From Selaginella moellendorffii (lineage: Eukaryota > Plantae > Lycopodiophyta): a stretch of 64,000 bases of DNA. The translations under genes and the position numbers were made by a program. The notes below the pieces were generated by a model. The model made no database searches, had not been told where the DNA came from, and was given only the letters and a program-made list of their open reading frames with translations. Each line of letters opens with the position of its first letter. Positions within the stretch are counted from its first letter, which is position 1. The stretch covers positions 1 through 64,000 of the forward strand of contig NW_003314267.1 of assembly GCF_000143415.4 (NCBI RefSeq), given 5' to 3'. This document shows positions 1 through 64,000 of this stretch, in pieces.

Positions 1-528
1 CTGTTTTTGAGTGACATTTTGTGCACTCACAATCTTTTAGTTTTTTAATAAAATATATTATAGAAGTAATTATTAAACTCATTATTCAAATAAACCTTCT
101 ATAAGCATTTACATTTAGAATTGAATTTGGTGGTTCCCATATCCCAAGAGGGGTATTGCAATTTATCTCTAAAAGGCAAAGTTTTTTGGCAGTATTTCAC
201 TCAATGTTTAGGATTGATCTATCTTTTCTCCAAATCTAGGATTTTAACTATTAAGTTTATTCTTCCTTTTCAAATTTTCATTGCATTCTTTTCTTCTACC
301 ATGCCACACTGTTGTTGATTGATAAATGTTTTATCCAAAGCTATAGATAATGTGCTGTTATTATCACCTAATAACATTGTCCTTGTGGCTTTAAATCAAA
401 CTTTTGGTGTTATAAAATGTGATCTTATTAGTGCTACTCTATTTTTTATTGTGTTGTCTATCTCCAACTTTTGTAAGACATAATTCCATAAATTCTTCTA
501 TTCTTAGTTTTCTGCTATTTCCTATTGA

Positions 529-2450
529 TGTAGAGTGTGATTATAATATCAATTAGAGAGTTATAAATTATGTAGTTCAATTTGTGGAAAATGTTTAAGG
601 CTTGAGTTTTTATGGATCATTAAAACCTTAGAGGATAAATAAGGATAAAATAGGGCTCTCTTATAAAATAATTACCCTTTTTCAATTGGCTTAAAGAGAT
701 AGAAATAGAGTATATTACATGTGGTATTAGAGCAAATAACATGTGTTTGATTCCCATTTATTAGTGATTACTTAAAATATAATATATCTTTGAGTAAGAT
801 ATATTCTTTAAGTAAGGCATCCAAATATGATAAAATAACCTTTATAGTTCTTTTTCCATGAAATAGTATAGGTTTGTACTCTTTTTGAACGGATGATCTC
901 CGATAAAGATTTAAGATTTACGGGGAAGTTTTGGGGCATATTATTCTAATTATTTAGTACCAAAAGTTAAATTCATGGATGAAGGTATCCAAATAGATAA
1001 AATAACCTTCATAGCTCTTTTTCCATGAAATAGTATAGGTTTGTAGTCTTTTCGAAGAAATAATCCCAGATAAAGATTTGAGATTTAGAGAGGAGTTTTA
1101 GGTTATATTGAACTAATGGGTAAATTAAATATGTGAATGCTCAAGTTGAAGATTATCTATAGTACTATATCACAGTGGACTAATAGGACTGGGTTTAGCA
1201 TTTAATCTTATAACAATGCATTTCATAGTGTTATTGGTTGATTCATTTAGTATCTTTAGTTGGTTTAAGAGGAGAGAGATAGACACTTTTGATGAGGAAT
1301 TTGATTATTTTAATGATAGCTTTAGAGATGAGTTAGAGATTTCATAAGGTATGTATTAATTATTCAATTTGCCATTTAATATTTCTTTTTTACTTTATGC
1401 TCTTTTTAAAGTTTTTTTGTCAAAGCCACCTTCTCATATTCCTCTTCATATGCAATATTTCCTTCTCCTAGCACATTAATTATTTATAATCTTTATATGA
1501 TTATCATTCTAAATCTAGTATTGAGTTGAATGTTTTTTATCTTTGTCATACTAATTTAGATATTAAGTATATGCATGAAGACAAGAATCTTGTTTTATTT
1601 CATTATATTTGAATATTCCCCTATTCTAAGGGTTAGGTCATTTTTACTAGAGTTTTGGGTTGAGTGCATATCCTTGATTATGAATGTTATTGAGAGCATT
1701 TGTTTTACTATTGATGCTAAGGAATTTATGTATTCCCTTAAGAGTATAGACTGTTTTATAATATAATGATGGACTAAGAACAAATGATATGAATTGTGAA
1801 GTGAGTACAGACATAACAAGTCTAAATATAACATCTAGCCCCACGTAATGAATATGAATAAATACGATAGTAAAGTGAGGCCAAATATATATATGTGAAG
1901 TGAGGGTGAGTCTATTAAATCTAAATAGAGCCAGTGCTTTAGAACTTTTTTTTTCCTTTAAAAAAAGAATAAAGAGGATGTAAAAAGCAAATGAAATAAC
2001 CAAAGAAAAGAAGTAGAAATTGTTCCAAGTTAACAATGATCTTGAAAGATGGCTAATAAACAGACTTAAAGACATGATTTATTATTTATTGCAATAGTGT
2101 TTTATGAACTCTTAAAGTCCTTTGTTTCCTTTTAAAGTTATGGTTTTAAGGTTGGTTTGAGCATTTGGCAATTGCACAAAGAGTTGTAATTGATACATTG
2201 GGATTTTATAGTCAATTAATATTTGTGCTATAGCTTTGGGTTTTGTTGTAATATGGTTGTCAGCAATTATATTAGTGGTTTCATGGGAGCTTCATGTTCA
2301 TGTGACATTCAATAAATGTTTAATAGAAGCTTGAAATATTCCACCTAACTTATTGTTATTACCTTTTTATTTTCTAGAAGGGAGGATGGTGTAAAGTTTG
2401 TAAATACATATATATAAAAGTTAATAAAACTTTCTATATTTAATTATAAT
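529..2450 (+). mobile_element. Decayed, internally deleted LTR retrotransposon remnant
   Basis: Putative LTR TGTAGAGTGTG...TTACA at 529-719. It is followed by TGGTATTAGAGC at 722-733, one mismatch from the tRNA-Met PBS TGGTATCAGAGC. A purine tract AGAAGGGAGGATGG (2376-2389) precedes a similar start TGTAAAGTTTG at 2390. No intact ORF. Confidence 0.5.
813..1115. repeat. Imperfect tandem duplication, period 167 bp
   Basis: CCATGAAATAGTATAGGTTTGTA occurs at 856 and 1023, with matching flanks (ATCCAAATA..ATAAAATAACC; GATAAAGATTT.AGATTTA). Confidence 0.85.
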
Positions 2451-3199
2451 TCTTATGATTCTAAATTTAATTTCCATTTTCCTAGAGAAATGATGGTCAA
2501 AAAGCTAAAAACAATGCAAAGTTCTAACAATTCATTTTTTCACTACGGGTTTGTTTTTGTTCTTACAAGGACCAACATACAAGGAGATCATCATTGCTTG
2601 ATGCCACTACCTCAAGCATCAGAGTGAACTATAAGAGACTAAATTTTCCTTTCTATTTTAATTATTTAACCACACTTTTGACCACTTAGAGGAGTTTTAC
2701 TTATGACTTTTAGAAGTTTTTTTCCCGACTTAGGGACATGCTAGTCCTATGAATGGCATTTATGCCATTCAGCCTTTGCACTTGGTTTAAGTGCTCTATA
2801 TATCTAATCCCACATAAACACCCCGTAGGTACAACCTATTACACTTAGCTCATGTGTTTATTCATGTTTGTCACATCAATAGTCCACGACTACCTATATC
2901 TCAATCCCATCTCCTAAAGACTGGTCTATTCATCCATATCCCCTGACCACACCTTAGCACCTTTAAGATGCTCAGAAATATAAAGAATACCATTCCCCAA
3001 TCTCCCTCCATTGGTCCCCACTAAATCCCACTCTATCCACAATAGTGTTTGCCAACACCATTACTGAGGTTAGAGCTTAAAGGCCTAACCATTAAGTTCC
3101 ATTGACTTTTGGGACTTTCTCACCACATGATCATGCTCTTGGTCATTATGCAAAAGGACTATTTCTCTTCCTTTCCACAGTTTAGGACTTTGGGATGAT

Positions 3200-3490
3200 A
3201 TTTCGAAACATTATAGCCTTATGTAAACTTTATAAATACTCTCCCCACCTTCCACCTTTAAGTGAATTTAGACTTCCTGGGAAGTCACCCAACCTTCCAC
3301 CTTTAGGTGAATTTAGACTTCTCGGGAGGTCCCCCAGCCCAATACTATTCAAACCAAGAACACTTAACCCTAAATATCCCAAAACCCTTAACTGATTGGA
3401 AAAGGGGGTGCACTCTTATTCATAGGCCCTTTCCCTCTATATTTGAACCCCATGGACCATCTCTCGAGTCGTTCTCTTTAGTTGCTTACA
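3200..3490 (-). mobile_element. LTR-like fragment, same family as 11790-12040
   Basis: The reverse complement reads TGTAAGCAACTAAAGAGAACGACTCGAGAG...GGTTCAAATATAGAGGG...CCCCCTTTTCCAATCAGTTAAGGG and aligns with about 11790-11940. It contains a 45-bp-period direct repeat (CCTTCCACCTTTA.GTGAATTTAGACTTC). Confidence 0.6.
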
Positions 3491-3819
3491 CCCTAGTTAT
3501 GTGGCTAGAGCGAGGTTGCAATGAGCCATACCAAGTATTTAAGTAGGTAGTGCCACTCACACTTGGATTAGAAGCATTGACCATTCGATCTAGAGTTGGC
3601 TCTTGAACACTTCACCAAGTTATCCCACTTTGTTTGTCCATGTTCACTTTAGCCTTGAACACCTCAGTGGTTATATTATCACCCACTATATGGGTATAAC
3701 CTTCTTTGGTCACACTATCCTTTCCTAGCCATATTAATTCCACTAGAGTCCTCCTTTACTATCCTTTTGAAGCTCATCAAACCTCCCAGGGTCTAAGAGA
3801 TAATTGTTTTAGGCTTTCA

Positions 3820-4092
3820 CCCTTGGACTTGCATTGGGACTTAGACTTGGACTCAAACTCGGACTCAGTCTTGGACTTGGTCTCGGTCTTAGTCTTGGTT
3901 TCGGTTTTGGCTTCGATTTCAGCTCGCTCTCAGTTTTCATCTTGAACTTGACCTTGGCTCCATCTTAGATTCCATCTTAGACTCTTTCTCAGACTCCATT
4001 TCAGATCCATCTCGGACTCTAATTCAGACTTTATCTCGGACTCCTTCTCGTATACCATCTCGCATCCATCTCAGATCCATCTCGGACTCAAT
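3820..4092. repeat. Degenerate 6/12-bp minisatellite
   Basis: Runs of GACTTG/GTCTTG/GACTCA units followed by (GACTCCATCTCA/GATCCATCTCG)-type 12-mers. Confidence 0.75.
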
Positions 4093-4379
4093 CCTGACAC
4101 TTCCATATATCATGTGTTGGTCCTTTTATGTCCTTTTTGTAGAGGTTTACTTATTGATTGCTTTGTGCTTGCACTTTGTTGGGAGTTTCATTCTTACTCT
4201 TAACTTTTTAAGTAAGAGTTTTTAATCTAAATGTGTTATACTCATTTAGCTTCCGATAAAGGAGAGGTTGGACTATGCTCAATGCCAATGGCTGCATCAT
4301 TGCGAATAGGGCCTCATGGAGAAGCTTATAGGTGAAAGTTTTCAGCTGCTTGAGTATTCTTTTGCTTTTCATAGATTGA

Positions 4380-5900
4380 GTGTGACCTGGGACAGAGAGA
4401 AGAGATAATCATTTGTTGCACGAGAGTAATATGAAAGTGGTGATGAAATTGTTATGCAGGGAGTATGTTCGGGAGGAAGATATTGCACAAGGAGCTGAGG
4501 AATGAATGCTCAAAGAGTAAGTTTTGAATTCTTCTGGGCTTATAGCACTGGCTAAGCTGCTATACCTCCATAGTACAGGGCTCTAGCATGGGGAAGACAC
4601 ATGGGGTAATGTGTGAATGCCAAACAAACAGCGAGTTGGAGATGGTGCTATACTTCAAAGCATGGCTTTTTGTCCTTCATGAGAAGGTGAAGGGTGAGAA
4701 GATGAGCTCAGTGCAGTAGATGGATTCACAGATGGATTTGTCCAGTATTGCAGAGGCCGTGCACAAGAAATGGCTTGAAATGATCAACAGCAGAGCTGTA
4801 GACGATATTAGTGACTCACCGGATGTTAGGAACAAGAATCTACTCTAAAAAGAGTTTGAAAACTTGAAGCATGTACTGCCGGAAGAGGGGAAGGTGCAGG
4901 TGCTTTTTGTTTTTGATGAGGATCGCAGTCTTTGAAAAAGGTAAACATGCTTACAAAAGTTTTTATTGTAACTAATCGGGTGTCCTGTATAGCCGAGCGG
5001 CAAAGCTGCAGGAAAGTCCACATTCACAGATGCGCAATCACTTAAATCGTCCGAGGCTCCAACTGGTTAGCCAAGGACGAGTTTGGAGACTTTCAAACTG
5101 CTCAAGGGAGTCCTCCGTCTATATATGCTGTCATCTAATGCTCTGTGATAGAGTGGAGCTCATTTCATCACAGGCATTTGTGAGACACTATGAAAACTAC
5201 GGTTACTGTTGTAAATAATACTGCCTGGTCTGCCAGTGCTTGTTTCCCTGAATTGCCTGTATTCCCGCAAGTAAGGAATGTGAGTTTACTACTTCAGAGT
5301 GCTGACGCTGTTGCTACTGACTCTGGTTGGTTCTCACTCTTTTAATTATCTTCTTTTCCTCCATGTGAAGTGAGTTGAGATGACAGTTGCATTCACACTC
5401 TTGCAGGGCCGATTGGAAAGACCAAGAACAAGGGTGTAAGCAATTTGTTTTGATGTTCCAGTTTTCTTTGCTGGGGCGCTTTCCAGTGCATAACACTGTT
5501 AGTTTTTAACGCTAGTTGAGACATGACACCAAGCTTCGTCTACTTGTGCCAGAATGACTAACAACCAAATGTAAACCTGTGGTGCAGATCAATCCATGAA
5601 TAAGGGGGTATTGATGGTCGAGTCAGTTGTTCCTGCAAGAGAATTCATCCTTGGGTCCACATCCACAAAGACAAGTGGAGATTGGGGAGTAGTTTGCAGG
5701 CTCGACAAGGACTAGTCGAAGAAAGCTAATATCCTGGATTTGCGGCTTTTAAGGCCTATTTATCAGGTGGTGAATATGGACCTTACAGAAGGATGAACCC
5801 AATATACTGCAAGAACTCTATTCCCACCATGATGTGAGATTTCTCCAAGTTTACAAATGATCTAGGACGGAAGCGCCCAAAAGCTGCCTGATGTGTTGAT
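4380..5900 (+). pseudogene. Degenerate spliced gene or TE-derived relic, family unidentified
   Basis: Higher GC than the flanks, with several short GT..AG intron-like segments (e.g. 4941-4991). Protein-like reading frames are broken by stops. No recognisable motif. Confidence 0.3.
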
Positions 5901-6523
5901 TGGCATTAACACCCAACCGGTCAACACGTTTATAATCAGTCAACAAAATTCCTTAAGGAATTATATGCTAAGTGGAATATAATATTTATTGTTTTGATAC
6001 TATTCCAATAATGTAAAAAACTATAACAATCAAAACAGTGTTGGGTAGAATATGCTGGCAATAGCACTTAAAAAACTTATATGCTCACTAGACCATCAAA
6101 TTTAATCCTTAGAAAAATAATATTCTGTGAATCTTCTCAAACTCCCCCCAAAAATAGAAATTTAGTGATGATTACAATTATCTGTTGACTTTGATCAACT
6201 ATATAACTATATTTTAAATGTTTTATTCTGTTATTATCTAAAACTCAATACTAAATTCTTTGAATTAATAATAATACTTAACTGAATTAAAGTGAGACTA
6301 AAATTAAAACTGAAATGAAGAAAGTGATATCAATTCTAATATTCAAATGGATTCTATTGTTAACATTAATATTTAAACATAAATTTTATGCTCGGTATTT
6401 TATGTAAGGAACTTTGATGTCAAAACATGTATTAAGTAGTTTGAAGATTGAAGAAGGCAAATAAATGGGTTAGAAATTAAACTGTTTGTTTAATAATTTA
6501 CTTTTTAATTAAATCATCCATGG

Positions 6524-8773
6524 TCATCTTCCACTATTAAAGTACAGTTCTACCATGGAAATGTTAGACAAGATATACACCCCACAGTCATGGGAATCTA
6601 TTTCCACTTCAAAGCCATCCTTTTGCCTCTGAGTCCAATCTTCATGCTATAACCCACACAGAGCAAAGATATATTATATCAATTGTAAGAATTGTGTAAC
6701 ATATTACATACCTTCCACAAATCTCTTACACTTGCTGTCACACTCGGTTCCAATCCAATATCGTACCAATTGATTGTGATTAATGCTCGCTTCCACCCTC
6801 TATTCCATGCTGCCATGACAATTCGATCCCCTGATAGAGGACCAGCCCACACCTGCGTGGTCACACAAAGCTTTGTCAGTGTCAAACAAGAAGTAATTAC
6901 CTCAGACTGTCCTATTCGGCTCACTTTGCGTCCCTGTATTCCTAGTGAATCTACATTCCAAAAGAAAAAGACTGAGAAAGCAATGGCTCCAATCTTCAAG
7001 AACTTACCTTGATTTACTGCTATTATCTCAGTGTTCTTATAAATTTCAAGGTGTTCTTTTGTGATTGTTCTCAACTCACAGCCGATGATGAGAGGTGCCT
7101 GAGGCAAGGCACTCTAGTCTCAGTTAATGAGAAACAAGCATGCAAACCTTCATGATAGACCAAATGCTGAAATGTGAGCGATACTCAGCCAAAGACATTC
7201 GACCATTCCCCACTTGGAGCATGTCAGGGTCTGAAAGAGAGATGCTTGAGAAATTTATGTAAAGCCAACCATTGATCTCACCGTTCCAGCCTCCGGGACC
7301 AGCATAAGATGCCCACAAATTGTTGTCATCCGCTAGCAACTCTATGCTGCAAGCGAAACTGGTCAGAAAAGGGAAAAAGAAGAAGATCCAGGAGAACTTT
7401 ACCGTGGCCATCTGTCTTTCACGTCAAGTGATGTCCGCCAGCTATTTGCATACTTCCCAGCCCACACGGCTGGATGATCTTCTCCCCTAAGCACAGAAAC
7501 ATGAGCTCTCATATCGCAAGAGATAGCAAGAAAACAAAAATTTAATTACCATTCACACATTGCATAGAAGATAGGACGCCCGCTTTTGTTGAGAGCCTCG
7601 CTCATCACAGGGTACCTACAAGAGTTTCGCGGTGGTGTTGCTCCATTCCTTAGATGAAAACGTTGTCTGCGTACCGAGCATGAGAAGGCCGATTTTTCTT
7701 GTGAAAGCAATTGTCGTACTTGAGATAGTCGATTCCCTGGACGAGAAGAAATAACTCAAGTGACACTGAAACGGAACAAAATCAGCATGTTTACTGTACC
7801 CACGAAGCAAAGGTTCGTGCATCTCGAAACTCGTGGCCCTCTGAAGCCGCTCGGTGGCATTTGCAAGTCATTCTCCTGGAAAATGTCTGCAGATGATAAG
7901 CTTCCACTAGTTACAAGTTTTCTAAACTCTCTGGACAACTTACCCAGCATCAGAATATAGTCCAAACTTCATCCCTCTCTCGTGAGCATAATCCGCGAGC
8001 GCTTTCATGCCAGAAGGAAATGTTTTCTTATCGGATCGCAAATTTCCCTGAGAAAGAATGCCTTGGCACAAAAGAAGAAAAGGTAAAAAGAAACGCTTAC
8101 CTCCTTGTCACGCTTATAAGCGGACCAACAATCATCTGCAAAGAAAACATTGATTTTCCGAGAAGCTGGAATCACATTCATACCAACAATCACGTAGTTG
8201 TATCCATAAGATGGAAGATCGAGCCGAACCAAAGCATCCACTGAAGCACCAAAGTTCTACTTGGAATGACTCGAAAGTTTCACGAGAGCTTACTGTTCCC
8301 GTAGACGATCTTCTCGTTAATAGTGCATTCGTAGAAGTTCCATCCGCTCCACCTATAAAAGAAAGCAAAAACGAAAAAAAGGTCGTTTTTGAGCTCTACC
8401 TTGAGAGAAAGAAAGAATGTAGCCACAAAAAAGAAAGAACTCACACTCACCCCATCAATGGCGTTTGTCCCAATCCATTGTCATACACCATTCTTCTTTC
8501 CAGCGGCACGGCCTTCCTGATATCCCACTTGGTGTGCGTTCGATCAAACAGCTGCGAGCAGCCCAGCCGGCCCCTGGCCTTCCACGCGAAGATCGCCACG
8601 GCAGCTACAATCCCTAGATTCCGCCAGAACAGGTACTCCATGGGCACGCGCTTAGAAATCCACTGGAGCCGCTTGGCGCCAATGACTCGCACCGCAATGC
8701 CGGAGGCAGCGCCAACGATCCAGCACCAGTAGGCGACCATGGATCGAACGAAAATGCTGGAGCGATTCCTCAT
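6524..8773 (-). CDS. Alpha-galactosidase, glycoside hydrolase family 27 (multi-exon)
   Basis: Spliced translation gives [54 protein letters not shown] (nucleophile), WRTSLD (acid/base), [26 protein letters not shown] and VRDLW. Stop TGA at 6524-6526. Start is uncertain (ATG at 8773, 8740 or 8641). Confidence 0.95.
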
Positions 8774-9018
8774 CGCGAGCCCAGCAAGAAAATCCCTCTC
8801 GCAAGAAAAATCTTTCTAGGGCTCATCCACACCAACGGTTTAAACGCTATCATCGCTACAAGGAATCGAACCATTAACTATAAAAAGGCTTAGATTGATC
8901 AAAGGATCATATAGCGATCGAGAGAGCATATTACAGTGGACAAGGAAAGAATCTTCTTCTTCCTACTAGTTAGAAAAGGAGAGGAAACGAGAAATTTTCC
9001 AGAGATTTCTTCCAGGCT

Positions 9019-9560
<542 letters not shown>

Positions 9561-9635
9561 GCCACGGTGGACAAATGTGTTATGCTTTTGATTAAAACGA
9601 TATGTTTATTAAGGCGTTTATTAAACTAAATGTGA

Positions 9636-10783
9636 TTAACAGCCATAGCGATGGGTTCTTCCCGAGTAAGCTTGTAGAGCATACGAAAGCGATGAATCGA
9701 TGTTTCTTCTCAGCTCTCCCATGTAACTGCGAATGGAGAAAAAAACTCTTTCAGGGAGATCTTGATGGAGCTTTGCGACTTACATGATTTCTGTGAGCTT
9801 GATCCTCCAGGGGGGAAAGCCTTGGACGGAGTTGATCTTGCCAAACACAAGCATGAGCTCTGGATCGGGTTTCCAGCGTCCTTGAAGAAACCAAACAAAA
9901 AAGAGGATTTTGATCGTCAAAAGCATGAAACGAAAGAGAAAAAAACTCTCTCTTTCTCACCGATTTGCTTGAGAGACTCGTTCAAGTCAGTCTCTGTGAG
10001 GCTGTTGATCCGCTCCAGCTGATCCTGCCGCGAGGAACCACGGAGGTCGTCATGGATCCTCCGCGCAGCCTCGGCAATCGCGTCTTTTCCATCGCTCATG
10101 GACAGAAGCTCCACCACCATTCTCGGTTCGCTCTTTGTTCTAATCGGATTTGATCTGGGGAAAGGGTCCACTCCGTTGGAAAAATGCTGGATCGATTACA
10201 ATGCCAACCAAGGTTTAGCAACGTAAAGTAGAAAACGGAAGAAGATACGTACGAAGTCATGCTTTAGTTGCCGTTTCCAGGTAGAAGACACGACTCTTTT
10301 CTCAAGATACGTGCCATATCTCTTCAAAATGCCTGCGTCTCTACACAAACGAGGAACTCATAAACTAAAAGTAGCAAGGAGCGACAAGCTCATCGAAAAA
10401 AATCACAACAAAAGAGATCAAACAAAAGAGAGCTAGGAAAGGAAAATCGAACCAAGGTTTAATAATCCATCCATCACAAAATCAATCGATCCAGGGAAAA
10501 AAAAGAGAGGAACCATACCTTCCATGTCGTAGAGCGCAACCTGGCGAATTCCCGCCGCCGCCAGAAAAACCAGCAGCTCCACGATCTCGTCCCGGCCCTT
10601 CCTCGCCGATTCCCCGTCCACGACAATGGCGACGACGCGGGGCTTCTTCGTCACCGATCTCCACGCGAATCGCACAGATCCGGTGGCGATGGCGATTCCA
10701 TCCAGGAATCGCTGGAGAATCGCGGCGCAGCTCGCGATCGCGTGGAGCAAATGCCACACGACCGCTGCCCACACGGCTCCCAT
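9636..10783 (-). CDS. NUS1: cis-prenyltransferase-like subunit NgBR/NUS1 (LEW1 homologue), 5 exons
   Basis: Spliced translation gives VWHLLHAI, VAIVVDGE, GIRQVALYDMEG, ELLSMSDGKDAIAEAA and PDPELMLVFG..GFPPWRIKLTEI. It ends in THRYGC*, with the NgBR RxG motif. A further 5' exon cannot be excluded. Confidence 0.9.
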
Positions 10784-10989
10784 GCCCAACCTAGCCCACG
10801 AGAATATGCTCGCTTCAGTCCAACAAGGTCAAAAACCCTAAGATAGAACGAATATTCTTGTTCTCTTAAGCAGTAGGTTCTCAATGAGTTTCTTCAATGT
10901 TGTGCTTTCTCTCAAGGTTCTTTGGTTGGGTTTTGGTTCTTCTTTATATTTATATATTCATTCATTCATATACTACTTCCACTGTGGTG

Positions 10990-11590
10990 TGGCACCATGA
11001 AGCATAAGACCAAAAGATTTAGAAATGTTATTTTGAAAAAGATAGTCATTGCAATGCTTGCACTGATATCCATGTATTCCCACTCTTGATCTTTGATGCC
11101 TCTGCTCCATACAGGCTTTGACCTCTATACTCCATACTCTATAACTGACTCAATGTGGTTGTTCTTGGTCTTGTTATGGAAATTTTTGCACACTCTCTTT
11201 GTTCCATACTCCTTTTCCTTTCTCCCTGGCACCATTCTTGAAATTGACATAGGATTCAGCTCCAATTTCGTCTTGACTATATTGACGTGGCTAAAATCTT
11301 GCCTAGTGCTGAACATGATGTTTTCATTATCTTGGTTCACAAGGTGTGTGACTTTTGTCTTGCCTTGGCTCTTGACTTGATTCCTGACTTCTTCCTTCAT
11401 CTGAGAGGGAGGCCTTGGGCTCACAACACATCATGGAATATTGCTGATATCCCAGCTTTTCTCCTGGCACCTTGCTCCACCAGCCAGGTTCCATCTAAAC
11501 TTCTTTCTATAGCAAACTTAAAATTTGGAATGGACCATTTCAAGGCCAAAGCTTGTGAACATGTAGCTCAATGTTTTGTTAAAAAAATCA
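10990..11590 (+). mobile_element. Possible non-LTR (LINE) remnant
   Basis: A stop-interrupted frame contains EGGLGL (about 11405-11422), the motif typically found downstream of plant LINE RT. No other support. Confidence 0.35.
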
Positions 11591-11789
11591 CAATATAGAC
11601 CACTATTAATTATCATATACAATCAATCTACTTTGTAAAACACTCAAAAGGAAACAAGTAGTGATAAACATTTTTATAATCATTGCCCTTTTTTAGTATG
11701 GAACTTATTTCTTATAGATTTGGATTGTTTTGCATTGCTGTGAACCAACAGTGGGTCCCTAGGAAAAGAAGGCTATATTAAATGTATGT

Positions 11790-12040
11790 TGTATAAGAAA
11801 CTAAAGAGAATGACTCGAGAGACTATTTATAAAGGTTCAAATATAAAGAGAAAAAGTTTATGAGCAAAGAGTATCCCTTTTTTTCAATTGGTTAAAGGTT
11901 TTAGAATACTTGGGGTTAAACATCTTTGGGTTTGTAACATTTTATGAAGTTTAAATTCAAAAGATACACCAATGTATTTCTTGGGAAATTTAAATTCAAA
12001 AGCTTACACATTAGTGTAAGAGATTGAATTTGGGTAACAA
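11790..12040 (+). mobile_element. LTR-like fragment, same family as 3200-3490
   Basis: TATAAGAAACTAAAGAGAATGACTCGAGAG...GGTTCAAATATAAAGAG...CCCTTTTTTCAATTGGTTAAAGG aligns with the reverse complement of about 3345-3490. A related core is present at 655-700. Confidence 0.6.
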
Positions 12041-12399
12041 TAATAATGACTATGGTGAAAGTAATATTTTATATGATATATGGTGCTATAGAGGTGTTGT
12101 GGAGGTAGTTATGGTTAAGAAATGTAAAGGATCCACTTCTACATGATTGAAGCAAAATGTAAAGTTGGGTAAGAGGAATTATTAGCTAGCTTAAAAGCAT
12201 CTATATTAATTGACCATTAATTGAGGACATTAGGAGGGGATGGTAAGATGCTTATATAATATAATAAGCTTAATTTATACAAAGGGCGATTTTAATTCTT
12301 ATTAATTTTATAAATTATTTTATTTCATAAAATACATAATTAATTAGTTTTATTTTAAATACTGTGAGTGCATGGAATATGGAAATAGGATAAAAATTA

Positions 12400-15300
12400 T
12401 ATATATATCAATTAGCTCAAAAACCCTAGCTTATATACAAGAACAAGTGGTCCGAATTGAAATCAATCTATCAGCTATCAAAATCCCACTATAATAATAA
12501 TAGTATATAGCATTATATCCATACATATAAACCTCACATCATCCCTTTTAAAAGGATAGAAGGCAACTATAGTTAATTGGTTTATGAGCTAGGATTTGGA
12601 GGAATATTGTAAGGGGGCATCAATGGATCTATAGGTGGTGCTACTTGTTTTTAATCCCTTGTACAAAGTGTTTCAGCTATTGCACATAAACAATTTCTGG
12701 AGGATTGACCTGTTGAATGTTACTTACTATACATACATAATTTCTAAAGGATTGGCCTATTGAATGTCATGTTAAACTTCATAAATTTATAATTTAACTT
12801 GTTACAATTCCTTTTACTGAGCAAAAAACCCCTTAGACAAACCATGTACCATAAAATTGAGAAATTGAGTAACATCAAGTCATTCACTTTATACTCCATT
12901 AGTGGGTGATGATAGGAGTTGTAGTACCATTATTGTTCCACTTATACGTGGCCTAAGTGTTTAGTAGATTTCGATTAAACAATTAGAAGAATGCTTGTCA
13001 AATGTAAATCCTAGAATTTAGCATTAGTAGCTTGTGGCAATTGCAAAGGTAAACTCAATTATGTTAGCAATATTAGATCATGACCATATAAAAGTTTATA
13101 TGGTAAAACACTAATGGAACTTTATACCCCTCTAACATATGTATACCAAAGAAATTGCAAATAATCATCTTAATTCAAATACTAAAAGTTTATGTACTTC
13201 GTAATTATCCTTTTGAAAGTCCGAATGAGCCATTCCACTAAACCATTTGTCTATAGATGATAAACACTTTGTGAATGTGTGACATATCCCAGCCAAGATG
13301 TTAAAACATAAAATGTTTCATCCATAAATACAGGATAATTATCCGAGAATATCTACTCTAGATAGGAATACTAGAATACCACTTAATTGAAGAGGAAGTG
13401 TAAAACATTAGCTAGAGCATTGACTTCCACTCATTGAGTCAAGTAGTTGGAAGCAATAATGACATATTTATTACTAACACTTGACTATGGAAAAAGCCTC
13501 TTTAGATTAAATGCCACTAGCTTAAATAGATGAAAAATTGCAATTGACTTCAACCATCATTTTGTAGTATGAAGGGAGTATTATGAGCTTGGCACCAAAT
13601 ATAGCTATGCATATACCAAAAAATATCATATCACATATTAGCCAATAGAAAGAGTTGCATATCTTTTTAATCACATAATGATGTCCCATATACTAGCCTA
13701 GATTTAGGAGAATCATGGTAAATGTAAAGAAAGTGTGGAATAAATATCAAAGGCACCACTAGTCATAAATGATTATTAAGATCTATCCCCACAAAATAAA
13801 GAAGGTAATACTCAAGATGATATTGAGAATACAAATACAATCATTAACAAGTGATGTATGACTCTAAAACCCTTTATGAAACTTTCAAATCCACAACTCA
13901 ACATTTTAAGCTTCACAAACCTTGTTAAAAGAAGGTAAATCTTGCCTCGCACTTTGTGAACATTAAATATCAAATACAACAACTGCCAATGGCATGGAAT
14001 TCTTGTTTAGAAAATTTATAAATGCTAGAGCAATAGACTCATCATGAATAGGAGAAGTGAGTGAAGAATAGAGAGGAGCTTGAGAAAAGGTGTTAGCATC
14101 AACTATACAACTCTTTAAACAATGAACAACCTCGAAATTATATATTTAAAACTTAGAACCCACTAACTAGTATGACTAACTAAGTTCTTTCATTTCAATA
14201 ATGAAATAACTATAACATGATCACCTCCTAGTAATGTTTGATCACAATATAAATATATATGAATCTTCTCAAAACCCTAAATTGCTACTAAACACTCTTT
14301 CTCTGTCGTGGAGTAATTCAACTCCACTTGTTGTAATATATGGCTGATATATATATATGATGATATTAACTACTACTTTTTTGCATCAACACACCTCTAA
14401 GACTGACATTAAAAGCATTCACATGCAAAATGAAAAGTCAAGTGTAGTGAGTATATGCCAAAACTTGAGGAGTTATCATTAGCACTCTAAAATTCATAAA
14501 CGTCTGCTCACAATTTATGGACTAGATGAAAGATGATATTAATAATTTCAATAATGTTCGCAATGATGCAATATAATCATAAAGATGATCAACGAAATAG
14601 CTGAGATATTGCACCTTACTTAAGAAGTGTTGCATATCATTCATACACTTTTGAGTAGAGAACTTTAGAATAACCATAAGTTTGTCAAGACCAACTTGTA
14701 AACCCTTACAAAAAATAAAATACCTAAGATAAGTTACCTAAATATGCACTTCAATCACTTTAGCTTTAAACTAACTTCTTGCAGCTGATCTAATATTTTA
14801 TGAACATCATATATATGCTTCTTTTACATCCTTTTTTAGTGGATCAAGATATCATCGATGAAGTCAATAGTGACCATCGGTATATCACAAAGAACTTTGT
14901 CCATCATTCACTAGAAAGTTGTTGAAGCATTGTTTAAATTTAATAGCATCACTAAAAACTTGTATAAATTAAATAGTGTATGAAAAACAATTTTAGGAAC
15001 ATCTTCCTCAACCATTGACACTTGTCAATACCCAGAAGCAAAATCTAACTTAGTGAATCAATGACTTCTTCTTAGACAATTCAGAAATCACTAGTGTGAG
15101 GAAGATTGTACATATTTAGAATAGTCACTTCGTTTAATAGATGATAGTCAATGCAGAAGTGATTACTCCCATTAGACTTCGTCACAAGATGAAATTCACA
15201 TACCCAAGGACTTTAAAACTTTCAGATAACGCCTTTTTTTAACATCTTTTGACATGCATATATAAAATCTTAACTTTCTTTGGTAATTGACACCAAACAA

Positions 15301-17200
15301 AAACCTTGATTGAATGAGCATCCTTAATTGCAATAAAATGATGTGTTATAATCTTGATCCCATACAATAGGTTAAAGTCAAAAAGATCAACATACTTTGT
15401 TAACCACTGCAATATAAAGGCCATTGAAGGGAGAGGGAATAAAGGAGCAAGATGGAAATAAAATATAAAGTAATGGAGAAACAAAACTAATGGAAGTAGA
15501 AGGATAAAAGGGAATAAAAGCGAGAGGAATGGAAGAAATATAAAAAAGTATGAGATAAGGGGGAAAACCTTTAAAATTATACTTCGTATTATTGTGTTAC
15601 AATCAATCTATACCAAAGATGAGGTCAAAAGTACCATCTACAACAATTGAAGTTCAAGTTTGAGATCACCTATACACATAGTTAAGTTTACTTTATCCCA
15701 CACATACGTATGTGTATGGCTATTGCCATAAAGAATAAAGATTGGCTCTACTGCACGATGCAATTGTAGACGGTAACATGTGGCAATAGGTGAGCAATAG
15801 AAGATAAACTCAAGTCTATATCAACTAACATAGAGAGAATAATAGAAGACATTTTGTTATAAAAATGAACTTAGAAAGTAAATACTAGATAAACTGATGC
15901 CAAGTGAAACCCTTAATGGTACTCTTGCAAAAAGTATGGAAGAGTCATTGATTTATTTATGCAAAAACCCTCCATTACTTGTATGATTCCTTATTTTTTA
16001 GAAGAATCTCTATGTCAAGACCTTTCATTATAATAACACTAATATCACATTGTTAACGCCAAGGCCTCCACCTAAAAAATGAAGGATGCTAATCCAGAAA
16101 CATTGACAATACCAGTATGTATGGCCAACCTCACCACACATCAAACAACAGATATCACAACCATGACCATGTCCTTACCTTTGTCCTTAAACATAAGTAG
16201 TAATTGCATCAACTTCCATTAGAACAAGACTATCTCCCATAGACAGTGGAGTCAAAGGACATGCAGTAAGAAGTGGAAATAGCAATATTTCATAATATTG
16301 TGTTAATCGAAGAGCATCATCAAGAGTATATATAGCAAATGTATGCATAAATCTTACAAAATCTTGACGAAATGTTAATTACAACATTCTCAACTTGATC
16401 TTCTTTTACATATTTAGCTCCACGTGAAGCAATAGACTTTGGAAGTAAATGTCAAATTGTATCAATAACTTAGATGGCCCTTGATGAAAATGGTGCAATT
16501 GTTAAAAGGTATCATCACAATTATCAGCATGTCCAAATGTGTGCTTAAAAACATTAGGGAGAATGCTTCAATTTGCAAAAGTGGTTACATTTAAACTATT
16601 GTACCACTGTAACACCATCCCTTGGAAACATCTAGGAAACTTATGCAAATGCCAAATATCATCTTAATAATGATAGGTGCCAATCATTATAAAATGATCA
16701 AACCAATAGTACATGTTATCCTCAAGATTCCCAAGGAAGAACTCTGGCTAAACATGAGGATTGGTAGTAAAAGTAAGAAGAGTTGTACTATGTATTATGG
16801 CAATTGTGAAGGTAAACCCAACTCCATTAGTAATATTGTATTATAACTATATAAGAGTTTATATAATGAAGCACCAATAGAACTTTGCACTCTTGTGATA
16901 TACACATACCGAAAAGACTACAAATAACCATCCCAATCTGAATGCTAAAATTCACATACTTTGCAATCATTCCATTGAAGATCTAAATAAGTTGTTCCAC
17001 CAAACTATTTGACTGTGGATAACAAGAACTCGTGAGAGTGTTGTGTATCCTTAACCAACACGTTAAAACGTAAAATGCCTCAACTATAAATACAAGACTA
17101 TTATCTGAAAGAATCCACTCCATGTCTATACAAACTACTAATTTAGAGTCAAAGGAGGAGGAGGCTTTTGCTCTGCCATGAAGATGAACAAAAAGGAAAA
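12400..17200 (-). mobile_element. Decayed Ty3/gypsy LTR retrotransposon (gag-RT-integrase relic)
   Basis: Minus-strand remnants lie in gypsy order. Zinc-knuckle-like CEVGHTYWYC at about 16105-16150. RT motifs LVTKSNGSNHFCIDYHLLNEVT (about 15120-15188), FTKLDFASGY*QV..EEDVPK..F (about 14980-15058) and FIDDILI (about 14841-14862). Integrase YH.*TNGLVE.LIRTFK at about 13213-13262. Degenerate PBS near 17170 and a purine tract near 12540. Confidence 0.85.
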
Positions 17201-18413
17201 AAAAAAAGCAAAAGAATTTTTTTTAAAAAAGCTATAAAGAAAATGAGATCTATACAATGCAAAAATTAAATCTAAACCAAAAGCTCAAATCCAAGCACTC
17301 ATTAGAGACAATTAAAGGTACCTCTCACCTCCACTAAAAGATAAAAAATATATAATGTAATAATCTAGAGGTTGGTGAGGAATTTAGGGTTTCAAACCTT
17401 GGTAATGATGGTGCTCCATGGGTATCTTCAAGGAGACTGTATATATCTCATTTATTTTAATATGCATTGTAATTGAAATTTATTAGTTTTTTGTATTCTA
17501 ATAGTATTTAGTCATGTCTAATTAATTATTTAATTATATTGTCATTTAAGTTTTCAAGAAATAATATCAAATGTAATTGAAATTTACATTATAACAATTT
17601 TGTTTTTGGTTAGCCAGTATATCTAGCTAAGGTTTGAGAACATTCTTTATTTTGTAATGTTTAATAGAGATTTTTTTAAATTATTTTTATTAGATAAAAT
17701 TTAGCTTACTAAATACAATTTTTAAAAAGTTTAATTACTTATGTAAACAGTTAAATTATTTTTTAACTATTAATAAACTTTTCTCATGTAATCCTTGTAT
17801 TTGTCACCCCTTTTTTTATATCATTTGTGAAAGAGAAATGAACTCCTCAGCTTTTTCAATAGTAATTACAAGATTATTTTTTGGCTCTTTAGCCTGCTCC
17901 ACTACTATTTTACAATGTTTACAATAAAGGTTTTATAATTTTTTTAATATTTGCAATTTTTTTTAATTTGAGTCGGGCAAGCCCAGGGAGTTGAACTTGG
18001 CAGTTTACCTTCAAATTAGCATTGTCATGCTTTACTCTTGTATGGGCATAAAACCTAGATGTGAATATAAAATCTTTTAAGACTATTTTTTTTTTTTAGT
18101 TTGCAATCTTGGTTGTGTGAATAGATCAACAACAATTATTTTGTTAAGTTTGCACTTTGTCAACAACGAAGTTCATTAATAAAGATAATCCATACAGATC
18201 TTAATGCTTGTTATAGTATAATAATAAATCAAGAGTGTTATACTATCTTAAAATAATATAAACTTTATTATCTATTTATAGCCAGTTAGATCAGCTGGAA
18301 TTAGAATATGCCTACGTTCAAAAGTTAGGGCTACTTACAAGTCGCTCATCCTGGGGCTCGCGGACGTAGATCCTCCTCCAGCGCAGGGCGAGGGCTCCAG
18401 CACTGGTGGTGGG

Positions 18414-18889
18414 ATGCATCACTATGGGGAACACAAGACTCCTCCAATCTTGCCACCTCCATATCAAGGCTACCATCCACCAGGTAAAAAACGAGCTCTC
18501 TAGGATTCTCTCTCTATTTTTCGTGTCACACCAGGTTATCCCCCACCCCTCTCACCACACTCCCATCCACATTTCCAACCCCCACCAGGCTTTCCCACCC
18601 AGCAACAAGGATCTCTCATTGTTGCTAGCTATGGTGGAGGAGGAGCTTCTTCTTACTATCCACCACACCAGCCTCAAATGTATCACCAGTATCAGCCTTA
18701 TGGCCAGTCTCCACAGAATCAATCCAATGTTGGCTGCCTGGAAGGATGGTAAGTTTCTAAAAAAACCACAGAGCTTAAGAACCATCTAAGATCCAAGGAA
18801 AAAAGGAGAAGAAAAGAATAATAATCTGGTTTTACTGGTGCAGCCTAGCAGCAATGTGCTGCTGCTGCCTTCTGGATGCTTGCTTTTGA
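18414..18889 (+). CDS. Cysteine-rich transmembrane module (CYSTM) protein, 3 exons
   Basis: Exons 18414-18483, 18535-18748 and 18844-18889. A Pro/Gln/Tyr-rich N-terminus is followed by NVGCLEGCLAAMCCCCLLDACF*, the CYSTM signature. Not shown correctly by the ORF track. Confidence 0.93.
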
Positions 18890-19040
18890 GCGCTGCTACG
18901 GCTAAAACAGGAGTTAGAAGAAAAAACAAAAAAAGCAAAAAACCGAGGTTCCAGGATTTACCTCTGGATTCCAGTGTCTTGTATTGTGTACAGTGAGTTG
19001 CCCTGAATCGATTCGTTTTCTTTTTTACACAGCTCTACGC

Positions 19041-22000
19041 TCAGGTTGATTTAATAGATCGCAGCTCCCAGCTTCCTTCTCCATCGACCAGGCGGAGCTC
19101 GTTTGAGTGGTATGGAATGAGGGCGGGACGCTGGCAGGGACGGATTAGTAGAGCGCTCTATTCTGGATAACTCTTGGCAAGTACCTGGGAGATTGTGACG
19201 ATCGTGATGCCCAGTGCGTGAGCCTGCTTGTAGAGGCCTTCCTCCACATCCACGCTCGTAGCACTGTTATCGCATGGGACTTGGTGAGGAAAACGGCTGG
19301 AGAGACTTTAAGAGCTTACTTGGTGCATTCGTCCAGAATTCCAAACTTCGGATGATGGAAGAAGAGTCGCGCCTGTCAGCAATTCCGGGTCAGAAAACCT
19401 GGAAACACAGGTTACAATAATACCATTCCAAGGCGTTGTTGTTCTCCCAGCGACAGCATGTCTTCCCAGTTAGCGGGAGTGTTCCAGCCACCTTCTCTCT
19501 GCAACAAATACACGAGCCTGACGTTTTCTAATATAAACCGCAACTTTGAATCGAGAAGCTCCGTGGCTTCTTTAGTGGAATCGACATGGTCCACTCCCAA
19601 ACTTGCATCACCTACACAAAGACAATATGGCGAAGGCTGAAACGAGGAACGGACGTACCTTTCTTCGCTTCATGGAGAACTTTGATGATTGCCTCGTTGA
19701 GCGTCAAGGGGTAGATGATTTGATCCCGGAGAGTTCCCAAGGCCGTATACGGGCGCTGAGGCACGTAAAATATTTCTCGACTTAAGCCGGTGCTTACTTC
19801 AATACTGGTGTTGTCAGTGACAATCTTCCCAGGCTTCGATACGCATCCACTAACAATCGGCCACAGTCCACCAAGGACACGAAAGAGCGAACTCTTACCA
19901 CTCCCATTTGGTCCTGGCACCATCGCAGTTAGCAATGAACAAACAAAGGACTTCGAGGCTAACCAGTTATCAGCATGCTCTGTCCTGGTTGTACCCTGAA
20001 CGATAGCTTTCTGGCAAGCATCTTCTGCGACGGAGTAACAATGTCCACGTCCGAAAAAATAATCTCGTCGTTATCTTCGAGTAGCAATGTCTTTGACGAA
20101 ATTCGAGTTTCTTCTATCAGTTTTAGAGGATCTGTAGAAGATGTACAGGCAGGTTTGGCCTCTAAAATGTGGCTCGCTATTAGATATGAAAATGAAAATA
20201 ATAGTGTAAACACATACCGTGTTGTGCAGATCGAACAAGTTCCTCCAACTCTGATACTCTGGCAATTCCCCCAGACAACTCAAGAAACTTTCTGTACAGC
20301 TCCAATATATCACCAAACGCAAGAAAGCTTTGGGATACAACAGAGGCTAGGAAACGCAAATCATGGGCCAGCTCTCCTGCCGATAAAGAGGTTAAAAAAT
20401 GTCAGGCACCGAACCCTGCCTACCTTGTACAGAAGTCGAAGATCGATCGCCAGTATGTTCCACAGCGTAAAGCAAACTCAACGCCCATGTCACAATGTGT
20501 GGTAGCTGCTTCGTGACAAACTCATCTGCCACTCCAAATGTCCACCGCTTTTTCAATAGCTTCCGATCGTGTCTTAGCAAAGAGTTAAATCGTTGCTCAA
20601 TGACCTGCAGAAAGCCGATAAATAAAACGTAAAGCAAATGCAACTGACTTACCGCCTTTTCTCTTGATCCGCCACCAAAGAAAGCAACGGACTCTGCATG
20701 ACTGCAGAGCCGAGAATGCATGTATCTGTAGATAACAATGTCAGGAATATAAGAGAAACCGTTTGTGAATAACCTGAATGATCCTTCCAATTGCTGTTCT
20801 TGGCTAGTTAAAGCCGCAAAATCAGGTGTGATGCAACGAAGAAATCCAAGACCCAGTAGCATGTATGCATATAAAAAGCCGACGCCCCTTTTCCCAGTAA
20901 GCATCTTCATCCGCAATGTAAACCTGAATTGCAGGCGTCGTAAAGCTTTTCAGATAAACAAAAAGCTGGACACTTACCATACGATGTCAACCAGTGGTTT
21001 TACCATGCCAGTAACAAGACCGGCCACGTCCCCGCAAAGTTTTTCCGTATCTTGCGTTAACCGTTGATCCGCGTCAGTGCAGGGAGAAAGATTAACGACC
21101 TTCGCAAAGGCGATCCGCATCAGCGTAAAACAAGCACTTCGAAAAAGAAGCGATGAACTCACTTTGTAAAACGCGTTGTTTCTAAAGTAAAGTTTCGATA
21201 TATGCTCTGTCAACCTTCTTCTCCAGCCTATGGAAAGTCTTGCTGTCAAGTACCTGAAGACAAAAAATTAAATTTAACAGTTGATATATCTTAGAGACCT
21301 TAAGGATCAGTTGATATATCTTAGAGACCTTAAGGATGGTGCTACGATAGATGAAGCAGCGCTTTGTAACACGCTGACACCAGTGAGCCGAATAAACGCT
21401 GACTTGTCCTGTTCCAAGACATGCCTGACACTTGTTCCTGCGTCACAAAAGCTACGATAAGAAGGAAACCGTGAGCGTCACTACCATTAAGGTCGGCAAT
21501 GCGATCAGAAATCCACGTTCGCCCCACCACCAATAACGCAACCGCAACCAATTGGGCTCCTTGCTTGTCAGACAGCGTTGGTACCTTTTCAAGAAGCCGC
21601 AAAAAATCAGAAACGAGTTCGAACATATGAAATGCCATACCAAAATTTTCAAAAGCGCGGACACTCGTGCAGGCATTTTCTGTTGCTCAATTTGCAATCG
21701 AGGGACAGAAGGAACAATGCCAGAACTTCGTGGAGGAGAAACTGCAAGAACTGCACGAACGTAAGAATCTTGAGGTTTCGAATCGTGCGTAGGATCATCC
21801 TGAATGTTAAGTGTTAGAAAACTCAACTTTAACACAGTTCTTACCTTCGTGTCAGAAAAGAGTTTCTGAACATAAAAAGCGTCACTTTTACGATCAGTGA
21901 CGTCCTCTGCAACAGTCATTTTGGTGGTCTCCGGCAAGGTAAGAGGAGGAGCATTTCTAAAAGGACGAGGTTAGTTTAAGATGATAAGGAAATGAACTGC

Positions 22001-24392
22001 AAGTACCTCTTGTAATGTACATTCCATCCACCTTCGCCATCAAGAGATAGAACTGTATCATGAAAAGCGACCAGCGCAGGCCTGTGAGATATGGTCACGC
22101 ATGAGGTACCCATGGCCCTTACTTCTGCACAAAAGCGCTCTTCCATGTCGGTCGTGACAGCGCTCGTACACTCATCTAAGATAGCGAATGCGGGTCTGTG
22201 ATAAAACAAGCGTGCCATTCCAAGCCTCTGTTGTTCCCCAAGGGAAAGTTCATCACTCCAATTCACTTCCTGACTCGAGGGATAACGATCAAGCAGGTAT
22301 TCCAAATCAACCTGAACGACATACAATTAGCAAAATATACAAGCCAAGACTGGAAAGCGTACGTTTTTTAGTAGGTCGCGCATGCCGTCAATAGTGAGAG
22401 GCTGAGTTTCTTCGGCTGGAGTAAGAGGATAGATCAGCTGATCACGCAAAGTTCCGATGGATGTGTAAGGACGTTGAGGAACATAGAAAATTTCATGGTT
22501 CAGGCCCGAGCCTACTCCCGGCTTTGCAATTCGACCAGACACTAAGGGCCAGAGGCCCCCGAGAACTCTAAACAGCGAGCTCTTGCCGCTTCCATTCGGC
22601 CCTGAGATCCGAAAGGCACATTAAAGACGACATGCAAAGGCACCATGTTGCCATACCAGTAATTAATAGATTAGATCCGGGCTCAACCTTCAACGTCAAA
22701 TCCTCGACCAAAGTAGCTCCCGTAGGTGTGACTACCTGCAAGCATACTTTCAGAATATTGTCCCGAGACGTTAAGAATTACCTTTACTCCCTCAAACTCG
22801 ATATAGTTGGCCTCAACAAAATAGCTCCCGGTTTCCTTATTGCGTTTAGCATTTCCACCGACCACTCTTATATCTCTTGCAATTGACATAAGCTCGTAAA
22901 TACGGTCCGCATAGCCGCTGAAGGGAAAATCAGCCAACTGGTCATATGAAGAGATCTCGTACCTCATTCGAGATAATCTACGTGGAGTTGTTGCTAGAAC
23001 ACCCATAGACTGGAAAAGCGAAATAATTACGCTGGTGTGATACCGCATGTTGCTAAGCATCAAAGCACGGCCCCATGTCGAATGATCAGGCTTCAGTGTG
23101 CCAGCGAAAAAGGGTTCAATGATCAGAACAACACCAAACGTCGCTCCCAAATACTTCAATAAGAAGTCTTGAATCATTCCGAACCACCACTGGGTGTAAA
23201 GGACAGAGCCCAGGTGCTTGTAGAGCGATCTGAATCTTTGAGAGATGATCGATGCCTCTCTTTCCTGTCCCCCATAAAAAGCAATGCTCTCGGAGTGAGT
23301 TCTTAGTCGAGAGTGGAGTTGCCTGTAGTCACCCTCAAGCTGTTGTTCCGTAGACATGAGTCGCCCGAAAGGTGGTGACAAAGTCCCGGTGATAACACCT
23401 GCGCCGATCACATACGCCTGAAAGAAAGAGTTTTACGAAAAGCCTCAACCGTACGTTACTTACTAGAATTCCAAATGCATATTTTGGACTCGCATAAGAG
23501 CACAATCGCCAAGTATACAGAAGTCCGTCAAATACGGCAGAGATGTTTTCCTGTATCAGATCGCAAAGTTCAGTGCAGAACCTCGGGATATCACTGGCAA
23601 TGCGCTGCTCAGGGTTGGAAATACGGCGATCCACATGAGACATCTTGTAGTACGTCATGTTCTGCCAGAACATAGACCAAGTTAACTATCGAAACATCAA
23701 CACCAGTAAGATCTCCCTTCCTACCTGGAAATAGTCGTGGTGAATTCGGTCAGTAAGGATTTTCCGAAAATGCAGGCACAAGTTGCCAGTAAGGTACTTC
23801 GTCGTTGATATAAGCACTGATTGCAGAAGGCATAGAATAACATTCTCCGTTATAAGACGTATAAACAGCGGCACCCTCTTCAGGAACACGGCACGGAAGA
23901 GAAAGCCTTGAACTCTTGCAAGCCGGTTACTGAGTGTAGTCTTCAACACCTGCGTAAAAATAAAATAAAGTTGTTAAGAGCCAGAACGAATAAGGTGATC
24001 GCATACCGCAATCGCAACGAGGTAGCCAAGATACTTCGCCCCACGATTCCCGAGCTGGGCAGACAGAATGCCAAGAAGTATCTTCAGAGACTTTAGACCA
24101 CTCTTTCTTGGCTTTCGAGAGCGAGTAGATTTATTTGCTTCAATGCTAGCGTCGACCTGACTGGTTGGCCTTTCCGGAATAATTCCATTCTGCGAGACGA
24201 GCTTTCTTGCGGAGTTTCTCTGCGCCAAGACCGAGCTCGCATAAGCAAAACCTCCTCCGGCAATCAGCACGGCTGCCGTGACCGCTAGCGCTCTCCTGTA
24301 AGTGGCATCCTTGTCGACAAGCCAAAAGAAAGGCAAAAGACCTACCTCTTTGAGCTAGGCCGGAGAGCCTGAGCGATCTGTAGCGATGGCAT
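19041..24392 (-). CDS. CTS: Peroxisomal full-size ABC transporter ABCD1 (COMATOSE/PXA1 homologue)
   Basis: Starts MPSLQ. Two TMD-NBD halves, each with [40 protein letters not shown] and ILDECT. EAA-like motifs [10 protein letters not shown] and [10 protein letters not shown]. Many short GT-AG introns. Stop TGA at 19041-19043. Confidence 0.97.
21278..21337. repeat. Perfect 30-bp tandem duplication spanning an ABCD1 splice donor
   Basis: Two copies of CAGTTGATATATCTTAGAGACCTTAAGGAT, at 21278-21307 and 21308-21337. Confidence 0.95.
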
Positions 24393-25598
24393 GGCTGCGC
24401 TAGAGCTTGATCCGATGCGCAGCAGCTATGATCCCCATCCCACACCCGATCGACATTCCAATCATCAGCGCCAATCCAAGAAGTTCTGCCGCTGGGCGAA
24501 ATTTCACGTACCTGGATCAAGGCGCCAGACCTAAGCGCCGGAGACGCGCCATCGCAGCTCCTGTCCCATTCTAGGGCTCCACGACTTCGCACAAAGGAAT
24601 TTCCCGCATAGACGACAACGTTGGGTGCAATGGGAAACCATACGCTATAATTTAGCCACGTTCGTGTGAACAGGTGTTAAAGTAAGCTAGATCTTGTCAA
24701 AGTCCCTTTTGCTCCCAGTGTGAACAGTTGGTCACTCGATCCTGGATCGATACCTGGTACTTCTCGTGATAGATCTTAACACGAGACCCTCACTTGTAAC
24801 CTCTGAGATATTCCCTCCCTTGCACAAGGATATGCTGTGGAGCGATCGCTTCCTCCAGGACGAGCGGTCGCTCATCCGCTTTGTTGACTTTGTGGGCCTC
24901 TCAGCGTTTCGAGTGACACAAAACACGTGAAAACTCCACTGTCGTCGATCACCAAACTCCTGCAAATCCAGCCGTTGGTTCCAGGGAGATCGACGGCCAA
25001 GCTTACAAGGGGAAAAATTTAGGCCTTTTTGTTTGTTTGTAGCATTTCGCTGCGCGGGGAAGTGCGGAGCGAGCGACAAGGCGCTGTCGAGGCGCCAGGG
25101 CAAATCCAGGGCGGAGGTGCTGTGCCATCGCAAGCGCCGCGCAAATCTCTGCTGCTGTCCAGGTGCGACATTTCTCTCAGGAATTCCATCGCCAGGGTTT
25201 TGTGTTCTAACATCTTTTCGTGCTCTCGTCGACAGGGCTACGGCGGAACCGGCGCTCTCCTGAAAGGTATGGCGCCTTCTCTTCCTCCTCATTCGCTCTT
25301 CTTCCAACTGGGGGTTTCTTCACATCGAAATTTCGCTCTTTCCCATGCTCTGCCTCGAAATTTCGCCCGATTCTCATGCGGGAGGGTCTAGAAATCTCTC
25401 ACATTGCTGGCCTGTACTAGGATTTCTCGATATTTCATTCCAGTTTCACCAGATTGACGCGGGTGCTTGGGGGTTTTCCTTGTCACGGGTCGGATGGCAG
25501 GTCTCGGGAGGGACGAGGCAGCGGTCTCACCATCGATCAATCGATTCTCGCGGAAAAAGAACCCAAAGGTGAAAGAAAGCTGATCAATCTCGAAAACC

Positions 25599-26096
25599 AT
25601 GGAGTTTGATGGTGGCAGATTGCCAATCGGTGGCACCAATGTGGTCTATCTCTCGAGCCTCTGTGGTAATGGTAACGGTGGCGTTGGTGCTACCACCGGT
25701 GGCTACCACAGGTGTAACCATTCGTGCCAGGTCGAGCACGTCTGGGCCAACCTCTACCGCTGCCTCTCCACTGGGAGCTCTCACGTCTGTGACAAGAATT
25801 GCAACCAGAGGATCCTGTATGATGTGTACAGTAGCATTTGCCGCGTGAGTGGCCAGATCTTTCCACTGACGCTGGCGGAGCAGGAGGCGGCGAGGGGCGT
25901 GAGGAGGAAGAGGGAATCTTCCACCGCTGCCATGGCGGTGATCCCCTCGAGCCCGTCCAGCAGTGATGGAGGAGGATTCGAGAGGTGTGTGAAGCGGCGG
26001 TGTGAGACCAGGCCTTTTGAGTTAGAGCGGTTCCGCCAAATCGCTGTTCCGGCGTCCGGCGGCCATGGCCAAGCCAGTGCCATGGACTTGAGCTGA
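25599..26096 (+). CDS. Small Cys/His-rich putative zinc-binding protein of unknown function
   Basis: 165-aa ORF with HRCNHSC..H..NLYRC..TG..HVCDKNCNQRILYD..S.CRVSGQIFPL and a basic RGVRRKR stretch. Probable 5' UTR introns at 25163-25235 and 25267-25500. Confidence 0.8.
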   Translation: MEFDGGRLPIGGTNVVYLSSLCGNGNGGVGATTGGYHRCNHSCQVEHVWANLYRCLSTGSSHVCDKNCNQRILYDVYSSICRVSGQIFPLTLAEQEAARGVRRKRESSTAAMAVIPSSPSSSDGGGFERCVKRRCETRPFELERFRQIAVPASGGHGQASAMDLS

Positions 26097-26579
26097 GAGT
26101 AAGAGAAGACTGGAATATTCAAAGATCCATATAACGAAAAACGGCATATCCATCCCGTAGCATATTCTAAACCTATTCCTTTTAGGGAAGCTAATGAAAA
26201 GGTAGCATATTCGTCGTAATTTTGCTAAGAAGTCAAAATTGGCTTCCAACGTTGGAGGTGAGTCCCCCCTGGTCCGAAACCAGCGCGGGAATCCTGTCCG
26301 TCGGCCTAAATAAAGGTCACGTCCATCGACGGCCAGGGGCCGGCCACGAGTGCAAATCGCTACCACGTGTCACTCCGAAGCTGCCACGAACGTCTTCCGT
26401 ACCTGTCCTGGAAATCGGCTAGATTTTGCTATTGCAAAAAAAAAAAAACCAGAGGCTCAAAGGCTATGGTGGAAAAGGGCAGTATAAATAAACTTTGGAA
26501 CGAGTGTAGCTCTAGAAACATTCCTCCTCTTCTCCTCTCGCGATCGATCGATCGATTTCCTAGGGTTTAAGAGGAGGCC

Positions 26580-28419
26580 ATGGCGCCTTTAGCGACATTG
26601 TATGGCAGGGACGTCACGTTTGCGGCGCCATACCGTCCGTCGCCTCCGGCGCCCTCTCAAGCCCTAATTTCTTGGCAGGAAAGGGTGGAAGCTCCGGCGG
26701 CATCGCATTTCTTCGCGGGCCTCCAGCAATCCACTCGATTGAGCGCCAGATTCGCCGCCAGCGATCGCAGGATCCCGCGGGAAAGGGATGTTACGCCCAG
26801 GGTCGCGGAGATCGACAGAGTTCTCGAGGTAAATGGGGCGTTTCTCGGCGCCAGCGCCAAGCCGGCGGCGGCGGAACTGATTGAGCCCGACGGCGGCACG
26901 CTGGTGGATCTGCTGGTGCCGGATTCCAAGGCGGCGGAGAAGGAATCCGAGGCCAGGGGTTTGGTCCAGGTGAAGATCGGCCAGATCGATCTGGAGTGGA
27001 TCCATGTCGTGAGCGAGGGATGGGCGAGCCCGCTCAAGGGATTCATGCGCCAGGCCGAGTACTTGCAGGCGCTGCATTTCAATTCGCTGCGCATGCCCAA
27101 TGGACTCCTCGCGAATATGTCGATTCCCATCGTCCTGGCCATTGACGACGAGCAAAAGGAGAGCATTGGGAACGCCAGTAGCGTAACGCTCGTTGGTCCC
27201 CAAGGCGACATGGTGGCTATCCTCTCCAAGTAAGTGCTTGTCCATTTCTTTAGTCCATTTCCACCATGTCCAAGTTTTTGGTGGTTTGTGCTGCTTCACT
27301 GATTGAGCTTGTCGCTATCTTTCTTTTTTCCACTAATCTCTAGTTTGCTCTTTCCAGCATCGAGATTTACAAACATAACAAGGAGGAGCGAATCGCGAGG
27401 ACTTGGGGAACCACTGCTCCTGGCTTGCCTTACGTCGACGAGTCCATCACCAATGCGGGTAACTGGTTGATTGGAGGGGACTTGGAGGTTCTCAAGCGCG
27501 TCAAATACAACGATGGCTTGGATCACTACAGGCTCTCGCCGATGGAGTTGCGTGCCGAGTTTGCGAGAAGGAAGGCCGACGCGGTGTTTGCATTCCAGCT
27601 GAGGAATCCGGTGCACAACGGCCATGCGCTCTTGATGACGGACACGCGACGGAGGCTGCTGGAGATGGGGTATAAGAATCCAATTCTACTGCTCCATCCT
27701 CTTGGTGGCTTCACAAAGGCCGACGATGTTCCTCTCGAGTGGCGTATGAGGCAGCATGACGAGGTTTGTTTTTTATTTCGCGGCGTGTTTTCTACGTTCT
27801 TACATTTGTCATTGTCTTTGTGAAGGTTCTCAAAGCAGGTGTGTTGGATCCAGAGACAACGGTGGTGGCAATCTTTCCCTCGCCAATGCATTACGCCGGG
27901 CCAACGGAAGTCCAATGGCACGCCAAAGCTCGAATCAACGCGGGTGCCAACTTCTACATTGTTGGCCGTGATCCGGCAGGAATGGGACACCCCATTGAAA
28001 AACGTGATCTGTATGACGCGGACCACGGGAAGCTGGTTCTCAGCATGGCTCCTGGATTGGAGCGCTTGAACATCCTTCCTTTCAGGGTAACGTTCCTTTG
28101 TGCTCGTGAGTTGCGGAAACTAACATCTTGTTCACTTCTCTTTTGGATTCAGGTGGCGGCGTATGACAAAACGAAGAGCAAAATGGCGTTCTTTGATCCT
28201 TCGAGACCTCAGGATTTCGTCTTCATCTCTGGGACCAAGGTTTGTGCTCTTTTTATTCTCCATCGTTTTAAATTAAGGAGCTGTCTGGAAATGCAGATGA
28301 GAAACTTTGCCAAGAGTGGCGAAAGTCCACCAGACGGGTTCATGTGCCCCGGGGGCTGGAAAGTCCTCGTTGAATACTACCAAAGCAAAGCCAAGGAGGC
28401 AACCGCGACGTCGCCATAA
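26580..28419 (+). CDS. APS: ATP sulfurylase (sulfate adenylyltransferase), plastid-type precursor
   Basis: Transit-like N-terminus, then [65 protein letters not shown] and ISGTKMR. Five exons. Stop at 28417-28419. Confidence 0.97.
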
Positions 28420-28706
28420 AAACTCCTGGTAAACCGAGGGGGGAGGGAGAGAGACTGCCGCAATGATCTATCACTTATAGCAAGGATGGATCCAACCGAA
28501 GTTGGAGCTCCGTCCAGAGCAAGCAAGCATCCTAGTGTACAGGAAGAGCAACAGAGCGCATTTCAATTCATATTGAAATGGATGCTTTTTCCATCCAAGT
28601 CCATATGTCCGAGATGAGTGAGTCCGAGAAGGTCCGAGAGAGGTGATACAATGGTTAACAGGAATGGCTGTCTCCTTTTCTAGCTTACAATCCGAATGGT
28701 TTTCTT

Positions 28707-30977
28707 CTAGGAAGCAAGGATCTCTCCTACTGTGAGGCAGTGCAAAGATCTTCTCGCTTCCACCATGGGTGTTTGCGGTGCCTGGACAAGGCCCACGACG
28801 TGCTCGTCTTCCTCGTCCTCGGTATCGTGCTTCTTCTTGAACGGCAGCCGCGAGAGATCGTCCTCGTCCTCGACCCGGAGATCTTCGTCAACTTCCTCTT
28901 GGTCGTGATCAAACTCTCGCGGAGGAGCAGCGGCGGCGGAGGAGGAGGACCTTGGATCGAGAGAGGATGGCGGGCGGAGCTTGGTGGTGCCGGGATTGCT
29001 CTTGCCGAGGTGGAGGAGGGCCGAGTATTGGTTTTGGAGCTGGAGGATCTCCTTGGACCGCCGCGAGTTCTCCTCGAGTAGCTTGAGGCTGGCCTTGATC
29101 ACCTTGTGCATGATGTTCTTGAGGTCCTGGCGATCGCCGCCATGGTTGCCAGCCGCGAGCTCCTCGCTGTGGATCCTCAGCACCCTCTCCAGGACGTGGG
29201 GCTGGCACAGGAAGGATGGGTTGTTCAGCGCTCGATCGTGCACTGCCGGGCTCAGCTTGTCGCAATCCACGAGCCGCCACAGCGCCTGGATCTCCTCCGC
29301 GGCGTCCTCGCGATGATCCGCCATGGCCTTGGAGAGCATCCGGTCAATCGAGGAGTAGAGCGAGTCGTGCGATGCGCGGGACTGCGCCGGGAAAGCCGAG
29401 AAGATCTCCACGAAGTGCTTGGGCGTGATCGCGGGCGGGGTCTCCTCCGCGAAGATCCACAGGCAGCCGTCCACCTCCGCCGCTACCTCCTCGAGCTGCT
29501 CCAGCGATTCCTTGCTCCCTCCATCGCAACGATTCTCCACGAAATGGGTGACGAGGGAGAGTAGCGTCGGCGCCGAGAAGCGGTAGCTATGGAGGTAGTC
29601 GTCCAGCTCGTGGAGGCTGGCGCCGATGCGCTGCTCGAGCTGGGAGTGGATCCCGCGGAGGCGCGGCCAGATTTGGGAACCCAGTTGCGCGATCTCGACG
29701 CCCACGTGCTTGGATCGATCGCCCACGCCCGCATTCCAGAGGGGTCTCTCTCGCTCGAGCGCCAGGAGCTCCTCGACGTGCTCCAGGAGGCTACACCAGT
29801 ACTGGGAGGAGAGCTCCAGCGAGGAGGAGCGGCGGAGGAGCATCTCGGCGAGGGCGATGACGATCCAGCAGCGCGCGCGGTAGCCCGAGGAGGAGGACGA
29901 GGGCGGCGATAGCGATCCACACTCGTCGCGCAGGACGTGGGAGAGCCACGCGCGGACGTTCCTCCCCTGGCGGCACTTGAGGCTGAGATTCACGTCCGCC
30001 TCCACCAGCGTCGCCACCAGCGGCGCCATGTAGAGGTCGGGCAGCCGCGACGCCATGGTGACGAGCACCTCGGTGAGCGAGCTACACGGCGAGGAAGAAC
30101 AGTGCCAAGTCGTGGTGGTGGTGGTGGCGGCGATGGCGGCGGCGGCGGCCTTGGGCGGAGCTGTGGACGGCGAGCCGGACGATCCGAGTGTCGAGGAGCC
30201 CGAGGAAGTGGCGGCGCCACCAGATGCCGCGGCCGGGCATTTGCTGCCACCCTCGAGAAAGCCTCTTCCGGCGCTCTTGGAGGAGAGATTCCTGGGGAGT
30301 GGCACGGAGACGTGCTTGGTGTCGGCGAAGGCCTTGGTGAGCGCCGAGGCCAGGACTTTCAGGCAGCGCGACTCGATGTAGTCGTCCACGGCGGAGTCGC
30401 CGAATCGCGAGTAGTGCTGGAGGAAGCCCGCGCACGACCGCCAGTGGCTGAAGACGCTCGTGTAGAGGAAGCGCTTGGCGGAGTCGAGCAGGTCGGGCAT
30501 GCCCAGCTCCGCCGCCACCGATCGGACTCGCGCTACGTTTGAGAATGTGAAGGCCGGCTTGATGAGGTAGCAGAAGTCCGCCGCCGTGGAGAAGGCGGCG
30601 GCGCCGCCTAAAAGGTGCCCGAGCTCCACCACTACTCTCTCCCACTGGATCTTCTTCCTTGCACTCTTGCGAGAGCTATCGAGGATCTCTCCTTCTCCTC
30701 GCTCTACTTGGTGGTGGCTTTCTCCTCCTTGTTCCTCTTCTTCTTCTTGGTCTTGGTTGTGGAGCTCGCGGAAGAATGAGGAAGCGTTTTTGAGTGGAAG
30801 AAGATGGAGATTAAACTCGGCCGAGTCGCCAAACCGGACGAGCACGTCGCTATACTCGCCTGTTCTTCGCACTCTCTGGAGCCATCCTCCAAAGCTGCCG
30901 TTGGTATTACCGCTAGATTGCTTGCCCGTCCCTGCTGCTACTCTATCGCCCCCACCTCTAGAGTGATCTCCGGCCAT
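28707..30977 (-). CDS. BTB/POZ protein with NPH3-like domain and coiled coil (divergent NRL-like), intronless
   Basis: 756-aa GC-rich ORF. BTB start YSDVLV..F.LHLLPL..AS.FFR and GGAAAF..AADFCY. NPH3-like RASHDSLY.SID and LVDCDKLS....RAL.N. Coiled coil and acidic tail at the C-terminus. Confidence 0.85.
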   Translation of the reverse strand: MAGDHSRGGGDRVAAGTGKQSSGNTNGSFGGWLQRVRRTGEYSDVLVRFGDSAEFNLHLLPLKNASSFFRELHNQDQEEEEEQGGESHHQVERGEGEILDSSRKSARKKIQWERVVVELGHLLGGAAAFSTAADFCYLIKPAFTFSNVARVRSVAAELGMPDLLDSAKRFLYTSVFSHWRSCAGFLQHYSRFGDSAVDDYIESRCLKVLASALTKAFADTKHVSVPLPRNLSSKSAGRGFLEGGSKCPAAASGGAATSSGSSTLGSSGSPSTAPPKAAAAAIAATTTTTTWHCSSSPCSSLTEVLVTMASRLPDLYMAPLVATLVEADVNLSLKCRQGRNVRAWLSHVLRDECGSLSPPSSSSSGYRARCWIVIALAEMLLRRSSSLELSSQYWCSLLEHVEELLALERERPLWNAGVGDRSKHVGVEIAQLGSQIWPRLRGIHSQLEQRIGASLHELDDYLHSYRFSAPTLLSLVTHFVENRCDGGSKESLEQLEEVAAEVDGCLWIFAEETPPAITPKHFVEIFSAFPAQSRASHDSLYSSIDRMLSKAMADHREDAAEEIQALWRLVDCDKLSPAVHDRALNNPSFLCQPHVLERVLRIHSEELAAGNHGGDRQDLKNIMHKVIKASLKLLEENSRRSKEILQLQNQYSALLHLGKSNPGTTKLRPPSSLDPRSSSSAAAAPPREFDHDQEEVDEDLRVEDEDDLSRLPFKKKHDTEDEEDEHVVGLVQAPQTPMVEARRSLHCLTVGEILAS

Positions 30978-32640
30978 AGCTCCCTCTACACTGAGATTGA
31001 TTCTCTACATACACTCCAAAGTTCTCTCTACTCCTCCATTTGCTTGGAAGGATTGGAACTCACTCACTCACCTTTGCAAAAGTCTCTGTTCTGTGACTCG
31101 TTTTTTCTTCCTTGATTGTTGCTCTTTTCTCGCTGATCTGATTGAGAGCTCGCTCGCCCCGATTGATTCTTTACAGTTTTTCTACTTTCTAGTTTGGACA
31201 GCAAGAAAGGAAGAAGAGGAGATTGTTGAGCAACGGCTGCTATGGCTAGTATGGAATGTTATTTTGAGAGCTATGCTATGGGGGAGTAAACGAGGACAGT
31301 TATCATTTATGGAAAGAAAGCTTAATACGCCTACATTACATTCATTCCTTTCTTTCTTTCTTCTTCTTGGCCTTTTAATTAATCTTCTTCTGACAATTTG
31401 TTCTTGAGATCATCGTCCACCAGAGCTCCAGGTACAAATTCAATTTTTTTCAGTTTTTACTTTTTAGCTAATTTTACCAATATTCTATTAACTAAGTATT
31501 ACTTTTTATAAATTAGTTATTGTTAATTCCTTTTGACTGGGAAGTGATTCAAGGAGACAAGTCACAGCGTAATCCAGTTTATTGCGCTCTTGACAAGTGA
31601 GATCTTAGCCAAAATAATGGAGAGTTTGATTTTGATTGATCTGGAATCTTGACAACAACTATGATTCGCAAGGCGCCTTGACTTTGGACCGGGGATACAA
31701 AACCAAAAAGAGTTAATATAACCAAAGGTGGCTATATAAATCAGAGCTTTGATCCAGGCTAGGCACGCACAGTCGTGTGTACTTCGTGGCTTGATTGATC
31801 ATGGATGTTCTTCCAGACTATTATTCACTAGTGTTTAAAAAAGGACTATTCCAGTTCCAGCCCAGCGCTCCAGCAAAATTTTGTATTTGCACCACCAAGT
31901 TGCGTGGGTTTTCCCTCCACGAGTGTCTCAAATCCGTGAAACATGGCAGGCACCTCTGGATGAAAGCACCACAAGCAAACAAAACTAGACAGAGAGAGCG
32001 AGAGGAGCGCGCGAAAAAAAGAGATAAGATGGTCTTTTGGTTCTTGAGCTACAGCTCTGAACTTAAAGCCAACCTCCTTTTCAGTTTTTCTCTTTTGTTT
32101 TTCGAGCAGTAGCAGCAGCAGCAGCAGCAGGAGCGTCAGTGGCAACAGAAGAAGCAATCAAAACAAGCAAAGCGATCAGCGAAGCCTGCAAGACGACGTT
32201 CCATACACACACCATCGACAAAGAACCGACAGCGAGGAGCTGATGACGGGGGACTCGATCTCACGCGGCAGAGCAAACAAAGGCAAAAGCAAAAGCATCC
32301 TCCAGGAAATACAAACTAAGAAAAAAAGATAGGCTAGACAAACAGTTAGAGTGGCCAGCCCAGAAAAATGGCTCCATTCAATGAGAGACCACTCTCACAT
32401 CACCATTGCGCGAATAAATACCGGACAAGGAAACCAAAACGAGAAGAACGTTAAAGAAGAACCTGTACGCGCTGCTACCAATTAAGCTTGTGATGGAGAA
32501 GTAGAACCGTAGCAGTCCTGCAGAGATGCGAGAAGAAACGTGTAAGTCATTGAGCGTTTCGTCGAGGATAGAAGAGATAAGCGAATGCGACTTACCAGGC
32601 TTCTTGCGAATCCCATGGGCCGGCTTGCTCGCTCGCTTTC

Positions 32641-33434
32641 TCACTTGGTGAGTAAGTGGACCTCTTGCTTCCGATTGACAAACTCGAAAGGACTGCTGTA
32701 CCCGGCGTAGTAGACTTTCTCGCCGTTATACTCGACGTCATCCTTGTCCAGCGCTTCTTTCAAGGCCTTGAGCCTCTTTTCGTAGTCGGGCTCGGTTGGA
32801 AAGCCTCCGAAAGGCCCGGACACCGCGTAAGTATGTTCTCTTGTCTCCAGGAACTTCACGTTCTTGTCCATGGGCTTTGGGAGGTCCTTGTGAGACTTAA
32901 ATCTGCCAAGGAGTACAACAGTAAATGTAAGCTCTGGAGAGTTCTGACGCACCTGCTTGGTGCATAGAAGGAGATTTTGTATCCTCCACGCTCCTCGTAG
33001 GGATGAACCAAGACCGGGGCAGTCATTTCTATGACCTCGCCTTTCTCATTCTTACCAGAGATGTAGTAAAAGAGACGGTAAAAGCCCACGGAAACCGCTG
33101 CCGAGTAGGATGAATTTGCAACCAGAGTCTCCACCCACACCTGATTCGTAAGAAAAAGAAAAAAAAAATTGTTCTGTTAGTAGAAGAACAAGTCAAGGAA
33201 AAACAAAAGGCAAGAGTTGTTACAGACCTGTCCCTTGGGATACTTGCGGAGCTCGTAGCCGTTCTTCCTTGCCTCGATCTTGCAATGCGGGGTCTCAATT
33301 GAGAGCTTGGGTCCACAACTCTCAGAGCCTTCAGCTGAATAGAGCTCCACAACCTGTTCAAACCCACTGGAAGGAGCAGCAACCGCGGTGCTCGCGATTG
33401 TCAGCGCGACGAACAATACTACAAGCCTGGCCAT
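32641..33434 (-). CDS. SOUL heme-binding family protein with signal peptide, 3 exons
   Basis: IETPHC..YELRKY, GFYRLFYYISGKN, IEMTAPV, AGYSSPFEFVNRKQEV. Hydrophobic N-terminus MARLVVLFVALTIA. Confidence 0.93.
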
Positions 33435-33581
33435 CCTGTCTTGCCACAAACTTCTCCGCAAAATCTTGATCTTTAAACTATTTTAGAACCGTTATCTACA
33501 CGTGGATGCTGGAGAGCCAGCCACCTGACTACCCTTGCTACAAGACGTGGCGAACAGAGCAAGGGAATTCTTACCCGTTTA

Positions 33582-35939
33582 CTAACTTACTGTAGCCACG
33601 TAGGAACCGTCTATGCACTTGATCTGTCTGATCGACCCCGAAGCGAATGTTGAAGCCCGACCGAAGCCCAACTCGTTACATGCAGCTTCCTCGTGAAGCT
33701 GCGCGATGTTGAGACCTTCGCTGAGTGGCTCTGTAGTGAAACTAAAAGAACCAGATCTTGTTTCAGTTTGGTGCTCAAAAAAACTAAAAGGAACTACTTA
33801 CCTTACTTCAAAAGTCTCTTTGTGGAGCCTCCTCAAGGCAACACACAGCCTGGAAATCACCCATGGTGCCAAGCACGTAGCTTTTATCTCAAGGCTATAC
33901 GAGTTGTTCGTGGACACGGCAGATCCGTCAATGACCTGCATCTGCTTACTGCACACCTGCAGCTTTCACGTCAATAAACATGATGCATTGGACTGGTCGA
34001 TGCAAAAACACCTGCCTCGGGGACTTTCAACGATGCGTTATGAAAGGGAACTGGGGAATAGAGTACAGGTACATCAGCACGAGTCATGCTTCCCACAAAA
34101 AATCTGGCAGAAAGTTCCTCAATGTGACGTACATCATAAGCACGCATACCTGTAGTTCAACAGGAAATCATACAGGCGGTGGACGCTTTGGCTTCCGTTA
34201 AAAGCTAGCAGAGATTGGACGCTATTGTCAACTGCAGCCATCGAGTCCACCAGTCGTGTCTGTTAATTTTTCAGCAAAAGTCACCTCCCGTTTCATATCA
34301 AAACTTGTCAAAACTACCTGCCCAGGATTCAACTTCTCAAACTCAGAGAGTTCTTGAAGCTCTTCTGCTGACGCAGGCTTTGAGTCCAGTTTGCACAAAG
34401 GCATTGAAAAGCTTACACCCTTGTCAAGAAGTTTGACAAGTTTCACGATATACATTTAAAGAATGAGCATACATACTTGTTTTTGAAGAAGAGCACGAAG
34501 TCCACGAGTTGACCGTGAGAGATACGCACAAATTTGCTCCTGTGATCTTCCGCACAAGAATGCTACTACAAATTGGGAACCACAAACTGCACGAACGGCA
34601 GATTAAAACGTGGACAGAAATGACACCTTACAGTAAAAAATGTTGCAGAGCTTGTTCCGGAATGCATAGTACAGAGAATGAAACGAATCTTCCCAGTCAC
34701 GTTGTCTTTGTTCCAAAAACGAGTTTCCTGCTAAAACAAAAGAAGAAAGGAAGAAATCAGCTGACTTTCGCAGAAACTGAAAAAGAACAATACCAGCGCG
34801 AGCTGCGGGTGACATTAAGGCAGAAAGAACTTCTGGAGGAAATGAAAGCTGAGGGTAAACCCAGGAATGCAAGCCTTTCCAGAAATCACTTTCGACTTCT
34901 GACGCTTTGTGACCGTGTGGATTTTCTACGCCTAGACCAGATTCTATAAACTCCTTCAACCCTTGAAACTGATTTTGTACACCAAACCTATGGCACCTGT
35001 GATCAGAAGCATAAACCTTAACACCAAACCGGAAAAGCATAACGACCGAAAGCTCACCAGTGAAACGATGTACAGGAAAGAAAACGAGCAGTAAGCTTTA
35101 GAGTGAGATCTAGTGGCAATACTGGAAGCTTTTTCGTCCTCTGGTTGTCAAATTCAGCAGGCGCGGATGAAGACCTGCTAATTGGACGAGGAACTTTCTC
35201 AGGCGCCTTGATCACTGCAAGAGCTTTTATAGCTTCCGCCTGTTCAAAGGGATGTTAGTTGAAACACGAAACTGAAAAACAAAAACTACCATGTCCACGG
35301 CTGGAGACGCTTGTGGCTGCTGTATTCTACAAGAAAGCTCAGCGACATTCTTGAACTTTGAATTGCTCGTCGATGCCTCTCCTTGATTCCTGCACAGAAA
35401 CTCAACTTTGAAACTCAGAAAAACTAACAGCACAAAGAAAAGAATCATCACTTACTGCTTAATTTCTTTCCCTTTTGTAGAGTGTTCGTCCTATATAAAT
35501 GTATCCTCTTTAAGTTCTAGCGATCGAAGAGAACACGAGAACTTACTTTGTATTTGGACAAGCTAAACTTGGGCTTTTCAGCAGACTTGGTAGGAGCACA
35601 CACATCCGAAGCGCGCGTCTCAGAAAACCTCGGCGGCTTTGGTGCGTCGGGCCTGTCAAAAACCAAAAAAAAAAAAAAACAAAAAAGCAAAGCATCTCAT
35701 CCATGACGCTTGAAATATCCAAATGCCGCTTGCGTACCTTTGCGCTGAGCCAGCATCCTGGCTATTGGCACGTTTGAGTTGCTCGCGCTACAGATCCGAT
35801 TAGCATCATCTCACGAAAGAAGAAACGGGGGACAAATTCTTACCCGCAGTTCCGACGGAGTCTTGCGCTTGCCTAGCGATGGCGATGCATCGCTCTCGGC
35901 ACCAGAAGCAGCACGATCCGCACCCCCCCGCCATTCCAT
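33582..35939 (-). CDS. DONSON: DONSON (downstream neighbour of SON) homologue, multi-exon
   Basis: Spliced translation gives KRKTPSELR.EQLKR, LHSWVYPQ, W.DSF.SLYYAFR..LCNIFY, AYLSRSTRGLR.LL, GVSFSMPL, V..LYDFLLNY and DVPVLYSPVPF. Stop TAG at 33582-33584. Confidence 0.88.
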
Positions 35940-36189
35940 GCGCAAAAACCCTAGGGGTGTGCGCAAGCCCTATAATTTCCCTCCAATTCTCACTCTCCCG
36001 CCAATACATACAATTTGTTTGATTTGAGGTTTCACCGCTGTCATTGGCTCTGGCGTGAAGCCGAGTTGAGACCTCTTCTCGATCAGATCGCGAAAGACTT
36101 GACACAAGGAAGATCAGTGGCTTGTCCAAAGAACTCTGTTCTTCCTGCGGAATTAAACGATAGAGCCGGCTTTCTCATCTTTAAAAACG

Positions 36190-37035
36190 TGAATTTTACC
36201 TCCATTCAAGGCGGAGCCAGGCGAGTGACTGCTGCAAGCCTGACGAGAATGACCATCAGGCACAGAAAAGCGCAAATGCAAACGAAATACTCACCCAAGA
36301 CTTGAACATACTGTTCACATCCTGCCTTGATCCACAGACTCATGAACTGCAAAAGAAAAACCCAAGGAGATGAGAGAAGGAACCAACGAACCGAAGCACC
36401 ACGACTTCTTCTCCTGGTTTGTATCTTGGCACTCTCGTCCAGCACTTAGCACCAGTGTATATGTTGACCATGAGCACGTACGCCATATCGAGCTCCAGAA
36501 ATGACTCAAAGGCAATCCTCCCCGATAGAAGTCCCAGTGCAAAAAAGAAATGTTACTTCCAAACTTGATAAAAATCTCCTTTGGTAGTGACAATTAGAAA
36601 CTAGAAAGCTCACTGGAAATCTCACACTCTTGCAAAAAAGCTTCGTCATCGGAGAAACACGATCTAGACACAAAGCGGATGCCTCAGGACTAGAGAGCTG
36701 TTTTAATACACCAAATAATACGTGCAAAGCTACTGTAAAACCTCAAACCTTGACTTAGCTCGAGTTGAAAACCAAGCAAGCATCATTGGCACCCGGCTAT
36801 GCTTTTCCACTGCTTGTGTTTGATCCACACACTCGGCTCTTTGGCACTGTCCTTAGCGTCAAGGCCTGGAAAAACTAGTATTTGCCAGATCGAGAGAGAG
36901 AGATCAACAAAGTTTTGATCTCGAAACAAACATCGAATCGATCATCTCACAGGCATTGTAGCTACAAGAAAGAAAAAAGGCGAAAGATCATAAGCACGCT
37001 CCTTGAAGGCAACAGATTCGTGGCCATTTCCATCC
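36190..37035 (-). pseudogene. Small multi-exon gene or pseudogene of unknown family
   Basis: A series of short exon-like blocks is bounded by GT/AG and pyrimidine tracts. I could not assemble a confident continuous frame or find a known motif. Confidence 0.3.
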
Positions 37036-37059
37036 CTCTGTTCAAGGCCCAGACTTTCA

Positions 37060-37260
37060 CTATCTAGTTGCTGCTGCCAACTTCATTGCTTCTTCGTTCG
37101 CAGCCAGGTTTGAACAATTCGGCTCACAGCCCGAGGCTTGCATTTGCTGAAGTAAATCCAGAGCTACGTTGCCTTGGCCATTGTTAGCATATCCCAGGAT
37201 GAGAACATTCCGAAGAACGAAGTCGGGGCTGTGGACTTTGTACATGTACTTGAAGTGTGG
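37060..37260 (-). pseudogene. Pentatricopeptide-repeat (PPR) gene fragment
   Basis: PDFVLRNVLILGYANNGQGNVALDLLQQMQASGCEPN resembles one PLS-class PPR motif (PDVVSWN.LI.GYA.NG....AL.L...M...GC.PN). Truncated on both sides. Confidence 0.75.
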
Positions 37261-39361
37261 GAAAATGGAATTATCTTTTGCAATGGTGTCTTGTAGAACT
37301 GTCTCATATCCGGGTATGATGAGCACTAAGAAGATCTCAACGGAGCACTGCAGCTGTCTGTAACAATGGTCTCCTCCTCCAACTGTGAGTGCACCATTGA
37401 ACTTTTATTGTTGCATTGATGGACTGGTAGCGAGGGGATGTTCCAGCTTCCCTCAGGTCAAGTTGACCATTGTGACTCTTGAATGTTAACTGTGTCCCTT
37501 CCTTTTTCTTATTTTTGTCAATAAAATTGGCAGTGCCTAGGCATAGAGCCAGCAGTGGGTGGCATTTCAGAATCTTGGCTTTGTTTTTTTTCTAGGTTGT
37601 GAAGAAGATAGCATATTATCCTTAAAAGTATAGTTATAGAAAGTCCAAATATAATTCTACATCATTAAGGAATGATCGAAAGCAATCTAAACTTATTGTT
37701 GGTATATAAAACTTAGAATCATATGTTATTTACATTCAGTTTCAAAATTGTGATTTTGAGAATTATATGTTAGCTACATTAAAAACTGTATTATGTTTAA
37801 ATTTCAAATTTGGCATCAGAGAATTATATGAAATTTATTTTACAAACCAAAATATGTTCCAATTTCAAAACTATGCTTGAGAAAATCATGTCGAACCTAT
37901 GTACACTGTTGAAAACCCATATCCAGCTAGTTTTCTTTTTCCAAACCATATTGTATTTTCAAAGATTCACATAAAAAACCATTGTGAAGAAAGATCAACA
38001 CCATTTGAAGGTTGAAGGCAGCATACAGCACTCCTAAAAATATAGTTTTAACAGATTCACTTTGAAAGATCTAGAGGATCCTAGAGAATCATGCATTCTT
38101 CAAGCCTTAACTCCCTCACCAGGCAGATTTTGTTGGACGAGCACAATGTCACTTCTTATAGCTTGGGGCCGCGCATATGGCATGCATTAAGCGCTCATGG
38201 CGCACGTTCATTGCATTCCTACCCGGATGCTGAAAAGATATTCTTCACAACGGTCGATACCGGTCAAACAAAGAAGTCAAACTTTGGCACAAGCAAAGCA
38301 GCAAAAATATTTTCGTTTTACTATCAATGGTTTGATTTGTGGAGCGTTTTCTTCTTCTTTAGTGGCACCCGCGAAAAATCTTAAAATTTTGTGACGGTGG
38401 TCAGTTAGGTCATCGATCGATCAATCGTTTCCTCTTCTTTTATATCTCGTGATCCAGCCTCTTCCAGTTTCTCTTCTTGTTGTTCATATACTCAAGAGAC
38501 TTGGAACTTGACAGCAAAAGCTCTAAAAGATGGTGTTCTATCTGAGAGGTTTTGATTTCTAATTTTGATATTCTTTTTGAGCTTTCTAACTTGCCATTTG
38601 TTCTTGAAGCCCTTCTCGCATTGGTAACCGGGTGAACACTTGATGAGAGGAGCCATTTCCGCCACTCTCAATGCCACCTAAAGTGGCCTTGAAAACCAAC
38701 CTCGAAGTTGACCTCCGACATGATTCCAGCCTCTTTAGATCATGGATAAAAATCTAGCAAGATCATGGATAAACATCTAGACAGCGGCCGTAGGTTTTGG
38801 GATTCTGTATTATAGACGACTGAAGGAAAAATCTGTTTTCCAAAGGTTGAAAAAGGAAATGCCGAGAATTTCTTTCTTTGTTCTCCAAATGGTGCAAAAA
38901 TGTTGATTAAGCTAAATTACAAGCTAAAGGCAAAAAATATCAGCACTTATATAGTAATGCCGGAACCCAGCTCGCAATGTTGTGGAACAGCAGAGCCGAT
39001 CAGTCAGCACCTATTGAGACACACATCACTGGACACCCCAGACAAGTCATTGGAGGCTGACGAAGATTCCATTGTGGACACACTCGCCATCTGAGGTGGT
39101 ATCGTCTTCAGCTCCCCATGGTTGATTGGAATTGGAGGCCAAGATTGCGAGGAGAGGAGCACAAAGGGCGAGAGCTCGTTTCAAAAATCTGGCGCTGAAG
39201 TGCAATGAGATTGATTTTCTTTTATTGCCAATGGTTTGCCTCCAATAAACTACGAAGATAAATAGGCACCCCTTCATCCTTAACACTTTGGGTTCCCCTT
39301 CATTGAGCTCTGGATATAATCATTCTTTTACCTTAAACACAACCTTAATAACTCACGCTAT

Positions 39362-40720
39362 TCAAAGTCCATGGCCATGTCGCGCTAAAACGTCCTTCAT
39401 AGCATGAAAGTACGGCATGGACATTGCCATAACAACAGGAAATCCTCCTTTGTACCAGGCAAGATCCGTGCCTCCCCACTCCCCAATGTCCCTGTAATGG
39501 GCAAAGTTGTGCATTATGAGGCTCTTGAGAGCTTGCTCCGACACTCCCGCTGCCAAGACCTCAGCTTCGGAGACCACACCAGACCCTGCAGTGATCATTC
39601 CCAGGAGCTGAAGGTACTCCTCCTTCGTCCACAAAGGCTTGGTCTCAGCTAGAGCAGCATCAGTAGAACCTCCTAAAGCAGGCCTTTTCCACTTTGCACT
39701 TACGGAGTGTGGGCGGCAGCCTAGCAACATCTCGTTGTAAAGCGCGCTGTGGAGTGACACCATGTAGGAGTTCCACGTCTGCTTCATCTCCGCCTCGGCT
39801 TCCCTGCTCCTCTCCTTCATATCTGCACCTTTAACCATGAGACAAGCCAGATGTGGAGATAGCTTGGCTGCTACTCTGTCCAGCAGTAGCATCCTCCCGC
39901 CAACATAGCCGTGTATCTCTTCCCACAAGGCCTGAGGAAACACGTAATCCTTGACGCTGGGACAGTAATACTCCCACGGCGACGTCAGCCCCCTCATGAA
40001 AAACTCAAATGACTCTTCGTCTCCGAGATCGCCAACCACCGCCACAGTAAACCTCTCTCGCCCTACCCTGTTTCCCATCCATATCCGGAAAGAGTCCTCG
40101 GAGCTGGCTAACACCACATTTGCCAGCTTCTTCTGCTTCGTGATCATCACCAACCACTCTTGAAGCGTCGCCAGATTCTCCTGCTCTTCACGACTAGCGC
40201 TCCACTCGTAAAGCCTGTTCGCCTCGTCTATGATCAGTGTGGGGAATGCCGCGGCCACTCCATGCGTAAACCCAGTGAAAGACGCTTTGACCGTGCTGAA
40301 CAAGGCTTCCAGTCGCTCAAGTAGAATCGTCATATTGTCCGGACTAGCAGCCTCGACATGTTGGACAGCCTCCTTCAAAGCTTGTCCAGTTTCCTTCTCT
40401 ACCTCTTCAGGAATCTCAACACCTACGGCAGCCTTCAATCCCTCACTGACCACACGCGATATCAGAGGGACGGCGGATTTGGCCTTGAGCTCCCTGCTGA
40501 AGCTAGCTGCAGTGTTGAACTTTCCCGCGCGCATATCGATGAGGATTGGGAATCCCTTTTGCTCTGCCTGCATCCTTTCCTTAAACTCGGACAGCAATGC
40601 CGACTTGCCAGAGTTCGGAGGTCCTGTAAGCACTAGCAGCTCACCATTTCCCGCCGTTTCGAGACGACCAAGCTCCAGCGCTCGGTTGTAGAAAAATGGG
40701 GCAATCCGCCGCCGCGCCAT
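39362..40720 (-). CDS. Archaeal-ATPase-like (STAND-type) P-loop NTPase, intronless, 452 aa
   Basis: N-terminal FYNRALEL (the F.DRE.EL motif), Walker A GPPNSGKS, Walker B LIIDEAN, sensor strand VVLASSE, helical-domain YVGGRMLLL and a winged-helix-like C-terminus. First ATG at 40720. Confidence 0.85.
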   Translation of the reverse strand: MARRRIAPFFYNRALELGRLETAGNGELLVLTGPPNSGKSALLSEFKERMQAEQKGFPILIDMRAGKFNTAASFSRELKAKSAVPLISRVVSEGLKAAVGVEIPEEVEKETGQALKEAVQHVEAASPDNMTILLERLEALFSTVKASFTGFTHGVAAAFPTLIIDEANRLYEWSASREEQENLATLQEWLVMITKQKKLANVVLASSEDSFRIWMGNRVGRERFTVAVVGDLGDEESFEFFMRGLTSPWEYYCPSVKDYVFPQALWEEIHGYVGGRMLLLDRVAAKLSPHLACLMVKGADMKERSREAEAEMKQTWNSYMVSLHSALYNEMLLGCRPHSVSAKWKRPALGGSTDAALAETKPLWTKEEYLQLLGMITAGSGVVSEAEVLAAGVSEQALKSLIMHNFAHYRDIGEWGGTDLAWYKGGFPVVMAMSMPYFHAMKDVLARHGHGL

Positions 40721-40749
40721 CCTAAATTCCAAAACCCTATTTCTGAAAG

Positions 40750-43700
40750 CAATTTATAGACCTTTAAAGTTTAAACTCGCGTCAAATTTTATCAACTTTT
40801 AGGCTCCTGGACACCACTCCTAATTCCCAAACTTACTTTGGGGTTTTCCTCAGATGGCAACTCCAAAGCTGTTCCAATTCCTCCTGGTTAGTGTGAGGGG
40901 ATCCTGGCAAGTAATCTGGAATCACGTCCTTTAGGCTGCATCCACATGCAAAAGACCATGGCTCCTCCATCGAAGCTGCTGAAAGTGGTAACGATAATGG
41001 ATGAGCATGTAGCCTAAATCTAAAATGGATGGCCGAAGGGGAAACTGCTTGTAACTGTGTCTTTCTTCGGTGTTTAAAAGGTGTGTTAAGAAATGGGCGG
41101 GTCCAGAGTGGCGACCAATCAGCAAGTCAAGTTTGTGCTGCTGCTGCTATAGAGAGGATTGGGTGAGGGTAATTCCCAACTCATTCTCATGACAAATTCC
41201 AAGACTCCACATTTTGCTTTACCCTCGATGGAGAATATTCCTCCTCTAAAATTTATGGAGTCTTTCAATAGGTGACCACGAAGGATTGCATTAGGCTTTG
41301 CTATGTGAGAACCCACGATGTTAAAGAAGTCATATTGAAGACTTCTACCAAATACTTAGAAAAAAGCAAGTGCAAAAGTTGAGAAATATGGAAGTAAAAC
41401 AAAGGAAAGATGAAAAATGGAAAGAAAGATGAGAAGAAAGTGCTGTAGAGTTTAGGGTTAGAGGGAAACTCTAAGCATAAACTACACAGCAAAAAATAGA
41501 AGTAGCAAGAGAGAAGGTAAAAAGCAAGGTGATTCAAATGAAAACAAACTCTTAGTGAATATGCAAATGCATCATCCTTAAGTTAGTCATTGTCAGAACC
41601 TTGGTCAAAATGTGGCTAGAAAGCAAAGAAATACTCTTGTCAATTGGTGGTAAGTGTAAAAGTGAAAATGGATGCATGAAAATGATGTGATGGTGTGGTC
41701 AAGTGTGATGGCGGCTTCTAATGAGAGAAAGTGAGCTGGTCTTAAACCAGGTTAAGCAGCTCCAAACAATAGCAATCTTTGTTGCAATGCTGTTAGAAGT
41801 GTGGCAATTGTCCACTAAACATTAGAGGAGATAGAAGAGGGTGTCAGCTGTTATGTCTACACCAAAGAGTCCACCTAGTTGCCTGGGGTACCAAGTTCAA
41901 CTGGTTGGAAGAATATACTTGCTCTATAAAATCCACAAGCCTAGAAATGAACAAAGAAGATTGAGAGCAAAAAAAGAAAAATAAAAAAGAAAGAGAAAGA
42001 AAAGATCTCACCACAAAGGTGGTGAAGATGGCCAGCCAGAATAATAGATGAAACTGGGTCTAACATGATGAAGAAATGCTGAAACTTGTGAGAGAAGAGC
42101 CATTGATATGGGGGCAATTGTAGATTGTTGGGGAGTGGGGGTATCTTTGCCTGCCCCTTTGTAGGTGGCTAATGGCTCATGGATGTGGCTCACATCCCAA
42201 TCAGGCAACCATGGTGGACTGAGCATGTTTGTAGCATGAAGAGAACTCTCAACCTTCAAAAGTTGAATGTGATGTCTGGTTTGGGGAACTACAGAAAACT
42301 GGAGAAACCAAAACGAAGTAAAGAAACAAAAGAAATAGAAGAGGGATAGAGTTTGGAGTCACAAAGAAAACCATATAAATTATGAATGCGAAGTCTAGAA
42401 AAAATAATAGGAGAAAACCAAAATGCAAGGTGTGAAGAAGTAATAGGTGACAAGAGAATTATAGGAAAGTGAATGGGAACCAAAGCTAGAAGAAGAGTGC
42501 TCACCTAGATCACAGCCTTGTGGGCTCGTAACCCTCCAAACAGTTTCTTAAATTGCCCAAGTTGCATGGAAGGATGAGAGAAATATGTGCCCTAGATTTG
42601 GATGAGAGAAAAGTGTGGATGTTGGTAAAAAGTAGTGGAGGGGATTGTGGATGTCAGGATTGGTAGCCACGGTATTATAATGTTTTGTGCTTTTGAATTA
42701 TTATTATAACTAGCTGCAAAACTTTCTGAAAAAGAGGTGGCAAGTACACCATCTGTCCAATGTGTCTAGGCTCCTATGTGTACATCAGGTCCAACTAGCT
42801 GCAGAATATTAGCTTCTAGAGTTGAGATTCTACAAGACACTCAGCTTTCCCAGAATCTCTCCTGGACCAGAACATTTGCCATGCAAGCCAAAGTCCAAGA
42901 CCTTGATGCAAAAGATTGAGAGCTCCATTCATTGAGTTGAAGGTAGATACAAAGGTGGTGATGCTGGAAGTGAAATCAGAAGAGAAAGGAGTTGCCTCAA
43001 CTGAGTATATCAGTGCTATTAGCTAATGAGAAGTCCTTCTGGATAAAGATGTTATAACCTAGTATCATAGAGCCAAGCTGTTGATAGTATAACATGACAA
43101 TGTCAAGTATTGAAAATTGAATGCCATGGCAAATGTCTGTAGGAACTATAGTGAGTAGCTTCCTTGAAGATGATGTTGTTGCCGAGTGTGGACCGTTCTT
43201 TAACTCATGAGTTCAAGAATTAAGCTCAATTTTTAAGTGTCGTATAGTTTTAATTTTTAAAAATTAAGATATTTTTTATATTATATATTTAGAAAATTTT
43301 CACTTTATATAGATAAAAATGTAGAAGAGACTTCTTAGAATTTAAATATTTACTATGTATAATAATAGATAAGTTAGAATATAAAATAAGATAGTATTTA
43401 TTTGTTAAAAAAGTAATTTGTCAACTTCCTTAGAATCCATACTATGTGCTTTTTGGTTTTTTAAATATCAATTTTGTCAGAATTTAAAAATTATAAAATT
43501 TAAAATAAGATTCTTTTGCAAAGCTATATAACATTTAAAAGGTAAAAATAAATTATTGATATAAACTTATTTGCATATAAAAGGGATACTCAATTATTCT
43601 TTGAAATATATTATTGAAGGGAATAAATTCAATATTATGTCTAGGAAGGATCCACTAGTATTATCCTAAACAACTACAAATTAGCCTATTTACCACTCAT

Positions 43701-44900
43701 GACAAACTCAAAGGAGGTTTACTTTTATCTATAGTTGTATGAGTTTACGTGTATAAGGCACATTAGCAACTTGATATTACAATTTGAGGTACTTAAATTA
43801 TCATATTGCCCAATCTCATTGGATAGTATTTGCTAAAATTAATGTTCTAATACTAAATATATGGTTTTTATAATATACCTTATGGTGAATTATCATAGGA
43901 TAACCACAAAAAAGAACCTAATCCTTAAATCCATGGGAACCTGAGTTTCATGGTATTAGGAAGGAATTTTTAATGCAAAGGAGGGAAAAGAATTAGGAGT
44001 ATAAAGTAACATTAGAATAGTTGTAGAGTATCTAGAATCCTAAGACTAAGTCTAATATATAAAATGGAATGAAATGAAATTTAATATTTTTTTAGTACGC
44101 AATTCCAGTGGTATAGAGGTTAGGCTTATACTCAATCTAAATGCAAAATAAAAATAAACAACCTCAAGTGATCTCCCATGCCACACCTATTTACTATCCT
44201 TATTATATATTTTGAATTCTATAGTCCTTTCCTCCCCTATATGAAAGCTCATTTTGGCCTTTCACCCCAATCCTTCAAGATAGTTTTTGGGATAAATTCA
44301 AAAAATTAATAAATATGGAATGGTTTTATATTTTGAAATTGGATACATGAATAACACTATAGTGTCCATTATTTACATTTTTTAAATATAGTATGTTTGG
44401 ATAAATAATCACTTCTTTCCTTATGCTTATGCAGCCAAAACTTAGTTTATTAAAACAAAAAAGACTAAGAAAGGAACTAACAATACTAATATCCTATTGT
44501 TGTGGTAGTATGAAAAAAATATCCAAAATGACTCATTAACAAGGTAATCTCAATATCCATAGTTTTGATTCCTTAGCAGTTACCTAGGTTTATTATCATT
44601 ATTATTATTCTTCTCCAGTGGAAGGGAAAAATGATCTAGCCTAGATTGGCTAAGATCTCACCAATGCTCCATGAGGGAGGGAAGAATAACATCAACTAGG
44701 CCATACAATTAAGCAATTGCCCCTTTAAAAGTTTGATCTGATCTTCATGATGATGGTTAGATTGAATCAGCTAAAAGTAATACCAACACTTCAACCTCAA
44801 GAAACAAAGAAGTAAGGACTATTGGCTCAATAGATTGTATAATAAATCAGTGATAAGATGTCTAAGCTCAATAATGCTTGAGATATTACCTTGTAATCTA
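40750..44900. other. AT-rich intergenic block, probably decayed TE or pseudogene debris
   Basis: No intact ORF. CpG-poor, with stop-ridden protein-like patches at about 40900-41330 and 42700-43200. Family not identifiable. Confidence 0.35.
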
Positions 44901-45267
44901 AGCACTCAAAACTATGGAGCCCACAAGGAACCTTAACATTTTGTTTCGAAGGTGATTCAGCAAGATGGTTGTTGCAACACCATAAATGTGTGATCGGATC
45001 GCAATGCCGTCTATGAAGTTACCCTGGAGTGGTCCACCACCTTCGACACTGGAGCTCATGCGAATGCACCCTGATTCGATTGCTCCCACAGCAGAAAAAA
45101 GCCACGACAAGGATCAGTTTTGGCGTGACCATGATCAAATCGTACGGAAAGACAGATCTTCTACTCAAAGGCATCGTCAATCTGCCCAAAGTTTTTTCGA
45201 TTTTGTCAAGACTTGTTTGCAAGAGTTTGTTTCCTTTCCCTAAGAACTGTATATCAAGTTCCATGGT

Positions 45268-45894
45268 ATGGACGACATTGTCACGCAAAATGTTATCTAC
45301 AAGCCATCGACCAAGTCGTGTAGATCTTTCCGGCTAGCATTTCCCGTTGGAATTCTCGTGTTGGTGCTATTCGTGGTGCTCTTTCGATTCGTGTTCGTGG
45401 CACACAACGTGGAGATCACGCACTGTTTTATGCAACTCATGAGTTCCAGCGTTAATTCCAGCTCCATGGCCAGCTCTACGTCTCCATTCGATCGAAATCA
45501 AAGCACCAGTTCCATATCGATTCGAGCCACGCTGGGACTCCGGAATCCCAACCTCGCCGCGAGTTTTGACTACTACAACGCTTCCTTCTGGCTCGAGCTC
45601 CAGGACGAGACCATCGATCGGTTTGAGCTGCGCAGCGGTGTTCTTGGGTCTCAGAAGAGCACGAACTTAACAGCAGTTCTAGTGGTTTTTGGTGGCAGCG
45701 ACAAGGGTCAAGCAAGACCCCAGTGGAAGAACACCAAGAACATTACTATCAATCATCGAATTCCACTCACGGTCCACTATAGCTTGATTGGATATGTTCA
45801 CAAATGGGCCAAGTTTAAACACCACTTCAAGCTTGGCAGATCCTGCCATGCTTCTCTCTCGTTGCCGAACGAGTCTATTTCTTATCAGTGCTAG
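45268..45894 (+). CDS. LEA_2 / NDR1-HIN1-like membrane protein
   Basis: Single N-terminal TM helix, TLGLRNPN.AASFDY, GYVHKW..FKHHF and a C-terminal C..C pair. Intronless. Confidence 0.8.
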   Translation: MDDIVTQNVIYKPSTKSCRSFRLAFPVGILVLVLFVVLFRFVFVAHNVEITHCFMQLMSSSVNSSSMASSTSPFDRNQSTSSISIRATLGLRNPNLAASFDYYNASFWLELQDETIDRFELRSGVLGSQKSTNLTAVLVVFGGSDKGQARPQWKNTKNITINHRIPLTVHYSLIGYVHKWAKFKHHFKLGRSCHASLSLPNESISYQC

Positions 45895-46591
45895 AAGATC
45901 AACTGTAGAAGATAACCATGTCACTAGGAGATCATTAAAAACGATATCCTCGATGAGGAAGAACACTTGGTTTGTTTCCAGGAAAGCCGTGTGGAGATTG
46001 TGGGTGTGAATTCAAAATTGTATACAAAGATTCCCCCTCCCGAAGTCATCTCCCTGTTCGTCAACACGAAGATTTTAGTGGCCTTCACGAAAGGAGAAGC
46101 TCTTTTTCTCCCTCTTGTCTTTCTTGTTTGAATGTGATTGAGAAATCCCTTGGTCTCTCAAACTCTCGCTCGCTCTCCTCCCTCATAACCGGAAAAGTCG
46201 CAAGAACAAACGCGTGGAGCCACAGTTGTCAAGAGCTTCAAAGCTTTATATTAGTTTTTTCTTTGTCCCAGAGAGAAGTTCTTCTTCGTCGTCCCTCTCT
46301 CGATCATATGTCCATGTCTAGGTTTTTAAAGTGCGAGAGAGGAGCTTTCCAATTCATATCTTTGAATTTGGTGGCTCGCCCCCGCCTAATTGATAGGTCG
46401 CCAGCAGAAGGGTGTAAAGGATTTCGATCGAAAGAATAGGAAAACGCTGACTGATTGATTGACTGATTGATACATGTTGGGTGGGCTTAGAGTGAATTGG
46501 AACCTATCCATCTAAGTTTCTTTTCTATCCATCCAATTTTATTTTTCCATAGTAAAGATCTGGTTCAGTCATGTAGAAAAGGAATAAAACA

Positions 46592-47260
46592 ATGGCTCAG
46601 GAGGAGGGGGGCTATGATCACGGCAATCCACGCAGGGAATTCAAGACAAAGAATTCGACGCGCAAGAACTGGAAATTGGCCGTCGTTTTGATCGTTTTAC
46701 TGGGAGTGATTGTTGTTCTCGTCGTGGGCTTGGCGCTCAAGCCAGAGCCTGCCGACATTGATCACAGCTGGGTGTTTTTGGAGGAGATGAGGCCTGTGCG
46801 GATCAATCTCTCGTCGCCCACCAGCAGTGCAGCGGCTCAAAATTCCTCCAGGCCTTTCAATTCCACTCCGAGATCGGGGAATTCGTCGGCCAGGATCGTG
46901 GGAGCGATAACAACAGTGCTCTGCCTCTCCAACCCCAATCTCTCCGGGAAATTCACATACTACAACGCCGCCTCGTTCGTCTTCTCGCTGCCCGGCGGCG
47001 ACAAGGCGGCCGGGCGGGCGGCGATTGCGCCGGGGACGATCAAGCCGCAAGCGAGGAGAAACCTGTCGGCCACCGTTCATGGGGAATTCGATGCTCCACG
47101 GGATTCTCCCTTGCTGCTGGGCGTGGAGACCAATTTGACAGGATTTGTCCACAAGTGGGTCTTGTTTAAGCACCACTTCGTGCTGTCCTCGATCTGCGAG
47201 CTCCAAATCTCCACAGCCAACACGAGCCTAGTGGATTACTCGTGCGGGCAAAGTGGATAG
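46592..47260 (+). CDS. LEA_2 / NDR1-HIN1-like membrane protein
   Basis: TM helix ending LALKP, LSNPN..GKFTYYN, IAPGTIKP, GFVHKWVLFKHHF and a C..C pair. Intronless. Confidence 0.85.
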   Translation: MAQEEGGYDHGNPRREFKTKNSTRKNWKLAVVLIVLLGVIVVLVVGLALKPEPADIDHSWVFLEEMRPVRINLSSPTSSAAAQNSSRPFNSTPRSGNSSARIVGAITTVLCLSNPNLSGKFTYYNAASFVFSLPGGDKAAGRAAIAPGTIKPQARRNLSATVHGEFDAPRDSPLLLGVETNLTGFVHKWVLFKHHFVLSSICELQISTANTSLVDYSCGQSG

Positions 47261-47396
47261 AAGAAATCCAATTCAACAGCGATGATAAAAGTGAAAGTTT
47301 AATTAAGAATATGCAACATCAACAACACTAAACGAATATCCCAACGAATAATCATCTCAAGAGCCCTAAAAAGAATATCCCGGCGAATAATCACCC

Positions 47397-47975
47397 CTAG
47401 AAGATATTCTTGTTTTCGCATTTGTAGCTCGCGATGGTCTGGTTGGCCACCGCCAGCAAGATCTGGCACTTGGAGACGCTCACCATCGAATGCCGGTAGA
47501 TGTTCCACACATTGACGCGCCCCTTGATCGCGCTCTCCGTGGTCACAGGCAGAATCCCCGCGCGCACGTCGCCCGCAAAGCTTGGATTGGCGATCACCCT
47601 GCTGGCCGCCACGTCCAGCACCGTGGAGATGTTCACGGAGTCCCTGGCCGGGATCCTCCCAGCGGGGACGAGCGTGCGCGCGGACTCCTGGCCGTGGTAG
47701 AACATCAAGACGGTGCTGTTAGAGAAGGCGAAGCTGGCCCTGTTTGGATTGTAGACCCGGACGTCCATGGCCAGGACGAGCTTGAGCGTCGGGGTGAACG
47801 TCGGGAAGTTTAGCGACGCCTCGAACTCCTGGAGCGTCATGCGAGTGACGCTGAGGTCCACGTCCCTGGGCTTGAGCACGACCCTTAGAACGATGGCGAT
47901 CACTGCCACCGCGACGAGGATCGAGACGATGAGGCAGCAGCAAACGTAGCAGCAGCGGCGAGCAAGCTTCTCCAT
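47397..47975 (-). CDS. LEA_2 / NDR1-HIN1-like membrane protein
   Basis: RRCCYVCCC plus TM helix, VLKPR, VRVYNPNRASF.FSNST..FYHG, VPAGRIPAR and GRVNV. Intronless. Confidence 0.92.
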   Translation of the reverse strand: MEKLARRCCYVCCCLIVSILVAVAVIAIVLRVVLKPRDVDLSVTRMTLQEFEASLNFPTFTPTLKLVLAMDVRVYNPNRASFAFSNSTVLMFYHGQESARTLVPAGRIPARDSVNISTVLDVAASRVIANPSFAGDVRAGILPVTTESAIKGRVNVWNIYRHSMVSVSKCQILLAVANQTIASYKCENKNIF

Positions 47976-48326
47976 GGTTTCTCCTCTCTGCTGGAAGCGA
48001 TTAAAGGAGAATGGAGAAGATGCAAAAGAGTTTAGCGAACCTGGGGATTATTGCGGACCACCAGCGTGTTCTTGAGCGCTCCGGAAGAAGCTTGCCGATG
48101 CTTGCTGCTGTGGCATACTACAAAAATCTCTAGAGAACAGTACCTGAGAGAGCCGGCGACCGAGAGAGAACACGAAAAACCGATTTTTGCGCGCTGGAAT
48201 GAAGGATCCTAGCTGCCTGCCACTTACACTAATTATGCTGCAAAGAGTAGGAAGAAAATTAATACACCTCCACCAAGCAGCAAAGAAGCCATACCTTAGA
48301 TATTTACGCTAGTCCTCTTTTCTTTT

Positions 48327-49315
48327 CTAGGAGGAAGTTCTTCGTTCTTCGGTATTGTCGTCGGCAACTCGTTCTGGGAGACAGTTTTTGGCGGCCGAGC
48401 ATTTCGCGAGAGGCACCCAGACTTCGTTGTGGCGGCTAAAGATCTTGAAAGGGCTGTCGTACTGCGCGATAGAGTAGGAGTCGACGCCGGAGATGGTTTC
48501 CTTGGACGTAGCATTGCTCCACAGTGTCTTGCTCAAGCTGGCGGCAAGCTTTGCGGCCTCCACCGCGATGTTCTCGTCTTTGGCAAAGCCCGAGAAGGAG
48601 CGGGTGGCGATGCATCGCTCGGGCCAAAACTCGGGAGCGAGGCTGAGCTCCGGGAGTGCCACTGGAGGTGACTTTTCGAATTGCGGTGGTAGAAAGAAGC
48701 GGACCCGGAAGGTTGAGGAGCAAAACGGGCCCGTGGATGGGACTATGCCGGTGAGCACGGGAGCTGTCATTGGGATTCGCGAAGAGTTTAAGTTGGCGCC
48801 TTGGATGAACTGGAACAATCTGTGGAAAAAGACATAAAAATTCTTAGTTACTTTCTCCTACGACGAGATACATCCGAGATGATCTATCGACAAAATAAAC
48901 TTCTCAATCGAAATTCACAAGACACAAAGATAAAAACCATTCGACATGAAACTATCGACAAAAGGATCTTCTCAATCGAAACTCACAAAATTAAAAACCA
49001 TTCGAGATGATCTATCAATAGAAGAAACTTACACAAAAATAAAAAACATTCAGCAAGACAATCTTACAAGCAGAAGACCAATTCATCCCAAATGCCATAA
49101 TCTCTCCTGACATACCTGTGAAATCCTTTCAGCGTTGCGCTAGTGAAAGACAAATCCTCCTGCTGCGAGGTCATCCATGCCGACGGCCGATACCGCCGCA
49201 CCTCGAAATCCGACTCGGAATGCACCACAGTGTACTGCGGCGAATCCAATGCCGGCGCCGCGACGAAGAGCGCCAGGAAGAGTGCCAAGAACAAGATGGA
49301 GCTCGCCACCGCCAT
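48327..49315 (-). CDS. SOUL heme-binding family protein with signal peptide, 2 exons
   Basis: LDSPQYTVVHSESDFEVRRY, GFHRLFQFIQGANLNSSRIPMTAPVL, RSFSGFAKD and YSIAQYDSPF...RHNEVWV. Confidence 0.95.
48876..49052. repeat. Intronic imperfect tandem repeat (about 60-70 bp unit, about 3 copies)
   Basis: GA.ATGA..CTATCGACAAAA...CTTCTCAATCGAAA.TCACAA...AAAAACCATTC recurs within the SOUL intron. Confidence 0.75.
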
Positions 49316-49528
49316 CACCAATCGCTCACACAGCACTGCCCTACAATATGGACACGATAAAACCTCACTGTGTGGCTTGTATGAAAACCAAGTGCTTTAT
49401 AAGTTAAGAACACGCTTTGAGGCAGAGCCACTGCTTTGGACGATAGCTCGCATTTTTATGAAGCTAAAAAGCAAAAGCTCGAAAGAAAGGAGTTTTTCTT
49501 CTCTTCTCGGGGTGATTGATTGATTTGC

Positions 49529-50286
49529 ATGGCTTCTCTTCACAAGGCTTTCGATGGAACTGTCAAGAGGCACCCATTTTTCTTCGCGCTGCTCATACTG
49601 GGAGCCGCGTTTGGAATCGCATGGAGGCTGATTCTTCGTCCTCGACCACTTCACGTCTCTCTCCAAGTTACAAGCAAGGATTTCCTGACAAAAGTTCTCA
49701 TTTTGCTTTGATTTCTTATCTCCAGGAGATTGACATCTACCAGTGGAATCTCACGCTTGGAACTTTCAACAAGAATCAGAATTCGATCGTCTCCTCCTCC
49801 TCCAAGCTCCAGTTCCACGTAAGAAATCCTTCCTTTTGCTGGAAGATCGACGTCAAAGAGGCTCAAATACGGCTCTCGCTCCTCACTGCACACTTCAAGC
49901 TCCCTCTTGCCACTGGTAAGGTAGAGTTCTTCCCAAAAACCATCTTTTCCTTCTGGCAAAGTTCTCTTCTGTCAAGAACTTCTCTTCGATCGCAGCTAGG
50001 GGGATTTATCACTGGAGCACGCAAGCAACAAGTGGTAAGAGCTTACGTTATCGGTGATAGAGTTCCCCTGTTCTTCGACTCCAAATACATGCCACTCCAA
50101 GGCTCGCCTTTCAAGCTCCTTTTCGAGGCCGAGCTTCGTTCCAAGCCGCGATCAAAGTGGTTCTGGGTGCCTTTCGACTACAAGCACCAATTCGAGTGCC
50201 AACTTAGCTGCTCGATCAAGGAGCTGAGCCAAGGGAGAACCAAGCTTGTGATTCAAAGTAACTTGTGTGAAGAAATCTGGCGATGA
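49529..50286 (+). CDS. LEA_2 / NDR1-HIN1-like membrane protein, 3 exons
   Basis: MASLHK..TM..LILRPRP, FHVRNPS and C-terminal cysteines. Introns at about 49667-49726 and 49921-49995. Confidence 0.7.
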
Positions 50287-50395
50287 AGTTCTAACACTTC
50301 CATTCTTACACCGAAAGCCTCTATGTCCAAAGAAGAAGAAAAAAAAAAGGATCCATTATGCACACAAAAACTCACGAAACTCACGCTCTCCTTTC

Positions 50396-50950
50396 TCACA
50401 GCTTCATGAAGAGAGATGCCATCGCCATAGTTACTACTGCCACGACCCAAGCTCCGGCCTTTCTTGACCAAGCTCCAGAGAAGTTTGGATTGGCGAACAA
50501 TGGTGATGGTCCGACTATAAAAAAAACCAAGAGAAGGAATCCAAGTTAGCGAAGAATGAGAGGCAAAGAACGAAAGAAAAGTAAAAACTTACTTCCACCA
50601 AAGGATCCGCACTGAGCCGATGGCTGAAATCCTTTCACGCCGCAGAGCGATGGCAGCTCCATCGCCAAGGTGAAGTTCATATCATTGAGGATGTGCCCGA
50701 CCATACCTCCAGCTCCATCGATGAGCGTACACATACAAGGAAAGTGATCCTTGAGGACTGCATGAACTCTAACGCAGCAATCGTCCGAGGGACTATTGTC
50801 TTGCATTTGCACGAAAGGCAGGCACGGGACGAGAGTGGAGAACTCACTCTCCAGATCACACGTCTGCCCCACGAACTGTGCCTGCAAGCCTGCAGAGCTC
50901 CAAAGCAGGTGAAAACTTAAAACACTGACCATCCAGCAGAGAAGATCCAT
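50396..50950 (-). CDS. Non-specific lipid transfer protein, probably GPI-anchored (LTPG), 2 exons
   Basis: Signal peptide and 8-Cys motif C-C-CC-CxC-C-C (PCLPFV, DDCC, PCMC, LPSLC). The second exon ends in a hydrophobic tail AWVVAVVTMAMASLFMKL*. Confidence 0.88.
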
Positions 50951-51268
50951 CTTCTCTCTGTGTTCTCTCTCGCGAGTCCCGGTGATTATCGAGTACACTC
51001 CAGAGGCTCCACATACTCGCTCCTCATATACTGCAAAATGCGTCGCAATCGTAGCAATAGCAGCAAACTAGTCCTACTTTATCTACCAGAAAAAAGATGG
51101 CTTTGAAACTTCCGTTATGGATTCATGACGTGACTACTCCACTCATTGACTGATTGGTCTGGAAGGAAAAGTACCGCGCTTTAGTGCTTAGTGGAAGAGA
51201 CAGTGTCAGGGATGATTCACTGGCATACCTGTAGTTTATAGTGTTCTATAGTGTTTCCTTGATCTTCT

Positions 51269-52181
51269 TCAGTCGAAGAGAGCTCTCAGGTCTTTGGCCT
51301 CGGCCTCCATCTCGTCCATTGTCCGGTCGCGTCTCTCCTTGTCAAGGTTGAGATGGTCGTTCATTGCCTTCGCTTTATCATCGATCTGCAAGGAAAGAAT
51401 AATCAAAAGTCCCTCCCGTGTCTCTCGATTCCGTGACAGAAAAGCTGCCACTAACTTACAGCGTCGTAGATCTCATCGTTCTTCTCGAAGTCGCCGGCTT
51501 TTCGCGGGAGGACGTGGATGTGTACGTGAGGGACGGTCTGGCCGGCTTGTGGCCCGTCCTGGAACAACAAAACGAAGAGCTCTTAAAAGAGTGACTTAAA
51601 CGCAAACAAAGGTTTTGATCGATGATCATACCTGTATTGCCAAAGTTAACGAGGATGCTTTAAAGTGCTTCTCCACTTTCTCACCAACATTTCTCGCGGT
51701 GAGCCAAAGATCGCAAACTTCTTCACTGCTGAGATCAGTGAAACGAGGTACCACCCGCTTTGAGCTCACAAGAACATGTATAAAAACGAAACAAAGAAAA
51801 AAAGAAAGAAAGATCAAGGAAGACAAGTGAAACGAGCAAAGTTCTAAAGAAAGGATATGACCTGAGAAAAGAAACATCCTTTTACAAAGGAAAAAAGAAA
51901 GAGAGCAATGCCTTACCAGGAACAACGGGCTTTAGATTCACGAGAGCAAAGGAATGCTTGGAGACCAAGAACACTTCTCTGGGATCAATCTTATACGGCC
52001 CAAAGAAGAAAATTTCCTGGATCAAAGCATCGACAGTGCGGCACTAGATCGAGCAAAATAAATGCTTCCATGATCTCACCTTGTCGAATGCTGGAGACGC
52101 CATTCCCGCGATCCTCGCAGCGCCACGCCCAGGTAGCGCTTGGAAAAATTGCGAGACGAGGGAATAAAGAGCCCTAGACAT
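51269..52181 (-). CDS. FHIT: Fragile histidine triad protein (bis(5'-adenosyl)-triphosphatase)
   Basis: [58 protein letters not shown] and RTMDEM..EA. Includes a 3-nt microexon at 51859-51861. Alternative start at 52103. Confidence 0.95.
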
Positions 52182-52232
52182 GGCCGTTTGAGTAGAAATA
52201 AAATCGCCCCAAGGTTTAGGGTTTATCGGGCC

Positions 52233-55200
52233 ATGAAGGGAAGCTGGAGGGCGGGAGCAGCGGTGGGGCACCGGATCGCGTCCTATGTGTGCCCGCAGCT
52301 CCAAATCCAATCGCCGCCTTCTCCCACTCGGGTAATCTCCATTTCCTTGCGAGAATGCCACGTTGATCGTCGTTCTTTCACCAGTGGCGTCGTCACATTG
52401 CTACTTCCAGGAGCGCCCGGCAGCAAATCCTTTCCGAGGCATCGGCTCCATGGCGCGAGTCTGCGGGTAAGAGATTTTTCTTGCTAAGAACCTCTTGTTA
52501 GTTTGAGTTGTTTTCTTCCAGCAAAAATGCTAGTGTTTGAAGAGTCTGTGATGATCGGGCCGGAGCTTTTAACTTTTGAGACTGGAAAGCTCGCGCAGTT
52601 TGCCGCTGGAGCAGTGGTCTGTGGAGCTGGCGAAACCAAAGTTTTGGTCACTGTTGTGTCCGACGAAAGGCTCGATGCGGGTCGGGATTTCATGCCTCTC
52701 CAGGTTTGATCTTCTTTTGTTTTTCTGTTCATAATCTCTCTCTTTGTCAGGTGGAGTATAGAGAAAAGTCTTATGCACAGGGAAAAATTCCAAACACTTT
52801 CATGCGTAGGGAGGGAGCACCAAAAGAGAGGGAGCTTCTTTGCGGTCGTGTCATTGACAGATCGATTCGGCCTCTCTTTCCAAAGGGCTACTACTTCGAA
52901 ACCCAGGTTTTGTTTTTCCTTGATGTGTCTCGTTTCTGATTTTCTCAAACTAAACAGATAATGGCCAATGTCCTTTCTTCAGATGGGGAGCAGGATCCGG
53001 ATATACTCGCAGCTAATGCAGCCTCGGCTGCCTTAGCATTGTCTGATGTACCTTGGAATGGTCCTATTGGAGTAGTACGCATAGGACGTGTTGATGGAAA
53101 GTTTGTTGTTAACCCCGACATGGACACGGTATTGTTTTCTCATTTTTTTTCTTTAGCCATTGAATTGCACGTTAAAATTGTCTATTGTTTCAGCTCAGCG
53201 GCAGTGACCTTAATTTGATATATTCATGTACAGCTGAAAGGTCACTTATGATCGAGACACAAGCGCGAGAAATAACAAATAAAGACTTCACTGCTGCCTT
53301 GAAACTGGCACATTCGGAGGTACTTAATTTTCTTACAGAAAGAAAACATTACTTTACTACTCGATGCTGCAGGCTTCCAAACTGATAGAACCACAGCGTC
53401 GACTAGCAGCAAAGGTTGGAAACAGAAAACGGCCTGTACAAGTGGTAAAGGTTGATGCCCCCGTTTTAGAGAAAATCCGTGGATTATCGGAAGAACATAT
53501 CAAAGCGGTGGTTAATAACCCGACGCTTGGAAAGGTTGGATGAAAACATTGAAGCAGTTTATTTATGTTTGTTTTTGCAGTTTGAACGAGGAAAGGCTCT
53601 CGGAAAAGCAATGGAAAATGTGCAGGATATTCTCAAGAAAGAAAATGACGAGGCCGCTTTAAGCCGTTTTTCGCTTGGCTTTGACACTGTAAAGAAACAA
53701 GTAAGTCATGAAAAAAAAGTTTCAATCTCCAGTACCTAATTGTCTCCTTTAGATTGTCCGGGAAAATGTGTTTCAAAAGAACATTCGGGTTGATGGCAGG
53801 TCTCTGACGGACGTCAGGGACCTTTATTGCGAGGCCGGAATATATCCAGCACTTCATGGTTCTTCTTTGTTTTCGCGAGGGAATACACAGGTAGGCATTT
53901 CGTGTTTGTGCATTGCCTCTATCTTTATAAGGTTTTAGGTGCTATGCACGGTAACTTTGGGAGCTCCCGAAGATGCACAGAAACTTGATTCAATAGTTGG
54001 TCCTCCTAAGAAACGATTTATGGTCCACTATAGTTTCCCCCCCTTCTCTGTTAACGAAGTTGGCAAAGTAGGAGGCCTAAACCGCCGAGAAGTTGGGCAT
54101 GGTAAAGTTTTTATTTTCGAAGGTCTCATTGATATAAGCCATTTCACAGGTACTCTAGCCGAGAAGGCCTTGGTAGCACTATTGCCGCCTGAAGATGAGA
54201 ATTTTCCATACAGTGTTCGAGTGAATTCAGAAGTCATGGCTTCTGATGGCTCATCGTCAATGGCAACGGTTTGTGGAGGTAGAAACGGGTCATTGGCTTT
54301 TCATGGATTTAACTTTGGGTACAGGGAGTCTGGCTTTGATGGATGCTGGCATTCCTTTAAAGTCTCATGTGGCGGGCATCTCCGTGGGTCTTATAACGAA
54401 CGTTGATGCTGAGACTGGAGAAATAAAGAACTATAAGATTTTGACGGACATCTTGGTACGTCTTTTCCTGCCTTTCTCTGACTGTACGCTGAATCATCTT
54501 TTTCTTAGGGACTAGAGGATCACTTGGGTGACATGGACTTCAAAATTGCCGGAACAAAAAAAGGCGTGACTGCGATCCAGCTTGACATAAAGCTTCCAGG
54601 AGTGCCACTGCATATTCTTTGCGAGGCATTAGAACCTGCGTATGTTGCTCGGAAGAAAATCTTGGATTTGATGGAAAAGGAAATTTCTAAACCGCGGGAC
54701 ACTCAACGACAAGATACACCTAGAAGAGGTAATGTTTTTTCCTAACTACAGGCTATAGTTCTGTCCTTTCTTTTCCAGGAACGATAGTTATTCAACGAGA
54801 AAGCATTGGCAGACTTATCGGTCCTAGTGGTTCGAACATAAGACATTTACAATCCGTTTCAGGTACATTTGTTCTTCTATCCTTGTTCGTGCATTCAAGG
54901 ACTGTTTACAGGAGCTCGTTTGACTGTGGGCGAGGATGGAAATGTCCATATTATTTCAAGATCCGAGAAAAGCTTCAAAGTGGCGAAATCGATGGTATGC
55001 ATGTTGCGCATTCTCGTTTTTCTTTTAATATTCGTTTTGCAGATTGAAGCTCTAGTTGGACGAGAAATCATAGTCGGTGAAACGTATACGGGAACTGTTT
55101 CCGCTATAAAAGATTTTGGAGCTTTTATTGACTTCGATGGCGGGCAACAAGGGCTTCTTCATATTTCAGAAATCTCACACGAACCTGTAAGCTGTTTAGA

Positions 55201-56134
55201 AAGCCTTTCTCTTCAAGCATTACTGAACTTGTCATGTATTTCCCAGGTAACAGCTATTGCAGACGTACTATCAGTTGGACAGCAAATTACGGTACTCTGT
55301 ACAGGACGAGACTTCCGTGGAAATCTGAAGTTTTCACGTAAAGCAGTGATAAATAAAGCTAGTAAGTTGAACTTTAGATTTTTGTTAAGATCTGACATTT
55401 TTCCTACTGAAGATGCAGAAGCTACTACTACGATTCCAGTTCTTGCGAAAGTCACACAAGCAATCACACAAGCAAAGAAATCATCACAAACGTTCGATCT
55501 AACTGCCGAGAGGATTACTGCGGTGTTGACTGCTGGAAAGACCCAACTGCAGCAATCCGGGGTAGAAAAACGTCAATCAGAAGACAGCCCCAGTATGTCA
55601 GAGGAAAAGAAAATTTCAAGCAAAGCCTCACCGAAGAAGCTGGCAAAACCTGGTGCTGAAAAACAAGAAAAAGAGAAGACAAAGAAAGACGAACCAAAAA
55701 GCTTAATGGTGAAGAAAGTCTTACATGGTGGATCATCAAAGAAGACTGCCTCAGACGCTGGTGCTGAAAAACAGGAAAAGGAGCAAACAAAGAGAAGACA
55801 GAAACAAAAGGTTGATGGAGCTGGCCATGAACAGAAGCACGAGAAAGCGTGTACGGAGAAGCAGACCACAGCGGAAATTGGTGCTATATACCATGTGACT
55901 ATCGAGCAAATCCGGAAGAGTGGTGTAGCTGTGAAAATGGAGACCGGCGCAAGTGGTGTACTTAAGACGGGAAAGGTGAGTCCAATGCTTCCAATTCACT
56001 TCCGCCCTGCTAAATTAATTTTGCAGGGAGCGAGTACATCAGACTACTCGGTTGGAGATAAGCTGAAAGTTAAATGCGTTAGTATCGCTCCAAAAGGTCG
56101 ACCAAGTTTTGAGCTAACAAAGTTGGTGCTTTGA
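52233..56134 (+). CDS. PNP2: Polyribonucleotide nucleotidyltransferase (PNPase), mitochondrial type
   Basis: Presequence-like N-terminus (..[11 protein letters not shown]), then [62 protein letters not shown] and [12 protein letters not shown] and S1 domains, a K/E-rich linker and a second S1-like domain. Many short introns. Confidence 0.96.
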
Positions 56135-56944
56135 TTTTTCAAGTCCACATTACAGGTCAGTAGCACTTTTCTTCTTGCAAATTCTCTCTAACCAGAATAC
56201 GTGATGTCACGAAGGTGCTTTACCGGGAATCTGTTGCGTCTCCAACAGGTATGGGTAAGCGTAAAGCTTGGAACTCCCAGAGCTGTAGACTTTTCTTACA
56301 CCTGCAGGGCATGGAGGCACACACACTGCATGGGAGAGACGTCTCTCCGCGTTACAGTGGGGGAGAGGCGACACATTCTCTGACTTGACTGACTGCCTGC
56401 CTGCCTGATCCAGATAAGTCTGCTTGCATCTGCACGGAGCTGAGGAGGTTCAAAGAATACCACTGCTCACCGACCTCGCAGCTGTTGCTGAGAGACTGGA
56501 ACCGATCGGGAGAATTCGCGCTCGCTCATTTAAGCAAGGTGGCAGGGAAACAATGCGCAACAACAGCACCAACAGCGACGTCGAATGGCTGCTGCGAGTC
56601 AGAAGCAACAAAAAGAAAAGCTGTACAGAACACCACAACGAGCAGCAGCAGCAGCACACGGAGCGAGCAGTCAGTGCCTCACTCTAGCGGAGACTCTGGT
56701 GGGCATCCGTTCAACTCTTTTTTTCTTTCACTAAAAAAAATCTCTCTTTGCTGCTCAGACAGACGCCGGAGAGAGACAAGGCACTTTTTCATTCATGGAG
56801 GCAAGGCCAGGGACCAGTCCAGACTCCAGAGCGGACTTTTCAAGCATTCATAATTGGGAGAATAGACCGGACGGCTCTCAAGCAAATTGCTTGTACAAGC
56901 CAATGCACAGGACAGGACGCGCCACAGGCAGACAGGAGGAGGCA

Positions 56945-57036
56945 GCGAGCAAACAAGGCAAAGCAAAGCAAGGCAAAGCAAAGGCAAAGCACAGCACAGC
57001 AACGCAACGCAGCGCAAAGCAAAGCAAAGCAAAGGC
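56945..57036. repeat. Degenerate pentanucleotide microsatellite (GCAAA/GCACA/GCAAC)n
   Basis: Directly visible. A similar GCA/GCAAA-rich tract lies at about 32105-32300. Confidence 0.8.
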
Positions 57037-57699
57037 GAGACTGGAAGATGTTGACTTGTACACTACTGCTACTGCTCCTGGCACTCCCGAGACAACAGTA
57101 ACAAGGACTGACCTTTGGGAAACTTAAACAATTGCCAGGAGGGAGGAGAAAGAAAGAAAAAAAAGATCTACAAAGCACACAACTTGGAAGGTACTACTTC
57201 TCACTTGACTGTTTCACTGTTTCTTTGATCTTGATGAGTGTTTTTCTCTCGTTTTCTTAGTGGTTTTTTAATTCCACCTATAGCTACAAGCCTCGAGGAG
57301 CTGCTCGCTGCTGCTCTCTATCAGAGGTGCGTTGAAAACACCACATTCTTTCTCCAGGAGTTTAATATTTGTACACAATGATTCTGTAAAGAGAGCTAAT
57401 GGCTTTGTTTCCTCTTGCAGGTATTTTAATCTTCTCTTTCACTGTCTGTGACTGCGAGACTGAGCGACAGAAATCAAGACTGGAAAATCATAGAAGAAAA
57501 CAGGAAGAATGGTTTTTTTTTCTTGTCCCGAGAGAGAGAGATCGATCGAGTCGTCACGGAAGAAGCCTCGACATTTCTATGGGCGCTTTTCTCGCGGAAT
57601 CCTGCCGTCGATTTGGAGGACAGACGGTGGAGATTGCGTCCCCCAGGGCAAAAAAGGGACCGGTCCCCAGCGGACGACATGGAGCCTGCAGCGCCGGAA

Positions 57700-57985
57700 T
57701 CTGCCGGTTGCTTGTCGGCCACTAGCCAGCGACCACGTGTCTCGTCAAGAGGCCGGCCACGTCGCTACGGTCCTCTTGCTCTTGACACGTCATGCGGGGC
57801 GTTTGTAATGATATGATATGTACCCATGCCGTTGGCGCCCCACATGGGCCTCATGGGCCCATGCCGCTCATGCGCATGGCATGGTTTGCATGATGGATGG
57901 GGACCCATTGGTGGGGTTGGTAGAGGGCCGGCATATCACGGGGTATCTCGATCGTTGTCGGGGAATGTCCCCGGCTGTCGGTTGA
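57700..57985 (+). promoter_or_regulatory. Candidate auxin-responsive enhancer (AuxRE and G-box cluster)
   Basis: TGTCGG at 57713. CACGTG at 57734 overlaps TGTCTC at 57738. Further ACGT boxes at about 57758 and 57786. TGTCGG, TGTCCC and TGTCGG at 57956, 57966 and 57976. Lies 1.6-1.9 kb upstream of Aux/IAA. Confidence 0.6.
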
Positions 57986-59564
57986 CGGTATATTATCGTG
58001 CCGCTTGCAGAATATTCTCCAGGACTTTGAATTTCAGTGTGGGTTTCATGATCCTGATTAAAGTGCAGGGATGGTTGGATCTGTGAGAGCTTCCCTTTCA
58101 AATGAAGGGAATCATCTTGCCAACACCCCACAAAGTACATTGAGGAGCTCTTTTCTTTTTTTTTCTTTTTTCCATCTTTTTGACCCCTCTTGTATCTCTC
58201 TTTCTTCTTCTTCTGCTCTTTCTCATTCCCACCCAAAAGACAAGAGAGTTGGAGAAATGATCAATCCAAGTCACTCAACCGGGCTCTTGCAAGACACACG
58301 GGCACACGTCCTTGTTCTTATCCTACTGTTTTCTTCTGAGGTTTCAAATTCATTAATGTGTGAAAGCATTGGCCATCAAGCTCTTTACCCCAGTCTTGGA
58401 CAAACTGATCAGACTTTGTCCACTTGAAAACAATCAAATTGCCTCCCCTCAGTGTCATAATCACTTCCACTCTTGAAATTGTTTACAATCTGGCATGCAT
58501 CTAACATCCCTAAAAGGAAAAACAAAAAAAACAAAAGAGGATATGCTGAATAGTTCAAATCCAAATCCAAATCCAAATTGGGAAAAAGAAAAACTTAACT
58601 CTATATGAGAGAGTGACACCACAAGCAAGTTTGTTCGGTTGCAAATCCCACAAAATCACAAAGATAAACGTGGAGGCAGCTTTCCATGCCAGATTTTGCA
58701 ACCTCTACTGTGATCTCATGTTGACAAGCACATGTTTTTAAAAGATTGAACTCTTATATATGTTATGTAATAGAAAACAATATAGTTATGCCAAGTTTCA
58801 CAGTTCTACTTTTTATTTTTCTTCACACATATACATGTATCATATGCACATAGCACCTAGGCTGCTGGAAATTTTGCAAGTAGGCCAAGGAAGGAATGAT
58901 CAAAGACAAAGGAGACAGACGAGTTTTCCCAGAGAAGGCCTCATGCTGAATGAACATCATTTAGTGCCTCCCAACCACCTAAAAAAAACACACAAAAGAG
59001 CAAATGGACAGAGCATGGCTACTAGAACCTCCAGAATGAGAAATGAAAAAGATTATCAGCTATAGTTACAATTTTAAATCTACTTTTTTTATTAAGAAAA
59101 TTAAAAACCGCCATCTCAAGTTTAAAACAGAGAACGAATCGTGTTTGGTTTGGCTTTGCTGTTTTCTCACGACGACAAAATGGTAGGCGTGATCTTGTCC
59201 CCTCTTTCCCGGGCCAGTAATGGACATGGACCACTTGCGGGGGTTTTTGGCCAGTGGCCAGCGGCCAATGGGCTACCATGTCATACCATTGCCATCCATC
59301 CATTCCATCATGGCCCCCACCATGGCCATGGCCATGGCCATGCCCGCACGAGCTTCATAAAACCCCCATTCCCCCATTTTAGGGCTTCCAAAGGCCTTCC
59401 GCGTTCTTCGTGAGTGTGATCTTCGTCTTCTTCGCGCTCTTGCCTCGATCGATGGGCTAAAATCCGGCACAGGAGGAGCTCTGTCTTGTTCCCTGGCCGA
59501 TCGTCAGCGCGTTTGGAGGCAACGCAGGTGAAAATCCGGGATTCTAGCGCGTGAAAGAGGGGGA

Positions 59565-61289
59565 ATGGGGGAGGATTCGCGAGCAGCGCCGGCAACGCCC
59601 GTGACGATGGCGTTTGATTCGCTCAGCCGCAGCGTGAGCTCCTCGGTGGTGACTGAGAGGACGGGCGATAGCAACGCTGGGGAGGAATGCGCGGCCGGGG
59701 CCGGGGTTTTCTTCAATGGCGCTGGCGCTGGCGCTGGAGCTGGAGCTGGAGCTAGCCGCGCCAATTCGTGTAGCAATAGCAGCAGCCAGAGCAGCACCAA
59801 GATCCACGAGCACGATTACATTGGCTCCTCGTCCATCAGCGTGGACAAGCCCGAGGATCGCTGCGGCGGGGCGGCGGGCATGGTTGAGGATCCAGATCTG
59901 AGCCTGGGGCTGGGATTGGGGCCGGCTCCGAGGAGCAAGGAGGCGCTGGACTGCGCGGGCGAGACGACGAGGGAGAGATCTCTCTTCCAGGAGGTGAAAT
60001 TGAAGCTCCCCAGCGCTGGATCCAAGAGAGGCTACTCGGAGACTGTGGAGGAGGTGGATCTCGTCAAAGGTATGGGCTCCAAGATGCTACCAGCGATGTT
60101 TCCATGGAGTAGCTCTTCCGCCAAGAACAACAACACTACCGCCGCCACCACCACTACCACCACCAACGCCGCCACCACCAAAACATGGAGGCCAATTCAT
60201 GATCCACACAGGACCACTTTCACGCCCTTCCAGAGAAAAGATTCCTCTTCGTCTCTCAGTCACTTCTCGTGCTTGAACCAAGGCGAAGAAACTCCATCCT
60301 CAAGGTACGTTTTTCCTTCTTTCTGTTTAGCCTTTCCTCCATAGCCGAATTCTCTTGAGCTCCTCCAGCAAGCTCTAGATTTTTTTCTTCCTCTCACTCC
60401 ACAGTACAGATTTTTTTCCTTTCTCTCTGAAGCTCGAAGATTTTATTTTCCTTCCTCTCACTCCACAGTACAGGTTTTTTTCCTTTCTCTCTGAAGCTCG
60501 AAGAATTTTTTTTTCCTTCTCTCGTACCAAGTTTGAGTTGTTTTTCTTGCTTTTTTGAAAGAAGTATAACTGAATATCTTATTTATTTGCAGTGGTCCGA
60601 TGGTTGGGTGGCCGCCAGTTCAATCCTTTAGGAAGAACACGTTGGTTGCACCAGCACAAACTGTAAAGCAGGCCGCGGAGCTCGCGACTCCGGATCAAGG
60701 CAGTAATGGTGGCCAAGCAGCAGCGAGCAGCAACTCACTCTTTGTCAAGGTGTACATGGACGGCCTCCCGATCGGCCGGAAAGTGGATCTGGATTCCAAC
60801 AACAGCTACGTGAAGCTCTCCTCGGCTCTCAAGGATATGTTTAGCGGATTCGTGAGCGGTGAGCTACTTTTGCTTTAGATCTGGAAAGCTTGATGTGTCC
60901 ATCGACTAACGAGTACTTTTGCTGCTTTCGCTGATCAGGCCAGCCGATGTCCAAACAAAAATCGTCTGGAGATGTCCGGAGCCTCTTTGATGGATATGAG
61001 ACGGAGTACGTCCTGACTTACGAGGACAAAGACGGGGATTTGATGCTCGTTGGCGATGTTCCATGGAGGTAAATTGTTTTTGTCTCTGGATCCCAAGTGG
61101 AGTTCTGATCTTGTCCTTCTGCTCCAGGATGTTTGCAGCGACTGTGAAAAGGCTACGGATCATGAAGGGGTCTGACGCAATTGGTCTTGGTGGTAAGTTT
61201 TGTTTTTCTTTTGCGTGCTTTTAGTCTCTGGACTGACGATGTCTTTGTTTTCTGGATCAGTTCCGAGAGAAGCCGAGGCTACAAGCTGA
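59565..61289 (+). CDS. IAA: Canonical Aux/IAA repressor, 5 exons
   Basis: HDYIG, EAR motif LSLGLGL, KR motif SKRGYSE and degron VGWPPV.SFRKN. PB1 domain [33 protein letters not shown] and KRLRIMK. Stop TGA at 61287-61289. Confidence 0.97.
60378..60523. repeat. Intronic tandem repeat, about 63-bp unit, about 2.3 copies
   Basis: CTTCCTCTCACTCCACAGTACAG.TTTTTT.CCTTTCTCTCTGAAGCTCGAAGA occurs twice, plus a partial third copy, in Aux/IAA intron 1. Confidence 0.9.
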
Positions 61290-62395
61290 CGAAGTAAAAC
61301 CTTGAGGAAGAAAAAAACCGCTAAAAAACGAAAGAGAAAAGAAGAAAAAAAAAACAGAGAAACACAAAGAAGCATTTTTGAAGACGTCTATAGCTGCTAA
61401 ATAGCTGTGCCATGAGAAGGGTCGGGGAATCAAAGCTGGAAAATTTGCGCTACGAAGAAAAGGGGTGGTTTTGCAGTCTCGCTCTTTCCCTCTTTCTCTC
61501 TCGCTCTCTCTCGCTCGTTTCCAATAAGGACCAAGAACAGTGGCTCCCCTCTTTACTTTCTCTCTTGTACATGAAACAAAATCCTCGCTTTTTTTCTACC
61601 TTTGTTGAAAAATCTCCACACAGCAACGCGGAGAAAATTAACGCAAGAAGAAAAAGGAGAGAAGAAAGAAGGGGAGTGTTTTTTTTTCTTTTTTGACGCG
61701 AACAACGTGATAAAGTGTAATGTTTTAGCGCATATAACATTGGTTTGTAACATCTGCTGGATGGATTTGTAACACTGGCACGATGGCTTGTCTCTAAACT
61801 TGGTTGCGAGAAATCTCCGGTACGGACGTGTCGCGGGGGGGCAGTCCGTACAGGGGGACGGCATAGCGCAAGGAATGAATGAGTGAAGATCCGATTGCGA
61901 TTCTGTTGGAGGCCAACAAGCCAACAGTCTGAGTGGCCAACAAGGAAAATGAGCGCAACAAATATTCTTACCGATCTCAACACTGGAAGGGGCATGTCTT
62001 GTACGGCAGCCGATTCATTGCCGCGGGGAGGAGGAAAAATCCTTTTTTTCTTTGCTGGGCATTACGGAGACATGGAAGCAACAGCTGGCGTGATTCTCTC
62101 CAATGTTTAACGAGGAAAAGAAAAAAGAGTTCCAGAGATGGTCTTTTTTATTTACAAGAGGAAAATCTCTGCGTCGCAAAATCTTAGTTTGCGGCGGTGC
62201 CATGATCAAAATGGTCCCTGTTTCCAATCAAAGAAAAGAAAAAAACGGAGAGAGAGAGAGAGAGATGGCCTTAGAGAGAAAGATGATCAAAATGGTCTTT
62301 GTAGAAGAGAGATCAAGAGAGATTCAAAATGGAAGAGAGAGCCATCATCTTTGTAGAAAAAATGAGAGAGAGAGAGAGAGAGCAAAGAACTTTGT

Positions 62396-64000
62396 TTACC
62401 CGCTCATAGAGTTCGCCGAGACAACGAGGGGAACGCGTACGGAATGACCCTTGTCGCCGTCCCAGATCATATACCCGAAGGTGAACTGCTGGTTGGTCTG
62501 CGTCGCGGTGAGCGTCACGTTGATGACCACTGGCTTGCCGGTCCTGGCCTTGAAAACCCGTGGCTTCACCGACACGTCCACCCCCGCTGGATGCCTCACC
62601 GTGACGTTGTAAGTTTCCTCGCCGCCCAAGTTTACCACGGTTCGCTGCACCACCCGGCTGCCTATCAAGTTCGCCACCGTGATGTACGGCATGTTGAGGT
62701 CCGAGGGGTTCTTGTTTTCAGGCCCGCAATGAGCCCCCGTCGAGTACTCCACCGAGTTTTGGTCGGCCCCCGGGATCTCGCACAGGAAGTCCACGTAGTC
62801 CTGGAATCCTGGAAACGAGGAAGACGAGCGTTACAAGTTTGTGAAAGCTCTGGATCGAGAAAACGAGAAAAACCAAGCTTACCAACGTCGAAGACAAGGC
62901 CTGGATCGAGCGCTGCGGTGGCGTTGATAGCACCACTGCCAATGTCGAAGGGGCAGGCCCGGCCGATCGCCTGGGACGAGTTGGAGTACGGCTGCTCGGC
63001 TCGCGTCCAGCGGTCGCGGTTGTCGAAGTTGTCCGCGGTGGTCATGATCGCCGAGCGGATGGTTGAGGCGCGCCACCTCGGGTACTTTTGGATCAAGAGC
63101 GCGGCGATTCCAGCGACGTGTGGAGTGGCCATGCTCGTCCCGGAAAGCATGGCAAAGTTGCGACCTGGTATATAGAGTTCGTAAGAAAAAGAACGAGAAG
63201 CTAAAGTTACAGGCTTGCCTGTGAAAGAGTTTGCGTCGGTTCCTTTGGGTGTCCATGCACCCCATATCTGGTTTCCAGGTGCGAGGACGTCTGGTTTCAT
63301 CACGTCTGCTACCAGGGACGTAACCGTGTCAGCGTAGACCGGGCCTCTGGAAGAATACGAGGCCACTCTCGGTGCTTCCAATGGATATAAGGGGTGTCTC
63401 GAGTCCTCGATCCTGGCTTGTGCATCGAACCTCAACACTTGGCCCTTGCTGTCTTTCACAGTCTTCTCGTTGTAGTGTTGTAGTATGAGCTGCCAGAGCG
63501 AAAAAGGAACAAGTTAAGAAGCTTAGAAACAAAACAGCTTACGGCTGACGCGTTTGGATCCACCACAAAGCTCGCGGGTATCGTGAAAGGAATTGGATCA
63601 AAGACCGTGTCTTTGGTTGGCGTTTTCTCGGCAGATGTTGGGAAGACAATGAGGAGGCCAGCAGCTCCCGTGGCAATGGCAGTTGCGAGAGCGCCTTCGA
63701 TTTGTGTGACTGCACCACCAGAAAAGTAGTCGACAAAGTTGCAAATGAGAATCTTCCCGCTGACGAGAGTCTTGTTGAAAGGCGAGGGGTCGGAGCAGTA
63801 AGAGTAAAACTCCTGGTCGAAGGAAGTCACGCCGGCGATGTACGCATCCTGGGAATAAATCAAAGGATACAACTTGCGAGCGCTGGTTCCAGCTACAGAG
63901 CAAATGGTTCCCAAGGTTAGCGATGGCCTTCTACGAGAGTATTTCACACGCTTACCTGTTAGACCAGTTCCATACACCCATTGCCCGTTGCCGAGAATTA
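62396..64000 (-). CDS. Subtilisin-like serine protease (SBT2-like), 3' part; 5' end lies beyond the window
   Basis: PA-domain GKILIC, APRVASYSSRGP, MKPDVLAPG.QIW.AW, catalytic FAMLSGTSMATPHVAGIAAL, PFDIGSG and DLNMPYIT, then Fn-III-like GHSVRVPLVV. Confidence 0.95.

What the first reader, a model, noticed from the sequence alone, without database searches (positions are those of the whole stretch)
39362..40720. Intronless stand-alone archaeal-type (STAND-like) ATPase in an accessory pocket
The ORF is intact and has the motif set of the prokaryotic Arch_ATPase/ATPase_2 group: F.NR..EL, Walker A GPPNSGKS, hhhDEA, hhh.SS, GG.M in place of GxP, and a winged-helix-like tail. It has no N-terminal effector and no C-terminal sensor repeats. 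It lacks introns, whereas the housekeeping genes here are intron-rich. It is flanked by a PPR fragment, pseudogenes and TE debris. I do not recognise it as a standard angiosperm gene. It is a candidate horizontally acquired or lineage-expanded minimal NLR-like switch (inference).
Basis: partly seen in the sequence, partly recalled or inferred. Interest (0 to 1): 0.7.

Follow-up and report, generated by a model that had tools for sequence, protein, structure and literature searches.

The report
Spikemoss stand-alone archaeal-type ATPase gene
This is a real, intact gene of the spikemoss Selaginella for a small ATP-driven switch protein of the little-studied "archaeal-type ATPase" family; it was inherited within the green lineage and multiplied in spikemosses, it did not arrive recently from a microbe, and its function is untested.

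Summary
The ORF is real: 452 aa, minus strand, 39362-40720. The genome is Selaginella, not an angiosperm. The orthologue SELMODRAFT_415937 lies in the same gene order in the S. moellendorffii reference. dN/dS between the two copies is 0.29, so the protein is under constraint.

A confident AlphaFold model shows an AAA+ core, a helical lid and a winged helix, with nothing else attached. The best structural matches are the archaeal ATPase_2 proteins 2qen and 2fna (Z 22-24). Plant NLR NB-ARC modules (Z about 17) and ORC/Cdc6 (Z 14-16) follow.

An exhaustive profile search found 483 representative proteins. The named ones include at least 12 Selaginella gene models, Adiantum ferns, green algae, Tribonema, Amoebozoa and a chlamydial MAG. 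In the tree, the lycophyte and fern sequences form one clade (98/98) next to green algae. The fern and algal homologues have introns.

Recent horizontal transfer is therefore not supported, but expansion within Selaginella is. Calling it NLR-like is fair for the fold only. Expression could not be tested. Whether seed plants have the family also remains open. The scan had already noted paralogues of this family on other pieces of this genome.

The parts
39362..40720 (-). Complete intronless CDS, 452 aa plus TGA stop, of an ATPase_2-family protein. It is the orthologue of S. moellendorffii SELMODRAFT_415937.
   Evidence: 96% protein identity to P0001. dN/dS 0.29.
40025..40693 (-). AAA+/P-loop alpha-beta core, aa 10-232. 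It includes a five-helix insertion (aa 71-149) between strands b2 and b3.
   Evidence: AF2 model secondary structure. Pfam ATPase_2 covers aa 10-244.
40670..40693 (-). N-terminal FYNRALEL motif, aa 10-17. R13 and E16 are conserved in 48 and 46 of the 50 aligned family members.
40601..40624 (-). Walker A GPPNSGKS, aa 33-40. G38 and K39 are present in every aligned member.
40220..40237 (-). Walker B LIIDEA, aa 162-167. D165 is in 61 of 62 members and E166 in 53 of 61.
40097..40117 (-). End of strand b4 with the sensor-1-position motif VVLASSE, aa 202-208. S207 is in 57 of 60 members, and position 208 is acidic in 57 of 60.
39716..40021 (-). Helical lid domain, aa 234-335. It holds the GG motif (G274, G275; 39890-39904 covers VGGRM) in place of GxP.
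39371..39643 (-). C-terminal winged-helix domain, aa 360-450. N405, R410 and D419 are conserved across the family.
   Evidence: DSSP topology H366-378, E382-384, H385-390, H395-403, E408-410, E429-431. Structural alignments reach residues 443-452. Conservation.
40837..40970 (-). Upstream segment that serves as coding exon 1 in the reference gene model P0001. Here it is out of frame because of a 7-nt deletion, so it is not conserved as coding sequence. It could be 5' UTR or an annotation artefact.
37060..37326 (-). Isolated PPR-repeat ORF fragment of 88 aa, downstream of the gene. It is context only and not part of the gene.
   Evidence: It overlaps a segment (37026-37241) that is inverted relative to the reference.

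Best explanation
The ORF is a functional nuclear gene of Selaginella. It encodes a stand-alone member of a eukaryote-centred subfamily of the ATPase_2 ('archaeal ATPase', PF01637) family. That family belongs to the ORC/Cdc6-STAND assemblage of AAA+ NTPases.

Shown:
- The protein consists only of an AAA+ nucleotide-binding core, a helical lid and a C-terminal winged helix.
- Its Walker A and Walker B motifs are intact.
- Purifying selection acts on it.
- It lies in conserved synteny.
- It belongs to a family that is expanded in Selaginella and shared with ferns, green algae, a stramenopile alga, Amoebozoa and a few host-associated bacteria.

Inferred:
- It binds and hydrolyses ATP and works as a nucleotide-dependent conformational switch. 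The lid and winged helix would close on or release the nucleotide site, controlling self-assembly and/or binding of a partner. That partner may be nucleic acid bound through the winged helix, as in ORC/Cdc6.
- The gene descended vertically within the green lineage. It duplicated repeatedly in the Selaginella lineage, and this copy's clade lost its introns.
For: - Identity: Pfam ATPase_2 above its cut-off; 58 of 62 family members hit ATPase_2; the family profile hits 2fna at 4.5e-12 and 2qen at 5e-8.
- Fold: the model has pLDDT 89.4 and pTM 0.89. VIA Z is 23.6 to 2qen and 22.1 to 2fna over the whole chain, about 17 to NLR NB-ARC and 14-16 to ORC/Cdc6. Foldseek ranks the same families in its top hits, 2qen first.
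- Conserved catalytic residues.
- Constraint: 17 synonymous and 17 non-synonymous differences from the reference orthologue, dN/dS 0.29, binomial p 5e-4. GC3 is 0.61 against flank GC of 0.39-0.40.
- Host gene: the locus is collinear at 94-97% with S. moellendorffii GL377594.1 and has the same neighbours, LEA_2, DONSON/SOUL and BTB-NPH3.
- Distribution: 483 representatives at E<=1e-3; names.
- Tree: land-plant clade 98/98; green side against the amoebozoan and bacterial side 100/99.
- Introns in the Adiantum and Trebouxia homologues.
Against: - No transcript evidence. Three RNA-seq runs gave zero reads on 38600-41600, but about 12% of each run was read and no control stretch was laid. One small run gave two exact 151-nt contigs of unknown library type.
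- A follow-up on a paralogue elsewhere in this genome judged that copy silent (s1-380702).
- No biochemical data exist for any family member, so the switch mechanism is inference from fold and motifs.
- No arginine finger is conserved across the family. R223 is Arg in only 25 of 62 members, so ring-type AAA+ hydrolysis is uncertain.
Three unnamed Streptophyta clusters in the ESM Atlas remain unresolved.
Confidence: 0.72

Rival explanations
1. Recent horizontal transfer: Selaginella acquired the gene directly from an archaeon or bacterium, which would explain the missing introns and the 'archaeal' domain.
For: The CDS is intronless. The Pfam family is mostly prokaryotic. The best solved structures are archaeal.
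Against: - The nearest relatives are other Selaginella genes, then ferns and green algae.
- Fern and algal homologues have introns within the conserved region.
- A pattern scan of 185,579 prokaryotic species genomes, made with the bacterial-like branch of the family, confirmed only two MAG loci, Parachlamydiales and a Gammaproteobacterium.
- The ORF's composition lies within the range of neighbouring genes.
- Synteny is conserved between two assemblies.
Confidence: 0.03
2. Ancient inter-domain transfer: the whole eukaryotic subfamily arose through exchange with intracellular bacteria such as Chlamydiae, or was donated by eukaryotes to them. In that case the patchy eukaryotic distribution reflects several transfers, not vertical descent with losses.
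For: - Family members lie in gene-dense bacterial contigs: a Chlamydiales MAG next to ribosomal protein L28 and a dihydrolipoyl-dehydrogenase-like gene; a contig with Glyco_transf_9, GPD and MscS genes; and Parachlamydiales and Gammaproteobacteria MAGs.
- These sit in one clade with eukaryote-like contigs and next to Amoebozoa.
- Tribonema, a stramenopile, is nested among green algae.
Against: - The tree is unrooted, so direction cannot be told.
- The land-plant sequences form one well-supported clade beside green algae, which vertical descent explains most simply for this gene.
- The MAG contigs are short (3-11 kb), so mis-binned contigs are possible.
Confidence: 0.15
3. Silent young duplicate or retrocopy: the ORF is still intact but is not expressed and is on its way to becoming a pseudogene.
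For: - Zero reads in three RNA-seq runs.
- The gene is intronless, while a paralogue model (P0003) differs from its locus by an 18-codon gap that may be a small intron.
- It lies in a 12-kb stretch without other called genes and next to a PPR fragment.
- Earlier notes on this genome describe silent or truncated copies of the family (s1-380702 and s1-422230).
Against: - dN/dS is 0.29, with the ORF intact in both the window and the reference despite dS of 0.057.
- All catalytic motifs are retained.
- The RNA result is explicitly 'no test', because no control stretch was laid.
Confidence: 0.13
4. Minimal NLR-like immune switch: a bare NOD module that oligomerises on a danger signal and signals through partner proteins.
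For: - The three-domain module superposes on the NBD-HD1-WHD of plant resistosome NLRs (WRR4A, RPP1, NRC4) with Z about 17 over 290-306 residues.
- Family expansion, and tandem arrays elsewhere in the genome (s1-422230), recall immune gene families.
- R410 in the winged helix is conserved in 53 of 58 members. It could sense nucleotide as the MHD histidine does in NLRs; this is inference.
Against: - No NB-ARC, NACHT or TIR match was found at E<=1.
- Matches to PADLOC defence models are weak and cover only the P-loop or short stretches of the core.
- There is no effector or sensor domain.
- The sensor-1 position has Ser, not the STAND Arg, and the GxP motif is absent.
- dN/dS of 0.29 shows no sign of diversifying selection.
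- Archaeal ATPase_2 proteins match clearly better than NLRs.
Confidence: 0.08

Closest known systems
Archaeal ATPase_2 proteins with solved structures: PABY2304 of Pyrococcus abyssi (2qen) and SSO1545 of Sulfolobus solfataricus (2fna)
   Same: Same Pfam family. The family profile hits both. The full-length three-domain superposition has Z 23.6 and 22.1 over 315-320 residues. They share the N-terminal F.(N/D)R..E motif, Walker A and B, and Ser at the sensor-1 position.
   Different: Sequence identity is only 16-17%. The plant protein is about 100 residues longer, with a large helical insertion (aa 71-149), and has GG in place of GxP. It belongs to a eukaryote-centred subclade. The archaeal proteins themselves have no assigned function.
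SELMODRAFT_415937 (EFJ... hypothetical protein, S. moellendorffii), the annotated orthologue
   Same: 96% protein identity, the same flanking genes and collinear DNA.
   Different: The reference model adds 48 N-terminal residues from an upstream exon. That exon is frame-shifted in the window, and its acceptor lies in a 12-nt segment that is absent here. There are also a 3-residue indel and a 2-residue difference at the C-terminus.
Yme2/RNA12 (PF10443), a fungal mitochondrial inner-membrane protein with an RRM and an AAA+ domain
   Same: 18 of 62 family members match RNA12, five of them above its cut-off, and the matches run from Walker B through the lid into the winged-helix region. The shape match has TM 0.61. 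The Yme2 AAA+ domain was likewise found most similar to ORC/Cdc6-type initiators (PMC9284673).
   Different: The window protein itself does not match RNA12 at E<=1. It has no presequence, transmembrane helix or RRM. It keeps the canonical hhhhDE Walker B, whereas Yme2 has hhhhDR (PMC9284673).
STAND NTPases / plant NLR NB-ARC module
   Same: NBD-helical-WHD architecture with Z about 17 to the WRR4A, RPP1 and NRC4 resistosomes. STAND NTPases are placed in the same Cdc6/Orc clade of AAA+ (PMC8195603, citing Leipe et al. 2004).
   Different: No NB-ARC or NACHT profile match, no effector or repeat domains, no sensor-1 Arg and no GxP or GLPL motif.
ORC/Cdc6 replication initiators
   Same: AAA+ core, lid and C-terminal winged helix; Z 14-16; Foldseek probability 1.0.
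   Different: About 10-13% identity, no conserved arginine finger, and nothing that links it to replication.

Membership tests
Pfam ATPase_2 (PF01637, 'ATPase domain predominantly from Archaea') | Profile score above the curated gathering cut-off | tested here: met
   47.1 bits against 33.2, E 3.3e-12, aa 10-244. 58 of 62 relatives also match.
Pfam ATPase_2 (PF01637) | N-terminal F.(D/N)R..E motif, Walker A GxxxxGK[ST], Walker B hhhhDE, and small polar residues at the end of strand b4 | tested here: met
   FYNRALEL, GPPNSGKS, LIIDEA and VVLASS are all present and conserved in the family alignment.
Pfam ATPase_2 (PF01637) | Three-domain fold of the solved members (AAA+ core, lid, winged helix) | tested here: met
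   VIA Z 23.6 (2qen, chain 1-350) and 22.1 (2fna, chain 0-356), covering model residues 6-443.
STAND NTPases (as defined by Leipe et al. 2004; recalled from my own knowledge and from PMC8195603) | NBD-helical-WHD module | tested here: met
   Structural match to NB-ARC modules with Z about 17 and to CED-4 with Z 14.5.
STAND NTPases | Profile match to a STAND family (NB-ARC, NACHT, nSTAND) | tested here: not met
   No such Pfam hit for the window protein at E<=1. Only 8 of 62 relatives give weak nSTAND1 hits and 2 of 62 give NACHT hits.
STAND NTPases | Sensor-1 arginine after strand b4 and a GxP motif in the helical domain | tested here: not met
   SSE at aa 206-208 and GGRM at aa 274-277. The family consensus is S-S-D and G-G.
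STAND NTPases | Fusion to effector and/or repeat sensor domains | tested here: not met
   The three core domains fill all 452 aa.
AAA+ initiator clade (ORC/Cdc6) | Conserved arginine finger between strands b4 and b5 for inter-subunit hydrolysis | tested here: inconclusive
   R223 is present here and invariant in Selaginella clade A, but it is Arg in only 25 of 62 family members.
RNA12/Yme2 (PF10443) | Profile score above the cut-off | tested here: not met
   No hit for the window protein at E<=1. Algal and amoebozoan relatives do pass, at 28-44 bits against a cut-off of 27.
Known anti-phage defence ATPases (PADLOC) | Significant full-length match to a defence-system model | tested here: not met
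   Only weak matches to the P-loop or short stretches of the core, with E 3e-4 or worse.

The most novel reading that the evidence does not exclude
The gene represents an undescribed, ancient eukaryotic family of bare NOD-type (NBD-lid-WHD) ATPases. In this reading the family is specifically related to the AAA+ module of the mitochondrial protein Yme2. It survives as a stand-alone protein in green algae, Amoebozoa, ferns and lycophytes, was lost from seed plants, and expanded in Selaginella. The stand-alone module would act as a nucleotide-gated assembly switch, in organelle biogenesis or in defence. That would make it a natural minimal version of the STAND/NLR engine.
Probability: 0.15. Interest if true: 0.55.

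Novelty: new member of a known kind. Interest (0 to 1): 0.3.

Why it matters
This is a modest finding. It removes a tempting claim of horizontal transfer and of a minimal NLR. It replaces that claim with a documented picture: an uncharacterised eukaryotic branch of the ATPase_2 family with a complete NBD-lid-winged-helix module. Among named land-plant hits the branch was seen only in seed-free vascular plants, and it has multiplied in Selaginella. If seed plants truly lack it, it becomes one more marker of gene loss at the origin of seed plants. The link of its relatives to the Yme2/RNA12 profile offers a lead on the origin of a poorly understood mitochondrial protein. No function is known for any member of the family, archaeal or eukaryotic, so any biochemical result would be new.

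Tried and rejected
- Word-index protein search, with the single protein and with an 18-sequence alignment. It returned only four hits each because P-loop words filled the candidate list. The exhaustive profile search was needed.
- The search for related loci with the broad alignment A2 failed for lack of a conserved stretch. The run with A4 found only two MAG loci.
- RNA evidence.
- Literature. Searches for PF01637, Arch_ATPase, the phrase 'predominantly from Archaea', six SELMODRAFT identifiers and the SRA run numbers found no paper on this plant family. The only plant mentions seen or apparent from the titles concerned NLR or resistance genes; one was read, a Populus gene annotated 'Arch_ATPase//LRR_8'.
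- PADLOC and NCBIfam gave only weak, mostly P-loop-level matches.
- Direct PDB sequence search with the single protein gave nothing useful.
- TE debris. No repeats, no Rfam hits and no TE domains were found in the flanks.
- RecA concatemer hits in the PDB profile search are artefacts of repeated P-loops.
- Organisms behind unnamed Logan and ENA hits could not be resolved. I used gene density to judge contigs as bacterial or eukaryote-like.

Full report
**Observation**

The window holds a single long open frame on the minus strand at 39362-40732. Its first ATG is at 40720, which gives a 452-aa product ending at a TGA. An in-frame TAA lies 12 codons upstream of the ATG (read).

Pfam places aa 10-244 in ATPase_2 (PF01637) at 47.1 bits, above the 33.2-bit cut-off. 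AAA_22 is also above its cut-off, and AAA_16 falls just below. NCBIfam, PADLOC and a single-sequence PDB search add only weak, mostly P-loop-level matches.

All of them are conserved in a 62-sequence family alignment: R13 and E16 of F.NR..E, G38 and K39, D165 and E166, S207, and G274 and G275.

**Which genome**

The best protein hit is SELMODRAFT_415937 of Selaginella moellendorffii, at 96% identity. The 22 kb around the gene is collinear with reference scaffold GL377594.1 at 94-97% nucleotide identity. The neighbours are the same in both: LEA_2, a 222-aa ORF, the ATPase, a DONSON/SOUL model, and BTB-NPH3.

The window therefore comes from S. moellendorffii or a very close relative. It is a lycophyte, not an angiosperm.

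**Gene structure**

The reference gene model adds 48 N-terminal residues through an upstream exon. In the window that exon carries a 7-nt deletion that shifts the frame. The 12-nt segment holding the model's splice acceptor is also absent. A paralogue (P0003) starts at the same MARR. The conserved CDS is thus the uninterrupted 452-aa frame.

**Is it a live gene?**

Against the reference orthologue there are 17 synonymous and 17 non-synonymous differences. This gives dS 0.057, dN 0.017 and dN/dS 0.29, with a binomial p of 5e-4 against neutrality. GC3 is 0.61 and lies within the range of neighbouring genes, while the flanks are 39-40% GC.

Transcription could not be tested. One small run of unknown library type held two exact 151-nt contigs.

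**Structure**

An AlphaFold2 model built on the 62-sequence alignment is confident, with pLDDT 89.4 and pTM 0.89. It shows three parts:
- a five-stranded AAA+ core with a helical insertion at aa 71-149;
- a helical lid at aa 234-335;
- a C-terminal winged helix at aa 366-448, with H-S-H-H-S-S topology.

Foldseek and VIA-align both rank the two solved archaeal ATPase_2 proteins first. 2qen scores Z 23.6 and 2fna Z 22.1, each over its whole chain. The NBD-HD1-WHD modules of plant resistosome NLRs follow at Z about 17, archaeal ORC/Cdc6 at Z 15-16, eukaryotic ORC subunits and TnsC at about 14-15, and CED-4 at 14.5.

The family profile also finds 2fna (4.5e-12) and 2qen (5e-8) by sequence. By shape in the ESM Atlas the nearest clusters are Basidiomycota ATPase_2 proteins (TM 0.72), bacterial and archaeal ATPase_2 (0.64-0.67) and fungal Yme2/RNA12 (0.61).

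**Family and distribution**

An exhaustive profile search of 1.84 billion representatives found 483 proteins at E<=1e-3 and 168 at E<=1e-10. I looked up 30 of them by name, and others by their contigs. They include:
- at least 12 S. moellendorffii gene models;
- the ferns Adiantum capillus-veneris and A. nelumboides;
- the trebouxiophytes Coccomyxa, Myrmecia, Trebouxia and Nannochloris;
- the chlorophycean Tetradesmus;
- the xanthophyte Tribonema;
- the amoebozoans Physarum and Arcella;
- a Chlamydiales MAG.

A pattern scan of one genome per prokaryotic species, made with the branch of the family that holds the Chlamydiales protein, confirmed only a Parachlamydiales MAG and a Gammaproteobacteria MAG. 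Two members lie in gene-dense bacterial contigs. Two others lie in sparse, eukaryote-like contigs.

**Phylogeny**

A maximum-likelihood tree was built from 58 full-length rows under LG+C20, with long-branch rows and near-duplicates left out as listed. The window protein pairs with its reference orthologue (100/100). That pair sits inside a Selaginella clade (100/99). This clade joins a second Selaginella clade and the fern sequences in one land-plant clade (98/98). The clade groups with green algae and Tribonema, against an amoebozoan, bacterial and protist side (100/99).

The tree is unrooted, so the deep origin and the direction of any bacterium-eukaryote exchange cannot be told.

The Adiantum gene spans 6.7 kb and has at least three introns. 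The Trebouxia gene has introns inside the ATPase domain. Together with the synteny, this argues for long residence in green-lineage genomes and against recent acquisition by Selaginella.

**Relation to Yme2**

Eighteen of the 62 family members match Pfam RNA12. Five algal or amoebozoan members do so above the cut-off, and their matches extend from Walker B through the lid towards the winged helix. The window protein itself does not match.

The published Yme2 study likewise found that protein's AAA+ domain to resemble ORC/Cdc6-type initiators (PMC9284673). I treat this as a lead, not as family membership.

**Mechanism (inference)**

Walker A and B are intact, a polar residue occupies the sensor-1 position, and the lid and winged helix are conserved. 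The protein most likely binds and hydrolyses ATP and uses the nucleotide state to gate a conformational change. That change would in turn gate self-association or partner binding, as in its structural relatives.

No arginine finger is conserved across the family (R223 is Arg in 25 of 62 members). R64, next to strand b2, and R410, in the winged helix, are conserved in more than 90% of members. I could not inspect the coordinates to see which of them faces the nucleotide.

**Context**

The PPR fragment at 37060-37326 is real. It overlaps a segment (37026-37241) that is inverted relative to the reference. I found no TE domains, repeats or Rfam families in the flanks.

**Earlier notes of this scan**

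Several paralogues of this family, and tandem arrays built from it, were flagged on other pieces of the same genome. One follow-up reached a similar verdict for another copy. I did not test those loci myself.

**Verdict**

The gene is a lineage-expanded, vertically inherited member of a known but uncharacterised ATPase family. It is neither a recent foreign gene nor a demonstrated immune switch.

Noticed in passing
Relatives P0014, P0089, P0125, P0155, P0008: Algal and amoebozoan members of the family pass the Pfam RNA12 (Yme2) cut-off, with matches running from Walker B into the lid and winged-helix region. This suggests that the AAA+ module of the fungal mitochondrial protein Yme2 is related to this stand-alone eukaryotic family.
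   Followed up: partly
L003, L009, L010, L012: Family members occur in Chlamydiales and Parachlamydiales MAGs, a Gammaproteobacteria MAG and another gene-dense bacterial contig. They fall in a clade that also holds eukaryote-like contigs and lies next to Amoebozoa, which hints at gene exchange between intracellular bacteria and protist hosts.
   Followed up: partly
window 37026-37241 and 41710-42051: Two small segments are inverted relative to S. moellendorffii scaffold GL377594.1. Identity drops to about 85-88% in 37242-39234 and 43070-43735, against 94-97% elsewhere.
   Followed up: no
window 40718-40722 against L001 about 10253-10264: The reference carries an extra 12 nt (ATGGCGCAGCTT) directly upstream of the start codon. 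It looks like a partial duplication of the start region, and it creates both an alternative ATG and the splice acceptor used by the reference gene model.
   Followed up: yes
L011 (S. moellendorffii GL377585.1), gene model P0071: This 527-aa paralogue model matches the family profile in five separate stretches, and tblastn shows overlapping internal repeats. It looks like an internally duplicated or mis-modelled tandem copy.
   Followed up: no
window about 32400-35900 (-); L001 15299-18592: The downstream neighbour in the reference is a single 732-aa model that combines DONSON and SOUL haem-binding domains. This is an unusual pairing and may be a fused annotation of two genes.
   Followed up: no
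P0008 (Coccomyxa sp. Obi, 892 aa): The ATPase_2 module occupies only the C-terminal half (aa 414-814). The 400-residue N-terminal half has no Pfam match at E<=1e-4.
   Followed up: no
ESM Atlas clusters: Three unnamed Streptophyta-only clusters (85, 53 and 67 members; 521, 453 and 494 aa) score 0.96-0.97 by language-model features. Their species make-up could not be seen, so relatives outside lycophytes and ferns remain possible.
   Followed up: no

Follow-up and report, generated by a model that had tools for sequence, protein, structure and literature searches.

Ultra-short microexons of plants (PMC8831610; MEPDB, PMC12409088), with 1-nt examples in APC11 and VPS55, are constitutive coding exons that are conserved among land plants, are needed for a conserved protein motif and are frequently misannotated. 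Exons of a few nucleotides are too small to be recognized through factors bound at both ends, so that their reliable inclusion still calls for an explanation. Exon-definition cross-talk between the U2 and U12 spliceosomes, with the U11-binding splicing enhancer (USSE) of U11-48K and U11/U12-65K among its cases (PMC3584512, PMC8329584), involves a U2-type 3' site followed by a U12-type 5' site, each of which may influence the other. In U2/U12 twintrons and interlocked introns (Drosophila prospero, MAPK8/9 and TMEM87A/B; PMC8329584), major and minor splice sites also lie close together. For animals, in-frame microexons of 3 nt are described in Drosophila homothorax (PMC7392893), cytohesin-1 (PMC6314551) and MAP4K5 (PMC8632122).

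The 3-nt exon GTC of the FHIT gene of the spikemoss Selaginella moellendorffii shares all of the above features of the plant microexons, but one of its flanks is a minor-spliceosome intron, and this AT-AC flank falls outside the design of the plant survey, which considered solely GT-AG or GC-AG introns (Yu et al. 2022, PMC8831610). The cross-talk and USSE cases span an exon of normal size or a distant enhancer, whereas the FHIT sites are 3 nt apart, at which distance dual occupancy is implausible; in addition, USSE genes give a decay-targeted isoform, whereas the FHIT outcome is constitutive. Twintrons and interlocked introns are nested or overlapping and compete with each other, whereas the FHIT introns lie in tandem, 3 nt apart and without overlap, and both must be removed; the pair is not a twintron. 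The animal exons have the same size but appear to be alternatively spliced and to add a codon, with no sign of a minor-intron flank; the exon of FHIT, in contrast, is constitutive and falls across two codons.

The review of two-spliceosome cross-talk (PMC8329584), which deals with cooperation in exon definition, with twintrons and with nested or interlocked introns, contains no tandem U2/U12 pair around a microexon. The main texts of the plant survey (PMC8831610) and of the MEPDB paper (PMC12409088) mention neither FHIT nor HIT, and neither U12 nor AT-AC. Our literature searches returned no paper linking FHIT with a U12-type intron, an absence in the searched literature that is not proof, no relevant match for a microexon together with a minor intron, and none on the exon sizes of human FHIT. 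The parts, a microexon and a U12 intron, are of known kinds; their combination, a constitutive exon of 3 nt, each end of which belongs to a different spliceosome, present land-plant-wide and followed in Selaginella by a U12 3' end that breaks the rules, appears to be undescribed.

Our main reading, to which we assign a probability of about 0.85, is that the Gly-His codons of the conserved motif PGHVLV are broken by adjacent 55-nt U2-type and 81-nt U12-type introns around the constitutive exon GTC. The order on the minus strand is CCTG, the 55-nt GT-AG intron, GTC, the 81-nt AT-AC intron and ATGTT.

The window, i.e., the whole stretch of S. moellendorffii DNA that was analyzed (64,000 nucleotides), carries a six-exon FHIT gene of 188 aa on its minus strand, at positions 51269-52181; the lengths of the six exons total 567 nt, that is, 188 codons and a stop. 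The coding part of exon 1 (52080-52181; MSRALYSL...PAFDK, 34 codons) equals residues 1-34 of the NCBI FHIT protein of S. moellendorffii (P0045, 188 aa) and is followed by a GT-AG intron of 63 nt (52017-52079), the RNA junction 52080/52016 being found in three runs (joint 52015>52079, cut +1, in X1, X4 and X6). Exon 2 (51917-52016, 100 nt), placed by translation and by P0045, encodes EIFFFGPYK...KPVVP and the first base of the Gly codon. The U2-type GT-AG intron of 55 nt (51862-51916) comes next, then the exon GTC (51859-51861), which completes the Gly codon with its bases 2 and 3 and opens the His codon with base 1, and then the U12-type AT-AC intron of 81 nt (51778-51858), which reads ATATCCTTT...TTCCTTGAT...TATAC. 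Exon 4 (51632-51777, 146 nt) begins with bases 2 and 3 of the His codon and continues with VLVSSKR...TLAIQ. Intron 4 (51559-51631, GT-AG, 73 nt) is joined in four of four runs; exon 5 (51460-51558), placed by sequence and by P0045, carries the histidine triad (HVHIH); intron 5 (51386-51459, GT-AG, 74 nt) is joined in three runs; and the coding part of exon 6 (51269-51385) encodes IDDKAKAM...RALFD and ends with the stop at 51271-51269. A further GT-AG intron of 70 nt lies in the 3' untranslated region (51159-51228; joint 51158>51229 in four of four runs). The FHIT introns other than the two around GTC all appear, in the contigs of up to four studies, as clean joints whose minus-strand ends are GT..AG. 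When the minus strand was re-read, the sequence, layout and coordinates given in the earlier note for the two introns (51916-51862 and 51858-51778) and for the exon between them (51861-51859) proved exact; one small correction is that exon 4 ends at 51632 in phase 0 and not at 51631.

For the family search, the window exons were searched singly and P0045 was used as the full-length protein; an exon-level word query led to a 125-aa relative, and a second query led to full-length proteins. Exon 4 of the window gene is matched by Pfam HIT at 5e-6 and aligns with residues 36-83 of solved FHIT structures, FHIT chains being the best PDB matches. P0045 is matched by Pfam HIT at 1.2e-26, equals the exon translations of the window except for one residue, and has PGHVLV. 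By sequence, the window gene thus belongs to the FHIT branch of the HIT superfamily (bis(5'-adenosyl)-triphosphatase). Over 3.9 kb, the locus of P0045 (GL377594.1:271602-275523) and the window share 98.1% identity, with 13 gaps; the two are thus of the same species and most likely represent its two haplotypes.

Two neighbors of the gene deserve a remark. In the minus-strand gene that follows FHIT downstream, positions 50402 and 50291 (50291-50402) are joined in X6 and X8 contigs with non-canonical ends and with two unplaced letters, GT on the plus strand or AC on the mRNA strand; the genome would give AAGCT/GTGAGA...TTAG/AACTTC here, where slashes mark splice sites, and this does not fit the contigs. 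Alleles that differ, an artefact of the aligner or a further tiny exon may lie behind this joint. On the plus strand, a gene at 52465-54000 is rich in GT-AG introns of very small size (46-65 nt), every one of which is spliced in the contigs, and is annotated in the other haplotype as PNPase-like (RNase_PH, KH and S1 domains).

The upstream intron of the pair has the form GTAAGG...TTTCTTTTCTCAG (also quoted as GTAAGG...TTTTCTCAG), with GT-AG ends and a polypyrimidine tract, and exactly this 55-nt unit is excised in a contig of X8. The signals of the downstream intron are those of the minor class, as the earlier note had proposed. The 5' splice site ATATCCTTT (51850-51858) agrees perfectly with the U12 consensus /ATATCCTT, the putative branch site TTCCTTGAT (51813-51821, branch A at 51814) fits TCCTTRAY, and the intron ends in AC, the end being TATAC/ATG (TATAC at 51782-51778), with the RNA contig resuming at 51777/51778. 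On both strands of the 64-kb window, ATATCCTTT occurs once, at FHIT, against 0.65 copies expected by chance, so a chance copy exactly 3 nt past an AG, where the reading frame requires it, would be very unlikely. A second U12-like 5' motif, GTATCCTTT (63862-63870, minus strand), was discarded: an AG follows after about 22 nt, too short for an intron, and the number of matches is within chance.

U12 introns have no polypyrimidine tract and an optimum spacing of 11-13 nt between branch site and 3' site (PMC3584512). The Selaginella AT-AC intron departs from both rules, with a distance of 36 nt from the branch site to the 3' end in both haplotypes and with 85% pyrimidine in its last 40 nt; the pyrimidine-rich spacer extends from the branch motif to the terminal C of the intron (51779-51812). 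A nearer branch site was considered and rejected, since between TTCCTTGAT and the acceptor there is no A other than the two of the terminal TATAC, and a closer TCCTT-like motif is absent. Downstream of the branch motif, no AC or AG precedes the true AC, a position that a simple first-acceptor selection would fit. We also considered a 9-bp hairpin (51836-51885, minus strand), in which AAAGGAUGU of the U2 intron pairs with AUAUCCUUU at the U12 5' site, as a means of masking this site before U2 splicing. It was rejected as a chance pairing: the whole region folds no better than shuffled sequences (z = 0.11), and the pairing is broken in the other Selaginella haplotype and missing in five other plants.

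The alignment of FHIT loci across land plants, which the earlier note had recommended, shows that the positions of both introns recur from moss to eudicot. Exons of annotated FHIT proteins were placed on genomic loci by tblastn, and the junctions were read. In Sphagnum magellanicum, the U2 intron is 189 nt and the U12 intron 381 nt long, with the branch motif CCTTGAC 12 nt from the intron end; the corresponding values are about 426 nt, 344 nt and 13 nt (TCCTTAAT) in Amborella, 1149 nt, 334 nt and 10 nt (CCTTAAC) in Ananas (pineapple), and 8900 nt, 2527 nt and 10 nt (CCTTAAC) in Nelumbo (lotus). At each of these four loci, exon 2 ends in CCNG/GT and the next exon starts at AC/ATG. The string CAG/GTC/ATATCCTTT is invariant in the alignment of six land-plant loci (both Selaginella haplotypes, Sphagnum, Amborella, Ananas and Nelumbo), and it stays unchanged although intron length varies between 55 nt and 8.9 kb. 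Between the two Selaginella haplotypes, both introns show indels and substitutions, yet every splice signal is identical, including TTCCTTGAT.

A metagenome scan with the FHIT alignment added two contigs (L025 and L026) of one angiosperm-like organism, which read cag/GTC/ATATCCTTTTAT and CCTTGAC...AC/ATGTT. These contigs (L025:531-925 and L026, i.e., Ga0314759_1016855 and Ga0314722_1003425) keep the tail of the U2 intron, GTC and a 378-nt AT-AC intron, and their FHIT sequence runs from HVLV to the stop without any of the downstream introns present in Nelumbo, Brassica and Ananas; they represent either a partly processed transcript from which the intron pair is removed last or a gene copy that has lost the other introns.

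CCTTRAY lies 10-13 nt before AC/ATG in Sphagnum, Amborella, Ananas and Nelumbo, and the spacing in L025 is also within this range; against these values, the 36 nt of Selaginella bear out the remark of the earlier note that the branch site is unusually far from the 3' end. Because all other plants examined keep the short U12 spacing, the Selaginella spacing is a derived state.

In Brassica rapa, the GT-AG intron is present, CCTG/GTATGC...TTTCAG/GTCATGTTCTT (in short form, CCTG/GT...CAG/GTCATGTT), and the AT-AC intron is precisely deleted, so that GTC is joined to the next exon; Arabidopsis probably lacks the AT-AC intron as well. Chlamydomonas, which has been reported to have neither a minor spliceosome nor U12 introns (PMC2846911), has one GT-AG intron only, located at this very phase-1 site of the Gly codon, so the position of the U2 intron is common to chlorophytes and land plants. 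The U12 intron is dated by the same comparisons to at least the split of mosses and vascular plants, and, since the layout recurs in moss and in flowering plants, the whole U2/GTC/U12 arrangement is at least as old as land plants. This ancient, conserved layout is the main addition to the earlier reading.

Outside the green lineage, Blastocladiella emersonii (L009:420-490) has a GT-AG intron that splits the Pro codon (CC/C), 2 nt upstream of the plant U2 position, and Chytridium FHIT has no intron at the PGH region. Across eukaryotes, there are thus three distinct intron positions no more than 5 nt from the PGH codons. Mammalian FHIT isoforms (P0094-P0119) show no divergence near PGH; their alternative C-termini part right after ...SIYD(E/A), which matches the plant boundary ...EIYDA/IDD and hints at an intron position common to animals and plants.

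The unusual 3' end raises the question of which machinery acts on the Selaginella AT-AC intron. The pyrimidine tract and the distant branch, both unlike textbook U12 introns (PMC3584512), could be read as a U2-type 3' end, with splicing then performed by the major spliceosome or through a hybrid pathway, as in rare U2-type AT-AC introns. The 5' site ATATCCTTT is, however, a perfect U12 consensus and TTCCTTGAT fits TCCTTRAY, both being the same in haplotypes that differ elsewhere in the intron, and all orthologues have textbook U12 3' ends. The known U2-type AT-AC introns, for their part, carry U2-like 5' sites. We therefore regard this route as very unlikely, with a small chance that the 3' end alone is recognized in a U2-like manner, and take the AT-AC intron as probably removed by the minor spliceosome, as its sequence predicts.

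The RNA evidence consists of Logan assembled contigs from four studies (runs X1, X4, X6 and X8), whose RNA nature is presumed. The search for the mature junction proposed in the earlier note gave exactly three letters between CCTG and ATGTT. This follows from the length of record 7 of X4, whose 350 nt are fully accounted for as 43 + 148 + 101 + 58 letters: 43 lie below the joint 51557/51631, positions 44-191 correspond to 51631-51778, 101 letters correspond to 51915-52015, and 58 lie above the joint 52015/52079. On the mRNA strand, 51778 is C and 51916-51915 is GT, and the record reads CCTG-GT-C-ATGTT, the identity of the GT letters being taken from the length accounting and from the fact that no mismatches or inserted letters are listed. 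GTC is accordingly an internal exon of the mature mRNA, in agreement with PGHVLV in P0045. The claim that GTC, between a U2-type and a U12-type intron, completes PGHVLV is thus borne out by the contigs with three letters, by the excision seen in X8 and by the five other land-plant loci.

The contig of X8 (depth 46) lacks the 55-nt intron; its joint is 51861/51917 after a 2-nt shift, with GT..AG ends. Since at least 27 letters lie on either side of the joint, the contig keeps at least 24 nt of the AT-AC intron. It is a partly spliced RNA, with the U2 intron removed and the U12 intron kept. The opposite intermediate, with the U12 intron out and the U2 intron in, is not among the joints listed for the contigs of the four runs. 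The one intermediate seen suggests a splicing order in which the U2 intron usually leaves before the U12 intron, on the basis of one contig in one run; the ordered splicing that the earlier note had suggested has gained one intermediate, and it is seen in that single contig only.

In the bin 51742-51875, the depth equals the share expected from exon sequence only, both in X4 (306.4 × 37/134 = 84.6) and in X6 (120.3 × 37/134 = 33.2), which means that intron retention is absent from these two assemblies. It should be noted that run X1 also covers intergenic bins, and its depth within introns may therefore be DNA. These values bear on the view that the AT-AC intron is a regulated retained intron giving an isoform of FHIT in which the Gly is followed by a 28-residue hydrophobic insert. 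Retention in the window haplotype would keep the frame (84 nt including GTC, with no stop), the first JGI model (P0122, SELMODRAFT_104256) translates through most of the AT-AC intron, and X8 has depth and one contig within it. However, the intron is 86 nt long in the other haplotype, so retention there shifts the frame; the conserved PGHVLV strand would be interrupted by the insert; the depth in X4 and X6 does not exceed the exon share; and P0122 is a prediction, not a transcript. We consider a regulated isoform of this kind highly improbable.

Barely credible is a single non-canonical intron of 136 nt (51914-51779, AA...TA) that joins CCTGGT to CATGTT with no microexon: it yields the identical mature mRNA, and one joint can place the contig (by the aligner coordinates, GT equals the first two bases of the intron and C its last), but the X8 contig removes exactly the 55-nt GT-AG unit alone, the internal AG/GTC/ATATCC is maintained within introns of up to 11 kb (as AG/GTC/ATATCCTTT), the termini would be inconsistent among orthologues (CT..TA in Nelumbo, AA..AA in Sphagnum), where two introns give GT-AG and AT-AC throughout, and we know of no splicing machinery that uses AA-TA termini.

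Annotation errors of a characteristic kind fall at the two-intron arrangement around GTC. PGHVLV is read in 160 of the 200 FHIT-family proteins compared, and in about 20 public plant FHIT models, roughly a tenth, the error lies exactly at Gly-His. The earlier statement that gene predictors usually miss this arrangement was too strong, as most deposited models read PGHVLV, while the expected failure does occur in that tenth. The RefSeq model of the spikemoss is right, and, as the correct RefSeq proteins demonstrate, the FHIT junctions have already been picked up implicitly by annotation pipelines. The models of Cucumis melo, Phragmites, Hevea, Magnolia, Tasmannia and Urochloa have PGN-VLV; those of Fraxinus, Olea, Spinacia, Escallonia and Sphagnum have PGHIL..., which is the translation of GTC+ATATCCTT; further wrong readings include PAH, PVH, PGK..., PGD and others. 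The Sphagnum magellanicum model (P0173) reads PGHILFCS, an error whose source in the DNA is a spurious GT...AG pair within the U12 intron, and in P0122 the Gly-His is lost and most of the AT-AC intron is translated. Judging from these characteristic protein errors, the misannotated species probably share the U2/U12 intron pair.

A mechanism can be proposed in which the small size of the exon is not an obstacle. Two spliceosomes, one with its U2-type AG factors and the other with the U11 particle on ATATCCTTT, presumably cannot assemble together on sites 3 nt apart, and by this reasoning the introns would have to be removed stepwise. Either first step would fuse GTC to an exon of normal size, after which the second step would be ordinary. 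The usual order would be the U2 intron before the slower U12 intron; splicing of U12 introns takes longer, and an upstream U2-type 3' site can be activated by a U12-type 5' site to which U11 is bound (PMC3584512). Skipping of GTC, in turn, should be blocked by the incompatibility of the upstream U2-type GT donor with the downstream U12 branch site and AC acceptor. With this route closed, the constitutive inclusion, over 400 million years, of an exon too small for exon definition would be explained.

More broadly, the placement of a U12 intron beside a U2 intron might be a general, ancient means by which land plants fix exons of 1-3 nt, with FHIT expression dependent on the slow minor spliceosome; the Selaginella intron would then also show that a U12 intron can function with a pyrimidine-tract spacer of 36 nt, contrary to the accepted spacing rule. 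We put this forward tentatively, as a doubtful generalization.

Taken together, the three letters GTC supply part of a conserved histidine codon at a place where plant models often replace or misread it, and microexon catalogues that are restricted to GT-AG and GC-AG introns cannot detect exons of this class. The FHIT exon offers a natural test of whether two spliceosomes can work side by side and in what order, and of whether the incompatibility of the spliceosomes shields a tiny exon from skipping, while the 36-nt spacing in Selaginella is a natural exception to the rule by which U12 introns are recognized.
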